Shown here one piece after another: positions 1-64,000 of a stretch of 64,000 nt of DNA. This DNA is from an uncultured archaeon (GTDB lineage: Archaea > Thermoproteota > Nitrososphaeria > Nitrososphaerales > Gagatemarchaeaceae): NCBI GenBank assembly GCA_963817525.1, contig CAWFOU010000001.1:160001-224000 (forward strand). The letters are read 5' to 3'. Position numbers and translations under genes: made by a program. The notes below the pieces were generated by a model. That model saw only the letters and a list, made by a program, of their open reading frames with translations, was not told the origin of the DNA and made no database searches. How positions within the stretch are numbered: position 1 is the stretch's first letter; each line of letters starts with the position of its first letter.

Positions 1-347
1 GGATATCCAACTTCGTCACCTTCCTGAAGAACACAGGCGCGTGGAGGCGGAAGCTCAGGGTGGCGGAGTACGGGGACCCCGAGAAGGACAAGGAGTTCCT
101 GGAGAGCATATCTCCTAGCAACAACGCCGAGCGCATAAAGTCGCCCCTCTTCATCATCCACGGGACCAACGACCCTCGGGTCCCCGTCGGCGAGGCGGAG
201 CAGATCGCCGAGACGCTGAAGAGGCACGGTACCGAGGTCCACCTCATGAAGTTCGAGGACGAGGGCCATGGGCTGGTCAAGCTGAAGAACAGGATCGCCG
301 GCTATTCGGCGGCGGTCGAGTTCCTGATGCGGCACTTGTCTGGCTAG
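1..347 (+). CDS. S9 family (prolyl oligopeptidase/acylaminoacyl peptidase) C-terminal part, truncated by window edge
   Basis: IIHGTNDPRVP and DEGHG motifs (catalytic Asp/His); frame is open upstream of 60. Confidence 0.85.
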   Translation, partial: ISNFVTFLKNTGAWRRKLRVAEYGDPEKDKEFLESISPSNNAERIKSPLFIIHGTNDPRVPVGEAEQIAETLKRHGTEVHLMKFEDEGHGLVKLKNRIAGYSAAVEFLMRHLSG

Positions 348-1795
348 CCGCCCCGCCTCGTCCATGAGAGGCTCGGGCCGGCCCCTGCTCTTCCCCACCC
401 TGCCTTCCTGTACACCAGCGAGATCGCGACCAGCGCCGTCAATAGGACGGGGACCACGGCCCAGCCCGGGAACTCCGGAGCGGGAGTCGCGGTGGTCGAG
501 CAGGAAGTCACCGCGGGGCTGCCGACGAAGTTGCCTGCCCCGTCGATCACCCCGCCGCAGGCGTTAGTGAGGGTCCCGGAGTTGGATATCTCCCCGGAGT
601 TCGAGATCGTCCGCCAGTTGGTGATCGAGGCGCCGTTGTTGTTGTCGATGTAGCCCGACGTGATGATGCTCAAGGAGTTGTTGATGGAGCCGAAGTTGTC
701 GATGGTCCCGAGGTTCGAGACCGTGCCCAAGTTGTCAAAGGCCCCGATGTTCAGGGTGGTCCCCAGCGCGTCGTTGAAGAAGACGCCAGAGTTCACGGTC
801 GTCCCCTCGTTTGTGAAGTTTCCCAGCTGGGGGCGTCGGGGATTGAGATTGCTGTTGCCGAGGTTCCCCCGGTTGTCTATCGTGCCGGCCGGGGTGTTGA
901 GGAGGAGCCCGTCGCTGCTGAGCGTCCCGCACGAGGCCAGGAGGCACCCGATGAGGACCGTCACCGTGCCCGAGTTGCTGAGGGTGCCGTTGTTGCTGAT
1001 GTACGAGACGTCGGTCAGGCTGCCGTCGTTTTCGAAGAACCCTCCGTTGTTGATCACGCTGAACACGTTCTGCTGCTCGGAGATCGTTCCTAGGTTGGTG
1101 ATCGTCCCGGTGCTGTTGAAGGTCCCGCCGTCGTCGGTGACCACCCCGCCCACGAGATTGGTGAAGTTCCCCGCGTTCTTCGTCAGCGGTGCGCTGAACT
1201 TTCCCGTGTTGAACGTCGCCGAGGCCAGGGTGACGTTCCCAGAGTTGGTGAACGAGGCCTTTGCTGTGTTGGTCAGGTTTCCATAGCTGAGGAGCATGCC
1301 GCCGTTGGAGAACACCCCAGAGTTCGTGAAGTTGAAGCTACCGACGCGGACGGAGAGCTCCGCGGGGTGTTCGACCGTGATGTTCCCCGTGGGGTAGTTG
1401 GTCATCGAGCCCTCGTTGAAGATCGTCCCGTTGCTGACGTAGGCAGTGATGGCGCCAGAGTTGACGACGTTGCCCCCCACGTCGTTAGCGATCGTGCCGT
1501 AGTCCCCGATGACGCCGTCGTTGGTGAGCGTGACACCAGCCGCGACGACGAGGATCGCCGCCGGGTCGACCGTGAGCGAATCCCCCGAGCCGAGGGTCAG
1601 GTCGCTCGCCAGGACACACGTGTCTGGGGCGGTGAAGCTTCCGCCCATGCTCGCGCAGACGCTGCCGACGTCAGGTTCGTTGGGGTTCAGGACGTAGGAG
1701 GCGGCCGCAAGCGAGGCCTGCGAGGACGAGAGCAGCAGCGCGCAGAGGGCGATCGCGAGGGAGATCGATAGGGCGGCCTTCTTGCCGGATTTCAA
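344..1795 (-). CDS. Secreted Asn/Gly/Thr-rich beta-helix-like surface protein with PEF-CTERM sorting signal
   Basis: Signal peptide after probable TTG start at 1795; many (I/F)xNxG repeats; C-terminal PEFP + TM helix + basic tail. Confidence 0.7.
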   Translation of the reverse strand: MKSGKKAALSISLAIALCALLLSSSQASLAAASYVLNPNEPDVGSVCASMGGSFTAPDTCVLASDLTLGSGDSLTVDPAAILVVAAGVTLTNDGVIGDYGTIANDVGGNVVNSGAITAYVSNGTIFNEGSMTNYPTGNITVEHPAELSVRVGSFNFTNSGVFSNGGMLLSYGNLTNTAKASFTNSGNVTLASATFNTGKFSAPLTKNAGNFTNLVGGVVTDDGGTFNSTGTITNLGTISEQQNVFSVINNGGFFENDGSLTDVSYISNNGTLSNSGTVTVLIGCLLASCGTLSSDGLLLNTPAGTIDNRGNLGNSNLNPRRPQLGNFTNEGTTVNSGVFFNDALGTTLNIGAFDNLGTVSNLGTIDNFGSINNSLSIITSGYIDNNNGASITNWRTISNSGEISNSGTLTNACGGVIDGAGNFVGSPAVTSCSTTATPAPEFPGWAVVPVLLTALVAISLVYRKAGWGRAGAGPSLSWTRRGG

Positions 1796-2005
1796 AGGGG
1801 CGGTCTCCCGAAGACCATAGGGGCGTCTATCGGAAAGATTCCGGGCAATTCTACATTCCTCACCAGATGCCGCATCCCGCATAGTTAAGCGTTAGACGGC
1901 CGCGCCGACCACCCGCCGGGGAGAAGGGCGAGCGCAAGGTTGATTTTCGGGCCGCGCGGGTCATCGTGATGTGCCGAGGAGACTGCTGGGTCTTGTGAGC
2001 TGGCC

Positions 2006-3214
2006 TTGAGGACGCGCCTCCGATATCTCCTCTCCTTGCCGCTGCTCGCCCTGCTCGTCCTTGCGCCCGTGGGCCAAGCCGGCGCGGCCTCCCTGGGGCA
2101 GTGGACGCCCACCACCAGCTACCCGATCGGCGTCGGGGGTGACTCCTGCGTCACCTACTCGGGCTATGTCTACTGCGTCGGCGGCTTCGACGCGAACGGG
2201 AACGACTACGACGACGTCTACTACGCACAGCTGTCCCCGTCGGGAATTGGAAGCTGGACCGCGGCGACTCCGTACCCGGCCAAGGTCGACAGCGCCGCCT
2301 GCTTCGCCGAAGCTTCCACCATCTACTGCGTGGGAGGCGAGAGCTCGACTACCGTCTTCGACAACGTCTACAGCGCGTCGATCTCTCCATCGGGCCTTGG
2401 GGGATGGTCGAGCGACGCCTCCTACCCCCGGGCCGTGGCCGGCGAGTCCTGCGTCACCTATTCGGGCTATGTCTACTGCGTGGGAGGCTTCAACACGAGC
2501 GGCGAAGGTTCGGCCGCGACGTACTATGCCTCGATCTCCTCTGGCCCGACCGCGTGGACCAGCACTACGCCTTACCCGTTCAACATCTACACCGTGCCTT
2601 GCGTGGCGCAGGCGAACTACATCTACTGCGTCGCCGGCCAACAGGAGAACACTGTAGGTGGTACGGGGGCCAACACCAACTACCCGACAGCCCAGGTCTA
2701 CTACGCCCAGCTGTCTTCCTCGGGGATAGGAACCTGGTCCGCCTCGCCGGCCTTTCCGCAGGCCCTGGCCTCGCCGTCCTGCGTCGCGTATTCCAGCGAA
2801 GTCTTCTGCCTCGGTGGCTACGGGGTATCCCAATTCAGCAACAGTAACGCGTACTACAGCTCGATCCTGCCGTTCGGCCTTGCTCCCTGGAATGCCACGA
2901 CCCCGTACCCCATCCCGTTCGACCTGAGCTCCTGCGTCTCGGACTACTCGGACATCTACTGCATAGGCGGCAGGTCTTATAGCACGAGCGGCCTCTCGAT
3001 GCTGAGCTCCGACTACTACGCCGCTCTCACTCCTTCGGGACCCAACGCCACTTCGAGTTCCAGCTCTTCAGCCACGGTTTCCTCGACTTCATCCTCGAGC
3101 TCGACCGTGCCTGAATTCCCCACGGCCGCTGCCCTGCCCCTCGTCCTGGCGACGTGCATGGTAATAGTCGCCGTGCTAGCTCGCAGGAATTCTGCGCGCC
3201 CGAGCGACGCCTAG
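2006..3214 (+). CDS. Kelch-like beta-propeller surface protein with PEF-CTERM
   Basis: Signal peptide; about six repeats W..TT.YP....SCV.YSGYVYCVGG; Ser-rich linker; VPEFP + TM + RR. Confidence 0.75.
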   Translation: MRTRLRYLLSLPLLALLVLAPVGQAGAASLGQWTPTTSYPIGVGGDSCVTYSGYVYCVGGFDANGNDYDDVYYAQLSPSGIGSWTAATPYPAKVDSAACFAEASTIYCVGGESSTTVFDNVYSASISPSGLGGWSSDASYPRAVAGESCVTYSGYVYCVGGFNTSGEGSAATYYASISSGPTAWTSTTPYPFNIYTVPCVAQANYIYCVAGQQENTVGGTGANTNYPTAQVYYAQLSSSGIGTWSASPAFPQALASPSCVAYSSEVFCLGGYGVSQFSNSNAYYSSILPFGLAPWNATTPYPIPFDLSSCVSDYSDIYCIGGRSYSTSGLSMLSSDYYAALTPSGPNATSSSSSSATVSSTSSSSSTVPEFPTAAALPLVLATCMVIVAVLARRNSARPSDA

Positions 3215-3230
3215 AGGTGTCGCGGTCCCG

Positions 3231-4010
3231 TCACTTGGGCGTCGGCTGGTGCTGGTCCGGCCCTACGGTCGTCGCTTGCGGCGTCGGCCTGTTGGCGTAC
3301 CTGTAAACGACGAACACGTAGACGAGGAACACTGGGAGGACGAGGAGGTCTGTTAGATTCGTCGGGCTCGTCAGGATGGACACCAAGGTCTTACTCTCAG
3401 TCACCTGGCGCGACAGAGGCACGAAAAGGAGCCCGCTGTACGACAGCACCTCGGAGACCGCCCAAACCGTCGGGAACGAGAGGAGGAGCGAGGAGACGAC
3501 CACCTTCATGTTTGCCTGCTTGACCTTCCGCACTTGGTTCTTGAGCGCGTAGGTGGCCGCGACCACAACGATTATCGCCAGTACCATGCCTATCACCGTC
3601 GAGTCGTAGTCTATCGGGAGCAGGCCGACGAGGACGATGGACGCCTCGAACGCCTCGATCGCCCCCACCGAGAACCCCGTTGACATCACGCCCTTCTCGA
3701 AGTGGTCTGAGGCGACCTTGTTCTTCCTGGCGTTCAGGACCGAGCGCCTAGCGCTCTTGATGAGCCGCTGCCCAAAATAGAGGAGAAGGACCCCGCCGAT
3801 CAGCTTCACGTCCAGTATGGGTAGGCGGGTGAAGGCCGCGCCGATCACGAAAAGGGGGATGAATACCGCCGCGACCCCCAGCGCGACGTAGAAGAATGCG
3901 GCTGGCCGCCTCGACTCTCCGTAGAGCGCGAGCCCGACCGCGGAGGCCTCGACCATCTCTAGCATCGTTATCCCGAGAGCGGCGAAGAGTATGGCTGGGT
4001 CGAGATTCGT
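3231..4010 (-). CDS. Integral membrane protein with duplicated ExxE-type motifs (COG4280/FTR1-like)
   Basis: LEMVEASAV and IEAFEASIV motifs with multiple TM segments; frame is open upstream of the 3965 ATG to an ACG at 4010. Confidence 0.6.
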   Translation of the reverse strand, partial: TNLDPAILFAALGITMLEMVEASAVGLALYGESRRPAAFFYVALGVAAVFIPLFVIGAAFTRLPILDVKLIGGVLLLYFGQRLIKSARRSVLNARKNKVASDHFEKGVMSTGFSVGAIEAFEASIVLVGLLPIDYDSTVIGMVLAIIVVVAATYALKNQVRKVKQANMKVVVSSLLLSFPTVWAVSEVLSYSGLLFVPLSRQVTESKTLVSILTSPTNLTDLLVLPVFLVYVFVVYRYANRPTPQATTVGPDQHQPTPK

Positions 4011-4180
4011 GTGTCTAGCTCACCTTCCCGTCGGGCGGTCTCGATTGCCTCCGCCCTATTCAATGTTGAAGCTAGGACCTGCCCGCATTCTCTTGTCAAC
4101 CCGCCGCGCCCGCGTTCATCGTTGCCTAGGGGCTGGTCCAGCGAACTCCTGAAGTCAAGGTCGCGCCCGAGGCTCGCGCC

Positions 4181-5028
4181 ATGGCAAAGACGAAGGGGCG
4201 GCGCGTCAGGGGCGCCTACGCCTCGCGGTGAACGGCCTGAAGGTCTACTATGAGGTGCGAGGTACGGGGAAACCCCTCGTCCTGCTCCACGGAGGCGCGG
4301 GAGCTGCGGAGATGTTCGAGGCGATCATGCCGATTCTCTCGAAGGGTCGACGCGTGGTCGCCGCAGAGCTGCAGGCCCACGGGCACACCGCGGACATAGA
4401 CAGGCCCCTGAGTTACGAGCTCATGGCGGACGACATCGCCGCGCTCGTCACGCACCTCGGGCTGGGCAAGGTCGACCTGATGGGATACTCCTTGGGCGGA
4501 GGGGTTGCGCTGCGGACGGCCATCCAGCACCCGGAGGTCGTGAACAGGCTCGTGCTCGTCTCTTGCGCCTTCAGGCGGGAAGGATGGTATCCCGAGATCC
4601 TGGCCGCGATGGCAAGCAGCGGCCCGGAGTCGGCCGAGGGGCTAAAGCAGACCCCCACGTACAAGGTCTACGAGAGGATCGCGCCGAGAGTCGAAGACTG
4701 GCCGATTTTGATGACGAAACTTGGGGACATGCTGCGGAGGGACTACGACTGGTCCGAGGAGGTTGCCAAGATCAATGCCCCAGTGTTGCTGGCGTTCGGG
4801 GACTCTGACAGCGTTCGCCCCTCCCACGCCGTCGAGTTCTTCGAGCTTTTGGGCGGCGGAAAGAGGGACGGGGGCTGGGACGGCTCAGGCGTGCCGGACT
4901 CGCGCCTGCTCATCCTCCCAGGCACCACGTACTACAACAGCTTCTCCTCCGGGGTGATGGCTGCGGAGGCGGCCGATTTCCTGGCGTCGCCTGTCCGGGG
5001 CAGGATGTCCGGGGCGCACCGAGGGTGA
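4181..5028 (+). CDS. Alpha/beta hydrolase (apparent frameshift near 4226; intact ORF from GTG 4228)
   Basis: LLHGG oxyanion motif, GYSLGG nucleophile elbow; upstream ATG 4181 frame ends in GAYAS just before VNGLKVYYE. Confidence 0.8.
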
Positions 5029-5036
5029 TGAGAGGG

Positions 5037-5453
5037 ATGGACATCAAGAGAAGCGGCTCGCAGCCCTCGACAAGGGGGTCGGCGGATTATTTCACGGGGA
5101 CCGTGCGGATCGACCCCCTCTTCCAGACGGAAGACCCCGCGAGGGTGGCCGGCGCGAGCGTCACATTTGAGCCAGGCGCTCGCACCGCCTGGCACACGCA
5201 CCCGCTCGGTCAGACCTTGGTCGTGACGGCGGGCTGCGGTCTGGTGCAGCGCTGGGGCGGCCAGATCGAGGAGATCCGGCCTGGCGACTTGGTCCTGATC
5301 CCACCGGGCGAAAAGCACTGGCACGGCGCCACAGCGACGGTCGCCATGACGCACATCGCGATTCAGGAACGGCTTGGCGGCAGGATTGCGGACTGGATGG
5401 AGAAGGTCACCGAGGACCAGTATCAAGGGACACCTCAGACCAATCGGACCTGA
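5037..5453 (+). CDS. Cupin domain protein
   Basis: [16 protein letters not shown] and PGEKHWHGA cupin motifs. Confidence 0.9.
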
Positions 5454-5471
5454 GGCAGGACGCGGCGCGAG

Positions 5472-5512
5472 TGGTGCGGGGGGGGGGCACATCGCACTTT
5501 AGGTTCAAATCG
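5472..5512 (-). repeat. Distal att-like copy of tRNA-Leu 3' end (CCCCCCGCACCA) plus conserved 23-bp motif
   Basis: catcgcactttaggttcaaatcg at 5490-5512 is identical to 6158-6180. Confidence 0.8.
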
Positions 5513-5556
5513 CAACCTCTAGAGGAAAAGATGAGGTCCACAGCTGGCGCGATTTC

Positions 5557-5964
5557 CTATCGCTCAGAGGCTCCTGGCATAGGAGCGTATCTCTTCCAGA
5601 TGAACTCGGGAGTGAAGCTCAGACCCAAAATGGCCAAGAAAGCAATCCAAAACAGGCTCCAGCTGAATGAAATCACAGAAAGGACGTTAAGCAGGCCAAA
5701 AACACTGAGAATGGGAAAGGCGATTCCGTCAACCATGCAGTGTACCCTGCCGCATGACCTTCCGTTGACGAAACAGCCAATTCCGACCCAGGCAACCGAA
5801 GCAGTCCAGAGGAGTCCCTCGAAGCTGGCCGACAGCAAGGACGCTTGGTACGCATAGGTGGCGAAGACGGCCAGCGCGGCAGGCACTCCCCAAAGGGCGT
5901 AACACCAAGGAGGACTTTCATAGTCTCTTCCGCGCCTTGAATCTAACGGAACGCTGAGAGTCAC
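5557..5964 (-). CDS. Small membrane protein with CxxNGxxCGRxHC motif (possible metal binding)
   Basis: About four TM segments; GCFVNGRSCGRVHC. Confidence 0.55.
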   Translation of the reverse strand: MTLSVPLDSRRGRDYESPPWCYALWGVPAALAVFATYAYQASLLSASFEGLLWTASVAWVGIGCFVNGRSCGRVHCMVDGIAFPILSVFGLLNVLSVISFSWSLFWIAFLAILGLSFTPEFIWKRYAPMPGASER

Positions 5965-6090
5965 GGTCGTCGGGCATTAGTGGAGACCCCGCCCTTTCAT
6001 CTTTTCGTTATAGCCGAGTGCAGGTTGGTGGAGACTTTCAGGGGAATCGATTTCACAAAACCAATTCCTTCCGATCCAAGACATCAGTTC

Positions 6091-6180
6091 AGGTTCTAAT
6101 CCCAACGGGTTGTGCAAATCTCGGACTGTCTCATGTGAAAGGTGTGCGGGGGGTGAGCATCGCACTTTAGGTTCAAATCG
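6091..6180. repeat. Internal junction repeat between the two cassettes
   Basis: 6091-6155 matches 7231-7295 ungapped at 55/65; 6158-6180 is identical to 5490-5512. Confidence 0.85.
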
Positions 6181-6342
6181 GCAACAACCAGCGCACGGCA
6201 TTGACAAGTCCAGGAGGACGAAGGCATATTTCCTGTCCTGCGTTGTGTGGAGGCAAGCCCATAACGGCTATTCAAGATAATTCTGCTTAGCTCGGACAAA
6301 AGTATATGATGAGCAGAATGCTCTGACATCTAACTTACGTAT

Positions 6343-7050
6343 CTATTTCGCGGGTTCGGCCGGCGTCGACTTGGTCCGAAGTATAACTCTCCCAGCGCCG
6401 AACCCCCACACCCCGATGAGAGGAATGAGTACGAGGTCGGAGGGTATCAGGTTCATCAAAGTTGCAAGAAGGCCACATACTCCGCCGATGAGCAGAACAT
6501 ATGAGAGCCACTTGGGGAACATCTCATCCTTCCAAATCACCCAGGCGAACAGAAGCAGGCCAATTCCGACAAGGAGACCAGCCAATACTGGGAGGAAGCT
6601 CGTGAACCCGACCATGACCGCGGCGAGATACGTGGCGTAGGTAGCGGATGTGGCTGTCGCTGGAGCTTGCGATATCGCAAAAAAGCCTCCGACTTCCAGG
6701 TCAAGGGCAATCGCAAATGTGAGTATGCCAGTGGCCACGAGAAGAGCTGCGGCAGAGGAGACGCTCGGCGACCTCTTCCGCACGACACCCGAGAACCCTC
6801 CCGCGAACGCAATGACAAATGTACAAAACAGAGTTTCTGCCAATGCATAAAATGCGAAGGCGTCGTGGTTGGTGTTGAACGACGAGAGGGCATTCTCCGG
6901 CGTGGGCTGTGGCGTCAGAGCGACGAGAACAAAAAACGAGACTAAATCGACGATAGTGAACACACCGAGAAGGATGCCGATGATTCCAGTTATTCGACCC
7001 CCCTTGTCTTGCGAGGAATCCGTATCCAAACAGCTCGGGCGCATACTCAT
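6343..7050 (-). CDS. Multi-pass membrane protein (DUF4386-like)
   Basis: About six TM helices; FPKWLSY-type motif near C-terminus. Confidence 0.6.
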   Translation of the reverse strand: MSMRPSCLDTDSSQDKGGRITGIIGILLGVFTIVDLVSFFVLVALTPQPTPENALSSFNTNHDAFAFYALAETLFCTFVIAFAGGFSGVVRKRSPSVSSAAALLVATGILTFAIALDLEVGGFFAISQAPATATSATYATYLAAVMVGFTSFLPVLAGLLVGIGLLLFAWVIWKDEMFPKWLSYVLLIGGVCGLLATLMNLIPSDLVLIPLIGVWGFGAGRVILRTKSTPAEPAK

Positions 7051-7284
7051 GAGGCACGCGAATAGTTAAGCGTTCCAGGCGAGTCCATCTTGGTTTGCCA
7101 GTTCAGTTTGGCAAAGATGAGGGCCTGCGTCCGCCGGATTTTCGGATATGCTCTTAGTTGATATCCTAACCGAGAACCTCCCGAGTGATACCTTACAGGA
7201 CAAAAATGCGGGAGTTGCGCACCGCACCTTAGGTTCAAATCCCAACGGGTTGTGCCGATTTCTGACCGTCTCATGTGATTAGTA

Positions 7285-7369
7285 TGCGGGGGGTGGGATT
7301 CGAACCCACGAACCCCTAAGGGATGGGGTCCTAAGCCCCACGCCGTTGACCAGGCTTGGCGACCCCCGC
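7285..7369 (-). tRNA. tRNA-Leu (anticodon TAG)
   Basis: 85 nt: GCGGGGG acceptor stem, anticodon arm TGGGG-CT-TAG-GA-CCCCA, long variable arm, GGTTCGAATCCC T-arm; CCA not encoded. Confidence 0.97.
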
Positions 7370-7637
7370 GTTGACGCGTCTCGCGCCAAACCTCGATTTT
7401 AACAGTTTTCCTTCAATAACGCCGGTTTCGTTCCCAAGGACCGCACCTGGACATCCTGATCGAGCGCGGAGCTTCACGGGCGCCTCTCCGCTGCGTACGG
7501 GGCGCGGAGAACCTCTCCAGGGTTGCCTTCCTGGGTGGTATTACCTCCGATTAGTGGAAGATGCTCCTAGGTAGACGGGCTATGGAAAAAGCTTTCATGG
7601 CTCTTTATAAGAGAAATCCTACTACTACTTCACTACC

Positions 7638-8981
7638 GTGAAGAGTTCTATCCGTAGGGGCAAGGGGGTATTTGTCGCAGCGACGATTGCCATCCTCGTG
7701 CTAGGGTTTCTGCCGACGGCCATCCGCCCTGCCTCGGCGGCCGCGCCCGCGTCGATGGGCCTGATCGTCCCGCTCTACGCCTACCCGACCAACCCGAGCT
7801 GGAGCGCCCTCATCCAGGCTAAGGAGGCCTATCCAAACGTGCCGATCATCGCGGTCGTGAACCCAGACTCCGGCCCCGGAAGCTCCGCAGACCCCAACTA
7901 CGTCGCGGGGATAGCCAGCCTGAAAGATGCAGGGATAACCGTCGTGGGATACATTGCCACGGACTACGCTTCCGTAAGCCTGAGCACCGTCGAGGCTTCA
8001 ATTTCCGACTACAAGAGCTGGTATAACGTCAACGGGGTATTCTTCGACGAGATGTCCAACAGCCAGGCGGAGTCCGGTTACTACTCCAGCGCAACGGACT
8101 ACGCCGACTCGATCGGGCTCGCCCTGACCGTCGGAAACCCGGGGACCAGCGTCCCCTCGGACTACGTCTATACTGTGAACATCATCGTCGTCTACGAGAG
8201 TCCCGGCGACCCAAGCACGTCGACCATCGCCAGCTCTGCCATGGGATACCCGAGCAGCAACTTCGCAGCGATGACCTACGATGTCAGCCTGCCAACCCAA
8301 TCCTATCTCCAGGACTTGGCCCCATACTTGGGGTATGTGTACTTCACCGACGGCCAAGCACCCAACCCCTATCCGGGTATAGTCGCAAGCTACCTAGACG
8401 ACCTCACGGCGATGCTGTCGTCCATGGGCGGCGGCTCTGGCACCCTGACAGTCCAGTCGGCCAACCTCAGCGGCGTCGCGATAACCGGCCTGTACACCGT
8501 CGTTTCGTCAACCAGCGGCGAAGTGCTGCAGACCGGATTCACGCCGCTTACGTTCTCTGGGGTCGTAGGCGACCAGTACGTCGTCTCTGTCTCAAACTAC
8601 GGCAGCGACGTCTTCAGCGACTGGAGCAGCGGTAGCACGAGCGCCGTGCAGACGGTGACCCTTGGAGATTCGACCGTCGAGACAGCCTACTACTCGACAG
8701 GCTCCACGCCCTCTACCTATCCCATCGACGTGAACTCATACAGCCTGAGCGGCAGCACCATAACGGGGCTTTGGGTCGTGGTGGAATCCTCAAGCGGAGC
8801 GGTCGTGGCGACTGGCTTCACCCCATTCTCCTACACGGGAACAGCGGGTTCGACGTACTCGGTCTCCGCCGGGAGCTACGGAAGCGACGTTTTCAGCGAC
8901 TGGTCGAGCGGGTCGACGGATCCCGTCTACACCTTTACGCTGTCCCAGGCGACCACTCTCGACGCCTACTACAACACCTAG
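7638..8981 (+). CDS. Secreted spherulin-4 family (GH135-like) protein with two C-terminal repeated beta domains
   Basis: IVPLYAYP, VVNPDSGPG, GVFFDE motifs; two ~85-aa repeats (GFTP...YGSDVFSDWSSGST). Confidence 0.8.
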   Translation: MKSSIRRGKGVFVAATIAILVLGFLPTAIRPASAAAPASMGLIVPLYAYPTNPSWSALIQAKEAYPNVPIIAVVNPDSGPGSSADPNYVAGIASLKDAGITVVGYIATDYASVSLSTVEASISDYKSWYNVNGVFFDEMSNSQAESGYYSSATDYADSIGLALTVGNPGTSVPSDYVYTVNIIVVYESPGDPSTSTIASSAMGYPSSNFAAMTYDVSLPTQSYLQDLAPYLGYVYFTDGQAPNPYPGIVASYLDDLTAMLSSMGGGSGTLTVQSANLSGVAITGLYTVVSSTSGEVLQTGFTPLTFSGVVGDQYVVSVSNYGSDVFSDWSSGSTSAVQTVTLGDSTVETAYYSTGSTPSTYPIDVNSYSLSGSTITGLWVVVESSSGAVVATGFTPFSYTGTAGSTYSVSAGSYGSDVFSDWSSGSTDPVYTFTLSQATTLDAYYNT

Positions 8982-9037
8982 GCGACCTCCCCGACTCCTG
9001 AAGGGATAATAACGCGAGCTAGTCCTCGGGTCGCAGA

Positions 9038-10012
9038 GTGAGCCTGGCAGAGAACGTCATCGGTGCGATTGGGAACACGCCCCTCGTCAGACTCCAAAGG
9101 CTCCCGACGAGACCTTCACCGAAGATCTTCGCAAAGCTGGAGTTCATGAACCCCGGAGGCTCCGTCAAGGACAGGATCGCCGCCTACCTGGTCGCTGACG
9201 CAGAGAGGCGCCACCTCCTGAAGAAAGGAGGGACCATCATCGAGCCGACCTCCGGAAACACAGGCGTCGGTCTCGCGATGCTAGCCGCCGTCCGCGGCTA
9301 CAAGACCATCTTCACGATGCCGGACAAGGTCAGCGAGGAGAAGAGGGCGCTCCTCCGGGCCTTCGGCGCCGAGGTCGTCATCGCGCCGACCGACCTCTCC
9401 CCGAGCTCGCCGGAACACTACGTCAACGTCGCGAAGAGGCTCGCCAAGGAGACGCCGGACTCCTTCATGCCTAACCAGTACGTGAACAAGGCCAATCCGA
9501 AGGCTCACTTCGCCACCACCGGCCCCGAGATATGGCGCCAGACCAAGGGCAGGGTGGACGCCTTCGTCGCCGGGGTCGGGACGGGCGGGACGATCTCGGG
9601 AGCGGGAGGGTTCCTGAAGCGAAAGAAGAGGTCGCTGCTCGTCGTCGGAGTCGAGCCCGAGGGGTCCATCTTCGGCAACCTCAAGCACGGCACGAACGAC
9701 CCGCTGCACCCCTACCTCGTGGAGGGCATCGGGGAGGACTTTGTGCCCGAGACCTACGACCGGAAAGTCGCGGACGACATCATCAGGGTGAGCGACGCGG
9801 ACAGCATCGCGATGGCCCGGCGGCTAGCCGTGGAGGAAGGGATACTCGCCGGGGGATCTTCGGGGACCGCGGTCGTGGGTGCGCTGGAGCTGGCAAAGAG
9901 GAGGCCGCGCCTGAAGCTCATCGTGGCGATCATCCCGGACTCTGGGAGGAGCTACCTGAGCAAGATGTACAACCCGGCATGGCTCAAGGAAATGGGCCTC
10001 CGGCAAGATTAA
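9038..10012 (+). CDS. Cystathionine beta-synthase / cysteine synthase family PLP enzyme
   Basis: KLEFMNPGGSVKDR, EPTSGNTG, GTGGT motifs. Confidence 0.9.
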   Translation: MSLAENVIGAIGNTPLVRLQRLPTRPSPKIFAKLEFMNPGGSVKDRIAAYLVADAERRHLLKKGGTIIEPTSGNTGVGLAMLAAVRGYKTIFTMPDKVSEEKRALLRAFGAEVVIAPTDLSPSSPEHYVNVAKRLAKETPDSFMPNQYVNKANPKAHFATTGPEIWRQTKGRVDAFVAGVGTGGTISGAGGFLKRKKRSLLVVGVEPEGSIFGNLKHGTNDPLHPYLVEGIGEDFVPETYDRKVADDIIRVSDADSIAMARRLAVEEGILAGGSSGTAVVGALELAKRRPRLKLIVAIIPDSGRSYLSKMYNPAWLKEMGLRQD

Positions 10013-10037
10013 AGTCTCGCAGCTCGGCGCCTGACCC

Positions 10038-11195
10038 ATGCGCTTCGACACGCGAGCCGTCCACGTGGGCAACGAGCCAGACGAGCTGACTGGAGCGGTC
10101 ACCCCTCCCATCTACACCTCTTCGACCTTCGCCCAGGCGGGGATAGGGAGGACCAAGGGGTACGAATACTCGCGGTCGGGCAACCCGACCAGGGCCAGGC
10201 TCGAGAGGGCCGTCGCCGACCTCGAAGGAGGGAAATTCGGGTTAGCCTTCGCCTCGGGCCTCGCCGCGGAGACCGCCGTGGCGGGGTTGCTGGGGAAGGG
10301 CGACCACGTCGTCATCTGCAACGACGTCTACGGCGGGACCTTCAGGCTCTTCGACCAGGTCTTCAGGAACTTCGGCGTCACCTTCGACACGGTAGACGCA
10401 AGGGACCCCTCGAACCTAGAGGCGGCGATAAAGCCGAGCACCAAGATGGTCTGGATGGAGTCCCCCACCAACCCGCTCATGCTCATCCTCGACATCAGGG
10501 AGGTGGCCAAGGTCGCGAAGGCGCGCGGAGTGACCCTGACGGTCGACAACACCTTCGCCTCGCCCTGCCTCCAAAACCCGCTCAAGCTGGGCGCGACCGT
10601 CGTCGTCCACAGCACAACCAAGTACATCGGGGGGCACAGCGACCTCGTCGGAGGCGCCGTCGCTACGTCCGATCAGGCGGTATACGAGCGGCTCAAGTTC
10701 CTGCAGAACGCGACTGGGTCGGTCCCAGGCCCCTTCGACTGCTACCTCGCCCTCAGAGGGCTCAGGACAATCCACCTCAGGATGGAGAGGCACTCGAAGA
10801 ACGCCGCGGCCGTCGCGGAGGCCCTCTCCTCGGAGTCGGGACGAGTCAAGGAGGTCTACTATCCCTTCCTCAAGGGGTCCGCCTCATACGATTTGGCGAG
10901 GAGGCAGATGTCCTCTGGCGGGGGGATGATAGCCTTCCGGATCAAGGGCGGATACCCCGCGGCCTCGAAGTTCCTAGAGTCGCTGAAGATCTTCACCCTG
11001 GGGGAGAGCCTTGGCGGGGTCGAATCGCTCGCGGAGCATCCTTCCAGGATGACCCACGCCTCCATCCCCACCGAGGGGAGGAATAGGCTGGGGATAACCG
11101 ACGACCTGATACGCCTCTCCGTGGGAATCGAGGACACGCAGGACCTAGTCGAAGACGTGAAAGGGGCCCTCAAGGCAGCGCTCCCCCGCCCCTAG
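10038..11195 (+). CDS. Cystathionine gamma-lyase/gamma-synthase
   Basis: YSRSGNPT, ESPTNP, HSTTKYIGGHSD, RLSVGIE motifs. Confidence 0.92.
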   Translation: MRFDTRAVHVGNEPDELTGAVTPPIYTSSTFAQAGIGRTKGYEYSRSGNPTRARLERAVADLEGGKFGLAFASGLAAETAVAGLLGKGDHVVICNDVYGGTFRLFDQVFRNFGVTFDTVDARDPSNLEAAIKPSTKMVWMESPTNPLMLILDIREVAKVAKARGVTLTVDNTFASPCLQNPLKLGATVVVHSTTKYIGGHSDLVGGAVATSDQAVYERLKFLQNATGSVPGPFDCYLALRGLRTIHLRMERHSKNAAAVAEALSSESGRVKEVYYPFLKGSASYDLARRQMSSGGGMIAFRIKGGYPAASKFLESLKIFTLGESLGGVESLAEHPSRMTHASIPTEGRNRLGITDDLIRLSVGIEDTQDLVEDVKGALKAALPRP

Positions 11196-11282
11196 TCAGT
11201 CAGGCCGGGAAGCGGCGAAGTTCTGACTTGCAAGAACTGCAAAAAGTGCTACTGCAAGAGTCGATTCTTCTCGGCGACGGTC

Positions 11283-11351
11283 TAAGACAATCGTCGTATC
11301 TTCCGAGTCAATCGTGGGATTGACTCAGCAACCCTTATAAGACAATCGTCG
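11283..11351 (+). promoter_or_regulatory. Promoter/operator region of the lrp-kdpABC unit
   Basis: Direct repeat TAAGACAATCGTCG at 11283 and 11338; palindrome GAGTCAATC-GTGG-GATTGACTC at 11305-11326; TTATAA at 11335. Confidence 0.6.
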
Positions 11352-11379
11352 AAGGGCTGAAAAATAACCGTGCAATGAG

Positions 11380-11691
11380 TTGGCTCGATTTCTAGCGTTC
11401 GTAGACATCTTCGTGGAGTCGTCCTTGATGGACGACGTGGTGCAGTCGCTGATCAAGCTGGACAACCTCGAGGAGCTTTACGAGGTCACGGGCGAGTTCG
11501 ACATAGTGACCCTGCTCTCCGCGAAGGACATCGAAGAGTTCAGGGACGTCTTGAAGAACAAGATCATGAAGATCAAGGGAGTCAAGAGCACAGTCAGCTC
11601 GGTCGTCCTGAAGGCCTACAAGGGCCCCAGGTGCGTCGAGGAAGAGATCACGGTCAGCGAGCCCCAGAAAGCAAAGCCATCACGTCAGTAG
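11380..11691 (+). CDS. Lrp/AsnC ligand-binding (RAM) domain protein
   Basis: LYEVTGEFDIV and IMKIKGVKST motifs; no obvious HTH. Confidence 0.85.
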   Translation: MARFLAFVDIFVESSLMDDVVQSLIKLDNLEELYEVTGEFDIVTLLSAKDIEEFRDVLKNKIMKIKGVKSTVSSVVLKAYKGPRCVEEEITVSEPQKAKPSRQ

Positions 11692-11715
11692 GCGGGGCCG
11701 GAGGGCGGTCCCGCC
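11691..11715 (+). other. GC-rich intergenic hairpin before kdpA
   Basis: GGCGGGGCCG-GAGGG-CGGTCCCGCC, 10-bp stem with one G-U pair. Confidence 0.5.
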
Positions 11716-11740
11716 GTGTAGGGGGAAAAGGTGAAAGTGA

Positions 11741-13402
11741 ATGATAAACATACCACAACTAATCACTGTATTTCTTATTCTCGGAGGCACGATGGCCGTA
11801 GCGTGGCTCATCGCTCCCTACATCACAGGCATCTACACGAAGGCCCCCAGCCGCCTCGACCGCTTCCTCGACCCGATTGAGAACGCCATCTACAGGCTGA
11901 CGGGGACCGACCCCGGTCGCGGGATGGGCTGGAAGGAGTACTTCTTCGCCGCCTTGCTTGTCAACGTTGTCCAGATGGCGATAGCCTTCTCCATCCTTAC
12001 CCTACAGGGAATGCTTCCCCTCAACCCCATGAAGTTCGGAGGGATGAGCTGGGACCTCGCGCTCAATACGGTCATCTCTTTTGCGACCAACACCAACCTG
12101 CAGCACTACAACGGCGAGACCACCCTCTCTTACCTGAGCCAGATGGGGGCGATCCAGTTCCTCCAGTTCACCTCGGCCGCCACCGGAATATGCATGGGAG
12201 TCGCGCTAGTGCGCGGGCTCGTCGTCGGCTCAAAGCACATGGGGAACTTCTACGTCGACTTTGTCAGGTCGCTCACGAGGCTGCTGATACCATTCTGCTT
12301 CGTAGCCGCGCTCATCCTCGTCTGGATGGGCGTCCCGCAAACCATCGGCGGATACGTGCCCATAAAGACGCTCCAGGGTGCTACCGGCTCCATCCTTGTG
12401 GGGCCCGTGGCCTCGCTCGTCTCTATCATGCAGCTCGGGACGAACGGCGGGGGATACTACGGTGCGAACTCGGCGTACCCTTTCATGAATCCCAGCCCGC
12501 AATCGGACATCCTCGAGATCTGCCTCATGCTCCTCTTGCCGACCGCGCTCGTCTTCGTCTTTGGTCAGCTCCTTGGCAAGAAGCGAGAGTCGAGACCCGT
12601 GCTCATTGGGGCCTACATGCTCTTCATCATCGACCTCGGCATCGCCTTTAGCGCCACGATACCCCAGCTGGGTCCGGACATGGAGACGAGGTTCGGTGGC
12701 TTCATGTCCGCGTTCTGGACAGTGGTCACTACGGCGGTCACGACGGGGTCGGTAAACTCTGCGCTTGCCGGGATGCACCCACTAGTGATTCTCGGGGGGT
12801 TCATGGGGATGCTGATCCAAGCGACCCCGGGTGGAAAGGGAGTGGGCCTGGCCTACATGATCATGTACATCATCATAACTGTCTTCATAGTGGGCCTGAT
12901 GTCGGGAAGGACTCCCGAGTACCTCGGCATTAAGATCACCTCCCGCGACGTGAAGATAGTCCTTGTCGCTTTCCTGATTCACCCGATAATAATCCTCATC
13001 CCTACTATCCTCGCTTACGCCTCCGGCGCCGCTGGGGCCATCGGACTGACCGGAAACCCAATAGGGTTCACGCAGGTGCTCTATGAGTTCACCTCCGCAG
13101 CCGCGAACAACGGCTCCGACTTCCTGGGTGCATCCGGGAATACGCTCTTCTTCAACCTCTCGACGGCGGCCGTCATCTTCATCGGGCGCTACGCCCCCAT
13201 TGGGCTGATGCTAGCGCTAGCGGGTTCGATGATAGGCAGGAAGAGGAGCGTCACGGCTGGAGGCCTGAAGACCGAGAGCCTCACCTTCTCCCTGGTTCTC
13301 GTGGGGAGCATCCTCATCCTCGTCGTGCTGACATTCCTGCCATTCTTGGCGCTCGGGCCGATTCTGTCTTACTTCCAGGGGAACGTGAATGGGCTTGGGT
13401 AG
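11741..13402 (+). CDS. kdpA: K+-transporting ATPase subunit A
   Basis: SFATNTNLQHY, LGTNGGG, SAAANNGS filter motifs. Confidence 0.96.
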   Translation: MINIPQLITVFLILGGTMAVAWLIAPYITGIYTKAPSRLDRFLDPIENAIYRLTGTDPGRGMGWKEYFFAALLVNVVQMAIAFSILTLQGMLPLNPMKFGGMSWDLALNTVISFATNTNLQHYNGETTLSYLSQMGAIQFLQFTSAATGICMGVALVRGLVVGSKHMGNFYVDFVRSLTRLLIPFCFVAALILVWMGVPQTIGGYVPIKTLQGATGSILVGPVASLVSIMQLGTNGGGYYGANSAYPFMNPSPQSDILEICLMLLLPTALVFVFGQLLGKKRESRPVLIGAYMLFIIDLGIAFSATIPQLGPDMETRFGGFMSAFWTVVTTAVTTGSVNSALAGMHPLVILGGFMGMLIQATPGGKGVGLAYMIMYIIITVFIVGLMSGRTPEYLGIKITSRDVKIVLVAFLIHPIIILIPTILAYASGAAGAIGLTGNPIGFTQVLYEFTSAAANNGSDFLGASGNTLFFNLSTAAVIFIGRYAPIGLMLALAGSMIGRKRSVTAGGLKTESLTFSLVLVGSILILVVLTFLPFLALGPILSYFQGNVNGLG

Positions 13403-15551
13403 TGAGAGCGTGAAGGAAGGCGAGGCACCAGAGGCAATCAGTCGCCGTCGACAGATGTCTGTCATCACAGGCCGTGTCCTCGAGGACTCGTTGGTGAGGC
13501 TCAGCCCGACGAGGCTGATCTCGAACCCGGTGATGCTGATCGTCGAGGTAACCTTCTTCGTCGTCGCAGCCATGGCCGTGTACCCGCAGGGATTCGCGTC
13601 AGTGGCAAATGTGAACGAGAGGCTCTTCTACGTCGAAATCGCGATCATACTCCTCGTCACGGTCTGGTTCAGCACCCTCTCCGACTCGCTCGCCGAGCAG
13701 CAGGCGAAGAACACCGCGAGCAGCCTCCGGAAGCTCGAGATGGAGGTGCCCAGCAAGAAGCTCGTAAGGGAAGGATGGTCTCAGAGCATAGTGCAAACCT
13801 CGTCGAAGGACCTCAGGAAGGGGGACCTCATACTACTGGAGAAGGGCGACATCGTCCCGCTGGATGCCGAGGTGCTCGAAGGGATTGCGATGGTCGACGA
13901 GTCCCTCCTGACGGGCGAGTCAGCCGCAGTAAAGAAAGCCCCTGGCGACGTCATGATAGGCGGGTCGCGGGTGGTGAGCGATACCCTGACGTGCAGGGTC
14001 ACCGCGAACCCGGGCGAGACCTACGTAGACCAGATGATCAGGATGGTCGAGTCCTCCAAGCGGCCGAAGACGCCGAACGAGCAGGCTGTGACGGTGGTCC
14101 TCATAGGGCTGACCGCCATCTTCACCATCATCATCGGGTCGCTCCTTGGCCTCTCCATAACGCTCAACCTGGGAGCAGACCTCTCCGTCCTCATAGCGCT
14201 CTACGTCTGCCTCCTCCCGACGACGATCGGCGCGCTCCTCCCCGCAATCGGCCTCTCGGGGATCTCCCGGCTCTACACCCACAAGATTGTCGCAAAGTCG
14301 GGCAAGGCCATAGAGACGGCCGGAGACGCCGACGTCATCCTACTTGACAAGACGGGCACCATCACCGTTGGAAACAGGCGGGCAATCGAGTTCCTGCCGA
14401 TAGCGGGGCACTCAGAGAGGGAAGTGGGCGAGGCCGCCTTCCTCTCCTCGTGGAGTGACGACACCCCAGAGGGTCGGAGTATAATCACGCTGGCCTACGA
14501 ACGGGGCTTTGTCCCTCGTGAGCTCAACATGCTCGCGCTTTCCGAGTTCCAGGAGTTCTCGGCGGCCACCCGAACAAGCGGGGTGAGGATAATGCGAGGG
14601 ACGGGTTTCGTCCCCGCCAAGGCGGACAAGTCGGGTGAGGCGAGGATGAGATACAGCAGAAAGTATGCGAGCGGGAGCGACAACGGCTTCGGGGAGATTG
14701 ACATCACGAAGGGGGCTCCAGACGCGATAAAGGGCTCGGTGGCCTCCGTGCCCGGTGACTTCGAGCCCATTGTCGACAAGATTGCGTCGGCCGGAGAGAC
14801 CCCGATGGCGATATCCCGCAACGGCGAGGCGATCGGCATCATCCGGCTCAAGGACGTGATGAAGGAGGGGATCAAAGAGAAGATTCAGGCCGTGAAGACT
14901 CTGGGCATTCGCCCAGTGATGATAACCGGCGATCAGCCCCTGACCGCGAAAGCGATCTCTGAGGAGGTGGGGATCACTGAGTACGTGCCCCGGACGAAGC
15001 CTGAGGACAAGTTCGAGATCGTCAAGAAGGAGCAGGCCCAGTCGAGGATAGTCGCGATGATAGGTGACGGCACCAACGACGCCCCCGCGCTGGCGATGGC
15101 CGACGTGGGGATGGCCATGAACTCGGGGACTGAGGCAGCGAAGGAGGCCGCGAACATGGTGGACCTCGAGTCGAACCCCGCGAAGATAATCGACGTCGTC
15201 ATGCTCGGGAAGCAGCTCCTGATGACGCGCGGCGCGGTCACCGCCTTCAGCATAGCCAACGACGTCGCGAAGTACTTCGCGATCATCCCCGTGCTCTTCG
15301 CCTCGACCATCCCCCAGCTCGAGGCCCTGAACATCCTGGGGCTGGGCCTGCACACGGCCGTGCTGTCCGCGCTGATCTTTAACGCCATCATCATACCCCT
15401 TCTGATCCCTCTCGCGATGAGAGGCGTCGCGTTCAAGCCCGCGGACACGATGACCATCTTCCTGAGGAACGTACTAATCTACGGCATCGGCGGTGTGATC
15501 GTCCCCTTCGTGGGAATCAAGCTCATCGACGTGCTGATCTCGGCCCTATAG
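13389..15551 (+). CDS. kdpB: K+-transporting P-type ATPase subunit B
   Basis: TGES, DKTGT, GDGTNDAPAL, FSIANDVAKYFAI motifs. Confidence 0.97.
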   Translation: MGLGSESVKEGEAPEAISRRRQMSVITGRVLEDSLVRLSPTRLISNPVMLIVEVTFFVVAAMAVYPQGFASVANVNERLFYVEIAIILLVTVWFSTLSDSLAEQQAKNTASSLRKLEMEVPSKKLVREGWSQSIVQTSSKDLRKGDLILLEKGDIVPLDAEVLEGIAMVDESLLTGESAAVKKAPGDVMIGGSRVVSDTLTCRVTANPGETYVDQMIRMVESSKRPKTPNEQAVTVVLIGLTAIFTIIIGSLLGLSITLNLGADLSVLIALYVCLLPTTIGALLPAIGLSGISRLYTHKIVAKSGKAIETAGDADVILLDKTGTITVGNRRAIEFLPIAGHSEREVGEAAFLSSWSDDTPEGRSIITLAYERGFVPRELNMLALSEFQEFSAATRTSGVRIMRGTGFVPAKADKSGEARMRYSRKYASGSDNGFGEIDITKGAPDAIKGSVASVPGDFEPIVDKIASAGETPMAISRNGEAIGIIRLKDVMKEGIKEKIQAVKTLGIRPVMITGDQPLTAKAISEEVGITEYVPRTKPEDKFEIVKKEQAQSRIVAMIGDGTNDAPALAMADVGMAMNSGTEAAKEAANMVDLESNPAKIIDVVMLGKQLLMTRGAVTAFSIANDVAKYFAIIPVLFASTIPQLEALNILGLGLHTAVLSALIFNAIIIPLLIPLAMRGVAFKPADTMTIFLRNVLIYGIGGVIVPFVGIKLIDVLISAL

Positions 15552-15561
15552 GTGAAAGAGA

Positions 15562-16053
15562 ATGGTAGAATCCAACCAAAACCAAAGGAAGAAGGCCAGC
15601 CACGTCAGGCCGATCGTCGCCCTGGCGGTCGTCTCGTTCCTCATCGGCGGTCTGTTCTTCCCACTCGTGGTCACCGGGGTGGCCCAGGCCGTCTTCCCCT
15701 ACCAGGCCAACGGCGAGCAGGCCACGGTCAACGGGCACGTCGTGGGCTCGTTCATCGCGGTCAACTCCACTGACTATTCGCTTCCTATCTTCTTCCACCT
15801 CAGGAACGACTCGGCGTCGGGGTTCGACCCAGATGTCCCTCTCCAAGGGCCTGCCTCCGAGAGCCCCGCGGACTTGCAGATTCCGGGGATTAGCAACGCA
15901 ACGGGGATACCGGCTTCGACGCTCCAGGGTATAGTGAACCAGAACGTGGAGGGGGTCTGGTGGATATTCGGGAGCCCATACGTCAACGTACAGAAGGTGA
16001 ACCTGATCTTGATACACGACTTTCCTACGGTCTACGCCAACTACACGGGTTAG
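15562..16053 (+). CDS. kdpC: K+-transporting ATPase subunit C
   Basis: N-terminal TM, FPYQANG, SASGFDP, VNVQKVN motifs; follows kdpB. Confidence 0.9.
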   Translation: MVESNQNQRKKASHVRPIVALAVVSFLIGGLFFPLVVTGVAQAVFPYQANGEQATVNGHVVGSFIAVNSTDYSLPIFFHLRNDSASGFDPDVPLQGPASESPADLQIPGISNATGIPASTLQGIVNQNVEGVWWIFGSPYVNVQKVNLILIHDFPTVYANYTG

Positions 16054-16367
16054 TGCTTAGCCTTCGCCCTCTCCCGCTTCCTCTTCTCTTCCTCGGCCTT
16101 GACTTTCTTTGCCTTCTGCTCGGCCTTCTTCTTGTCGAAGCTCCCAAGCGGGGCGTCGCTCTCCACGAAGCCGTGCGCGATCGTGATGATGTTCCTGACA
16201 AGCGCCTTGGTCTGGCTGTCGTTCTTGTAGAGGACCACCCTGAGGTTCCTCCTGTCTAGGACAGTGTAGTCCGGGGCCTTGTCCATCTTCTTTATCTCGT
16301 CGACCGCGCGCTCAAGCGCGTACTCGTTCCCGAAAAGCCCCCTCACCTCCCAGTCTCCCCCTGCCAT
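16050..16367 (-). CDS. Hypothetical protein with Lys/Glu-rich tail
   Basis: Host-like codon usage; probable ATG at 16367. Confidence 0.55.
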   Translation of the reverse strand: MAGGDWEVRGLFGNEYALERAVDEIKKMDKAPDYTVLDRRNLRVVLYKNDSQTKALVRNIITIAHGFVESDAPLGSFDKKKAEQKAKKVKAEEEKRKRERAKAKH

Positions 16368-16473
16368 GCCTCGAGCGCCCCAAGGAGGAAATAAAAGGAT
16401 TAGACGCAGGGAGGCGAAAGGCCGTTCCAGCTGGCTCACGCGTTAAATACTCCCGCTCGGCCCGGGAGTTTTC

Positions 16474-19400
16474 ATGACCGGCGGCGAAAAGTCGTTCGAT
16501 TTTGCCGTTGACAGGCTGGAGACCCAAAGAGGGCGGGCGGACTTTTACAACCTCCGCAAGGTCTCAGAGCGAGGGCACGACATCAGCCGCTTCCCCTACT
16601 CGATCAAGATACTACTGGAGAACGCGATCCGCCACTCAAGGTCGGTGGGCGGCGCCACAGAGGCGGCCAACCGCCTCCTCGAGTGGCCCAGGAGCGTCTC
16701 CTCCGAGTTCCCCTTCGTCCCCTACAGGGTGCTGCTTCAAGACTATACGGGCGTCCCCCTCATCGTGGACCTCGCGGCCCTGAGGGACGCCGTCTCGAAG
16801 CGGGGGAAGGACCCCGGGAAGATAAACTCCATCGCCCCCATCGACCTCGTCATTGACCACTCGGTGCAGGTGGACAGCTGGGGGAGCGCTGCGGCCTTCG
16901 AGTACAACATCGAAAAGGAGTATGAGAGGAGCTCCGAGAGGTACGCCCTCCTAAAGTGGGCGCAGGACTCGTTCAGGAACATGAGGGTCTTCCCCCCGGG
17001 GAAGGGCATCTGCCACCAGGTGAACCTGGAGTACCTTTCTACTGTCGTCGCCGTCGGAGAGAGGGACGGGAGGCGCTTCGCATGCCCGGACACGGTGGTA
17101 GGGACCGACTCTCACACGCCCATGGTCAACGGCCTAGGGGTCCTTGGTTGGGGGGTGGGGGGTTTGGAGGCCGAGGCTGCCATGCTGGGCGAGCCGTGCC
17201 ACATCCCGATCCCCCGCGTCGTTGGGGTGAAGCTCAAGGGCGACCTACAGGAAGGGGCGACCACCACCGACCTCGTGCTGGCTGTCACGGAGCTCCTGCG
17301 TTCCAAGAACGTCGTGGACGCCTTCGTCGAGTACTTTGGGGAGGGATACCTCCGGCTCTCAGTCCCCGACAGGGCGACGCTCGGGAACATGTCCCCCGAA
17401 TACGGGGCGACGGTCGGGTTCTCCCCCGTCGACGAGTCCACCCTCCGCTATCTCTATGACACGGGTAGGGACCAGGCACAGATCAAGCTCGTCGGGGAAT
17501 ACTGCAGGCTCCAGGGCCTCTTCCATGGGCCCGACTCGCTGGACCCCCGGTATTCCGAGGTCCTCGAGGTCGACCTGTCCAAGATAGAGCCCTCGATTGC
17601 GGGCCCTCGGAACCCGGAGGAGAGGAGGGTGCTGAGGGAAGTGCCTTCGCTGGCGCGCTCCCTCGCCGCCGAGCAGGCAAGGCTGCGCAGCGCGACCCCT
17701 CAAAGCCCTGGCCGAGCCTCTCCCCCCGCAGGCGCGGTCCAGCTTGAAAGGCAGATGCTCGTCCACGAGGGAGGCCCTCCGCAGAGCGCTGAAGGGCTCA
17801 CCGACGGGTCCGTGATAATCGCCGCGATAACAAGTTGCACCAACACCTCGAACCCGACCGTGATGATCGGGTCCGCCCTGCTCGCGCGCAACGCGGTGCG
17901 CATGGGGCTCGCGCCGAAGCCCTTCGTGAAGTGCAGCTTGGCGCCCGGCTCCACGGTCGTGAAGGACTACCTCGAGGGCTCGGGCCTCCTCACGTACCTT
18001 GACCAGCTCGGGTTCTACCTCGTGGGATACGGCTGCACGACCTGCATCGCTCAAGGGACGCCCGTTTTGTTGGCTGATGGTACGTGTCGACCCATCGAAA
18101 GCATACCGGTTGCAGGAGGCGCTTTGGTTCTCGGGCCCTCCTCGAGCCGCAGGTTAGGAATCGCCCGACAATCCGCGCTTATGGATATGGGCCGGCGCGA
18201 GTGTGTAGATTTGGTGCTCCAGGATGGACGGAAGCTGACCTGCACTCCCGATCATAGGATTCTCTGCTCGGACGGACGCTGGGTGAGGGCTGACGAACTC
18301 GTCCTGGGAAAGGACCGAGTAGTCGTGGGCCTTGAAGCTCCCCTCGATACCCCGCGGGTGGACGAGGCTGGTTACGTCTTACGTGCGGGGAATCTGATTT
18401 TCACGATGGACACAGAGCGTAATCGGGCGCGGACTCTAGCGTTCGCGCGGCTCCTCGGTCATCTTCTGGGTGATGGTTCAATCAGTGTCTACGGACAAGG
18501 TCGAATGAACGCAGGACAAGCGATCGACCGAGAGATCATGCTCAATGACATTGAATTGGTCACTGGACTAAGGCCGGCTGCAAATCGCTACGATGAACGA
18601 AAATGGTCAATCGCTCTTCCCATGGCTCTTGCGCGAGCCATCGTTGCGCTTCCGGGAGTGAAGGTGGGGAGGCGCGTCATGCAGTCGTCAGAACTTCCCG
18701 AGTTTGTCCTTCACGAAAACTGCCCCGTGTCAGTGGTCAGGGAGTTCTTGGGAGGGCTTTTCGGTGCTGATGGGCGTTCCCCATTTCTGAAGCGATGGGG
18801 AAAGGGCGAGGACGACATGAGCCTCGAGCACCCGGGATTTTCCCAGAGCACAATACCTGCCTACATCGGACAAACAAGAAGGATTCTGCAAGAAGTGCTT
18901 CGGCTGTTGGCCCGGACTGGTGTCGAGACCGAGGGTGCGAAGATGTACGAATATCCTACGAGAGCTAGTTCATCCTCCTACCCTGCGGCGAAGGATGGCG
19001 TGCCCCGGATCGAAGTGCGGCTGGATCTGACGAACGGGCTCTCTTTCATCGAGCATGTCGGATTCCGATACTGTGTCGACAAGTCCATGCGTGCAAGCGC
19101 CGCAGCCGTTTACTGGCGTCTTGTGCAGAACGTTCACGAGCAGCGTCTGTGGATGTCCGCTCGCCTCGAAGAAGTGCATCAAGATCGACCAACCCTGTCT
19201 TTCTCTCAGGCAAGGCGCCTTGCTACGGTGTCGCTGCTAAACGATTCGCCCGGAGACTTACCTCCAATAGTGTCGCCACACTATGCGCTTCTCGAAGGCT
19301 ACGATCGATTTTCGCGTCTGCCGAAAACGACTGACCGCAAGTTCCGGCCGCTCCATCGGGACAGCTCCAACTTTCCATCTCCAGGAGCGTTGTTCAGGCA

Positions 19401-20787
19401 GCTCGGAGTCACCGAGTGGTTCTCGCAACTCAGGGACGGCGAAGATGAAGCCAGCTCAAGGCAATACTGCGTCGAAAAAGAATCGATGACCCTGCCAACT
19501 TTTTCTCTACAGGTCGTCGAACGATGTCAGGCTGGCTCGAGACAGGTCTACGACCTGACCGTCGATGACGTACACTCATTCATTGCGGGGACCGTGGCAG
19601 TGCATAACTGCATCGGCAACAGCGGCCCCCTCTCTCCCGCTGTCGAGAGGGCGATAGCCGAGAAGGGCCTATACGCGGTCGCCGCGTTGAGCGGCAACCG
19701 GAACTTCGACGGGCGCATCAACCCGCTCGCCAGGGGGGCGTTCCTCATGTCCCCCATGCTCGTGGTGGCCTACGCGCTCGCTGGCAACATCGACTTTGAT
19801 TTTTTCAACAAACCCCTCGGCTTGGGCAAGGACGACGGCAAGCCCGTCTTCCTGAAGGACCTATGGCCTAGCCTGAAGGAGATCAAGCAGGTCGCGGAGA
19901 TGTCGCTGAGCCGCGACCTCTACCAGAAGAGGTACGCGGACGCCCTGGTCGGCGACGAAAAGTGGAGCAAGCTCTCCTCCGACTCGGGGGCGACCTTCCC
20001 CTGGGACGACGCATCGACCTACGTGAGGAGCCCGCCCTGGTTCTCTTCGGAGAGCGGGCCCTTGCCCGGCAAGGGGGCACGCGACGACATCGTCGGCGCG
20101 AGGGCTCTCGCGCTCTTCGAGGACAAGATAACCACAGACCACATATCGCCCGCCGGGGCGATACCCGCGGACGGCCCAGCCGCCGAATACCTTCTCGAGC
20201 ACGGCGTGGACTACGTCCACTTCAGCACCTACGGGAGCAGGAGGGGGAACCACGAAGTGATGGTCAGGGGCACCTTCAGCAACCTCCGCCTCAAGAACCT
20301 CCTCGCCGAGGGCAGGATCGGGGGGTATACGAAGCACTTTCCGAGCGGGGAGGTGATGACGATCTACGACGCGGCGGTCAAATACCTGAAGGACGGGGTC
20401 CCCCTCGTGGTCGTGGCGGGCAAGCAGTACGGCGGCGGGAGCTCGCGCGACTGGGCGGCGAAAGGCCCCAAACTCCTGGGCGTAAAGGCGGTCATCGCGG
20501 AGAGCTTCGAGAGGATCCACCGCAGCAACCTCGTGGCCATGGGCGTCCTCCCCCTGGAGTTCGTGCCAGGAGAGGGCGCGAAGGCCTTGGGGCTGAGGGG
20601 GGACGAGGTCTTCTCCATCTCAGGGATGAAAGGCCTCAAGCCCGGGGCGACGGTCGAGGCCACCGCGCTGTCAAAAGGGAAGGAGGTGCGCTTCAAGCTA
20701 AAGGCGAGGATAGACAACCAGACCGAGATGTCCTATTTCGACAGCGGGGGCGTCCTCCCGTTCACCCTAGGCCGGCTGGCCTCCTGA
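16474..20787 (+). CDS. acnA: Aconitate hydratase A precursor containing an intein
   Basis: LQDYTGVP, GTDSHT, AITSCTNTSNP, GYGCTT|CIGNSG, ITTDHISP, GSSRDWAAKG motifs. Confidence 0.95.
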   Translation: MTGGEKSFDFAVDRLETQRGRADFYNLRKVSERGHDISRFPYSIKILLENAIRHSRSVGGATEAANRLLEWPRSVSSEFPFVPYRVLLQDYTGVPLIVDLAALRDAVSKRGKDPGKINSIAPIDLVIDHSVQVDSWGSAAAFEYNIEKEYERSSERYALLKWAQDSFRNMRVFPPGKGICHQVNLEYLSTVVAVGERDGRRFACPDTVVGTDSHTPMVNGLGVLGWGVGGLEAEAAMLGEPCHIPIPRVVGVKLKGDLQEGATTTDLVLAVTELLRSKNVVDAFVEYFGEGYLRLSVPDRATLGNMSPEYGATVGFSPVDESTLRYLYDTGRDQAQIKLVGEYCRLQGLFHGPDSLDPRYSEVLEVDLSKIEPSIAGPRNPEERRVLREVPSLARSLAAEQARLRSATPQSPGRASPPAGAVQLERQMLVHEGGPPQSAEGLTDGSVIIAAITSCTNTSNPTVMIGSALLARNAVRMGLAPKPFVKCSLAPGSTVVKDYLEGSGLLTYLDQLGFYLVGYGCTTCIAQGTPVLLADGTCRPIESIPVAGGALVLGPSSSRRLGIARQSALMDMGRRECVDLVLQDGRKLTCTPDHRILCSDGRWVRADELVLGKDRVVVGLEAPLDTPRVDEAGYVLRAGNLIFTMDTERNRARTLAFARLLGHLLGDGSISVYGQGRMNAGQAIDREIMLNDIELVTGLRPAANRYDERKWSIALPMALARAIVALPGVKVGRRVMQSSELPEFVLHENCPVSVVREFLGGLFGADGRSPFLKRWGKGEDDMSLEHPGFSQSTIPAYIGQTRRILQEVLRLLARTGVETEGAKMYEYPTRASSSSYPAAKDGVPRIEVRLDLTNGLSFIEHVGFRYCVDKSMRASAAAVYWRLVQNVHEQRLWMSARLEEVHQDRPTLSFSQARRLATVSLLNDSPGDLPPIVSPHYALLEGYDRFSRLPKTTDRKFRPLHRDSSNFPSPGALFRQLGVTEWFSQLRDGEDEASSRQYCVEKESMTLPTFSLQVVERCQAGSRQVYDLTVDDVHSFIAGTVAVHNCIGNSGPLSPAVERAIAEKGLYAVAALSGNRNFDGRINPLARGAFLMSPMLVVAYALAGNIDFDFFNKPLGLGKDDGKPVFLKDLWPSLKEIKQVAEMSLSRDLYQKRYADALVGDEKWSKLSSDSGATFPWDDASTYVRSPPWFSSESGPLPGKGARDDIVGARALALFEDKITTDHISPAGAIPADGPAAEYLLEHGVDYVHFSTYGSRRGNHEVMVRGTFSNLRLKNLLAEGRIGGYTKHFPSGEVMTIYDAAVKYLKDGVPLVVVAGKQYGGGSSRDWAAKGPKLLGVKAVIAESFERIHRSNLVAMGVLPLEFVPGEGAKALGLRGDEVFSISGMKGLKPGATVEATALSKGKEVRFKLKARIDNQTEMSYFDSGGVLPFTLGRLAS
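18043..19608 (+). mobile_element. 522-aa intein with LAGLIDADG homing endonuclease
   Basis: Starts CIAQGT; block B TCTPDHR; LLGHLLGDG and FLGGLFGADG motifs; ends VYDLTV...VHN followed by C; lower G+C than flanks. Confidence 0.95.
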
Positions 20788-20910
20788 CGGGCGCCGGGAA
20801 ACCGCTGCCAAATTCTTAAATAACTCCGCCAATCATGCTTTTTTTGGGTCCTTTAGAGTGTATTCTAGACCTATCTTAGGGTCAAATATGAATGGAGAGG
20901 CGACGTTCTG

Positions 20911-21195
20911 ATGCCAGCGAAAGCAAAGGCTACGCGGGCGAAGAAGAAGGAAGAGGAGCTTCCTTTCAAGATCACAGACCACCTGCTCGTCCCGAAGCAC
21001 GAGCTCATGCCCCCTGAGGAGTCTGCGGCCGTCCTCAAGAGATACAACGCCTCTCCTCACGAGTTCCCGTTCGTGCTCTCGACCGACCCCGCGGCCAAGG
21101 GGATAGGCGCAAAGCCAGGAGATTTTGTGAAGGTCACGAGGGCTAGCGAGACCGCAGGCGAGACCGTCTACTACAGATATGTGGTGGAGGCGTAG
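20911..21195 (+). CDS. rpoH: RNA polymerase subunit H (Rpo5)
   Basis: HLLVPKHE, DPAAK.IGAKPGD, YYRYV motifs. Confidence 0.96.
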   Translation: MPAKAKATRAKKKEEELPFKITDHLLVPKHELMPPEESAAVLKRYNASPHEFPFVLSTDPAAKGIGAKPGDFVKVTRASETAGETVYYRYVVEA

Positions 21196-21200
21196 AGATT

Positions 21201-24200
21201 ATGGCGACTACAACAAAGCAGTTGGACTCATGGGCAGTGCTGCGAGACATCCTCCAGAGGGAGGGAGTGGCGAGGCAGCACCTTAACAGCTACAACGAGT
21301 TCATCGCGAAGGGTCTCCAGTCGATCATCGACGAGATCGCGGAGACAGAGATCGAGACCGTAAGCACCCCCTACAAGGTAAAGTTTGGAAGGGTGGAGCT
21401 AGGCAGGCCCAGGATCGTAGAGATCGACGGGTCGGTCAGCAACATCTTCCCGATGGAGGCGAGACTCAGGAACCTTTCCTACTCTTCCCCGATCTACCTC
21501 GACATGACCATCGAGGAGGAGGGAATGTCCCGCGAAGCCACACGCCAACACATCGGCGACCTCCCAGTGATGGTAAAGTCGGACCTTTGCCAGCTCTCCA
21601 AGATGACCAAGGAGCAGCTGGTCATGTCGGGCGAAGACCCGAACGACCCCGGAGGATACTTCATCATCAACGGCTCGGAGAGGGTCATCGTAGGGCTCGA
21701 GGACCTGTCCCCCAACAAGATCCTCGTCGACCTCGAGAAGGTCGGCGCGGTCTCCACTTACAAGGCCCGGGTCTACTCGTCCGTCGTGGGCTACAGGTCG
21801 AAGCTAGAGGCCACGCTGAAACAGGACGGCTCGATCAACGTGAAGGTCCCGAGCTGCCCGATAGACATCCCGTTCGTCATAGTGATGCGCGCGCTCGGCT
21901 TCAAGTCCGACAAGGACATCGCCAACGCCGTGTCTCCAAAGCCGGAGATCCAGGACCTGCTCGAGGTCTCCTTCGACAAGGCCAACGAGGCCCCCACCGA
22001 GAAGGACGCGCTCGTCTACATCGGCAACAGGGTCGCCCACGGCATGCTCGAGGAGTACAGGATCAAGCGCGCCCTGTCGATGCTCGACTGGGGATTCCTG
22101 CCGCACCTGGGCAAGTCGGACGACAAGAGGTACGACAAGGCCATGTTCCTCGGCGAGGCGGTCTGCAAGCTTCTAGAGCTCAGGCTGGGGTGGACGGAGC
22201 CCGACGACAAGGACCACTATGGAAACAAGGTGATAAAGTTCGCAGGGCAGATGCTCGCGGACCTCTTCCGCACTTCGTTCAGGAACCTCGTGCGCGACAT
22301 GAAGTACCAGCTCGAGAGGGCGGGCCAGAAGAGGGGAGGCAACGTGGTCGGCGCGGCAATCAGGACGGGCATCATCACGGACAAGCTCAACAACGCCATC
22401 GCCACGGGCAACTGGGGCCGGGGGAAGGTGGGGGTCACGCAACTCCTAGACAGGACCAACTACCTCAGCACCCTGTCGCACCTCAGGCGCATCCAGTCGC
22501 CCCTCAGCAGATCCCAGCCCAACTTCGAGGCGAGAGACCTCCACGCGACGCACTTTGGGAGGGTCTGTCCCTCTGAGACGCCCGAGGGCGTCAACTGCGG
22601 CCTCGTGAAGAACCTGGCGCTCTCCGCGACCATCTCGGTCAGCGTCCCACCGGCGGAGGTGGAAGAGCGGCTCTGGGAACTAGGGGCCAAGTCAATACGC
22701 GACATCCCCGAGAAGCTCGCGCTCGAGGGCACCAAGATTTTCATGGACGGCCGGTTCATCGGCTACGTAGACGACGGCGAAAGGCTGGCCAAGGCGTTCC
22801 GCAAGCTCCGCAGGGAGGGCCAGATACACCCCAGCGCGAGCGTCATGTTCTACGAGGCGGCCAACAAGAAGGGCTACTCGCGGCTCTACATCAGCCTGAG
22901 CGCTGGCAGGGTCATCCGCCCGCTCATCGTCGTGGAGAACGCAAAGCCCCTCCTGACGCAGGAGATGGTCGGCAAGATCGCCGCCAACGAGCTCACGTGG
23001 AGGGACATCGTGGAGAGGGGCATCATTGAGATGCTCGACGCCAACGAGGAAGAGAACTGCCTCGTGGCGATGTCTCCCGAAGAGGCCACCACGAAGCATA
23101 CCCACCTGGAGCTCTACCCCGGCGCAATGTTCGGGATAGCCGCGTCGATCATCCCATACCCTGAGCACAACCAGTCGCCCAGGAACACCTACGAGTCCGC
23201 CATGGCCAAGCAGAGTCTGGGCTTCTCGACGCCGACCTTCCCTCTCTCGACCTTCGTCAGGCAGCACCTTTTGGTCAACCCCCAGTCGCCAATGGTCAAG
23301 ACCAAGAGCACCGAGCTCCTGAACATCGACGAGAGGCCGTTCGGGACCAACGCGGTCGTCGCGGTCCTTTCGTTCGAGGGCTACAACATAGAGGACGCCA
23401 TCGTCATGAACAAGTCCTCGATCGAGCGCGGATTCTGTCGCTCCTTCTTCTACAGGCTCTACGAGGCGGAGTCGAAGCAGTACCTTGGCGGGATGAGGGA
23501 CACCTTCGAGGTCCCCTCCGCAGAGTCCAACATCAGGGGCTACCGCGGCGAGAAGTTCTACCGCCTCCTAGAGGCAGACGGGGTCGTCATGCACGAGGCC
23601 ACGGTGACCGGCGGTGACGCCGTCATCGGCAGGACCAGCCCGCCTCGCTTCATGGAGGAGTACAAGGAGTTCGAGATCAAGGGGCCCTATAGGAGGGACA
23701 CCTCGGTGGCAGTCAGGCCCACGGAGACGGGCGTCGTCGACTCGGTGTTCATGACGGAGAACGTGGAGGGCGGGAAGATGTACAAGGTCAGGGTCCGCGA
23801 CATGAGGACCCCCGAGATAGGCGACAAGTTCGCGTCGCGCCACGGGCAGAAGGGCGTGGTGGGGCTGGTCGTCCCCCAGGAGGACATGCCTTACACCGCC
23901 GACGGAGTCGTCCCCGATGTCATTATCAACCCGCACGCATTCCCTTCGAGGATGACCGTGGGGCAGTTCATCGAGTCCATATCGGGCAAGGCAGCCTCCC
24001 TCAGGGGCTCCTCGGCAGACGGCACGGCCTTCGCGGGAGAGACCCCGGAGGAGATGAGCAAGATCCTCGCCGAGAGGGGCTTCGAGTCCACCGGCAGGGA
24101 GGTCCTCTACGACGGCAAGACCGGGAGGAAGTTCGCGGTCGACGTCTTCATCGGCGTGGTCTACTACCAGAAGCTCCACCACATGGTGGCCGACAAGATC

Positions 24201-24557
24201 CACGCGAGGGCGAGGGGCCAGGTCCAGATGCTCACCAAGCAGCCCACCGAGGGGAGGGCGCGAGGAGGAGGCCTGAGGTTCGGCGAGATGGAGAGGGACT
24301 GCCTGATCGCCTACGGGGCGTCCATGGTCCTCAAGGACAGGCTCCTCGACGAGGCCGACAAGACCGAGATCAACGTCTGCGAAAAGTGCGGTCTCATCGC
24401 CTACTACGACGCGAAGCAGCGCAAGTACGCGTGCAAGATCGACGGAGACCAGGCGAAGATATCCACGGTCGTGGTGGCCTACGCCTTCAAGCTGCTCCTG
24501 CAGGAGATGATGAGCCTGAACATCGCGCCTCGGCTTAGGCTGAAGGACGCGGTGTAG
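21201..24557 (+). CDS. rpoB: RNA polymerase subunit B (Rpo2, unsplit)
   Basis: GYFIINGSE, GDKFASRHGQKG, GGLRFGEMERD motifs. Confidence 0.98.
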   Translation: MATTTKQLDSWAVLRDILQREGVARQHLNSYNEFIAKGLQSIIDEIAETEIETVSTPYKVKFGRVELGRPRIVEIDGSVSNIFPMEARLRNLSYSSPIYLDMTIEEEGMSREATRQHIGDLPVMVKSDLCQLSKMTKEQLVMSGEDPNDPGGYFIINGSERVIVGLEDLSPNKILVDLEKVGAVSTYKARVYSSVVGYRSKLEATLKQDGSINVKVPSCPIDIPFVIVMRALGFKSDKDIANAVSPKPEIQDLLEVSFDKANEAPTEKDALVYIGNRVAHGMLEEYRIKRALSMLDWGFLPHLGKSDDKRYDKAMFLGEAVCKLLELRLGWTEPDDKDHYGNKVIKFAGQMLADLFRTSFRNLVRDMKYQLERAGQKRGGNVVGAAIRTGIITDKLNNAIATGNWGRGKVGVTQLLDRTNYLSTLSHLRRIQSPLSRSQPNFEARDLHATHFGRVCPSETPEGVNCGLVKNLALSATISVSVPPAEVEERLWELGAKSIRDIPEKLALEGTKIFMDGRFIGYVDDGERLAKAFRKLRREGQIHPSASVMFYEAANKKGYSRLYISLSAGRVIRPLIVVENAKPLLTQEMVGKIAANELTWRDIVERGIIEMLDANEEENCLVAMSPEEATTKHTHLELYPGAMFGIAASIIPYPEHNQSPRNTYESAMAKQSLGFSTPTFPLSTFVRQHLLVNPQSPMVKTKSTELLNIDERPFGTNAVVAVLSFEGYNIEDAIVMNKSSIERGFCRSFFYRLYEAESKQYLGGMRDTFEVPSAESNIRGYRGEKFYRLLEADGVVMHEATVTGGDAVIGRTSPPRFMEEYKEFEIKGPYRRDTSVAVRPTETGVVDSVFMTENVEGGKMYKVRVRDMRTPEIGDKFASRHGQKGVVGLVVPQEDMPYTADGVVPDVIINPHAFPSRMTVGQFIESISGKAASLRGSSADGTAFAGETPEEMSKILAERGFESTGREVLYDGKTGRKFAVDVFIGVVYYQKLHHMVADKIHARARGQVQMLTKQPTEGRARGGGLRFGEMERDCLIAYGASMVLKDRLLDEADKTEINVCEKCGLIAYYDAKQRKYACKIDGDQAKISTVVVAYAFKLLLQEMMSLNIAPRLRLKDAV

Positions 24558-24577
24558 AGAGGTTTTGGTGAAATAAG

Positions 24578-27500
24578 ATGGCCATGCAAGAAGCTCTAAG
24601 GACGATACGCGCGATCGACTTCGCCCTGCTCTCGCCCACCGAGATACGCAAGTACTCGGTCGCTGAGATCACGCAGCCGGAGACCTACGACGAGGACGGC
24701 ATGCCCGTGCAGGGAGGACTCATGGACTCTCGGCTCGGGACGCTGGAGCCCGGACAAAAATGCGGGACCTGCGGGAACACGGCCTCGAGGTGCCCCGGGC
24801 ACTTTGGGCACGTCGAGCTCGCCGAGTCGGTACTCCACATGGCTTTCGTCTCCGACATCAACAAGATGATCCAGGCGACGTGCAGGACCTGCGGCAGGAT
24901 CCTCCTATCCCAGCAGGAGCTGGACGCCTACAGGGTCAGGCTACAGAACATCACAGAGTTCACCCCCACGATGAAGGAGGAGATCGCGAAGGAGATACTC
25001 GCAAAGGCGAAGAAGGTAAAGCTCTGCCCCCACTGCGGCAAGCAGCAGTACCAGATCGAGCTAACAAAGCCCACCATCTTCCACGAGATCACGGAAGAAG
25101 GCGGAGCGACGAGGCTCCTCCCGGGCGCGATCAGGGAGCGCCTCGAGAGGATCACCAACGAGGACATCGAGCTGCTCGGGTACAACCCGCACGTGGCGCG
25201 GCCCGAGTGGTTCGTCCTCCAGGTCCTGCCCGTCCCGCCGCTGACGGTCAGGCCGTCGATCACGCTAGAGTCCGGCATCAGGTCGGAGGATGACCTCACG
25301 CACAAGATAGTAGACATCCTCAGGGTCAACCAGAGGGTCCGCGAGGCGAAGGAGTCGGGCACGCCCCACCTCATCGTCCAGGACCTCGTTGACCTCCTTC
25401 ACTACCACGTCACCACCTACTTCGACAACGAGGTCTCAGGGATCCCGCAGGCCCACCACCGCTCCGGTAGGCCACTCAAGACCCTCAGCCAGAGGCTGAA
25501 GGGCAAGGAGGGCAGGTTTAGGGGCTCGCTCTCGGGCAAGAGGGTCGACTTCTCGAGCAGGACCGTCATCAGCCCCGACCCAAGCCTCGACATCGCCGAG
25601 GTGGGCATCCCGTTCGAGGTCGCGAAGAAGCTCACCATCCCAGAGAAGGTCTCGGGCTGGAACATGGAGTCCCTCAAGAAGCTCGTGGTCACAGGGCCGT
25701 TCGAGCATCCGGGCGCCAACTACGTCATCCGCCCCGACGGCGTCAAGATCAGGCTGGACTTTGCGAGCGACAGGAAGGCTCTCGCCGACTCGCTCGCGGC
25801 CGGCTACGTGGTCGAGCGGCACCTTATGGACGGGGACATCGTCCTCTTCAACAGGCAGCCCTCGCTCCACAGGATGTCGGTGATGGCGCACACCGTCCGC
25901 GTCCTCCCCTACCGCACCTTCAGGCTACACCCGTCCGTCTGCCCGCCCTACAACGCAGACTTTGACGGTGACGAGATGAACCTGCACGTCCCCCAGAGCG
26001 AGGAGTCGAGGTCGGAGGCGCTCATGCTCATGCGCGTCCAGGACCAGATACTATCGCCCAGATACGGCGGGCCCATCATCGGCGCGATCAGGGACTTCCT
26101 CACCGGGGCATACCTGCTCACGCGCGAGGAGACCATGCTCACACCGGACCAGTTCTCCAACCTCGCCCTCCAGGGAGGGTACACGGGAGACCTCCCCGAA
26201 CCGAAGACCAAGGGAGCCAACCCGCTCTACACGGGCAAGCAGCTCTTCTCCCTCTTCCTCCCGAAGGACATGAACCTCGTGCTCACGTCCAAGTGGGGCA
26301 AGGCGAAGACCGGGCAGGGCAACGACGTCGTCATCAAGGACGGCGAACTGATCTCTGGAGTGATCGACAAGGCGGCAATCGGCGCGGAAGAGCCAGACAG
26401 CCTCCTACACCGGGTCCTGAAGGACTATGGGAACGACGAGGCGAGGCGCTTCCTCAACTCGATACTCTCCGTCCTGAAGGAGTACATCACCAGGCGCGGA
26501 TTCAGCTACGGGTACGACGAGCTCAAGCTCTCGGAGGACGCGATGGGCAAGATCGCGGAGACCCTGAAGGAGGCTTACGACAACTGCAACGACCTCATCA
26601 AGAAGTACAAGAACGGCACGCTCCCCCTGACCAGAGGGCTCTCGCCAGAGGGCTCCCTGGAGTTCTACATCGTGAACGAGCTCTCAAAGGCGAGAGACAG
26701 GGCGGGGAGGATAGCGGACAGGTCGTTCTCAACCGAGAACTCGGGCGTCATAATGGCTCGCACGGGCGCGAGGGGCTCGAGCCTCAACCTCGGGCAGATG
26801 ACAGCAGCCCTAGGGCAGCAGTCGGTCAGAGGCAAGAGGATCGAGAAGGGCCTTCGCGGGCGCTCGCTCAGCCACTTCCCCGTAGGAGACCTCGCCCCTG
26901 AGGCGAAGGGCTTTGTGAAGAGGAACTACCGCGACGGGCTCACCCCGACCGAGTTCTTCTTCCACGCGATGGGCGGGAGGGAAGGCCTGGTCGACACCGC
27001 GGTCAGGACCCAGCAGAGCGGGTACATGCAGAGGAGGCTCGTCAACGCCATGGAGCACCTTCGCGTGGAGTACGACCTCACCGTGAGGGACCCAACCGGC
27101 AACGTCATCCAGTTCCTCTATGGGGAGGACGGGATCGACCCCGCAAAGTCCGACCACGGCAGGCCGGTCAACCTGGACAGGGTCATCGGCTCCGCTGAGC
27201 TTACCGACCACGCGCGCGCCAAGTTCGGCGAGAAGGAGGCGACCGCGGTCCTCGCAAAGTACGAGGGCAAGCTCAACAACCGACTCTTCAAGGAGCTCGG
27301 CCAGCGGCTGGCCGATGCGAACCTCACCGACGAGGGTGTGAAGAACGTCATCGACAGGGTGATGGAGTCGATAGACTACGCGACCGTCGAGCCCGGCGAG
27401 GCCTCCGGCATAGTCGCAGCCCAATCGATCGGCGAGCCTGGAACCCAGATGACTCTCAGGACCTTCCACTTTGCGGGAGTGAAGGAGCGCGACGTCACGC

Positions 27501-28360
27501 TCGGGCTCCCGAGGCTCATGGAGCTGGTCGACGCCCGGAAGATCCCCGCCAAGCCGTCGATGGACGTCTACCTCGACGAGGGCTACAAGAACTCCAAGGA
27601 CAAGGCAGTGAAGGTGGCCAACGAGATACTCTTCACGAGGATCGGGAACGTCGTCGAATACAGCGAGGTCGACCCCACAGAGGGGATCAAGCTCCACCTC
27701 AACGAGAACATGCTCGCGGAGAGGGACGTAAAGGCGGAGGACGTGGCGGAGGCGATGGAGACCGGCAAGAGGAACGCCCAGCTCGAGAAGGGAGGGAAGG
27801 TAATCCGGGTAAACGTGGAGAACGCCGACCTCTCGACCCTCTTCACCCTCAGGAACAAGCTGATGAACATGAAGCTGAAGGGCATCCCAGGGATCACCCG
27901 CGTCACGGTCGTCCAGGACAACGACGAGTGGGTCATCCAGACGGCCGGCTCGAACCTGGCGAAGGTCATAGCCGTCCCCGGGGTCGACACCAAGAGGATC
28001 ACGACCAACAACATCCACGAGGTCGCGCAGGTCCTCGGGATAGAGGCCGCGCGCGCCACCCTCATCCGTGAGGTCATGAGCACGCTCGACGAGCAGGGCC
28101 TCGAAGTGGACGTCAGGCACATCTTCCTGGTCGCCGACCTCATGACATCCAAGGGGTACCTCCAACAGATAGGCCGACACGGAATCGCCGGCACCAAGAC
28201 CTCGGTCCTCGCAAGGGCCGCCTTCGAGATCACCGTCCCGACCCTCGCAGAGGCCGCCATCTACGGCGAGACGGAGGAGCTAAAGGGGGTCACCGAGAAC
28301 GTCATCGTAGGCCTGCCTATACCCGTGGGAACGGGCATAGTCGACCTATACATGGGCTAG
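24578..28360 (+). CDS. rpoA: RNA polymerase subunit A, fused A'+A'' (Rpo1)
   Basis: NADFDGDEMN catalytic motif and A''-type AQSIGEPGTQMTL in one 1260-aa ORF. Confidence 0.97.
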   Translation: MAMQEALRTIRAIDFALLSPTEIRKYSVAEITQPETYDEDGMPVQGGLMDSRLGTLEPGQKCGTCGNTASRCPGHFGHVELAESVLHMAFVSDINKMIQATCRTCGRILLSQQELDAYRVRLQNITEFTPTMKEEIAKEILAKAKKVKLCPHCGKQQYQIELTKPTIFHEITEEGGATRLLPGAIRERLERITNEDIELLGYNPHVARPEWFVLQVLPVPPLTVRPSITLESGIRSEDDLTHKIVDILRVNQRVREAKESGTPHLIVQDLVDLLHYHVTTYFDNEVSGIPQAHHRSGRPLKTLSQRLKGKEGRFRGSLSGKRVDFSSRTVISPDPSLDIAEVGIPFEVAKKLTIPEKVSGWNMESLKKLVVTGPFEHPGANYVIRPDGVKIRLDFASDRKALADSLAAGYVVERHLMDGDIVLFNRQPSLHRMSVMAHTVRVLPYRTFRLHPSVCPPYNADFDGDEMNLHVPQSEESRSEALMLMRVQDQILSPRYGGPIIGAIRDFLTGAYLLTREETMLTPDQFSNLALQGGYTGDLPEPKTKGANPLYTGKQLFSLFLPKDMNLVLTSKWGKAKTGQGNDVVIKDGELISGVIDKAAIGAEEPDSLLHRVLKDYGNDEARRFLNSILSVLKEYITRRGFSYGYDELKLSEDAMGKIAETLKEAYDNCNDLIKKYKNGTLPLTRGLSPEGSLEFYIVNELSKARDRAGRIADRSFSTENSGVIMARTGARGSSLNLGQMTAALGQQSVRGKRIEKGLRGRSLSHFPVGDLAPEAKGFVKRNYRDGLTPTEFFFHAMGGREGLVDTAVRTQQSGYMQRRLVNAMEHLRVEYDLTVRDPTGNVIQFLYGEDGIDPAKSDHGRPVNLDRVIGSAELTDHARAKFGEKEATAVLAKYEGKLNNRLFKELGQRLADANLTDEGVKNVIDRVMESIDYATVEPGEASGIVAAQSIGEPGTQMTLRTFHFAGVKERDVTLGLPRLMELVDARKIPAKPSMDVYLDEGYKNSKDKAVKVANEILFTRIGNVVEYSEVDPTEGIKLHLNENMLAERDVKAEDVAEAMETGKRNAQLEKGGKVIRVNVENADLSTLFTLRNKLMNMKLKGIPGITRVTVVQDNDEWVIQTAGSNLAKVIAVPGVDTKRITTNNIHEVAQVLGIEAARATLIREVMSTLDEQGLEVDVRHIFLVADLMTSKGYLQQIGRHGIAGTKTSVLARAAFEITVPTLAEAAIYGETEELKGVTENVIVGLPIPVGTGIVDLYMG

Positions 28361-28382
28361 AGAACCAGAGTTGCACATAGAC

Positions 28383-28751
28383 ATGGTCACAAAGACAAAA
28401 ACAAACGCCCCGGCGGGGGACCAACAGGTCCTAGCCCGCGTCCTGAAGGAGGCGCTAAAGTCCGGCAAGTACACCATCGGCACCAGAGAGGTCATCTCAG
28501 AGCTGAAGAGCGCGAAGCTCGTGATCGCCGCGAGCACCATCTCCCTTGCCGCCGCCGAGGACGGAGGCCTGGTGAAGGAAGCCGAGAAGAACAAGGTCCC
28601 GGTGGTCAAGATAGACAAGTCGTCCGCCCAGCTGGGCAGGATGATCGGGAGGCCGTTCAGGGTCTCGGCGATTGCGCTGAGGGTCGTGGCTGAGGGAGAC
28701 TTTAGGCAGCTCGTGGGCTCGCCTTCTCAACCGGCCAAGACGGCCGCGTGA
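28383..28751 (+). CDS. rpl30e: Ribosomal protein L30e (L7Ae family)
   Basis: ALKSGKYTIG, LGRMIGRPFRVS motifs; position between rpoA and nusA. Confidence 0.85.
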   Translation: MVTKTKTNAPAGDQQVLARVLKEALKSGKYTIGTREVISELKSAKLVIAASTISLAAAEDGGLVKEAEKNKVPVVKIDKSSAQLGRMIGRPFRVSAIALRVVAEGDFRQLVGSPSQPAKTAA

Positions 28752-28755
28752 TAGC

Positions 28756-29199
28756 TTGCCCGCGATCAAGCTCACCGCAGAGCAGCTCGGGCTCATATCG
28801 ATCTTCCAGAACATGAGCGGCGCCACCGTCCGGGACTGCATAATCGACGAGAAGGGCGCCCGCCTGATATTCATCGTCAACAAGGGGCAGATGGGACTCG
28901 CCATCGGCAAGAGGGGCGCTACCATCCAGAACATCGAGAGGGTGGTGAAGAAGCCCATCGAGGTGGTCGAGTGGTCGGACGACCCCGCGGAGATGATAAG
29001 GAACGCGCTCGACCCGACCGCCGTCCAGGAGGTCAGGCTCACCGACAAGCTTGACGGCACGAAGAGCATCTCGGTGGTCGTCGACCCGAGGAGGAAGGGC
29101 GCTGTGCTCGGGCGCGGAGGGAAGAACGCCGAGAAGGTCCGCCTCATCGCAAAGAAGTACTTCGACATCTCCAGCGTCCAGATCACCACCCCCTTCTAG
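28756..29199 (+). CDS. nusA: Archaeal NusA-like KH-domain factor
   Basis: GLAIGKRG and LGRGGKN KH motifs. Confidence 0.95.
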   Translation: MPAIKLTAEQLGLISIFQNMSGATVRDCIIDEKGARLIFIVNKGQMGLAIGKRGATIQNIERVVKKPIEVVEWSDDPAEMIRNALDPTAVQEVRLTDKLDGTKSISVVVDPRRKGAVLGRGGKNAEKVRLIAKKYFDISSVQITTPF

Positions 29200-29271
29200 A
29201 GCCCCGCCGCGCTCTTCCGCGGCTCAGGAAGGTTGATGTATTCAGAGTCACCCGCGAGCCCAGCGTAGAAC

Positions 29272-30363
29272 ATGGGAAGCACGACTCGCATAGGCGCCGC
29301 GGCCCAGCTCTTCTTGCTCGCGGCCCTCGTCCTCTCCTCAGCCCCCTCGGCCCACGCGCAGGCCCAGGCGGCGGTCGCGACCATCGCGGTGGGAAAGGGG
29401 CCTGCGGGCGTGGCCTATGACTCCGGCAGGGGCGAGGTCTTCGTCACGGACCTTCTCAACAAGAGCGTCTCGGTCATCTCGGACGCGACGAACAAGGTCG
29501 TCGCCACTGTGGGGGTGGGACGCGACCCCGCCGAGGCGGCCTACGACCCAGCGAGGGGACGGGTGTTCGTCACGAACGCCCTGGACAACACCACCTCCAT
29601 CATCTCCGACTCCAACGACTCCGTGGTCGCGACATTGAAAGTGGGTCTCGGGCCGACGGGCCTCGCGTACGACTCTGGCAAGGGGGAGGTCTTCGTCGCC
29701 AACTATCTAGGCGGCACGGTCTCGGTGATCTCGGACGCCTCGGACTCCGTGGTCGCCACCGTGACCGTCGGACACGACCCCTACGCCCCCGCCTACGACG
29801 CTGCGAAGGACGAGGTCTTCGTGACCAACGCCCTAGACAACACCACCTCCGTGATCTCGGACGCGACCGACAAGGTCGTGGCGACCCTGGGGGTCGGAGC
29901 AGGGCCGACCGGGGCAGCATATGACGCGGCCAAGGGCGAGGTCTTCGTGGCAGACTTTCTGGGCGGGGCCGTCTCGGTGATCTCCGACTCCAACGAATCC
30001 GTGGTCGCGACCGTCGACGTCGGGACCCATCCCACCGGCGTTGCCTACGACCCGGCCGACGGCGAGGTCTTCGTGACCAACGCGGGAAACGGCACGCTCT
30101 CGGTGATCTCTGACGCTACTGACGCCGTCGTCGCCACGGTGAACGTAGGAAACGGCCCGTCCGGGTTGGACTACGACTCTGGCAAGGGCGAGGTCTTCGC
30201 GGCCAACAACGGCGACGACACTGTGTCAGTGGTCTCCCCGTCCTTCGCCTCCACCACCTCTTCGACGGTCCCGGAGTTTCCGGGCGCGGCCCTGGCGGGC
30301 GTCGCACTGGTCGTCATGGCCTCGGTCGCGGTCGTCTCGAGGATGCTCAACAAGAAGAGGTGA
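29272..30363 (+). CDS. YVTN/YncE seven-bladed beta-propeller surface protein with PEF-CTERM
   Basis: Seven ~42-aa repeats AYD...GEVFV(T/A)N...VSVISD; VPEFP + TM + KKR. Confidence 0.88.
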   Translation: MGSTTRIGAAAQLFLLAALVLSSAPSAHAQAQAAVATIAVGKGPAGVAYDSGRGEVFVTDLLNKSVSVISDATNKVVATVGVGRDPAEAAYDPARGRVFVTNALDNTTSIISDSNDSVVATLKVGLGPTGLAYDSGKGEVFVANYLGGTVSVISDASDSVVATVTVGHDPYAPAYDAAKDEVFVTNALDNTTSVISDATDKVVATLGVGAGPTGAAYDAAKGEVFVADFLGGAVSVISDSNESVVATVDVGTHPTGVAYDPADGEVFVTNAGNGTLSVISDATDAVVATVNVGNGPSGLDYDSGKGEVFAANNGDDTVSVVSPSFASTTSSTVPEFPGAALAGVALVVMASVAVVSRMLNKKR

Positions 30364-30436
30364 CCTGCGCCCTCGTCTGACTATAGTCTAGCCCTCCCAA
30401 TCCTTTTATACGCAACTCCGTGCACGACGCTGAAGA

Positions 30437-30865
30437 ATGCCCAGAGGAGAGTTCGCGGCTCGACAGATCAGCCAGCACAGGCAGAAACTCCGCTGGAGCA
30501 ACAAGTACTACAAGAGGAAGATCCTAGGCCTCGACGTAAAGGCTGACCCGTTCGAAGGCTCCCCACAGGCACGCGGCATCGTGCTGGAAAAGGTGGGTAT
30601 AGAGTCGAAGCAGCCCAACTCGGCAATCAGGAAGTGCGTCCGCGTCCAGATCGTCAAGAACGGCAAGCAGGTCACCGCGTTCCTTCCCGGAGACGGGGCG
30701 CTCAACTTCGTTGACGAGCACGACGAGGTCACCCTCGAGGGGATAGGGGGCTCGATGGGGCGCGCCATGGGCGACATCCCAGGAGTCCGATGGCAGGTGT
30801 CGAAGGTCAACGGCGTGTCGCTCAACGAGATGGTCTACGGAAGGAAGGAAAAGCCCAGGAGATAG
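30437..30865 (+). CDS. rps12: 30S ribosomal protein S12 (uS12)
   Basis: [17 protein letters not shown] motifs. Confidence 0.98.
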
Positions 30866-30871
30866 ACCGGC

Positions 30872-31480
30872 ATGAGCACCAAGCTAGAATACCCGAACCT
30901 CCTGCTCTGGAACAAGTGGGACATGACCCACGTCAAGGTCGTGGACCAGGGCCTCGCCAACGTCATCGACCTCAGGCCCATGCTCCTCCCCCACTCCGGA
31001 GGCAGGCACGAGCACCAGAAGTTCTCGAAGACGAAGGTAAACGTCGTCGAGCGGCTCGCCAACCAGCTGATGCACTTCGGCAAGAAGCACGCCAAGAACA
31101 CGGGGAGAATGGGAGGCAAGAAGCAAAAGGCGATGAGCATCGTCCGGACGGCTTTCGAGATAATAGAGATCAAGACGGGACAGAACCCGGTCCAACTGCT
31201 CGTCAAGGCGATCGAGAACTCTTCCCCGAACGAGGACACCACGAGGATGAGCTACGGAGGCGTCGTCTACCACATCTCGGTGGACATCTCGCCGACGCGG
31301 CGGATGGACCTCGCCCTGAGGTCGATATCCGAGGGTGTGAGGGAGGCGACCTTCAAGACCAACCGCTCCGTCGAGGAGGTCCTTGCGGACGAGATCATCG
31401 CGGCCGCGAGCGGCGACTCGAACAGCTTCGCAGTGAAGCGCAAGAACGAGCAAGAAAGAATCGCGATGGCGTCCAGGTAA
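30872..31480 (+). CDS. rps7: 30S ribosomal protein S7 (uS7)
   Basis: PHSGGRH, NPVQLLVKAIENS, ERIAMASR motifs. Confidence 0.98.
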   Translation: MSTKLEYPNLLLWNKWDMTHVKVVDQGLANVIDLRPMLLPHSGGRHEHQKFSKTKVNVVERLANQLMHFGKKHAKNTGRMGGKKQKAMSIVRTAFEIIEIKTGQNPVQLLVKAIENSSPNEDTTRMSYGGVVYHISVDISPTRRMDLALRSISEGVREATFKTNRSVEEVLADEIIAAASGDSNSFAVKRKNEQERIAMASR

Positions 31481-31508
31481 GCCTAGGGCATCTTCTCGCT
31501 GCTTTTCT

Positions 31509-32234
31509 CTAGGACTCTTCGACGTCCCGCTTCATGGCCATCCCCCTGAGCTCCCGCTCCAGCTCCGGCGGCTCTGCCGTCGCTGACGCGGGGGACGCGA
31601 GGAACGAGCGGAACAGCTTCAGTATCTCGTCCCTCCTCGACCAGAGCAGCCTGTGGGCGATGGTAAAGTCGTGCTTCGGGTCCTTCGCGACCGGAGGCAG
31701 CACCTCGAGCCTCGACGTCCGTATCGCGTCCCTGAGCAGGTACCCTGCCTTGAGCTGGGTGACTAGGTCGTCCTCCGCCCAGACCACGAGGCTCGGCCTC
31801 CTGACCTTGGAGAGCTTGGGCAGCTGCGCCTTGTCATAGGTGCTGGCCACGAGGATCAGACTGTCAACAATCTCAGGCCAGTCGATGGCGACCTCGAGCG
31901 CCACCTGCCCTCCCCACGAGTAGCCGGCCAGCGCGGCCTTTTGCACCTTCATGACCTCGAGGAGCTCGTGCACCACCCTGGCCTGCGCCCTATAGTCCGG
32001 GGTCTCGCTGGGGTGCGAAGACTTGCCGTAGCCGACCATGTCCGGAATTATCACCCTGTACGAGTCAGCCAGGCTCAGGAAGCCCTCCCAGTCCCTCCAG
32101 CTCGGGCGCTTCTCCTCCCCGTGCAGCATCACTATCGCCGGTCCCGTCCCCACCGACGCCACGTTCACCTTGTACTCGCCGACTTCGACGGTCTTCTCCT
32201 CGACGCTGATTGCGACTCCCTTCCCCGCGCTCAT
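31509..32234 (-). CDS. Alpha/beta fold hydrolase
   Basis: MLHG, PDMVGYGKS, GYSWGG motifs. Confidence 0.85.
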   Translation of the reverse strand: MSAGKGVAISVEEKTVEVGEYKVNVASVGTGPAIVMLHGEEKRPSWRDWEGFLSLADSYRVIIPDMVGYGKSSHPSETPDYRAQARVVHELLEVMKVQKAALAGYSWGGQVALEVAIDWPEIVDSLILVASTYDKAQLPKLSKVRRPSLVVWAEDDLVTQLKAGYLLRDAIRTSRLEVLPPVAKDPKHDFTIAHRLLWSRRDEILKLFRSFLASPASATAEPPELERELRGMAMKRDVEES

Positions 32235-32355
32235 CGTTCCGACTCTGATTTTCCCTATGCTTTATTCGCTTCGACCGTGAAAACGCCGCGAATCCCGCCC
32301 GAAAATTTGAGTTTCACACCGTTAATATACACCCGAACCGCGCTTTTGGGACATA

Positions 32356-32523
32356 ATGCCCCAGGAGCCCATGAGTTTCTTCGGCTGGCTCATGACCTGC
32401 TGCGTGAGCGACGAGCGCAGCCAGGCGTCCAAGGACCTTGCATCGGCGGCGGTCGTCGTAGCGTCCGGGATGGCGGCAAGCGCGCTGACCCTCTACTTCG
32501 CCGGGCTCTATCACCTGATCTAG
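32356..32523 (+). CDS. 55-aa membrane microprotein (not in ORF track)
   Basis: MPQEPMSFFGWLMTCCVSDERSQASKDLASAAVVVASGMAASALTLYFAGLYHLI; TTAATATA about 30 nt upstream. Confidence 0.5.
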   Translation: MPQEPMSFFGWLMTCCVSDERSQASKDLASAAVVVASGMAASALTLYFAGLYHLI

Positions 32524-32627
32524 TCGCCGGACGGCTTTCGTCTACGGAATTCGACCTCTGTGTCGAGAAATACTATTCTCCCCCCATTTACCGATTCTCC
32601 GGCCCATCGTCTTCAGGTAATCGAATA

Positions 32628-32834
32628 ATGGGTCGAAAACTCGTACTGTTCGGATTCTGGTTGGTCGGATACGCTCTGGGCTTCTTCGCCTGGCTCGTGA
32701 GAGCGCCGGTCGTCACATGGGTCATGACCCTCGGGATCAGCTCTGATGTCGCTGGAGCAATGATCACGGGGCTCGCAAGCTCCATCGTGATGCTGGTCGG
32801 CGTGATGCTCTGGAGCTTCCTGTCTAAGCAGTAG
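32628..32834 (+). CDS. 68-aa two-TM membrane protein
   Basis: ATG at 32628; two hydrophobic helices. Confidence 0.6.
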   Translation: MGRKLVLFGFWLVGYALGFFAWLVRAPVVTWVMTLGISSDVAGAMITGLASSIVMLVGVMLWSFLSKQ

Positions 32835-33657
32835 TCCCGCCTTCTCCTCCAGGAGAGGCCGGGCTGCCCGCCCCATCTTTTTCACCCTGGGGCTGCGGCT
32901 GCCCTTGGTCCCCCACGAACTTTGGGGCCTCGCCTCTCTGGGCTAGCTCCTCTGCCTCCCGCTCTTCCAGGGCGGGGGCCTCCCTCCTCGCCTTCCTCCA
33001 GAACCTGAACTCGAGTGCGAACACCACAACGAACGGTATCCACGTGAGGAGGGCCAGCGCCTGGGTCTGCACCGGCCCCTGCTCGAACTGTATCTCGGTC
33101 ACCTCGAAGGTCGCTGCGACGATGAGGACACCGGCGATGAGGATGATGTTCACGAGAAGGAACCGGATCTCCCTCACGAACCTGCCCCAGCCCTTCCTAA
33201 AGCCGAGGAAGATGTAATACAGGAGGTAGACGCTCTCCGCCGCGGCGATGGCGTAGGCGGGTAGCTCCAGCCATGTGCTCGGGAGGAAGAAGAGGTTCCC
33301 CAGCGCGACGCCCACGGGCACGTCCTTCACGATGGCTATCACCTCTACTATGCGGGCGGTCTCGTAGAGCGAGAGGCCGAAGACGCCCAGACCGAAGAGC
33401 GGCACGAGCTCTACGCTCGCCACCCTGAAGTTGTTCGTGAATATGCTCGCCACCTGGCCGGCCGCCGACTGGTTCAGCACGGCCGAGGTGGTGTTGTACT
33501 GCCTCTCGTACGTCCCCAGCTCGGAGGGCAAGAAGCTCGAGTTGGAGACCAAGACTATCACGGCTATCTCGAGCGCGAAGAGCATTGCGATCAGCATCCA
33601 CCGCCTTCCGACTATGATCTTCAGCGTGTCGAGCATCGAGGTCAAGTCTGAGTCCAC
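32824..33657 (-). CDS. Stage II sporulation protein M (SpoIIM)-like membrane protein
   Basis: IFTNNFRV, PSTWLELPAY, AATFE motifs. Confidence 0.75.
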   Translation of the reverse strand: MDSDLTSMLDTLKIIVGRRWMLIAMLFALEIAVIVLVSNSSFLPSELGTYERQYNTTSAVLNQSAAGQVASIFTNNFRVASVELVPLFGLGVFGLSLYETARIVEVIAIVKDVPVGVALGNLFFLPSTWLELPAYAIAAAESVYLLYYIFLGFRKGWGRFVREIRFLLVNIILIAGVLIVAATFEVTEIQFEQGPVQTQALALLTWIPFVVVFALEFRFWRKARREAPALEEREAEELAQRGEAPKFVGDQGQPQPQGEKDGAGSPASPGGEGGTTA

Positions 33658-33988
33658 CCCCTCGAGGCCGGGAGACCGAGGCGCCCGCGCGGCCGATTGA
33701 AAAGACGAGAAGCGCAGGTCTGGTTGGGATGCAAGGTCACACGCCCGAAGGTGCTCGCCCGAGGCCTTTGGTATAAGTTTACGCTAGAGGCCGTCTTCGC
33801 CCACCGCAGAGGCGCGAGTGAATTGGGTGGGAAAAGCCCCCCAAAGAGCCGGAAAGGATTGTTTCCCCCGCCAAATAGCCGTCCAAGGGAGAGTTTCACC
33901 CTTCTTTGGTTTTCAAACACTGTTTCCGGTAGATAAACCTTAAATAATAACTCGAGCGGGTCTTTTCGCATACCGGAGTTAATGAGCA

Positions 33989-35313
33989 ATGGCAGACAAA
34001 CCACACCTAAACCTGATAGTCACAGGTCACGTAGACCACGGAAAGAGCACCAGCATGGGTCACTTCCTCTTTGACCTAGGAGCGGTAGACGACAGGACCA
34101 TCCAGGAGTATGCGAAGGAGTCAGAGAAGACAGGAGCAGGCGACTCGTTCAAGTACGCTTGGGTCCTCGACCAGCTCAAGGACGAGAGGGAGAGAGGAGT
34201 CACGATAGACCTCGCGTTCCAAAAGTTCGAGACGCCGAGGTTCTTCTACACTCTGATCGACGCGCCAGGGCACCGCGACTTCATCAAGAACATGATCACG
34301 GGCGCCTCCGAGGCGGACGCCGCGGTACTGGTCGTCTCGGCCAAGACGGGCGAGAGGGAGACCGCTCTGGGGCCGGGGGACAGGCCAGAGAGCACGCGTT
34401 CCTCCTGAAGACCCTCGGCGTCAACCAACTGGTCGTCTGCATCAACAAGATGGACGACCAGACGGTGAAATATTCCGAGAAGATGTACAACGACGCCAAG
34501 CAGGACGTCGAGAACCTGCTAAAGGCCTCGGGATACAACGTCTCCAAGATCCGCTTCATCCCTACCTCTGGGTGGACTGGCGAGAACCTAGCCAAGCCGA
34601 GCACCAACATGCCCTGGTACAAGGGGCCGATCCTCCTCCAGGCGCTCGACGAGTTCACGGAGCCTCCAAAGCCGATCGAAAAGCCTCTCCGCGTCCCGAT
34701 CCAGGACGTCTACACCATCACGGGCGTGGGCACGGTCCCGGTGGGAAGGGTAGAGACCGGCCACATGAAGGTCGGCGACCCGGTCATAATCATGCCAGAG
34801 GGCCTCCCGGCGGAGATAAAGTCCATCGAGACCCACCACACCGCTATGCAAGAGGCGTTCGCGGGCGACAACATAGGGTTCAACCTGAGGGGCGTCTCCA
34901 AGACCGACTTCCACAGGGGCTCGGTCCTAGGGCCTCCGTCAAGCCCACCGACGATCGCCAAGGAGTTCCTCGCGCAGATCATCGTGGTCTTCCACCCGAC
35001 GGCCATCGCGGCGGGGTACACACCGGTGCTCCACGCGCACACCGCTCAGGTCGCGGCGACAATCACCGAGATAGTCGCGAAGATCGACCCGAGGACCGGT
35101 CAGGCGACGGAGGAGAAGCCCAAGACGATAAAGACAGGCGACTCTGCGATCGTGAAGATCACGCCGCTGAGGCCGCTCGTGCTCGAGACCTTCAAGGAAT
35201 TTCCTGAGCTCGGAAGATTTGCTTTGCGTGATATGGGTTCGACAGTTGCCGCAGGAATCGTTCGTGAAGTGACGGTCAAGGGCCAAGTAGAGAAGGCAGT
35301 CGCGAAGCAGTAG
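33989..35313 (+). CDS. tuf: Translation elongation factor EF-1alpha (1-nt frameshift in G-run 34375-34379, probably a sequencing error)
   Basis: [20 protein letters not shown] motifs; adding one G restores ...LGPGGQAREH... Confidence 0.95.
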
Positions 35314-35319
35314 ACCGCC
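35253..35319 (+). repeat. Left direct repeat (functional tuf 3' end)
   Basis: 60/67 identical to 37396-37462. Confidence 0.9.
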
Positions 35320-35403
35320 GTTCTCTCCCACATTTCTCCGCTATTTTTCCAGTCCTAGCGGAGCTTATGTTTGATTTCATGACCAAGAAAAAAAGGGGAG
35401 TGG

Positions 35404-36762
35404 CTAGTGTTGCTTGTTTCGCATCAGGAGCTCGTATCTGTAGCCTTGAACGAGTTCGTTGAAGATGGGCAGTTCTGCGGCTTCTTTTGCTCTAACTGAG
35501 GTTCGAAGCGGCTGTCCGTACTCGATTCGCGTGTAAGCACTGGGTAGACCTAGGGTGTGCAAAAGCCGTTCGAAGAATTCAGCATTCGGCACGCTGACGA
35601 TTTCCACGACGTAGCTTTTCACCCTACCATCAGAGTCTGCCAATGCCTGAACGAAGCGTTTCCGGAAGTCGAACGGGGCGTCGAGAATCCAATCCATTCG
35701 TACGGGATTGTCGCTTGTGAGCTGAGTCCAATCTAGACCAAGACACACCGAAAACATCCATGCGAAGAGAGGAGATCTCTCTGACGTCCAACGGTAGGCA
35801 GCAGTAGGATTGTCGCTGAGTTTAGTATCACCTGTGGGTGGTTTGTCACGGACGCTTTTCATCTGGATGCCGAGGCTGTTGGTTGCTAGGCAAACAAATT
35901 TCCCAAACCTGTCGTTGCTGGAATGCTTCTTGCTGAGTTGTAGATCCAAGAGCATCGAAGAGAACCGATTTTGTTGCCCCCCAGATTTACCCAAGTCTCC
36001 GACCATCCTACCTAGAAGGTAGGCGAAAAGCTCGAGTTTCATCGAGTTTACTTGCGACTCATCGAGTGCAAACGCTTTGCCTAGTTCGTAGGCCTGCGGG
36101 AGAGGAGTGAGCCTGGTTACGGTCTTCTGGATGTCGCTGAAATCGCGTATTTGGATGGGAATCTGAATCCAACCTGTTTGGGTGTTGCCGCCTGAATCCA
36201 AGTGTAAGGCAAGTAATTTCTCGTGCGAAGTCGTGGGGTTTGAGAGTGCCGCATGTGCTGTCGCCACTAGGTATGGTCGGTCTGTGAACTCTCTCCATTG
36301 CTTTACCGTGGTTCTGTGGACTTGAAGCTGGCCTGCGATTTCTAGTACTCCCGTTCCTTGCTTGTGGAAGTCGATGAACCTGCAGAACTTTCTGAGCTGT
36401 TCGATACCTGATTCTGTCACAGTCAATCCCCAGACGCGTTCGTCTATGAATTTCAGGACATGGTCTGGTCCGTGGCTTAGAATCTCGGCTAGTTCGTTCG
36501 GAATCTTGAGAGGCAGTTGCTCCACCCTGTGCCTGCCTTGGTAGATCTCGACGCCTAGTCTGTGAAGCCGCTGGCTCACAAGCTTGGGATCGACCTGATC
36601 TGCCGCCGCGATCTCCAGGATTGGGCGACCACCTTCGAAGGATTCCTTCCATCGCTTTGCATCTTCCTCGCTCCAGCGCCTGTACCTGCGTCTCCCTGTG
36701 TCCCGTAAGTGAGGCCTACAGTCCACAGCACTGGCTTTCTTCCCGTCAGTGCCCGCCGGCAT
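35404..36762 (-). CDS. Free-standing double-motif LAGLIDADG endonuclease with two N-terminal HTH-like segments
   Basis: FAYLLGRMVGD and FVQALADSDG motifs; ILEIAAADQVDPKLVSQRL and VLEIAGQLQVHRTTVKQW; no intein splice motifs. Confidence 0.75.
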   Translation of the reverse strand: MPAGTDGKKASAVDCRPHLRDTGRRRYRRWSEEDAKRWKESFEGGRPILEIAAADQVDPKLVSQRLHRLGVEIYQGRHRVEQLPLKIPNELAEILSHGPDHVLKFIDERVWGLTVTESGIEQLRKFCRFIDFHKQGTGVLEIAGQLQVHRTTVKQWREFTDRPYLVATAHAALSNPTTSHEKLLALHLDSGGNTQTGWIQIPIQIRDFSDIQKTVTRLTPLPQAYELGKAFALDESQVNSMKLELFAYLLGRMVGDLGKSGGQQNRFSSMLLDLQLSKKHSSNDRFGKFVCLATNSLGIQMKSVRDKPPTGDTKLSDNPTAAYRWTSERSPLFAWMFSVCLGLDWTQLTSDNPVRMDWILDAPFDFRKRFVQALADSDGRVKSYVVEIVSVPNAEFFERLLHTLGLPSAYTRIEYGQPLRTSVRAKEAAELPIFNELVQGYRYELLMRNKQH

Positions 36763-36991
36763 TTGTCTCTCACTCTGAGTTCGTATTTCAGGGCCTATGT
36801 GGCTCCTGGGTTGTCTCCGTGGGGGTCGCGCGAGATGTTTCCTCCTACACCATTCTAGCCCTTCCTCCTCATCGGGTGCATGCGGTCGCGTTCCCAGCTT
36901 TGTCGCGCTCAGCCGCGGGCCGCCACCTCGCTGACTTCAATCACATCTGACTTTTGAACTCAGGTGTTTGTGCGCTCCGCTGGGGCTGGAT

Positions 36992-37339
36992 TCATTCGTC
37001 TTCGCTTTCTTCCTCGAACTCAATCTCCAGCTCCTCCAAGGTCACTTCGTCTCCAGAGATGCCCAAGTCAGCTAGTTCCTTCTCCGCTTGCTCCAGTGGG
37101 ATGGGTTTGGAAAACCAGAGGTCATAGAGGCCTCCTGAGCCCTCCCACCCACTCTTGACGAGCTTCCGAATAATCTTAGCGTCCCGACACAACCTCGTCT
37201 GAAGTTCCTCGCCCTTGCGCTCTATCTCACCTGCCATCTCTTCTGTCACATCGACACCCTCGATGTCAAGCTCCCAGTCCGGCTTCCCGAACAGCCAGAC
37301 TGTGACTTGGGTCTCCCTGCTACTTTCTACGACGCTCAT
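36992..37339 (-). CDS. Acidic hypothetical protein (cargo of the insert)
   Basis: 115-aa Glu-rich ORF with ATG start and upstream TTAAAA. Confidence 0.6.
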   Translation of the reverse strand: MSVVESSRETQVTVWLFGKPDWELDIEGVDVTEEMAGEIERKGEELQTRLCRDAKIIRKLVKSGWEGSGGLYDLWFSKPIPLEQAEKELADLGISGDEVTLEELEIEFEEESEDE

Positions 37340-37395
37340 GCTCTAAAATTGCGGCCTTGCTTTTAATCGCCCACCCCTAGGTCACGAGTCGCGGG

Positions 37396-37462
37396 AGGAA
37401 TCGTCCGCGAAGTGACGGTCAAGGGCCAAGTCGAGAAGGCAGTCGCAAACCAGCAGACTGCC
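37396..37462 (+). repeat. Right direct repeat (displaced, decaying tuf 3' end)
   Basis: Encodes [17 protein letters not shown]; stop codon changed TAG->CAG. Confidence 0.9.
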
Positions 37463-37557
37463 CGCTCTGAACTTTTCACCCCCTCTGGGGCATTGCCGCC
37501 TCGCTGCGTAGGGCGAAGACGTATTACTCAGCCCTGTCCGTGGTCGCTTGATCTGCC

Positions 37558-37857
37558 TTGGCCGCCTCGCCTGCGCTCGTCTACGACGGGTTCGAGTTCA
37601 AGGAAAAGGAGACCCTGAAGCGATACGTCTCTCTCAAGCGGCGGCTGGGAATCTCAACGTTCATCAGCCTGGTCACGCTCGCCCCCGCATTGATCTTGCT
37701 CTTTCTCTCCTACGTCGAGCCCAAGACCACCTCTCCGTATCTCTATCTTGTGTTCCTCGCGGTCTCGATACCCTTCTCGGCGCTGAGCTTCATGTCCAAC
37801 TCCAAGATCACCGAGATAATCAACTCGAACGACGTAAGGCACGTGGGCTTTTCCTGA
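37558..37857 (+). CDS. Small two-TM membrane protein
   Basis: 99-aa ORF with two hydrophobic segments. Confidence 0.55.
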   Translation: MAASPALVYDGFEFKEKETLKRYVSLKRRLGISTFISLVTLAPALILLFLSYVEPKTTSPYLYLVFLAVSIPFSALSFMSNSKITEIINSNDVRHVGFS

Positions 37858-37894
37858 GAAGGTAGGCGCCCCGTGGCGCAAGTGGCGGGAGACC

Positions 37895-38074
37895 CTAGGG
37901 GCCTTCGAACCCGCAGTTGACGCACTTGTACTTGCGGGAGAACTTTCTGCAGAGCTCGTCTCGCCAGATGAGGACCTGGTGGCAGTTCGGACAGTTGAAC
38001 CTGACCGCCTTTGTGCCAGGGAGGATCGGCCGGTTGCAGGAGGTGCAGTGCGAGAGAGAGAATCCTTCTGGCAT
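37895..38074 (-). CDS. Archaeal zinc-finger microprotein, DUF1610/HVO_2753 family (not in ORF track)
   Basis: MPEGFSLSHCTSCNRPILPGTKAVRFNCPNCHQVLIWRDELCRKFSRKYKCVNCGFEGP. Confidence 0.9.
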   Translation of the reverse strand: MPEGFSLSHCTSCNRPILPGTKAVRFNCPNCHQVLIWRDELCRKFSRKYKCVNCGFEGP

Positions 38075-38198
38075 CTTGTCAGACAGGCCGATTTTGCGCG
38101 ATTTATTAACCTAGAGCCTCGGCCGGTCACCCTTCAGACGCGGAGGCGCCGCCGCGCTTCACAAACCTTTAATTCCTTAGGACGGACTTCCGGCTCGA

Positions 38199-41100
38199 TT
38201 GCGCTTTTTCGCTTCCCCTGCCTCCTTCGCCGCGGCAATCGCCCTTCTGCTACTCACGCCCTCCTTCTTGGTCCTGAGCCCTGCCACGCTAGCGGCAACG
38301 CCGGGGCAGGGGCAGACCCCCCTGGCGCCGGTGCCGCCCTCCTCGTCCCCGAGCTCGGTCTCTAGCTACAAGACCGTCGGGGCGGCCGACCCGGCCATGT
38401 CTGTGCTGGTATCCGTAGCTATCCCGCTGAGGAACCTCCCGCTGCTCAGCTCGCTGGTGAGGCAGTCGTCCGACCCGAGCTCCCCCGAGTTCAGGCACTT
38501 CCTCACTTATGCGGAGGTCAGCCAGGAGTTCCTGCCCACGCAGGCGCAATATCAGTCCGTGGTCAGCTACCTGACCTCCAGGGGGTTCGACATCCAGTCC
38601 TCGTCGCTCAACTCGATGATCGTCGCCCGGGGCACGGTCGCCCAGGTCAACGAATACCTCGGGCAGGGAGTGCAGCTCTACACCAACGGGACCTACTCCT
38701 ACTACCAGACAACCGGGCCTTCGAGCCTCCCCGGGGCGTACTCCTTCGCCTCCAACTCCACCGCCTTGCTCGCGCGCCCCGACATCATGATGTCGGGGTC
38801 TGCGGCGTCCGGCCTCATCCCGAGCGGCAACGTGACCTTCACGGAGGGTGGGCAGGACACCAAGCTCCTAAGGACGGTCTACAACTCGACAGGCCTGCTC
38901 TCTCACGGCATCAACGGGACGGGCTACACCATCGGGCTATTGGATTTCTACGGGAACCCGGGAGTCGCCCAGGACCTAGCGCTCTATGACTCGACGTACG
39001 GCTACCCCGCGCCTCCGAGCTTCTCGATATCTCCGATCGGGCCGTACAACCCCAACCTAGGGGCCGCGGAGGGTTGGGACGGTGAGATCGACCTCGACGT
39101 CCAGGTCTCGCACGCGATGGCGCCGGGGGCGAGCATCATCCTCTACCCGGCCAACGGCGCGCTTCCCCTCTCCACGGCGGTCGCTGCGATAGTCGCGGAC
39201 GGGAAGGCCAACGTGGTCTCCCAGAGCTTCGGGCTCCCCGAATGGGAATACTACGAGGCAGGGCCGGAGGGCTACCTCTTCAACTCGGTCTTCACGGACG
39301 ACTATTACATGCTAGGCTCCGCGATGGGAATGACCTTCCTGGCCTCCTCAGGAGACGGAGGCGGGAGCGGCTTCAGCGCCGGCCCTGAGGGCGGGGCGGA
39401 ATACCCGAGCTCATCGCCATACGTGACGGCCCTCGGCGGGACTGACACCTACGTCTCGGCCACCGCGAGCGGCGGGTTGAGCATCAACCAGACCGCGTGG
39501 TCCAACATCGGCTTCGTCCCCTACTTTGAGAACGAAGGCGGAGGCGGAGGCGGCGTCAGCATAATCGAGCCCACCCCCTGGTACCAGTCCTCGCTCCAGG
39601 TGCCCGCGTCGTTCCCTGACGGGAGGATGGTCCCCGACCTCTCGCTCGACGCGAGCGGCGAGCCAGGGACCTTCATCATCTACGAGGGCGTCCCCACCGC
39701 CGTAGGCGGGACAAGCGAGGCGAGCCCCCTCTTCGCAGGGCTCCTCACGCTTTTGATGGGGACAGAGAAGGGGAGCCTCGGCCTGCTGAATCCGGCCGTA
39801 TACCAGATCGCCGGCAACTCGAGCACCTACCAAAAGGCCTTCACTCCCATAACCTTCGGCTACACCATCCCGTGGGTCTCGAAGCTCGGCTACAACCTGG
39901 CCACCGGCTGGGGCACCCCCAACATGGGCGAGCTGGCCAGCCTCTATGCTGCAGTCTCCCCGTCCTCCTCGACCTTGGACGTTGAAGTGTCGCTGCTCGA
40001 CCACGGGAACGCCAACTTCAGCGACTTCACGCCCGGTCAGGTCATCGACGTCCTGGCCAGCGTCACCACCCCGGCCGGGTCCACGGTGACCACGGGCACG
40101 TTCTCAGCAACGCTCCAGACCCTCGGCGGCACGTCCGCGCCCTTCTCGCTGACCTACAACAGCACCGTGCAGGGCTTCTCGGGGTCTATCCCGGTCGGGA
40201 ACCAGTCAGGTATCGCCGACATCGAAGTGGCGGGGACGTCAGGGGGCTCGAGAGGCGAGTCCTTCGCATCGACTTTCGTTGGCTACCTGGCGAACTTCAT
40301 CCAGCCCCTCGCCCCGTACCCGTGGACATACCTGACGGGCCTAGAGACGGGCGTCTCGATCACGGACCTCTTCGGGGACAAGCCCGCCTTCAACTCGACT
40401 TCGGTGGCCTTCGAGAGCTACTCGATACTCTCAAACACCTACACGCCCTCCGCCTCCGCCGTCCTTCAATACTCCTCCAGCGACGGCTACTACGAGGGCC
40501 TGCTGAACGAGAGCCTTCCCAACGGCCCCACTGCGCTGATCGCGCAGGGATCCGTGGTGGGATACCTCCCGTTCGTGAGCGGGATAAGCCTCCTCGGCTC
40601 CGACATCTATCCCCAGGTGGTGGCACAGCCGGGGGTGGTCGCCCCTGGCCAGTCGCTCACGATCGTCGCGACGGCGACCGCTCCCGAGAACGTCTACGAC
40701 GTCGAATCCTTGGCGACCGACAGCACCCTTGGGGCGACCATCGCCGAGGGTGCGAACGTCACCGCCACCCTGGTGAGCCCGACCGGCGTGGACCTCGTGA
40801 ACGTCTCGCTCCCGCTGCAGTCCTGCGCCCAAGCTCTGAGAGTCTGCGGCGCCAGCCTTTCGCTCATCAACGGCTACTTGACGATACCCGCGAACGCCTC
40901 GCCAGGCCTCTACACCGTCCTTCTCACCGCCAACTACAACGACGAGACCACGAGCTTCGACTACGGCGGGAGCTATTTCGGGCAGGTCTACGTGGCTCCC
41001 GGTGACTCGGCCCCCAAGATCACCGTGTCGCCGTCGACCCTCTTCGAGGGAGAGAACGCCACCATCACGGCCAGCATCGTCGCCCCCGACGGGTTGCAGG

Positions 41101-42200
41101 TGACCAACGGCCTCTACACGGCCCTGGTCTATCCGGAGACCGCCCAGAGCGACTACTCCTCGCTCATGCACTCCTCCTACGAGTCCTTTTCGCTCGTGCC
41201 ACTGAAGTTCGACCCCGGCATGGGCATGTGGACCGGCCAGGTGACCATGCCATCGCCCTACAACTCCTCGTCGGTCTCCTCCATCAACGCGAACGCCGAG
41301 TACTACGGAGGGCCTTACGACGTCTACGTCTCCGGGATATCGGCCGGCGGCGTCCCCACCGTGTCCGACCTCTCCGCCCAGCAAGGCTTCTACGTCCAGC
41401 CCTACGTCTTCACATCGGACACCGTGATGGTGGCCCCGCAGCAGACCTCTCGCATGGCGCTCTCCGACGTCACGATAAACGCCGGGTCTTCCCCGCTCGA
41501 CCTCTCCGGCGACTACTTCTTCGGGAACAACACGGTGACTGGCTCCGACGTGACCATTTCGGCGTCCACCGTGAGCGGGACCTTGAACCTCCAGGGCGGA
41601 CAATCCACCCTCGACGGCGTGACCGGTGGGGACGTTGTCGCCACTGACACCCACGTCATCCTCGAGCACACCTCTCTCTCTTCCCTCGACCTCGGCGCCG
41701 GGGCGACGGCGTCCATAGACCCCGCCTCGTCGTACCAGACAGTCGCACCCGCGCTCCCCGTCCTGACGATCACCTCTCCCCTGACGAACGCGAGCTACAC
41801 GGGCACGGTAAACGCGCAGGTCGCGGTGCAGGGGAGCGCGATAACGGCGGTCACGTTCCTCCTCGACGGGGAGCGGCTGCCCTCGCTGGGCGCCCCCAAC
41901 GGCACGGAGGTCTCGTATCCGCTCGACACCGCCTCGCTGCCCGACGGGACGCACACCCTTACAGTGGTCGTCGTCCAGTCGGACCTGCTCTCGACCACAG
42001 CCGCGGTCTCGTTTGTCACTCACAACCAGCTCGCCGCTGTCACCAGCAGCCTGGCCAGCGCCAACACGAGCATCTCCGACCTTAGGAGCACCGTCAACGA
42101 CCTGACGGACCTCGTCTATCTCGCGGTCGTTGTCGCAGTTGTCGCTATCGCTGTGGCCGGGTATGCCCTTCGCAAAGGGACCGCACCCTGGAAGTACTGA
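38199..42200 (+). CDS. Membrane-anchored S53 (sedolisin/kumamolisin) protease with pro-domain and long C-terminal extension
   Basis: Signal peptide, DPSSPEFRHFLT pro-domain, EIDLD, SSGDGG, GGTSEASP, C-terminal TM. Confidence 0.9.
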   Translation: MRFFASPASFAAAIALLLLTPSFLVLSPATLAATPGQGQTPLAPVPPSSSPSSVSSYKTVGAADPAMSVLVSVAIPLRNLPLLSSLVRQSSDPSSPEFRHFLTYAEVSQEFLPTQAQYQSVVSYLTSRGFDIQSSSLNSMIVARGTVAQVNEYLGQGVQLYTNGTYSYYQTTGPSSLPGAYSFASNSTALLARPDIMMSGSAASGLIPSGNVTFTEGGQDTKLLRTVYNSTGLLSHGINGTGYTIGLLDFYGNPGVAQDLALYDSTYGYPAPPSFSISPIGPYNPNLGAAEGWDGEIDLDVQVSHAMAPGASIILYPANGALPLSTAVAAIVADGKANVVSQSFGLPEWEYYEAGPEGYLFNSVFTDDYYMLGSAMGMTFLASSGDGGGSGFSAGPEGGAEYPSSSPYVTALGGTDTYVSATASGGLSINQTAWSNIGFVPYFENEGGGGGGVSIIEPTPWYQSSLQVPASFPDGRMVPDLSLDASGEPGTFIIYEGVPTAVGGTSEASPLFAGLLTLLMGTEKGSLGLLNPAVYQIAGNSSTYQKAFTPITFGYTIPWVSKLGYNLATGWGTPNMGELASLYAAVSPSSSTLDVEVSLLDHGNANFSDFTPGQVIDVLASVTTPAGSTVTTGTFSATLQTLGGTSAPFSLTYNSTVQGFSGSIPVGNQSGIADIEVAGTSGGSRGESFASTFVGYLANFIQPLAPYPWTYLTGLETGVSITDLFGDKPAFNSTSVAFESYSILSNTYTPSASAVLQYSSSDGYYEGLLNESLPNGPTALIAQGSVVGYLPFVSGISLLGSDIYPQVVAQPGVVAPGQSLTIVATATAPENVYDVESLATDSTLGATIAEGANVTATLVSPTGVDLVNVSLPLQSCAQALRVCGASLSLINGYLTIPANASPGLYTVLLTANYNDETTSFDYGGSYFGQVYVAPGDSAPKITVSPSTLFEGENATITASIVAPDGLQVTNGLYTALVYPETAQSDYSSLMHSSYESFSLVPLKFDPGMGMWTGQVTMPSPYNSSSVSSINANAEYYGGPYDVYVSGISAGGVPTVSDLSAQQGFYVQPYVFTSDTVMVAPQQTSRMALSDVTINAGSSPLDLSGDYFFGNNTVTGSDVTISASTVSGTLNLQGGQSTLDGVTGGDVVATDTHVILEHTSLSSLDLGAGATASIDPASSYQTVAPALPVLTITSPLTNASYTGTVNAQVAVQGSAITAVTFLLDGERLPSLGAPNGTEVSYPLDTASLPDGTHTLTVVVVQSDLLSTTAAVSFVTHNQLAAVTSSLASANTSISDLRSTVNDLTDLVYLAVVVAVVAIAVAGYALRKGTAPWKY

Positions 42201-42239
42201 CGGCGACGGCCGTGTCAGGCTGGAGTAAGGGCTGAGTCG

Positions 42240-43148
42240 CTAGGGAGTCGCCGCGTCGGGCTTCTCCTCGTGCTCGCTCGCCGCGTCCCCGTCCAGCCTC
42301 ATCGCAGAGATCGCCCCCGCTACGGCCTGCGTAGCCTTTTCGCGCTCCTGCGCGAGCTGTAGGGCGACCTGCTTCGCGGACTCCACGTCGACCAGCTTGG
42401 CCCGGGCGTCGTTGAGCTTCCTTTCCGCCTCGACGTACTCCGATTCCCCATCCGCGGAGGCGCCCGCCGCTGTCGCTCGGGTCTTGCGCGACCTCTCAAT
42501 CTCCTCGCCCAGCGCGCTGATCTTCGACTCGACCTCCTTGACCTCGGCCTCGGCCTTCGCGGTGGCGGCGCCCGTCTTGAGAAGGCGGCGCGTGAAATAG
42601 CCTCTCGACTGGTCGACGGCCTTCAACTCCTCGACCTTGTCCTTCTTGGCCTTCAGGTCCTTCACGCACGCTTCGCGCTCGTTCTTCAGCGAAACCAGCC
42701 TCGCCGCGGCCTTCCTCTTGGCTTCCTCGAGTGACGCCTTCGCCTCCTCCTCTATCCTGAGCAGCTTCTCTATCTCAGAGTCAAATGCGCTCGAGCCCGA
42801 CGATAGCGCAAGGTGAGCCTCCGCCTCCTTCCTCTTGGCCTGGAACTCCTCGGTGGTCCTCTCCTCCCCTATCTTCTCCTCAAAGTCGTCCAGGAGGGAG
42901 TCGAAGTTCCTCTTCCAGTGGTCGAGGTCGTAGCCGCCAGGCTCGGAGGAGAGGACTTGGTGGCCGAGCCGGTCGAGCGCCAGGACGGTCCTCGTCCTCA
43001 CTGCTTCCAGGTCGAGGCTCCCTGACTCTTGGAGGTGGCCCAGTCTGTGGGTGTGGAACTCCTGCTTCTTCCTCTTCTGCTTCTTCTCCTTGCTCGAGAA
43101 CCCCTTCGCCCCAGAGCGCGTCCTCCCTGTCTGGCTGCCGAAGCTCAA
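42240..43148 (-). CDS. Coiled-coil hypothetical protein
   Basis: 302-aa K/E/A-rich helical ORF. Confidence 0.6.
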   Translation of the reverse strand: MSFGSQTGRTRSGAKGFSSKEKKQKRKKQEFHTHRLGHLQESGSLDLEAVRTRTVLALDRLGHQVLSSEPGGYDLDHWKRNFDSLLDDFEEKIGEERTTEEFQAKRKEAEAHLALSSGSSAFDSEIEKLLRIEEEAKASLEEAKRKAAARLVSLKNEREACVKDLKAKKDKVEELKAVDQSRGYFTRRLLKTGAATAKAEAEVKEVESKISALGEEIERSRKTRATAAGASADGESEYVEAERKLNDARAKLVDVESAKQVALQLAQEREKATQAVAGAISAMRLDGDAASEHEEKPDAATP

Positions 43149-43197
43149 AGCGACCTACACCCGTCCGTGGCTCCCCGTTTAAAGGTGAAGCGGAGCG

Positions 43198-43620
43198 TCA
43201 GCCGAGCTTCGCGATCTCGGCCGCGATCGACTTTGCGACCCTGGCCATCTCGGCGTCCTCCATCTTCATCCTGGCGAACCTCCCCTTGTCCGCTAGGTTG
43301 CTCGGGATGACGTGGACGTGGATGTGCGCCACCGCCTGGTTCGCCGCCTCGCCGTTGTTCTGCATTATCCTAAAGCCGTCGGCGTTGGTCGCCGCGACCA
43401 CCCCCTTGGAGACCTTCGATGCGACCATGAACACCTCGGCGATCTCGCGCTCGTCCATGTCCCAGAGGGTCTCCCCGTGCCTCCTCGTACAGACCAGGGT
43501 GTGGCCAGGCGAGAACGGGTTGATGTCCAAGAAGGCGACGTGGCGCTCGTCCTCGAAGACCTTGTGGGAGGGGAGCTTCCCCGCGATTATCTTGCAGAAC
43601 ACGCAGTCCTCCTGGGGCAC
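43198..43620 (-). CDS. HIT family nucleotide hydrolase
   Basis: DCVFCKI, DINPFSPGHTL, HIHVHVIP; probable GTG start at 43620. Confidence 0.93.
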   Translation of the reverse strand: MPQEDCVFCKIIAGKLPSHKVFEDERHVAFLDINPFSPGHTLVCTRRHGETLWDMDEREIAEVFMVASKVSKGVVAATNADGFRIMQNNGEAANQAVAHIHVHVIPSNLADKGRFARMKMEDAEMARVAKSIAAEIAKLG

Positions 43621-43762
43621 GCTCGCCGAATTGTAGATCCTCCTTGGGGCCCTGCTCAAAGTCCGCGTCTTCATCGCCACGGCGTCATTTTTCTAAACCT
43701 TTCCCCGCAAAAGGGGGAACGGATATAACCAGAACCGGACGACGCGCACCACGATAGGACAC

Positions 43763-43969
43763 ATGGGATCTGCATCTCCTTCGTCGCAGTCCTCCCTCGG
43801 CAGGAAGGACGTGAGGAGGATGCTGACCGTCTTCGCCGTCCTGGCCGTCGCAGGGGTGCTCTTGTTCGCGTTCTCGCGCATCCTGGGGCTCCTGATCCTC
43901 GTGGCTGCCGAGGTCTTCTTCGTCATCGCCTACCGCAGGTTCTCGAAGATCTCCAAAGGCGAGGGCTGA
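43763..43969 (+). CDS. Small membrane protein
   Basis: 68 aa, hydrophobic hairpin, basic C-terminus. Confidence 0.55.
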   Translation: MGSASPSSQSSLGRKDVRRMLTVFAVLAVAGVLLFAFSRILGLLILVAAEVFFVIAYRRFSKISKGEG

Positions 43970-43975
43970 TCCGGG

Positions 43976-44463
43976 TCAGGCACTCGGCCGCCTCGCGTCG
44001 CCCGACCACCTCTCCGCAGCCGGGTGGTCCTCTCTGACCGCCACAAAAGTCCCGTGCAGCATCGCGGTCACGGGCCCGTCCGCCCTCAGGGTGGACTCCA
44101 CCACCACCTTCCGACCGGCGACCTCCTTGGTCCTCGCCTCGAGGACAGAGGCGCGATGTGGGTTGGCTTGAGAAACTCCACGAAGATCGAGGCTGTCACG
44201 GTCGGGGGCGGCGCCTTGGACCCCGCGCTGACCATCAGAGAATAGGCCGCCGTCCAGTTGCTGTGGCAGTCGAGGACCGTCGAGATCACTCCTCCGCTCA
44301 GGAACCCGTCGAACGCGTGGTGATACGGCTTGGGCGTCCACCTCGCCACCAGCGAGTCCCCCTCGACGAAGCTGCGTATCTTGAGGCCTCGCTGGTTGGA
44401 GGGCCCGCAGCCAAAGCAGACGCTCGACGGCGCGTACTGCTCCTGCAGGCTCTCCTGCCCCAC
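43976..44463 (-). CDS. PaaI/hotdog thioesterase, frameshifted near 44146 (error or pseudogene)
   Basis: CFGCGPSN and GGVISTVLDCH in one frame; continues as VLEARTKEVAGRKVVV...GTFVAV in another. Confidence 0.75.
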
Positions 44464-44562
44464 GGCCTTTCGTGGGCGGCCGGCGCTCCCTTTATCCTAT
44501 CCGGCCGACCGGCCGCGTTGGCGCTTAAATCCCGGAGGCGGGTAATCGGCGGGTGCCTGTGG

Positions 44563-44742
44563 TTGAGGAGGGGACTTTGCTTCAGGTGCGGCCGAGAGAT
44601 AGGCGGGTTCCTCAGGCCGCCCGCCTGGAGGTGCGCCGTCTGTCAGCACCTCTACTGCGAGGGTTGCGCCAAGAAGAAGGTGGGACTCATCTTGAAAAAG
44701 CCGACATGCCCTGAGTGCAAGGTCGAGCTGCGGGAAGGGTGA
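44563..44742 (+). CDS. 59-aa eight-cysteine RING/FYVE-like zinc-finger protein
   Basis: CFRC-x14-CAVCQHLYCEGC-x13-CPEC; TTG start; TTAAAT upstream. Confidence 0.7.
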   Translation: MRRGLCFRCGREIGGFLRPPAWRCAVCQHLYCEGCAKKKVGLILKKPTCPECKVELREG

Positions 44743-44748
44743 CGGGGC

Positions 44749-45216
44749 TCAGGTCAGCTCGACCGACCCGAGCCAGGTCGTCGTCTGGGAGAGGCTGTCG
44801 GTGACCTTGATCGTATACGTGCACGTCCATCCCGCCTGTTGTCCCGCCGGGATGAGGGGTATGGTGCCGGCGCCCTTGGAGGAGTCGTAGGTGAAGTTGA
44901 TCACCGTGTAGGTCGTCGACTCTCCTACGGTCGAGTTGGGCCCCGTGCAGAGCCGTGAGCCCGAGACCGCGGAGACCCGGGTCGAGAAGGCGACCGTGAA
45001 GTACGCAGTGACCACGCTCTCGTTCTGTGTCACCTTCGTCAGCCCCCCGCTGTGGAGCGCGACGCCCTGTGCGGAGGTCCCCCAGTAGACGGTGTTGAAG
45101 ACGGGCTGTGACGTCGCGCTCTGCCCGGGAGAGAAGCTGGAGAGGAGGAGGACCACCGCGATCAGCGCGACGAGCTGGATGACGACTATCCCCACCTCTC
45201 CGCGCTCCAGCTTCAT
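44749..45216 (-). CDS. Membrane-anchored/secreted hypothetical protein
   Basis: N-terminal TM followed by Thr/Ser-rich beta domain. Confidence 0.6.
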   Translation of the reverse strand: MKLERGEVGIVVIQLVALIAVVLLLSSFSPGQSATSQPVFNTVYWGTSAQGVALHSGGLTKVTQNESVVTAYFTVAFSTRVSAVSGSRLCTGPNSTVGESTTYTVINFTYDSSKGAGTIPLIPAGQQAGWTCTYTIKVTDSLSQTTTWLGSVELT

Positions 45217-45268
45217 TGGGTCTGCCTGACCATTCCCTCGCACGAATATACGTTGCTGTGGGGCTGCT

Positions 45269-46363
45269 CTACTTTCCCGTGGCTTCCAGGGCCGCCAGGA
45301 AGCGGTCGTTCTGGTCCTTCGTGCCTATCGTCAGGCGGAGGCAGTCGCCTATCTCGCTGGCCTTCGAGTAGCTGCGGAGGACGAACCCCTTCCTCATCAG
45401 GGCCTCGTGGAGCGCCGCTGCTCCCGCAGTCCCTCCTCTTACCCTGAGCAGGATGAAGTTGGTCTGCCCGGGATAGGCGCGGACGGAGCCCGTCCCCTCG
45501 ATGGTCTTGAAGACCCTCTTCCTCTCGCTCACTATCCTCCTCACGTTGCCGCGCATCTCCCCGAGGTTGCGCAGGGCGTCCTCCGCGAGCACGAGCGAGG
45601 CGACGGTGAGGCTGTTGGGGGGTCGCACCAGGTTGAGCTGGTCGACCGTCTCGCGCCTCGCGACAAGGTATCCCACCCTCACCCCGGCCATCGAGAAGGC
45701 CTTCGAGAACGTCCTGCAGACCACCAGGTTGTCGTACCTCTCAGTGAGGTCCATCGCCGTCTCTCCCCAGAACTCAAAGTATGCCTCGTCCACCGCCACC
45801 GCGACCTTAGCTTCCCTCGCGATCTTCTCGACTTCGGAGATGGGCGTGGGGTTCCCGGTGGGGCTGTTGGGGTTGCAGAGGAAGATGAGCTTTGTCCTAG
45901 GTGTCAGCGCTGCGAGCACGTCGTCCGCGCCTATGGAGAAGTCTCCCGAGTCCCTCTTCACGTACACCATGCGGGCCCCCATGACCTCCGAGGCGACCCT
46001 GAACATCGAGTAGGTCGGGACGGGCATGACGACCTCGTCGCCGTTGTCGAGCACCGTCTTGCAGATGATGTCCAGCCCCTCGTCGGCCCCGTTGGTCACG
46101 ACGAACCTGTCCACTCCGACCCCGCAGTAGCCCGCGAGCCCCCTGCGCAGGTCGAGATACGAGGTGTCCGGGTACTGGTTGACCTCCAGCTTCAGGGCCT
46201 TCTTCGACAGGAGCCTGAGCTCGGGCAGGGGGGCGAAGGGAGAGGTGTTTGTGTCGAGCCTGACTATCTGCCCCACCTTCAGCCCCACCTTCTCGGCGAT
46301 CTCGTGGCTCGGGGTCTCCCAGCCGTAGGCGCCAAAGTCGCCGAACATCTTCCTGATTCTCAA
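45269..46363 (-). CDS. hisC: Histidinol-phosphate aminotransferase
   Basis: NGADE, CNPNSPTG, DEAY, RTFSKAFSMAGVRVG motifs. Confidence 0.92.
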   Translation of the reverse strand: MRIRKMFGDFGAYGWETPSHEIAEKVGLKVGQIVRLDTNTSPFAPLPELRLLSKKALKLEVNQYPDTSYLDLRRGLAGYCGVGVDRFVVTNGADEGLDIICKTVLDNGDEVVMPVPTYSMFRVASEVMGARMVYVKRDSGDFSIGADDVLAALTPRTKLIFLCNPNSPTGNPTPISEVEKIAREAKVAVAVDEAYFEFWGETAMDLTERYDNLVVCRTFSKAFSMAGVRVGYLVARRETVDQLNLVRPPNSLTVASLVLAEDALRNLGEMRGNVRRIVSERKRVFKTIEGTGSVRAYPGQTNFILLRVRGGTAGAAALHEALMRKGFVLRSYSKASEIGDCLRLTIGTKDQNDRFLAALEATGK

Positions 46364-46410
46364 GTGTCGTCTCCTCCCCGGCCACTACGTCATTAAAGCT
46401 GTTCGAAAGG

Positions 46411-46944
46411 TCAGTACCTGTTGTAGAACCTGGCCTTGAGGTTGCGATTCCAGAGCCTGGCCGCGATGACTCCCGCCACCGCCCCGCTGACGACCCCAAA
46501 CACGAGGATCGTTGCGTCAGTGACCGGGTCGTGAGGGACACCCTTGAACGAGGCGGGGAACGCGAACACGCTGACGTAGAACGCCCCCAGCCCGACCACG
46601 CCCGTGCTTACCATCATGCACGCCGCGAGCCTGACTGAGCTCGCAACCCCGTCCTTCTGGACTCGGAAGAGGGCGCCGAGGACGTCCACGAGCACGCCAA
46701 AGAGGGTCGCGAAGACGAGGTCCACCGGGAAGAACCCGAGCTTGACCACCGTTATCAGGAGCCCACTGACGACCCCGACGTAGCTCGCACCGCCCCGCCC
46801 AACCACGAGGTAGCTCAGGGCGAGCAGGAGCGACTGGATCACTATCAGAAAGTCAGAGTCGGGGGCCGGGATGAACCCGTTGGTCACCAGGATCATGGCG
46901 CCGAATATGGCGCCCAGGGCGATCCTCCTAGAGCTGCTGACCAA
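46411..46944 (-). CDS. Membrane protein, ECF transporter S-component-like
   Basis: 177 aa, 5-6 TM helices, IALGAIFGA start. Confidence 0.55.
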   Translation of the reverse strand: MVSSSRRIALGAIFGAMILVTNGFIPAPDSDFLIVIQSLLLALSYLVVGRGGASYVGVVSGLLITVVKLGFFPVDLVFATLFGVLVDVLGALFRVQKDGVASSVRLAACMMVSTGVVGLGAFYVSVFAFPASFKGVPHDPVTDATILVFGVVSGAVAGVIAARLWNRNLKARFYNRY

Positions 46945-46988
46945 ACGGGGGCGCGACCTGCAAACGGGATTTAAGCGTTGACGAGTGT

Positions 46989-48205
46989 GGCTCTGGTACG
47001 TCTTCGGAAGATGGGCGCTTATATCGTGAAATCGCCTTTCAGGGCATGGAGTCGGTTAGGGCGATCCGCTTCAGGTACGAGGCCTCCGAGGAGCTGTCCT
47101 CCCTTTTCGAGGAGTTCGGCCTCATGTGCAACGACGCCATCAGGATTGCCCTGAAGGAGAAGCCAAAGAGCAGGTTCAGGCTCATCGAGCTCGCCTACCC
47201 CGGGCTCAAGGAGTACGGACTACACACCCACTACATCCTCTCGGCCTGCGAGGTCGCCTATTCCGCCTACAAGAACCGGAAGAGAAAGTCCGCACCCCGC
47301 ATAACAAGGCCGTTCATCAAGCTCGACAGCAAGACATACACCCTGAACCACTTAATCGTCAGGATTCCGACGCGCCCCAGGCATTTCATCTACCTGACCC
47401 TGCACGCGTCCAACTACCACCTCTCCTTTATCGACGACCCCACTTTGAAGCGGGGTCAGATCACCCTGACTGACACAGCGCTCGCGATTGCTTTCACCAA
47501 GAAGGCCGTCGAAACCGAGGCCCGAGGCAGGATGGGGATAGACGTGAACGAGAGGAACGTTACCTGGGCCGACTCGGCAGGGACGGTGCGGAAGGAAGAC
47601 ACGTCGGTGGTCGCGGAGCTCAAGGAGAGATACAAGGCGCTCAGGGCGAAGATCGCCGAGCGGACGAGCAAGGACCGACGCATCCAACGAAAGCTCCTCT
47701 CAAAGTACGGGAGGCGCGAGAGGGACAGGACGACCCAGGCCCTACACCGCGTCACGAAGAGGATCGTCGGGCACGCGGAGGCGAACGGCCAGGCGATCGT
47801 CATGGAGAACCTTAGAGGCATCAGGAAGCTCTATCGCAGAGGGAACGGACAAGGACCGTCCTTCAGGGGAAGGATGAACTCGTGGACGTTCCGCGAGATC
47901 CAGCGGCAGATCGAGTACAAGGCGCGATGGGAGGGCGTCCCCGTCCACTACGTCGACCCCAGAGGCACGTCCCGAAATTGCCCGAAGTGTGGCTCCTCTC
48001 TCATACAACTCGAAGGGCGCAGGCTCTTGTGCCATTCGTGCAAGCAGACCGAGGATAGGGACGACATTGCCGCGATGAACATAATGGCCTGCGCGGTTCC
48101 GCAGGCTCGGCCTGGCGGGTGAAGCTGTGATGGGGAACGAGACGTCGACTCCAATCCTCGGAGCAGATGCCAGGAAGGCGCGTCTCCGGAAGGCGCACCA
48201 GAACC
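46989..48205 (+). mobile_element. 1217-bp non-autonomous TIR element carrying tnpB, with 8-bp target-site duplication
   Basis: Left end GGCTCTGGTACGTCTTC, right end (revcomp) GGTTCTGGTGCGCCTTC; flanks ACGAGTGT (46981-46988) and ACGAGCGT (48206-48213). Confidence 0.8.
47046..48122 (+). CDS. tnpB: RNA-guided endonuclease TnpB (Cas12f-like)
   Basis: RuvC GIDVN / VMENL / DRDDIAAMNI intact; CPKC...CHSC zinc finger. Confidence 0.95.
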   Translation: MESVRAIRFRYEASEELSSLFEEFGLMCNDAIRIALKEKPKSRFRLIELAYPGLKEYGLHTHYILSACEVAYSAYKNRKRKSAPRITRPFIKLDSKTYTLNHLIVRIPTRPRHFIYLTLHASNYHLSFIDDPTLKRGQITLTDTALAIAFTKKAVETEARGRMGIDVNERNVTWADSAGTVRKEDTSVVAELKERYKALRAKIAERTSKDRRIQRKLLSKYGRRERDRTTQALHRVTKRIVGHAEANGQAIVMENLRGIRKLYRRGNGQGPSFRGRMNSWTFREIQRQIEYKARWEGVPVHYVDPRGTSRNCPKCGSSLIQLEGRRLLCHSCKQTEDRDDIAAMNIMACAVPQARPGG

Positions 48206-48225
48206 ACGAGCGTTCGATAGTCCCG
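48085..48225 (+). ncRNA. Putative TnpB omega/reRNA scaffold plus flanking guide
   Basis: Position at tnpB 3' end; complementary CCTGGC (48111)/GCCAGG (48169) and GGTTC (48095)/GAACC (48201); boundaries inferred. Confidence 0.5.
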
Positions 48226-48318
48226 CGCCTCGAGCCGGGGACGACCCGGCCCTCTCCCCGCTGACCCCTGCACAACTGTTAATAACGTTCCAACCCCTCT
48301 TGGAGAGAGCGCATACAG

Positions 48319-48900
48319 GTGCAGAAGAGCAAGCCAGGGCCAAACGAGATCCTCGCCGTGGCCGCGCGGCTCTTCGCGGAGAGGGGCTACTCGAACGTCT
48401 CGATAAGGGACGTCTGCAAGGAGGCCAAGACCAGCGCTCCCATGATCTACTACTACTTCAAGGACAAGAAGGGCCTCTTCAGGGAGGCCGTCAGCGACAA
48501 GCTGAGCCTGCGCCAGTTCATCTCCCGTCTCAAGGAAGACTCGGCGACCAAGGACATCCCCAAGGCGGTAGCGTCGTTCGTCAAGATCTACCTGACCGCC
48601 TTCCCCGATGCGGCATTCGACCCGGGTCTCTACATGAGGGAGACCGCCAAGCTAGACAACCGGAGCGCCGAGGTGGTGAGCAGGCAGCTGGACGAGGTCC
48701 AGACCATAGCCACCTCGATAGTCCAGAAGGGGATGAGGTCGGGCGACTTCCGGGCGGTGAACGCCGAGGAGGCCGCCGACTGCCTGATCGGGATGCTGAA
48801 CCACGTGGTCTTCCAAAAGATCCACTTCTCGAAGACGCTGGACATCGACGCAAAGGCCGAAGTCATCACGTCCTTCTTCCTCAACGCGATGAGGCCGTAG
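48319..48900 (+). CDS. TetR/AcrR family regulator
   Basis: LFAERGY...SIRDV...IYYYFKDKKGLF HTH. Confidence 0.93.
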   Translation: MQKSKPGPNEILAVAARLFAERGYSNVSIRDVCKEAKTSAPMIYYYFKDKKGLFREAVSDKLSLRQFISRLKEDSATKDIPKAVASFVKIYLTAFPDAAFDPGLYMRETAKLDNRSAEVVSRQLDEVQTIATSIVQKGMRSGDFRAVNAEEAADCLIGMLNHVVFQKIHFSKTLDIDAKAEVITSFFLNAMRP

Positions 48901-48902
48901 GC

Positions 48903-51755
48903 CTACCAGAAAGGCCGCGTCTCTATGAACTTCAGCTTCGCCTCGAGCAGCTCCTTGTAGAACTTCTCATCGTCCTCGTGCATCCTCGCGAGTATCCTGG
49001 CCGCCGTCTGCGGGCCGACCCCGTAGACCGCCTGGGCGACGACCGCCCTCTTCCCGTACGAAAGCACGAGGTCGGCGGCCCTCCTCGCCTTTGCTAGTTC
49101 AGCCCTCTCGTCCTCCGAGAGAGGCGCGTCCGCTCCCCGCGCGAGCTTCCTCCTTACGAGCTCCGTCACCTTGCTGGGGTCGTAGAAGCTGGGGGTCAGC
49201 AGCCCGGCGCCGCACTTTCTGCAGACTGGCTCCTCCGGGAGGTCACCAATCGCCGCACGGCCTTGGCCCTCGCCGCACTTCATGCAGAGCAGCTCGACCG
49301 GGGTGCCGTAGATGCTAAACCTCATCTTCTCGACCGTCGACTTCGCCAGTGAATCGGGCGCGACGAGCTCGGGGACCTCGAGGTACTTGTAGAGGATGCT
49401 GTACGCGATGGGCGTGGGCCTCTCCTGGGAGAGGAACGTCTCCACGGCCACCTCGCCCCCAGCCACCTTGACGAGGAGAGCCTTGGCCCTAGGCATGTCT
49501 ATCATGTCCCTCCCTGTCTCCTGGACCGCCTCCTCGAATATCGGGGTCTTCTCGAACCTTGTGGGCAGCGAGCAGAGGTTGGGGTGCGCGATGAACTGTC
49601 CTCGCCGGAGCGCCCCGAACCTCTCGGCGACCTGCTTCACCCTCGTGGGGAAAGGGAAGTTCCTCTGCGCAGCGACCGCGTACGTCTCCTCGAACTCCTC
49701 CGGGGACATCCCGAAGAGGTCTCCCGAGATCTGCTTCAGGTCCAGCTCGGAGGCGTCGGTCGTGAGCTCGATTAGTATCCTGTAGCCGTCCATGTACCAC
49801 AGCCTGATCAACCCCCTCCTCGACAGCACCTCCTCGAAGGTGTAGGCCAGGAGGCGGTTCACCTTCTCCCCGAAACACGAGTGCACGACAAGGTACTTCT
49901 GCCATCCCTCGACCAGGATGAGGTCGTCGCTCGGAAGGGGGGCGCCCGTCTTCATATGCTCGCCGATCGTGTCCGCGACGAGCTTCATCGCGGCCTCCGT
50001 CACCGGGAGCTGCTCGCTCATGGCCCGGGCCGCCTCCTCGGCGGACGACCCCGAGACCAGCGCCCCGACCTGCTTCCTCAGTTCGCCGCTCCTCTGGGCG
50101 AGCGCGAAGGGGACTGGGAGCATCTCCCCGTCCCACCCGGGCACGGCTGCCAGGGGGTCCTCGACCGAGGTGACGTAGATCTTCCTATCGTCCGCGATCT
50201 TCTCCATCTGCCATATCCTTCCCTTCAGGATGAAGTGGAGCCCCACCTTGGCTTGGAGCATCACGAACTCCTCCCCGAGGATCCCGACCGTCTGGTTGTT
50301 TGCCACGTCGATCACAAAATATCTCGTCTCATCGGGGATGGTCGAGAGGTTCTGGTAGTAGTACTCCCTCGTGCCCCTAGTCCTAGCGAGCTTCCCCCCG
50401 TCTCTCCTCAGCTTCCTCAGCTCGGAGAGGTAGGAGACCACCCTCTCGAGCGCCTCGGCGTCGAGGTCCCTGTAGGGGTGGCACGCCCTGAACTCTTGGA
50501 GGAGGGTCGCCGGGTCGACCATGTCAAAGTCCATCAGGTACCCCGCTATCTGGTGCGCCAGCACGTCGAGGCTCTTCTCGTAGGGCTGGGTCTCCTCCAT
50601 CCTCCCGCGGGTCGCCTGCGATACGGCGGCAGTCGACTCTAGTATGTCGTCCGCCCCGACCGTGAGCAGGACCCCCTTCGAGACCCGCTGGAGGCTGTGG
50701 CCCGACCGTCCGACCCTCTGGATCAGGGATGTCACCTGCCTGGGGGACATGTACTGGACGACGAGGTCCACCGCCCCGATGTCGATGCCGAGCTCCAGAG
50801 TGGAGGTGCAGACGAGCGCCCTGACCTCCCCGGCCCTGAAGGCGGCCTCGACCCTCTCCCTCTCCTCGCGAGGGAGCGAGCCGTGGTGGACACCCACGTC
50901 TCCGCGCATCCTGTTGAGCTTCTCTCCCAGCATCTCCGCGGTGGTCCTGCTGTTCACGAACACGAGGGTGGACTTGTGAGACGAGATCAGGTCGCTCATC
51001 CTCGCGAGCCTCGCCGCGAGGTCGAGGGTCGTGAAGATCTCCTTCGAGACCGCGCCGTCCTCAGGCTTGGGCGTGGGGTACTCGACGAAGTATCCGACCT
51101 GCTTGGGGGCGGGCGCGCGCACTATCGCATATGGAGCTCGACCGAAGATGAAGCTCGCCGCGGTCTCGGGGCTCCCTATTGTCGCGGATAGCGCGACCAC
51201 CTGGTAGTTGCCCGCGACCTTCCTGAGCCGCTGCAGACCCACGGTGAGCTGGACCCCCCTCTTGCTCTCGACGAGGTTGTGAAGCTCGTCCACGACGACC
51301 GCCCTGACGTCGGCCAGGCTCTCGCGCATCCTGCTCCCAGGGAGCATGGCCTGGAGGGTCTCGGGGGTCGTGACGAGGACGTCCGGAGGGTCCCTCGACT
51401 GGCGCTGTCTCTGGGCTTGCGGGGTGTCGCCGTGCCGGACGTCTAGGGTCAGCGAGAGCTTCCCGCACCAGAACTGGAGGCGCCTGAGCATGTCCCTGTT
51501 CAGCGCCCGAAGGGGTGTGATGTAGAGTAGCGATATCCCGTGCCTCGGCCCCCGGTTCACGAGGCTGCTAAGCAGGGGGAGGATCGCCGCCTCGGTCTTC
51601 CCCGACCCGGTGGGCGCGACTATCAGGACGTTCTCTCCCTTCGCTACCAGCGGTATGGCCTCCGTCTGCGGCGGCGTCGGCGCTGTTATCCCGCTCTCCT
51701 GCAGGAGGGCCCTCACGGGGTCCGCGAGGGAGTCGAAGGCCTCAATCCCCGCCAA
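48903..51755 (-). CDS. lhr: Lhr-type DEAD/DEAH-box helicase
   Basis: PTGSGKT, DELH, SAT, HHGSL, QRVGRSGH motifs; C-terminal CxxC pair; probable TTG start at 51755. Confidence 0.9.
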   Translation of the reverse strand: MAGIEAFDSLADPVRALLQESGITAPTPPQTEAIPLVAKGENVLIVAPTGSGKTEAAILPLLSSLVNRGPRHGISLLYITPLRALNRDMLRRLQFWCGKLSLTLDVRHGDTPQAQRQRQSRDPPDVLVTTPETLQAMLPGSRMRESLADVRAVVVDELHNLVESKRGVQLTVGLQRLRKVAGNYQVVALSATIGSPETAASFIFGRAPYAIVRAPAPKQVGYFVEYPTPKPEDGAVSKEIFTTLDLAARLARMSDLISSHKSTLVFVNSRTTAEMLGEKLNRMRGDVGVHHGSLPREERERVEAAFRAGEVRALVCTSTLELGIDIGAVDLVVQYMSPRQVTSLIQRVGRSGHSLQRVSKGVLLTVGADDILESTAAVSQATRGRMEETQPYEKSLDVLAHQIAGYLMDFDMVDPATLLQEFRACHPYRDLDAEALERVVSYLSELRKLRRDGGKLARTRGTREYYYQNLSTIPDETRYFVIDVANNQTVGILGEEFVMLQAKVGLHFILKGRIWQMEKIADDRKIYVTSVEDPLAAVPGWDGEMLPVPFALAQRSGELRKQVGALVSGSSAEEAARAMSEQLPVTEAAMKLVADTIGEHMKTGAPLPSDDLILVEGWQKYLVVHSCFGEKVNRLLAYTFEEVLSRRGLIRLWYMDGYRILIELTTDASELDLKQISGDLFGMSPEEFEETYAVAAQRNFPFPTRVKQVAERFGALRRGQFIAHPNLCSLPTRFEKTPIFEEAVQETGRDMIDMPRAKALLVKVAGGEVAVETFLSQERPTPIAYSILYKYLEVPELVAPDSLAKSTVEKMRFSIYGTPVELLCMKCGEGQGRAAIGDLPEEPVCRKCGAGLLTPSFYDPSKVTELVRRKLARGADAPLSEDERAELAKARRAADLVLSYGKRAVVAQAVYGVGPQTAARILARMHEDDEKFYKELLEAKLKFIETRPFW

Positions 51756-52116
51756 GCGAGCCACCCGACACAATCCTAGTGCCTTCTGTCTTAATCCGCC
51801 CGCCCGCGCACGCCTCGCACTCGCACGTCGAGAGTAGGTAGTCGTAGGGATAGATCCCCGTGCTGTGCCCATCGGACCACGCGAACGAGATGGCGTAGCG
51901 ACCGACCATCGCGTACCTCTCTGCGAAGATCCCCGCAGGAGCCGCCACCATGAGCGGGATCATCCGGCTCGTCCCTATCGCGGGCGGCTCTCCCACGCAC
52001 ACTGCGCAGGGGCAGGCCTCGCGCAGTTTCGTGTTGGGGTGGACGCTCTCGTGGCCGTCGCTCCAGTCAATGGTCACCTGCGAAACACCCAACGAGACCT
52101 TCCTAGGGACTGGCAA
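51742..52116 (-). CDS. DUF971 / gamma-butyrobetaine hydroxylase N-terminal-like protein
   Basis: WSDGH, LREACPCAVC, VGRYAI, DGHSTGIY motifs. Confidence 0.88.
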   Translation of the reverse strand: MPVPRKVSLGVSQVTIDWSDGHESVHPNTKLREACPCAVCVGEPPAIGTSRMIPLMVAAPAGIFAERYAMVGRYAISFAWSDGHSTGIYPYDYLLSTCECEACAGGRIKTEGTRIVSGGSLGGD

Positions 52117-52206
52117 CTCAGGGCGTTCTGGTCAGTTCCCATTGATAAGGGTTGGCGGCTTGCGTCTTGGGGAAACGGTTATCTCACCCCGCCGGATGGA
52201 CGGAGT

Positions 52207-52601
52207 TGGATTTGGCAGAGCTATCGGAGAAGGCGAAGAAACTGCTGATTGGGAAGAACTTCGCTTTCGTGGCGACAATAAACAAGGACGGCAGCCCACA
52301 GCTCACGCCGACGTGGATTGACACGGACGGGGCGAACGTCCTCGTCAACACCGCCCTTGGACGGCAGAAGAGCAAGAACGTAGCCCGCGACCCACGCGTG
52401 ACCATAGGGGTCTTCGACTCCTCCAACCCCTACGACTACATCTCGATCAGCGGAAGGGTCGCGAAGAAGGTGACGGGCAAGGCCGCGGACGACCACATCG
52501 ACAAGCTCGCGAAAAAGTACACGGGGGCGTCGAAATACGCCGGGCGGGCACCGAAAGAGAAGAGGGTCATCCTCGTGATACGGCCGACGAAGAGCGTCTG
52601 A
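52207..52601 (+). CDS. PPOX-class (pyridoxamine 5'-phosphate oxidase-like) putative F420-dependent oxidoreductase
   Basis: ATINKDGSPQ, KSKNVARDPRV, IDKLAKKY motifs; start approximate. Confidence 0.88.
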
Positions 52602-52613
52602 GAGTGCATCACT

Positions 52614-52724
52614 ACGCCAACATGCATATGCGACGTCTGCAAGCACCTCAACACCGCCTCCTGCTCAAGCTGCAAGTGCTGCTCCTATAGGAAGGTCGCG
52701 TGCATCCAGATCGAGACCGCCTGA
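52614..52724 (+). CDS. Metallothionein-like Cys-rich microprotein (no canonical start codon)
   Basis: (ACG)PTCICDVCKHLNTASCSSCKCCSYRKVACIQIETA, eight TGC codons. Confidence 0.45.
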   Translation, partial: TPTCICDVCKHLNTASCSSCKCCSYRKVACIQIETA

Positions 52725-52773
52725 CGACGGGCGGCATCGAGATATACCGCGCCCTGCATCGCCTGGTCGCGAC

Positions 52774-53658
52774 ATGAAGAACCCTCGGATCGGCTTCATC
52801 GGACTCGGGATAATGGGCAGGTCGATGGCCCTGAACCTGCTCAAGGCGGGCTTCCAGGTGGCCGTCTACAACAGGAGCAAGCCACCCATGGACCTCCTGG
52901 TCTCCAAGGGCGCCTCTGCCTCTTCCTCGCCGAAGGCGGTCGCGGAGCGCAGCGACGTCGTGATCACCATGGTCACGGACTCGGAGGCGGTGCGGGATGT
53001 GGTCCTCGGCAAGGGCGGAGTGATCGACGGCGCGCGCGAAGGGCTCGTCCTCATCGACATGAGCACCATCTCGCCCAGCACCGCGAGGAGCGTCTCGGAG
53101 GCGCTCGCGGCGAAGGGTACGAGGATGCTCGACGCTCCCGTGAGCGGCGGAGACACGGGCGCCAGGGAGGGGACCCTGACGATAATGGTGGGCGGGGACC
53201 CAGCTGTTTTCGAAGACTGCCTGCCTGTCCTGCAGTTGATGGGAAAGAAGGTTGTGCACATGGGCGGGACGGGCGCCGGGCAGCTCACCAAGCTCGCCAA
53301 CCAGATCCTGGTGGCGTGCAACATGATCGGCGTCTCCGAGTGCCTCAACTTCGCGAAGAAGTCAGAGCTCGACGTGGGGAAGCTCATCGACTCGCTGTCG
53401 TCAGGGGCCGCCTCCTCGTGGGCCTTGGTCAACCTCGGGCCGAGGATGGCGAGGCGTGATTTTGCTCCTGGCTTCAAGGTGAAGCTCCTCCAGAAGGACC
53501 TCCGTTACGTCCTCGCGGCCGCCGACGAGGTGGACGCCGCTCTGCCCGCCACGGCGCTGGTGCACCAGCTCTACGAGCAGCTCGAGGAGAAGGGGCTGGG
53601 CGAGGTGGGGACGCAGGCCCTCCTCACGGCCGTCGAGGACCTTTCCAGCGATGCCTGA
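52774..53658 (+). CDS. 3-hydroxyisobutyrate dehydrogenase / 2-hydroxy-3-oxopropionate reductase family
   Basis: IGLGIMG, DAPVSGG, GAGQLTKLANQ, KDL motifs. Confidence 0.92.
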   Translation: MKNPRIGFIGLGIMGRSMALNLLKAGFQVAVYNRSKPPMDLLVSKGASASSSPKAVAERSDVVITMVTDSEAVRDVVLGKGGVIDGAREGLVLIDMSTISPSTARSVSEALAAKGTRMLDAPVSGGDTGAREGTLTIMVGGDPAVFEDCLPVLQLMGKKVVHMGGTGAGQLTKLANQILVACNMIGVSECLNFAKKSELDVGKLIDSLSSGAASSWALVNLGPRMARRDFAPGFKVKLLQKDLRYVLAAADEVDAALPATALVHQLYEQLEEKGLGEVGTQALLTAVEDLSSDA

Positions 53659-53701
53659 ACCCGGGATAACCCTAAATAGCGCTGCCACTCGACAAACTTC
53701 C

Positions 53702-53836
53702 ATGTGCGACTGCGAAGAACTAGAGTTCGAGGATTTCCAGGTCATGCTGGCAGCGCTCTCAAAGGCCCCCGACACAGAACAGGTCCCGCTCGAGGCGCCT
53801 CTCATCCAGGCGGCCGCGCCAAAGCGCGCAAAGTAG
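53702..53836 (+). CDS. 44-aa microprotein starting MCDCEE
   Basis: CTAAATA about 30 nt upstream of the ATG; acidic N-terminus. Confidence 0.5.
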   Translation: MCDCEELEFEDFQVMLAALSKAPDTEQVPLEAPLIQAAAPKRAK

Positions 53837-53975
53837 CCTGAAAAGCGCCGCGCAGTCGGCGGCCTTCCGAACGACAAAGATGCTGATAGGAATAACCGAC
53901 GCAGCATAACTTATAAGATATGAATATCGCGTCGGTTTTCTTGGCGAAGCTTTTACTCCGCATTTCCGGAGGCCG

Positions 53976-55004
53976 GTGAAGTTGACCGAATTTCAGGTGT
54001 CGTTGACGGGAGTCCACGCGAGGAATGAGAAGACGATCCAGGCCACCCAGGACTGGGAGAGGAGCAGGATCAACGAGGTGACGCTCAAGGAGAGCTTCGA
54101 CAGGGACTGCGACTCGCTCGTCGAGCTCCAGAGAAAGGTCGGGGCGGAGTACGTCACGGACGGGCAGATCACCCTCGCGTGGCAGGACCTCTTCCGCCCG
54201 ATAAGCTCCGGGTTCGAGGGGCTCGAGCCAGGCCCGATGGTCAGGTGGTTCAACACCAACACTTTCTTCTACACGCCGATAGTCAAAGGCCCGATCTCGA
54301 GCGACGGCAAGGCCCTGTCCAAGGCCGTCGAGAAGAGGTTCGCGGAGGGCGGCCAGCCGCTCAAGATAATCCTGCCCGACCCACTGACCTTCGCGGAGCT
54401 CGCGGAGGACAGGCACTACGGCAGCAAGGAGAAGCTGCTTTTCGCGTACACGGATGCCCTGCGAGGCGAGCTCCGGGGGCTCTCCTCCCTCGGAGTGAAA
54501 TACGTCCAGTTCTCCGCCCCGAGCCTGGTCTACAGGCTGATGCAGAAGCCCTTCTCGCGCGCCGGCCTCAAGCAGCTCGGCGAGGCCATCAGGAACGGCC
54601 TAAAAGGGGTCTCGTTGAGGAGCGGGTTCTATCCGTTCTTCGGCGACTCGGGTCCGTACCTCCCTGACCTGCTCGACGCCATCCCAACCGACGACATCGG
54701 GGTGGACCTCACCCAGACGGACGACTCCTCCCTCTCGGCCACGGGCAAGGGGATAGTCGCCGGGATAGTCGACTCGCGGACCACCTACCTGGAGGACGTG
54801 GAGTCGCTCGCGACCCGGGTCGAGGACGTGGTGGACCGGACCGGCACCAAGACCCTCACCCTCTCGCCTTCTGCGGACCTCAGGTTCATCCCGCGCGTCA
54901 GCGCCGACGAGAAGCTGGAGCTCCTCGGGCTGCTAAGGGCCAGGGTAAGCCGGGGTGGCACGCCGGCGAAGGCGAAGGTCGCCTCGAGGAGGAGAGGAAA
55001 GTGA
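53976..55004 (+). CDS. MetE N-terminal-half-like protein (split MetE, putative folate-binding subunit)
   Basis: VTDGQ, RWFNTNTFFYTP, GIVDSRT motifs; no Zn-ligand cysteines. Confidence 0.7.
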   Translation: MKLTEFQVSLTGVHARNEKTIQATQDWERSRINEVTLKESFDRDCDSLVELQRKVGAEYVTDGQITLAWQDLFRPISSGFEGLEPGPMVRWFNTNTFFYTPIVKGPISSDGKALSKAVEKRFAEGGQPLKIILPDPLTFAELAEDRHYGSKEKLLFAYTDALRGELRGLSSLGVKYVQFSAPSLVYRLMQKPFSRAGLKQLGEAIRNGLKGVSLRSGFYPFFGDSGPYLPDLLDAIPTDDIGVDLTQTDDSSLSATGKGIVAGIVDSRTTYLEDVESLATRVEDVVDRTGTKTLTLSPSADLRFIPRVSADEKLELLGLLRARVSRGGTPAKAKVASRRRGK

Positions 55005-56194
55005 AGGCCTTCCCTACGCAGGAGATAGGCAGCCTTCCCAAGTTCGGCTGGAGGACCAAGCCCTTCAGGCAGATGGCGCTCTCGGACGACGACCTGGAGG
55101 CCGCGAGACAGTGGGGCGACCGCCTCCAAGTGGAGGGAAGGACCGACCTCTATAGGTTGCTCTCGAAGCGCTACTCCTTCTCCGAGGAGGAGAAGAAGAC
55201 CATCGTCGACTTCTCCCTCGTATACGCGATCCGCATGTGCGAGACCGCCGGACAGGGCCTGGCGAAAGAGCCCGGGCTCGACCTGGTGTGGAGCGGCGAG
55301 CAGGCGAGGACCGAGATGTACGAGACGCCCGTCTCCAACATAGACGGCTTCGACTTCGTGGGCAGGGTCAGGAGCTTCGACAACAAGTACTGGAGGATGG
55401 CCTCGATACGCTCTGCCCCCAAGTACAAGGAAAACTACCACCTCTCGGAGCTCCTCTTCACCGAGGAGCGCGCCGAGCGCAAGCTCAAGGTCCCCGTGAC
55501 CGACGCGATCACGATAATGGCCTGGTCAGACAACAACTACTACACGGGCAAGTGGGCGAACAAGGCCGGGCTGACCCCAGCGAAGAGGAGCTTCAGCGCC
55601 AGGCGCGAGTTCACCCTGGAGCTCGCCAAGATAATCCGAAGGGTCATCCGTGAGCTGATCGAGAAGGGCGTCGAAGAGGTCCAGATAGACATCCCCGCGG
55701 CGACCCAGTACCAGTCCGAGGACGACATAAAGCTGGTAACCGAGGCATTCAACGAGACGACCAAGGGGCTCGACGCCACCTTCAGCGTGCACAGCTGCTT
55801 CCCCCCCAACACGGGGTACGGGATCCTCTTCCCGCACCTCCTAGAGATGAAGAAGTGCGAGCGCTTCTCCCTGGAGTACGGCAACCGCGACACCTTCGAC
55901 AGAGGGCTCGACGCAAAGTCCAGGGTCGGGTTCGAGGACCTGAAGCTGTTCAGGGAGTATGGCTTCAAGAAGCAGCTGGGAGTGGGGGTCATCCACATCC
56001 ACACGGACACCCTCCCTAGCATCGAGGTCGTGAGGGACCGCGTGCTGTATTCGGCGAAGGTGACGGACCTTCCGCCGGAGAACCTCTACGTCAACCCGGA
56101 CTGCGGCCTCCGCACAAGGCGCCCCGAGATAGCGCAGAAGATGCTCGACCTCGTGGTCGGGGGCGCCGACCTCGCGAGGCGCAAGTCCACTTGA
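55001..56194 (+). CDS. Cobalamin-independent methionine synthase catalytic (MetE C-terminal) subunit
   Basis: TQEIGSLP, GEQAR, HSC and NPDCGL Zn ligands. Confidence 0.85.
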   Translation: MKAFPTQEIGSLPKFGWRTKPFRQMALSDDDLEAARQWGDRLQVEGRTDLYRLLSKRYSFSEEEKKTIVDFSLVYAIRMCETAGQGLAKEPGLDLVWSGEQARTEMYETPVSNIDGFDFVGRVRSFDNKYWRMASIRSAPKYKENYHLSELLFTEERAERKLKVPVTDAITIMAWSDNNYYTGKWANKAGLTPAKRSFSARREFTLELAKIIRRVIRELIEKGVEEVQIDIPAATQYQSEDDIKLVTEAFNETTKGLDATFSVHSCFPPNTGYGILFPHLLEMKKCERFSLEYGNRDTFDRGLDAKSRVGFEDLKLFREYGFKKQLGVGVIHIHTDTLPSIEVVRDRVLYSAKVTDLPPENLYVNPDCGLRTRRPEIAQKMLDLVVGGADLARRKST

Positions 56195-57441
56195 TCCCAA
56201 GGGTCACGACCATCGGCAGCTACCCCGCCTTCCCGAGGGCGGAGGATGTCGAGTACTACTACACCATATCCAGGCACGGGCTGGGCGGCGAGGTCGTAGA
56301 CCCCTACCTGTGGTCGATGGAGGAGGCCCTCAAGGACTTCACCTCGGCCGGCGTCGACGTGCCCTCGACAGGCCAGTCGAGGGGAGACCTCTACTCGCTC
56401 TTCCTCGACCCCAAGTTCGTCAAAGGGATCTCGTGGGATGGGGCGGACGCCTATGTGAACGGCAAGATAGAGAGGCTCGGCTCGATACGGCTCGCGGACG
56501 TCCTCCACGCGAAGAGCATCCTCCCCTCCCAATACGACCTGAAGGAGCCGATTACCGACGCCTACACCCTCGCACGCTTCGCGAAGATCAACACCGGGAG
56601 CTACGCGGACACCCGGGAACTGGCAAGGGAGATCAACAGGAAGATAATCATCCCCGAGATAGAGGACCTTCAGAACTCGAAGGCCGTCTCTTGGATCCAG
56701 CTCGACTCGCCCACCATCGCGGCGGAGTCGTCTACCCCTGACTACATCCAGGGGCTCTACGAGGAGGTCGCCTCGGCCGCGAAGGCTCCCATCGTCGTCC
56801 ACGCCTGCGGTGACGCGGTCAGGATATTCTCCTCGCTCCTCACCAAGCTCAAGGTGGACACCATCTCCCTAGACTTTTACCACTACCCAAAGCTCTTCGA
56901 GGAGGCCGGGAAGAAGAGCTACGACCAAAAGATCGGCCTCGGCTGCACGGACAGCCAGAGCATGAGGGTCGAGACCGTGGACGAGACGAAGCGCCTCATC
57001 GCCTTCGCCGAGGCCAGGCTGGGCAAGGACAGGATCCAGTTCGTCCACCCGCACTGCGGGCAGCGCAACCTCAACCGGGAGGTGGCTTACGAGAAGAACG
57101 TGGTCCTCGCACTCGCGAGGGACGCCGCTTGCTTCGGAGAGCCCGAGGAGGCCTCCGCATCCCACCTCACCGCGAAGGAGTACGACCCCGGAGGCTACTT
57201 CCTCGTCTCCGTAAGCAGGGAGACGAGGGAGATCGTCGTCGCCTACTACACCTACGACCACGTGGCGAAGAAGAGGTACCGCTCAAAGTCCGCGGAGCGG
57301 CTCTTCCAGACGCTCAACGAGGAGGCCGACGGCCTCGGGCTCAGCCGGAGGCACCTCTCCTACCTCACGCTGGAGCTGGGGCGGGCGGAGGCGTCGATCA
57401 CCTCGGGGACGCAGTCCTACCGCCAGAAAGTGATAGAGTGA
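56191..57441 (+). CDS. Second MetE-core-like protein fused to a DUF4346-like C-terminal domain
   Basis: TTIGSYP, TGQSR, HACG, HPHCG; C-terminal DPGGYFLV...HLSYLTLELGRAE. Confidence 0.65.
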   Translation: MIPRVTTIGSYPAFPRAEDVEYYYTISRHGLGGEVVDPYLWSMEEALKDFTSAGVDVPSTGQSRGDLYSLFLDPKFVKGISWDGADAYVNGKIERLGSIRLADVLHAKSILPSQYDLKEPITDAYTLARFAKINTGSYADTRELAREINRKIIIPEIEDLQNSKAVSWIQLDSPTIAAESSTPDYIQGLYEEVASAAKAPIVVHACGDAVRIFSSLLTKLKVDTISLDFYHYPKLFEEAGKKSYDQKIGLGCTDSQSMRVETVDETKRLIAFAEARLGKDRIQFVHPHCGQRNLNREVAYEKNVVLALARDAACFGEPEEASASHLTAKEYDPGGYFLVSVSRETREIVVAYYTYDHVAKKRYRSKSAERLFQTLNEEADGLGLSRRHLSYLTLELGRAEASITSGTQSYRQKVIE

Positions 57442-58317
57442 TTGAGGCTCGCGGAGCGCCTGAGCCGGGGCATCTTCACCACCATGGTGGAGATCTTTCC
57501 CCCGAACTTCAACTCCGAGATGGCGAAGGAGCCGCTCCTCGGGCTGAGGCAGAAGACCCAGGACATCGTAGCGAGGATGAAGAAGGTCGAGAACCTGGCC
57601 GACTGCATACTCGTCGCTGACATGAAGGACGTCGGGCGGCTGAAGCTCTCCAGCGTGTACACCGCGGCGATGCTGAAGCAAGAGCTCGACATCGAGGTCA
57701 TCCCTGTCATAGGCGCGAGGGACGCCAACCGCTCGGCGGTCCGGACGCTCTTCCTCAGCGCCCTTTCCTACGGGCTCGACTCGGTGATGCTCGTCTGGGG
57801 TGACAAGTACGGGGAGGGCGACGGCTCGAGCAACGTCTACGACTACCCGTCGCTCTCAGCGGTCGTCAAGGAGATGAGGGAGCTCGCCGACAGGGCAAAC
57901 GTGAAGGCGACGATATTGGCGCCGGTCAATGTGGCAGCCCTGGGCACGAAGAAGGGCGACGAGATCGCGTCGTCCAGGATCAAGAGCGGTGCCGACTGCC
58001 TCCTCGCGCAGCCGCCCACCACCGACGTCGCGGAGACGCTCCCCCGACACGAGAAGGCCCTGGAGGAGAAGAAGCTCAAGGATCACGTGCTCCTCAACGT
58101 CTTCCCGTTCACGGGGAAGGAGGACATCGACGCCTGCAGGAAGAGGTTCGGGTGGGACATCTCGGCGGCCTTGGACAGGATGGCCATCGACGGAGGCGAG
58201 GCGAGGCTCCTGAAGGAGTCGAGGTCGGTCGTGGAGAAGATGCGCGACGACCACCTGCCTGGCGTCTACGTCTCGACCAGGGGCAAACCGGAATTGGCGC
58301 GCTTCATCCTGGACTGA
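57442..58317 (+). CDS. Methylenetetrahydrofolate reductase-like protein
   Basis: VEIFPP, ARDAN, LVWGD, GADCLLAQP motifs. Confidence 0.75.
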   Translation: MRLAERLSRGIFTTMVEIFPPNFNSEMAKEPLLGLRQKTQDIVARMKKVENLADCILVADMKDVGRLKLSSVYTAAMLKQELDIEVIPVIGARDANRSAVRTLFLSALSYGLDSVMLVWGDKYGEGDGSSNVYDYPSLSAVVKEMRELADRANVKATILAPVNVAALGTKKGDEIASSRIKSGADCLLAQPPTTDVAETLPRHEKALEEKKLKDHVLLNVFPFTGKEDIDACRKRFGWDISAALDRMAIDGGEARLLKESRSVVEKMRDDHLPGVYVSTRGKPELARFILD

Positions 58318-58381
58318 GGGATGCCGCGAATCCCACGAAGACCTAAATATCGTCCCATGCGCCGATTCTTCGAGTACCTCC

Positions 58382-59095
58382 TTGAAGGCCCTGATTCTCG
58401 CAGGCGGGCAGGGTCTGAGGCTGAGACCGCTCACCGACGACAGGCCCAAGCCGCTCGTGGAGGTCGCGGGCAAGCCCATCGCCGAATGGCAGCTGGACTG
58501 GCTGATCAAGAACGTCGAGCTGGAGCAGGCGATCTTCCTGTGCGGATACAAGTGGAATAGGCTGAAGGAACACTTTGGTAACGAATACAAAGGCGTGCGC
58601 ATCGACTACAGCGTAGAGGAATCGCCTCTGGGGACGGGGGGCGCGTTCCGCAAAGCCATCGTCAACACCAAGCTGGGAGACGAGAACCTGGTGATGATGA
58701 ACGGGGACATCGTCACGGACCTCCCGCTGGGGAACATGCTCGCCGAGCACTCCTATGGGAAGGGCGCCCCGACGATCACTCTGCTCCTCGTGCCCTACAA
58801 GTCGAGGTTCGGGATCGTGCACATCGACGAGGAGAACTTCGTAATGAGCTTCGAGGAGAAGCCCGAGTTCCCCGACGTCTGGATAAACGGGGGAATCTAC
58901 GTGGCCAGCGCGAAAAGGATCCTCTACTACCTCCCCGAGAAGGGGGACATCGAAAGGGAGACCTTCCCCAAGCTCGCCTCCGCAGGCGAGGTGATGGCCT
59001 ATCCTTACAGGGGCTTTTGGTCGCTAATCGACTCCGTCAAGGACATCCAGGAGGTCGAGAAGGCGCTAAAGGCGGGGACGGCGCGGAAGGGCTGA
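58382..59095 (+). CDS. Sugar-phosphate nucleotidyltransferase family protein
   Basis: ILAGGQGLRLRPLT..PKP, PLGTGGA, FEEKP motifs. Confidence 0.92.
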   Translation: MKALILAGGQGLRLRPLTDDRPKPLVEVAGKPIAEWQLDWLIKNVELEQAIFLCGYKWNRLKEHFGNEYKGVRIDYSVEESPLGTGGAFRKAIVNTKLGDENLVMMNGDIVTDLPLGNMLAEHSYGKGAPTITLLLVPYKSRFGIVHIDEENFVMSFEEKPEFPDVWINGGIYVASAKRILYYLPEKGDIERETFPKLASAGEVMAYPYRGFWSLIDSVKDIQEVEKALKAGTARKG

Positions 59096-59169
59096 CCCAA
59101 CAGAGCTCTTCTCGAAACGCTTATTATATCACTGCGGGGTGCGCCCTTTGGTAAGGGTCGATAGATTCC

Positions 59170-60270
59170 TTGCCACAAAGTTTTGTCACGAAGCTGAAGA
59201 ACGCGTCTCAGGCTTACACTTTCAAGGACTTCATCCTCCTGCCGGGTCGAAGCGAGGTGGAGCCAAGGGACATCGACCTGTCGTCGCACCTCACCAAGAA
59301 GATCAAGCTCAGCCTCCCCATGGTCTCGTCTCCCATGGACACGGTGACCGAATGGAGGATGGCAGTGGAGCTGGCGAGGATAGGGGCGGTAGGGGTCATA
59401 CATCGGAACATGAGCGCCGAAAGCCAGTTGGAGCAGGTGAAGAAGGCCAAGGCCGCCAAGGTGACCGCAAAGTCGGCCGACGGGAAAGGGAGACCTCTCG
59501 TGGGCGCCTCCGTCTCGCCGCTGGACACCAAGCGTTGTGAGGCCTTGGACAAAGTGGCAGACTTTCTGGTCTCCGATGTCGCCCACTTCCACAACTCGAA
59601 CTTGCTGAAGGTCACGGCGAAGCTCCTCCCCAACCTGAGCACGGACTTCATCGCCGGCAACATCGGCACCAGGAGGGCCGTCCGCGACATCCTCGAGGAG
59701 CTGCCGCGGGTCGACGGGTTCAGGGTCGGCATCGGCTCCGGCTCGGTCTGCATCACCTCCGAGGTGACGCGGGTGGGCGCCCCGACTCTGTTCGCGGTCT
59801 CCGAGGTGGCCACAGCGGTGAGCGAGCTCAACTCGGACGTCCCGATAATCGCTGACGGCGGGATACGCGGGGCCGGAGACGCGTCCCTCGCGCTTGCGGC
59901 GGGAGCCTCCACGGTGATGCTCGGCTCCATGCTAGCGGGGACCGAAGAGTCCCCGTCGAAGCTGGTGGTGAAGGACGGCAAGAAGATGAAGGTGCACAGG
60001 GGGATGGCGAGCGCAGCCGCGAGGAACGTCCGGTTCGCGCTGGACAGGTACAGCGTCCCAGCAAAAGGCCTCGAGGAGGGCGTGGAGGCGTATGTGGCCT
60101 ACTCGGGCAAGGCCGCGGACGTGATAGCGAAGATGGAGAACGGCCTGAAGGCCTCGTTCGGGTACTCGGGCGCGAGGAGCGTCCAGGACCTTTGGAGCGT
60201 CGCGTCGTTCGGCTACGTCTCTCCGCAGGGCACGTCGGAGCTCGGAGTCCACTCTCTGACCCTGAAGTGA
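59170..60270 (+). CDS. guaB: IMP dehydrogenase (lacking CBS domains)
   Basis: SSPMDTVTE, GIGSGSVCIT, ADGGI, RGMAS motifs; adjacent to guaA. Confidence 0.85.
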   Translation: MPQSFVTKLKNASQAYTFKDFILLPGRSEVEPRDIDLSSHLTKKIKLSLPMVSSPMDTVTEWRMAVELARIGAVGVIHRNMSAESQLEQVKKAKAAKVTAKSADGKGRPLVGASVSPLDTKRCEALDKVADFLVSDVAHFHNSNLLKVTAKLLPNLSTDFIAGNIGTRRAVRDILEELPRVDGFRVGIGSGSVCITSEVTRVGAPTLFAVSEVATAVSELNSDVPIIADGGIRGAGDASLALAAGASTVMLGSMLAGTEESPSKLVVKDGKKMKVHRGMASAAARNVRFALDRYSVPAKGLEEGVEAYVAYSGKAADVIAKMENGLKASFGYSGARSVQDLWSVASFGYVSPQGTSELGVHSLTLK

Positions 60271-60276
60271 GAGTGC

Positions 60277-61908
60277 TTGCGAGCGTCCAGCATGACCCAG
60301 ACGACGACAAGAAAACCCGCGAGCACGTCTCAGCCGGCGAAGGGCAGGGGCGCGAGGAAGGACATCAACCTTCTGCGAGGCGGGATAGCAGTCCTCGACT
60401 TTGGGGGGCAGTACTCGCACCTGATCGCCAGGCGCATCAGGGCGCTCGGGGTCTACTCGGCGCTGCTCCCTTTCGACACTCCCGCAGCCGCGCTGAAGGA
60501 GATGAGGGTGAAGGGCGTCGTCCTCTCAGGAGGCCCTTCGAGCGTATACGGCCCGGGAGCGCCTCATCCCGACAAGGCCATATTCTCAGGGGCCATTCCC
60601 GTCCTGGGAATCTGCTACGGATACCAGCTTCTAGTCCAGGGACATGGCGGCGAGGTGAAGCGGGCGTCGAGGAGGGAGTACGGCAAGTCCAGCCTCAAGA
60701 TCACCGACCGGTCGAGCATCTTCAGCGGGATCAGTGAAGGGAGCATCACCTGCTGGATGAGCCATGGGGACTCTGCCACGAAGCTGCCCCCCGACCTCAT
60801 CCCGATGGCCACCAGCGACAACTCCCCCTTCGCCGCCATCCGCTCCGCCGACGGCCTCCAGTTCGGTGTCCAGTTCCACCCCGAAGTGGTGCACACGGAG
60901 CACGGGGATAGGGTCCTCTCCAACTTCGTCATCGGCGTATGCGACGCCGAGGCAAGGTGGAGCATGCAGGGCTTCCTCGAGGAGACCCTGGAAGAGCTCA
61001 GGCAGACCCCAGAGGGTAGGGTCCTTTGTGCGGTCTCCGGGGGCGTGGACTCGTCCGTCACCTCGGTCCTCCTGGACAAGGCTATTCACGAGAGGCTCCA
61101 GTGCGTCTTCATAGACACCGGTCTCCTCAGGGAGGGGGAGGGGGCAGAGGTCTCCAAGTTCCTCAGGGGCGACCTAGGGGTCCCGCTCGAGTCGGTCGAC
61201 GCGTCGAAGCGGTTCTTGGACGCGCTGAAGGGCGTCTCCGACCCAGAAAAGAAGAGGAAGATCATCGGAAGGGTCTTCGCGGAGGTGTTCGAGGATTATG
61301 CGAGGAAGAAAGGGCCCTTCAGGTACCTCGCCCAGGGCACGCTCTATCCGGACGTGATAGAGAGCGGCCACACCAGCGCGCCCGCATCGGTCATCAAGAC
61401 GCACCACAACGTCGGCGGCCTCCCGAAGGACCTGAAGCTGGAGCTCATCGAGCCGCTCAGGGAGCTCTACAAGGACGAGGTCAGGGTGCTCGGCTCTCTC
61501 CTCGGCCTCCCGGCGGAGGTCCTGAAGCGGCATCCGTTCCCCGGCCCCGGCCTCGCGGTCAGGATCATCGGGGAGGTCACGCCTCGGAAGGTCCGCATCT
61601 GCAGGGGCGCGAACGCCATCGTCGAGCAGGTGATGCGCGAGGAGAAGCTCTACGACAGGGTCTGGCAGGCCTTCGCGTACGTCGGGGACGACAAGGTCAC
61701 CGGCGTGCTCGGGGACGAGCGCACCCTCGGGGCGCAGGTCACGGTCAGGGTCGTAGAGTCCGTGGACGCGATGACCGCGGACTGGTATCGCATGCCCCAC
61801 GCCGTGATGGAGAGGATCTCGAGCAGGGTAACCAACGAGGTGGACGGCGTCGTCAGCGTGGCGTACTCCATCTCCTCCAAGCCTCCCGCCACGATCGAGC
61901 CCCAGTGA
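60277..61908 (+). CDS. guaA: GMP synthase (fused glutaminase + synthetase)
   Basis: LGICYG, QFHPEV, SGGVDS, IKTHHNV, KPPATIE motifs. Confidence 0.96.
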   Translation: MRASSMTQTTTRKPASTSQPAKGRGARKDINLLRGGIAVLDFGGQYSHLIARRIRALGVYSALLPFDTPAAALKEMRVKGVVLSGGPSSVYGPGAPHPDKAIFSGAIPVLGICYGYQLLVQGHGGEVKRASRREYGKSSLKITDRSSIFSGISEGSITCWMSHGDSATKLPPDLIPMATSDNSPFAAIRSADGLQFGVQFHPEVVHTEHGDRVLSNFVIGVCDAEARWSMQGFLEETLEELRQTPEGRVLCAVSGGVDSSVTSVLLDKAIHERLQCVFIDTGLLREGEGAEVSKFLRGDLGVPLESVDASKRFLDALKGVSDPEKKRKIIGRVFAEVFEDYARKKGPFRYLAQGTLYPDVIESGHTSAPASVIKTHHNVGGLPKDLKLELIEPLRELYKDEVRVLGSLLGLPAEVLKRHPFPGPGLAVRIIGEVTPRKVRICRGANAIVEQVMREEKLYDRVWQAFAYVGDDKVTGVLGDERTLGAQVTVRVVESVDAMTADWYRMPHAVMERISSRVTNEVDGVVSVAYSISSKPPATIEPQ

Positions 61909-61918
61909 GAGATGCCAG

Positions 61919-62911
61919 ATGGTCGAGTTCCTTGGCCCGCACACCCAGCTTGCGGAGCTCCACGTCCACTTGGGTAGCTCGGTAGACCCCGCGGTCATGT
62001 GGGAGATAGCGCACGCCCAGGGAATCAGGCTCCCCACGAAGGACTACTGGCACTTCGTTGACATGATAACGGTCAACCCTAGGAAGGTGAAGTCGTTCGA
62101 GGACTACCTCGCGCTCTTCCACTGGACGGAGCTCATCCAGTCGAGCCCCCTCGCGATAGAGAACTCGGTCTACCACACCATCGCGGGGGCCTACCGCAAG
62201 AACAACATCACCCTCCTCGAGCTCAGGTTCAACCCGATGAAGAGAAACCGCGGCGGGGAGAGGGACCTCGACCAGATCATGATGGCGGCCGGCAGGGGCA
62301 TCGACAGGGCGTCCGCAGAGTACCCCGTGAAGACGGGCATCATCATCTGCCTCGACAGGACCTTCGACAAGCACCTCAACGAGATACTTCTCGAAAAGGC
62401 CCTGAAGTACAAGAACAGGGGAGTGGTGGGCATAGACATCGCGGGCTCCGCGAGGAAGGGCTTCCGCTACTCCGATTGCAAGGGCCTCTACAACAGGGCG
62501 CGCAAGGAGGGCCTCGGCCTCACGGTCCACGCCGGGGAAGACGAGGGCCCCCATTCCGTCCGCGACGTCCTCGAGCACCTCGAGCCGCAGAGGATCGGAC
62601 ACGGTGTCAGGGCGACCGAAGACGCCGAGACCCTGGAGATGCTGCACGAGAGGGGGGTGACCCTAGAGCTGTGCCCCTCGTCCAACCTCAACACCCGGGT
62701 CCTGAAGGGTGTGGGCGACATGAAGCGGGTCTTCAGGCAGCTCAACGAAAGCAAGGTCAAGTACACGATCAACACCGACGGGCCGGAGATGCTCTTGACC
62801 AACCTCAGGAACGAGATCGACTTCCTCCTCAGGAACGGCATCGTCAAGAAAGAGGATGTGCTCAGAGCGAACAAGAACGCCTTCGCGGCCTCCTTCATCC
62901 GCTCCGCCTGA
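61919..62911 (+). CDS. Adenosine deaminase family metallohydrolase
   Basis: ELHVHL, VHAGE, RIGHG, CPSSN, NTD motifs. Confidence 0.9.
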   Translation: MVEFLGPHTQLAELHVHLGSSVDPAVMWEIAHAQGIRLPTKDYWHFVDMITVNPRKVKSFEDYLALFHWTELIQSSPLAIENSVYHTIAGAYRKNNITLLELRFNPMKRNRGGERDLDQIMMAAGRGIDRASAEYPVKTGIIICLDRTFDKHLNEILLEKALKYKNRGVVGIDIAGSARKGFRYSDCKGLYNRARKEGLGLTVHAGEDEGPHSVRDVLEHLEPQRIGHGVRATEDAETLEMLHERGVTLELCPSSNLNTRVLKGVGDMKRVFRQLNESKVKYTINTDGPEMLLTNLRNEIDFLLRNGIVKKEDVLRANKNAFAASFIRSA

Positions 62912-62958
62912 CCCGCACCCCAAGGCCTAAATGCGCTGGGCTCCCCGGGAAAGAGAGG

Positions 62959-63483
62959 TTGGCCAGAGAAGACGGTCCCGGCGCCAAGAAGGCGGCCGAG
63001 CAGGACGATATTGACGAGAGCGTGCTGGAGGAGGGCTCGTACTATCTCTCGAAGCTCGACCTCGACGTCGACGCGATAGCCGAGCGCTTCGAGACCACCC
63101 CCGCCAAGGTCCTCAGGCACAAGACCAGGTTCGAGGGGAAGCTGAAGAGGGGGGACGCCGTCGAGGCAGACTCCGACCTCGCCTTTTGGAGGAACGTCAA
63201 GCAGGAGGCGGAGGGGAACGTGAAGGTGACCTTCGTGAGCGACAAGGGCTTCCACCACGCCTGGAGGTCCGACCTCGAGAAGATGGACGGCCCCTCCCTG
63301 CTGGCCGTCTTCGAGTCTTGCAAGCAGTTCCTCAACCTCGACCCCAACGCCAGGTTCCTCCAATACTCTCCCCCGAAGAACTACGACCCCCTGGCCATGC
63401 AGCGCGAGATCACAAAGGCCGTCACGGTCATCAACTCCATCCTCGAGTCCAAGTGGAAGCACGAGAAAAAGGCCGGCGATTAG
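62959..63483 (+). CDS. Hypothetical protein with possible HTH
   Basis: Probable TTG start at 62959; VDAIAERFETTPAKV segment; host codon usage. Confidence 0.6.
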   Translation: MAREDGPGAKKAAEQDDIDESVLEEGSYYLSKLDLDVDAIAERFETTPAKVLRHKTRFEGKLKRGDAVEADSDLAFWRNVKQEAEGNVKVTFVSDKGFHHAWRSDLEKMDGPSLLAVFESCKQFLNLDPNARFLQYSPPKNYDPLAMQREITKAVTVINSILESKWKHEKKAGD

Positions 63484-63529
63484 CGCCAGCGGGGCGGGCC
63501 TTATCTCCGAGGGCTCCCAGGTCAGGTGC

Positions 63530-63886
63530 ATGGACAAGCTAGCGCACTCCACCAAAGAGTCCGAGGACCTCCTCAGGTCGCTGGCGGGAGGCGAAGGCGT
63601 CGCCCTCCGCCCGATGTTCGGGAACCTCTCAGCCTTCGTCAGGGGGAACATGTACATGGGGGTCTACGGAGAAGATCTCTTCGTCAGGCTCTCTGAAGAG
63701 GACCGGGCCGAGCTCCTCAAGGTGAAGGGGGCGGCGGTATTCGAGCCAATCAAAGGAAGGCAGATGAAAGAGTACGTGGTTGTCCCGAAGTCGTGGGCGG
63801 GCGACCCCGCGAAGATTAGGCCATGGGCTGCCAAGGCGCTGGACTGGTCTAGCAGTCTGCCTACCAAGAAGGCGAAAAAGCGCTAG
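63530..63886 (+). CDS. TfoX/Sxy N-terminal domain protein
   Basis: RPMFG, LFVRL, F.P..GRQMKEY motifs. Confidence 0.88.
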   Translation: MDKLAHSTKESEDLLRSLAGGEGVALRPMFGNLSAFVRGNMYMGVYGEDLFVRLSEEDRAELLKVKGAAVFEPIKGRQMKEYVVVPKSWAGDPAKIRPWAAKALDWSSSLPTKKAKKR

Positions 63887-63925
63887 GTTTTTCTGTTCGG
63901 TCAGGCACTTCAGTTCGAAGACAGG

Positions 63926-64000
63926 ATGCGCTACATGACCGACGCGCACTTGAGCGGCCTCGCCGCGGAGCTAAGAGGAGTAGGGGTGGACTGCCAGACG
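63926..64000 (+). CDS. Start of a Mut7-C/PIN-like protein (truncated)
   Basis: MRYMTDAHLSGLAAELRGVGVDC resembles the Mut7-C N-terminus. Confidence 0.5.
   Translation, partial: MRYMTDAHLSGLAAELRGVGVDCQT

Follow-up and report, generated by a model that had tools for sequence, protein, structure and literature searches.

A probable non-autonomous IS6-like transposon carrying tnpB and an omegaRNA-like scaffold in an archaeon of the Nitrososphaerota

Elements of the IS200/IS605 and IS607 groups are described as having no terminal inverted repeats (IRs), no target-site duplication (TSD), asymmetric hairpin ends and a Y1 or serine TnpA (PMC13565253). In 2023 TnpB was reported also from DDE-type elements bounded by inverted repeats, solo tnpB included, in branches DDE-1 to DDE-6 (Altae-Tran et al. 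2023, PMC10691335), and a 2026 review names ISL2, IS630 and IS1031 as families of DDE-associated TnpB (PMC13565253). The premise of a first-pass annotation of the locus studied here, that TnpB carriers never have IRs, is therefore out of date, as inverted terminal repeats are described for the DDE-associated group (PMC10691335). Canonical IS6/IS26 elements produce 8-bp target repeats and are about 800 bp long, with one transposase of 213-254 aa and 15-20-bp IRs that have GG tips and cTGTt/caaa motifs (PMC7986276). The family is described as transposing by copy-in, without excision, and the same account lists no more than two MITEs and a single member with a passenger gene (PMC7986276). In the solved Fanzors of eukaryotes the TAM is taken to include the 5′ TSD, whereas the 3′ TSD falls within the scaffold of the RNA (PMC13565253).

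The stretch of DNA that was analysed (the window, 64,000 nucleotides) comes from a soil archaeon of the Nitrososphaerota. We read the element described below as probably a non-autonomous archaeal IS6-like transposon whose IRs enclose tnpB and an omegaRNA, which would be moved in trans by a DDE transposase and has a geometry that would permit homing. The core of this reading, a non-autonomous tnpB element with IS6-like ends, had been proposed in the annotation and is supported by the TSDs, an empty site, shared ends and a transposase-bearing relative. The parts of the element and its target duplication are as follows.

46981..46988, no strand: left copy of the 8-bp TSD, ACGAGTGT
46989..47016, plus strand: left terminal inverted repeat (IR-L), GGCTCTGGTACGTCTTCGGAAGATGGGC
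47019..47024, plus strand: TTATAT, a TATA-like box internal to the element and 22 nt upstream of the ATG of tnpB; predicted promoter of a leaderless tnpB mRNA
47046..48122, plus strand: tnpB, 358 aa, with intact RuvC D-E-D residues and CxxC..CxxC
48178..48205, minus strand: right terminal inverted repeat (IR-R), with an AGAACC tip that is invariant and with the final helix of the predicted omegaRNA
48206..48213, no strand: right copy of the 8-bp TSD, ACGAGCGT, 7/8 identical to the left copy

The element thus occupies 46989-48205 (1217 bp) and its 28-bp IRs are identical at 21 of 28 positions; the repeats and 8-mers quoted in the annotation lie where it had placed them, with the same match counts. 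The pair is the longest inverted repeat within 46800-48400 (30 nt, 77%). The chance probability of at least 21/28 matches is 7.4e-8 per pair; one would expect 0.09 such pairs in the 1.6-kb region as a whole and 0.0007 with the arms restricted to the 100 nt beyond the ORF ends, and 0 of 300 shuffles of these 100-nt end zones reached that level. For a direct repeat of at least 7/8 the chance probability is 5.6e-4. The tnpB-type IR begins GGYTCTGGTGCG... and has the GG tip and CTG, no caaa, and a length of 28 bp. In contigs from four soil DNA runs (one study) the filled allele is spanned at its two junctions and no joint skips the element, which has no bearing on the absence of empty alleles or on expression.

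As annotated, the IRs enclose no gene other than an intact tnpB: it is the sole long ORF filling the element, there is no transposase gene beside it, and the RuvC acidic residues and the zinc finger are present. The protein matches NCBIfam guided_TnpB (1e-34, 120.5 bits against a cut-off of 100) and Pfam Cas12f1-like_TNB (1.3e-20). The residues concerned are D166 (GIDVNE), E254 (VMENL), the DRD at 337-339, within which the motif points to the probable catalytic D, and C312/C315/C329/C332. The TATA-like box is kept at the corresponding place in other copies as TTATAT, TTAAGT or TTAAAT. Elements carrying TnpBs that are only 29-35% identical (L100, L241, L244, L246) likewise lie within IS6-type IRs with TSDs.

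Compared with the DDE-associated TnpB elements, the locus has in common that tnpB is enclosed by inverted terminal repeats with its 3′ end less than 250 bp from the element end (here 83 nt separate the stop codon and the right tip), and that a solo tnpB is flanked by ends resembling those of transposase-bearing elements (PMC10691335). That study took a DDE transposase gene at most 1 kb from tnpB as its rule, whereas here tnpB stands alone between the IRs. Unlike the elements described there, the ends and the partner are IS6-type and the 8-bp TSDs vary in sequence, a comparison made from the text alone, so that overlap with the six branches is possible. Other differences from that text are the Nitrososphaerota host, the non-autonomous state, the last omegaRNA hairpin lying in the right IR and the promoter-edge insertions. 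Neither the main text of PMC10691335 nor the searched text of its supplement mentions IS6. A literature search found no paper linking tnpB to IS6-type ends, and an IS6-type, archaeal, promoter-edge-inserting TnpB element had no match in the literature text searched.

The empty site in 8 same-genus genomes carries one 8-mer, ACGAACGC, and not two, as expected of a duplicating insertion by the annotation. In the source genome we found two further full copies, a derivative shortened to 256 bp by deletion, and cassettes whose cargo is unrelated; the ends are common to all of these. The matches of the other same-genome copies run from positions 9-20 to 1223-1226 of the query, that is from IR tip to IR tip. 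Their boundaries hence coincide with the IRs and the TSDs differ, as had been anticipated: CGCAGGCG for a full copy at C1:372244-373458 (8/8), AGACCAAC for the 256-bp derivative at C1:344534-344789 (8/8) and GCTACTTT in a relative. The copy at C7:1041807 has clean IRs and no TSD (1/8). Reading frames are broken in 2 of the 3 full copies of this genome, and the copies are 89-91% identical; mobility may be old. Among 21 elements with mapped ends, 14 have a perfect TSD, 3 match at 7/8, 2 at 6/8, 1 has an indel and 1 has none.

For the metagenome loci, the right tip was defined by alignment and the TSD counts were set against a permutation control. In this TSD-blind comparison the right-flank 8-mer recurs (at least 7/8) upstream of tnpB in 16 of 47 distinct relatives (34%), as against 4.0% for the 8-mers of other loci; at 8/8 the figures are 7 of 47 and 0.28%. 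Most of the recurring 8-mers end 55-66 nt before the tnpB start codon. A TSD at 7/8 or better was undetected in the other 31 of the 47 relatives. Unanchored and regex-anchored searches for IR pairs in these loci had mis-placed the tips, many being anchored on the internal AACTCTTCGG core, and their TSD counts were discarded. A scan of the genome contig collection with the IR pattern gave 121 stretches, mostly chance or unrelated bacterial matches, and six archaeal loci were examined.

An ordinary tnpB-only element of the IS200/IS605 group (IS1341-type), served by a Y1 or serine TnpA, would make the IR likeness a matter of subterminal hairpins and the 8-mers a coincidence. A small internal palindrome is indeed present in both IRs (CGTCTTCGGAAG/CGTCTCCGGAAG), and the protein gives weak matches to NCBIfam IS200_TnpB (8.5e-14) and IS607_TnpB (1.1e-12), both far below their cut-offs. 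Yet the single 8-mer of the empty allele and the copies with perfect, differing 8-bp TSDs already refute this explanation for practical purposes, and the excess of recurring 8-mers over the control also stands against it. The source genome contains 0 matches to the Y1_Tnp profile, and the same IRs bound tnpB-less cassettes and an element with an IS6-type DDE transposase, so the ends are not those of a Y1 element, in agreement with the annotation. We give this explanation almost no probability. What the locus does have in common with IS200/IS605 and IS607 elements (ISDra2, IS608, the tnpB-only IS1341-type) is the TnpB superfamily and a predicted omegaRNA at the 3′ end of tnpB that would end at the right boundary and take its guide from the flank; it differs from them in having IRs and a TSD.

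The tnpB-less relatives include an 836-bp element at C7:658454-659289 with the same IRs and the TSD GTTCGGAC, and elements of 884 bp (L032) and 1069 bp (L216-A). The 836-bp element was considered as an autonomous partner and ruled out, as it holds a 200-aa membrane-type ORF without a Pfam match and no transposase. Mobile insertion cassettes and MITEs, such as MIC231 of the IS231 group, likewise have IS-type IRs and a TSD around non-transposase cargo and are presumed to be moved in trans. The tnpB element resembles such cassettes in its IS-type IRs, its TSD and the lack of a transposase, and matching ends occur on a transposase-bearing IS in a related genome. It differs from them in its cargo, a predicted RNA-guided nuclease module, which extends into one IR.

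That transposase-bearing IS lies at positions 2291-4524 (2234 bp) of locus L216 of the related genome, with the IRs AGTTCTGGTGCGTCTGCGGGAGATGG / AACTCTGGTGCGTCTTAGGGAGATTCG and the TSD GCGGGAAC (8/8). Its 404-aa protein has IS6 as the best NCBIfam family (2e-29), with 102.8 bits, under the cut-off of 125, and matches Pfam DDE_Tnp_IS240 (3.4e-11, 43.9 bits against a cut-off of 27) and SWIM. A degraded copy of an L216-type transposase adjoins an IR of the tnpB-element type in a same-genus genome (L028). The expectation that an IS6-type transposase with matching IRs would be found was thus borne out in the related genome and not in the source genome (95% complete), where no transposase with closely matching IRs was found and the nearest homologue of the partner is 43-46% identical with different IRs. 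In the genome holding the best partner (G413) there is no TnpB match at E<=1e-30, so co-residence of partner and tnpB element is not established. In another genome (G012), its own IS was considered as a same-genome match for the IR of the tnpB element there and rejected, as the two IRs agree at only 17 of 29 positions. Other IS6-type IS of the source genome have GGYTCTG tips and perfect 8-bp TSDs, and the IR of one sibling IS reads GGYTCTGTTCAA. Two further readings were set aside: L183 and L212 as one-ended IS, their left ends being found further upstream in extended sequence, and an rRNA operon between IR-like ends at C1:1058000-1072000, a region with no Rfam match at the gathering threshold.

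The likeness to IS6/IS26 consists of the 8-bp target duplications, the GG tips, the GGYTCTG start of the IRs and a partner DDE transposase with best matches to IS6 and DDE_Tnp_IS240. Unlike the IS6/IS26 elements described in PMC7986276, the partners here are 2030-4146 bp long, encode transposases of 404-414 aa with an N-terminal SWIM/zinc-finger extension, have extra ORFs and 28-bp IRs, and are accompanied by many non-autonomous derivatives. The repeats could alternatively belong to the cassette system of another recombinase. The cassettes with unrelated small membrane-protein genes that carry the same repeats would fit this, as would the array-like look of L216, where a cassette and the IS follow one another head to tail, separated by the same 8-mer. 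An origin of the repeats from the end of the 23S rRNA gene was considered too and rejected, as no sequence up to 2 kb from the 23S gene of the source genome matches the IR at 19/28 or better. Variable 8-bp duplications are however the signature of staggered-cut DDE transposition, and the sole enzyme gene found between such IRs is that of an IS6-type DDE transposase, which leaves another recombinase very unlikely.

The RNA and the guide are predicted at the right end as follows.

48086..48205, plus strand: omegaRNA-like scaffold, 120 nt, overlapping the last 37 nt of tnpB
48086-48093/48100-48107, 48111-48117/48168-48174, 48124-48125/48163-48164, 48132-48136/48155-48159 and 48177-48184/48192-48199: helices of the scaffold
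48206..48225, plus strand: predicted guide part of the omegaRNA, read-out into the TSD and flank, its length assumed from known TnpB systems

The last hairpin of the scaffold is inside the right IR and the scaffold end is the element tip (invariant AGAACC). For 30 scaffold pairs, 93.7% are paired as compared with 34-41% in slid controls, and the covariation score is 0.453 against 0.04-0.08, a value reached by 0 of 500 shuffles. Compensatory changes were found in 19 of 38 predicted pairs, and the structure is maintained by such changes across TnpBs that are 56-69% identical. The single-sequence fold energy is like that of shuffles (z = -0.94), and no Rfam family matched the scaffold. A guide start at 48206 would agree with the covariation-supported scaffold ending at 48205. 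Since the sequence of the 8-bp TSD varies, it cannot be the TAM and would instead be the first 8 nt of the guide. This sets the element apart from the Fanzor elements, although both carry a TnpB-family nuclease as cargo of a TIR/TSD-type element, with the guide RNA at its right end (predicted here).

On the left side two features of the flank are relevant.

46970..46975, minus strand: TTTAAG, a TATA-like box in the flank outside the element, belonging to the host promoter that serves the leftward gene 46944..46411
46976..46980, plus strand: CGTTG, 5 nt that immediately precede the target 8-mer on its 5′ side; a candidate TAM, the complement of the BRE of the host promoter, or both

The TTTAAG box is kept in 8/8 empty alleles and is 26 nt from the TTG start at 46944. 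The neighbours of the element are a membrane protein without a Pfam match and a TetR regulator. A geometry of box, N5 and TSD was found in 11/11 tnpB-type elements, and in all 11 the box is on the 5′ side of tnpB. The annotation had proposed a TAM before the left TSD. On tabulating the flanks, most TSD-bearing tnpB elements have a CGTTT-like sequence in the 5 nt that precede the TSD, in line with this, but these bases coincide with the host BRE/TATA promoter beside which the IS group inserts. CGTTG is hence plausible as a TAM, confounded with the host BRE and with a similar geometry in non-tnpB elements.

The ends and past mobilisation may be as we describe and TnpB still a passive or decaying passenger without homing, the CGTTT-like motif being the host BRE only. 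In 9 of 10 non-tnpB cassettes and transposase-bearing IS, an AT-rich box, N5 and TSD are found on at least one side, so the flank motif needs no TnpB. Read on the opposite strand, the motif is AAACG/AAAGG followed by YTTAWA, and 7 of 16 loci have a start codon at a distance of 32-38 nt from the TSD. The two broken full copies of the source genome point the same way, and a copy-in transposon leaves no excised site to repair (PMC7986276). Against this, neither the D-E-D residues nor the zinc finger varies among 8 aligned relatives, which together with the compensatory RNA changes indicates selection on an active RNP, and 549 relatives were found in metagenome contigs. The position of the promoter-side box at the tnpB 5′ side is as the homing geometry requires, but an orientation imposed by the transposase would explain it too. 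On balance we consider a mere passenger unlikely, though much less so than either of the other alternatives.

Under the preferred reading, a non-autonomous element with homing-capable geometry, two 28-bp IRs would bracket a single cargo module made of tnpB and its omegaRNA. As the inverted ends are IS6-like and accompanied by 8-bp duplications, the element would be moved by a borrowed enzyme: a DDE transposase acting in trans, possibly the long IS6-type protein with the N-terminal SWIM/zinc-finger extension found at L216, would insert it and duplicate 8 bp directly upstream of a BRE/TATA core promoter, with the host gene reading away from the element. The tnpB mRNA would begin at the element's own TATA box, and its 3′ 120 nt would fold into the omegaRNA scaffold, the last hairpin being made of the right IR. 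As transcription exits the element, the guide would be the right 8-mer copy and the downstream flank. At an empty site the target follows the CGTTT-like motif without a break. TnpB could therefore cut the empty allele and repair could copy the element in (homing), and the filled site would be protected because motif and full target are separated there.

A more far-reaching proposal, which we put forward tentatively and hold to be rather doubtful, is that transposition of the IS group is targeted with nucleotide precision to the upstream margin of BRE/TATA core promoters of the host, that the carried TnpB evolved a CGTTT-like TAM which is the BRE complement, and that the right IR has a dual use. 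In IS605 the transposase target rule and the TAM coincide. If the proposal holds, the target rule of the transposase would here also be the TAM of the nuclease, every new insertion would be 'homing-competent' despite copy-in and no excision, and the right IR would serve the transposase as a binding site in DNA and form the guide-proximal hairpin of the omegaRNA.

The usual explanation for the persistence of TnpB is that it repairs the loss of scarlessly excising IS605/IS607 elements. As the IS6 family is described as copy-in and non-excising, this restorative-homing rationale is not directly applicable here. OMEGA modules in prokaryotic DDE transposons are stressed as rare in the 2026 review (PMC13565253), and the present case is well documented: the empty allele is known, insertion has occurred independently more than once, one derivative has suffered a deletion, and there is a candidate for the partner. 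A target preference of an archaeal IS group for promoter edges is suggested as well, and the predicted RNA scaffold and the candidate transposase binding site share the same 28 bp. The compact nuclease of 358 aa, the predicted 120-nt scaffold and the metagenomic relatives may represent a further pool of small RNA-guided nucleases. The element would thus offer a natural system for asking of what use TnpB is to a transposon that makes TSDs and does not excise.

The inverted repeats and 8-mers on which the first-pass annotation based its reading of this locus, a tnpB element with IS6-like ends moved in trans, are present exactly as quoted. The 1217-bp element carries the following features (window coordinates):

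46989-47016: left inverted repeat (IR-L), inverted partner of IR-R, 21/28 identical
47019-47024: TATA-like box of the element, 22 nt ahead of the tnpB ATG
47046-48122: tnpB, a 358-aa ORF and the sole gene inside the element
48086-48205: predicted omegaRNA-like scaffold, supported by covariation
48177-48184 with 48192-48199: last helix of the predicted scaffold, lying within IR-R and followed by an invariant AGAACC
48178-48205: right inverted repeat (IR-R), inverted partner of IR-L, 21/28 identical

The two repeats form the longest inverted repeat of the region 46800-48400, and directly outside them lie ACGAGTGT and ACGAGCGT. Given the base composition, the number of 21/28 matches expected by chance is 0.09 over the whole 1.6-kb region and 0.0007 if the arms are limited to the 100 nt outside the ORF ends; none of 300 shufflings of the 100-nt zones beyond the ORF ends attained it. 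The chance of a 7/8 direct repeat is P = 5.6e-4. The encoded TnpB matches guided_TnpB of NCBIfam above the family cut-off as well as Cas12f1-like_TNB of Pfam, resembles Cas12f/TnpB chains of solved structure, and has D166, E254, a DRD motif at 337-339 and four zinc-finger cysteines.

The source genome, assembled to 2.82 Mb in 15 contigs with 95% completeness and 8.75% contamination, was searched at the DNA level. Two additional full-length tnpB copies (89% and 91% identical), a 256-bp derivative with an internal deletion, and solo left and right ends were found, and the match ends of every further copy coincide with the IR tips. The copy at C1:372244-373458 (C1 and C7 are contigs of this genome) has a perfect 8-bp duplication, CGCAGGCG, and the 256-bp derivative a different one, also perfect, AGACCAAC, so that other copies with their own duplications, which the earlier reading had proposed to look for, do exist. 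At C7:1041807-1043022, the remaining full copy, the IRs are clean but there is no duplication (1/8), for which inter-copy recombination or intramolecular transposition could be the cause. Only the window copy has an intact reading frame among the three; the one at C1:372244 reaches a stop after 150 codons and the one on C7 carries a frameshift. In the derivative (C1:344534-344789), 165 nt remain on the left, comprising IR-L, the promoter of tnpB and its first 36 codons, and 104 nt on the right, comprising IR-R and most of the omegaRNA scaffold; going by the sequence kept, it could still express a guide-bearing RNA without TnpB. As a separate observation on this genome, its 23S rRNA match (C7:574179-577845) is 3667 nt long against a model of 2987 positions, and the extra length of about 680 nt points to an insertion or an intron within it.

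In eight genomes of the same genus the two flanks of the window copy lie about 70-80 nt apart, and the aligned sites read GATTTAAGGGTTA-ACGAACGC-TCGTTAGG, with the 8-mer single and the element absent, which is the empty allele that the first-pass annotation had asked for as a check. Both junctions of the filled allele are spanned by contigs from four soil DNA runs of a single study, in which no joint skipping the element was seen.

The same ends are also found on other cargo. An IR position matrix together with an IUPAC pattern gave 12 matches in the source genome, against 0 for the reversed control pattern; the matrix was derived from the same copies and therefore serves only as a finder. One of the matches belongs to an 836-bp element at C7:658454-659289, whose IRs are near-perfect and whose duplication, GTTCGGAC, is perfect; its cargo is a membrane-type ORF of 200 aa that has no Pfam match, and it has no transposase. 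Cassettes of a similar kind are present in three other compared genomes, G012 (884 bp, locus L032 1501-2384, duplication GCCGCCAT), G013 (621 bp) and G413 (1069 bp, locus L216 1214-2282), and in a Nitrososphaeria MAG (757 bp). The 836-bp element, the L032 and L216 cassettes and the end at 546842 of C1 carry unrelated cargo, namely small Ser/Thr-rich proteins with an N-terminal anchor (200, 143 and 225 aa) or a protein of 273 aa, and no Pfam family was found for any of them. With up to 3 mismatches allowed, the IR pattern occurs in 7 of 41 relatives' genomes, own genome counted (6/22 within the genus), and in 3 of 401 genomes sampled class-wide; the distribution of this IR family is therefore narrow.

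The source genome has no match to Y1_Tnp and ten to DDE_Tnp_IS240, most of which are long (354-397 aa) and have a zinc-finger part at the N-terminus. Two of the corresponding IS have delimitable ends:

C1:352102-354434: IS of 2333 bp, IR starting GGCTCTGGTAAG..., duplication TCCGGCGA
C7:735011-737128: IS of 2118 bp, IR starting GGYTCTGTTCAA..., duplication CGGATTTC

The IS6-type transposase with matching IRs that was postulated earlier is found in relatives but not in the source genome, where the IRs of the DDE_Tnp_IS240 elements resemble those of the tnpB element only over about the first 10 nt. G008, of the same genus, has a tnpB-type IR about 200 bp inside which the last 165 aa of a DDE_Tnp_IS240 protein are encoded. 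A full 404-aa homologue, 70% identical to this fragment, is encoded in G413 (same family, another genus) by a 2234-bp element (L216 2291-4524) whose IRs are AGTTCTGGTGCGTCTGCGGGAGATGG and AACTCTGGTGCGTCTTAGGGAGATTCG and whose duplication, GCGGGAAC, is perfect; among NCBIfam families the homologue fits IS6 best (2e-29, 102.8 bits, under the 125-bit cut-off), and its Pfam matches are DDE_Tnp_IS240 and SWIM. The 1069-bp cassette, with the same IR type and a 225-aa membrane-anchored ORF, lies directly upstream of this IS, head to tail (L216 1214-4524 on G413:C1). GCGGGAAC precedes the cassette, separates it from the IS and follows the IS, so this one 8-mer was used on two occasions, and such double use could be a route by which cassette arrays grow. 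Further IS are found in G012 (4146 bp, IR cores 24/24 identical, 414-aa transposase, duplication 7/8) and G006 (2030 bp, perfect duplication). Separately, about 620 nt inside an IR-like end at C1:1067767 of the source genome (GGTTCTGGCGCGTCTTAGGGAATGAGGT with GGTGGTGCAAGTCGGG as subterminal motif) lies a short fragment of a DDE transposase (C1:1068387-1068574); end and fragment may be what is left of the cognate IS after decay.

Species-representative genomes yielded fourteen related tnpB loci (13 from Nitrososphaerota/Thaumarchaeota MAGs), and metagenome contigs a further 549 relatives, of which 80 loci were retained. The right tip, [AG]GAAC[CT], is present in nearly all, about 83-113 nt past the stop codon, and the left tip is decayed in many. 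A duplication test independent of the left tip was applied to 64 loci with both zones, of which 47 combine a right tip of canonical form with a unique right flank. Upstream of tnpB, the 8-mer that follows the right tip is found again at 7/8 or better in 16 of the 47 (4.0% with other loci's 8-mers) and at 8/8 in 7 (0.28%), mostly ending 55-66 nt ahead of the start codon; the other 31 have no detectable duplication at this threshold. Among 21 elements of all kinds with both ends mapped, 14 duplications are perfect, 3 are 7/8, 2 are 6/8, 1 has an indel and 1 element has none, the entry for L172 being circular as its left end was placed using the duplication itself. TnpBs 29-35% identical to that of the window also lie within IS6-type IRs and duplications (L100, L241, L244, L246). 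A quick method gave no inverted repeat of at least 14/18 at 8 of the 18 tnpB loci of G006, G012 and G018. At L179, L230 and L282 (tnpB about 68-69% identical) IR-L is absent, and the right flank TGTGACCC has its match in a TGTGACC lying 47 nt ahead of the start codon; it seems that the left end was deleted or is much shorter in this subgroup.

An alignment of the last 230 nt of 13 copies reveals common conserved blocks and yields a consensus structure; compensatory changes are seen at 19 of its 38 predicted pairs. Downstream of the helix in the coding region lie 30 pairs, for which 93.7% of cells are paired (34-41% with partners slid by 1-3 columns) and covariation scores 0.453, compared with 0.04-0.08. 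Of 500 shuffles, none attained the observed values for four of five measures, and 6 did for the fifth. The minimum-energy fold of the window sequence has identical helices at an ordinary energy (z = -0.94), and no Rfam family matches the scaffold. Since the predicted scaffold ends in AGAACC at 48205, the guide would begin at 48206, as was proposed earlier.

In 11 of 11 mapped tnpB-type elements, 4 or more of the six nucleotides at -19 to -14 from the IR, on the tnpB 5′ side, are A/T, against 3 of 11 on the opposite side and a genome background of 15%. The 5 nt between this AT-rich box and the duplication are CGTTT-like (CGTTG, CCTTT, CGTTT, CGTAT, etc.). The box is present on at least one side of 9 of 10 cassettes and transposase-bearing IS and is therefore not tnpB-specific. 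The TAM proposed in the first-pass annotation is real as a conserved flank, but it could not be told apart from what would be the target preference of the IS group. In the window the box lies at 46970-46975 and is kept in the empty alleles, and the leftward gene has its start codon 26 nt away from it. A leftward ORF starts 20-74 nt from the duplication at 12 of 16 tnpB loci, against 48% at random positions, with the start codon 32-38 nt off in 7 of them (one doubtful). On the opposite strand the motif reads AAACG/AAAGG followed by YTTAWA, which we take, by the general consensus of archaeal promoters, to be a BRE and TATA core promoter. In our reading of these flanks, the IS6-like group would insert at the upstream edge of host promoters. 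As the element has its own TATA-like box, the host box would be dispensable for its expression. In all classes of the group the duplication lies 5 nt from an AT-rich box that, on the opposite strand, reads as BRE and TATA of a host gene pointing away (21 elements, 16 tnpB loci); tnpB is oriented away from this promoter in 11/11, and the transposase towards it in the three IS checked. The window insertion split a near-palindrome, TTAACGAACGCTCGTTAG (46970-46988 plus 48206-48222), that is intact in the eight congeners (L219-L226). This near-palindrome, within the divergent promoter region ahead of a gene of the TetR family (48319-48900), is probably the operator of that repressor, and the insertion may therefore have altered the regulation of both neighbours.

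According to a 2026 review (PMC13565253), IS200/IS605 and IS607 have neither terminal inverted repeats nor duplications, and OMEGA modules with DDE transposases are rare in prokaryotes; TIR-surrounded TnpB with DDE transposases (ISL2, IS630, IS1031) is credited there to Altae-Tran et al. 2023. That paper (PMC10691335) describes six DDE-associated TnpB branches, all with inverted terminal repeats and the tnpB 3′ end at most 250 bp from the end, and also solo tnpB between near-identical ends; the general arrangement is therefore known. The TnpBs of the window type may belong to one of these branches. In the searched main and supplementary text of that paper IS6 is named only in a list of transposase profiles, and the accessible part of a 2019 survey of thaumarchaeal mobile elements (PMC6563490) does not mention the arrangement. 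Canonical IS6 members, as defined by Varani et al. 2021 (PMC7986276), are about 800 bp with transposases of 213-254 aa, two MITEs and one passenger-carrying member being known, and the partner IS found here depart from this definition in size and architecture. The observation is real and the interpretation of the first-pass annotation holds: the window element can be classed as a DDE-associated tnpB element bounded by terminal inverted repeats and a target-site duplication. What distinguishes it is the IS6-type ends and partner, from a family described as copy-in, the IR in which a hairpin of the predicted omegaRNA is embedded, and the insertion at what would be promoter edges in an archaeal host.
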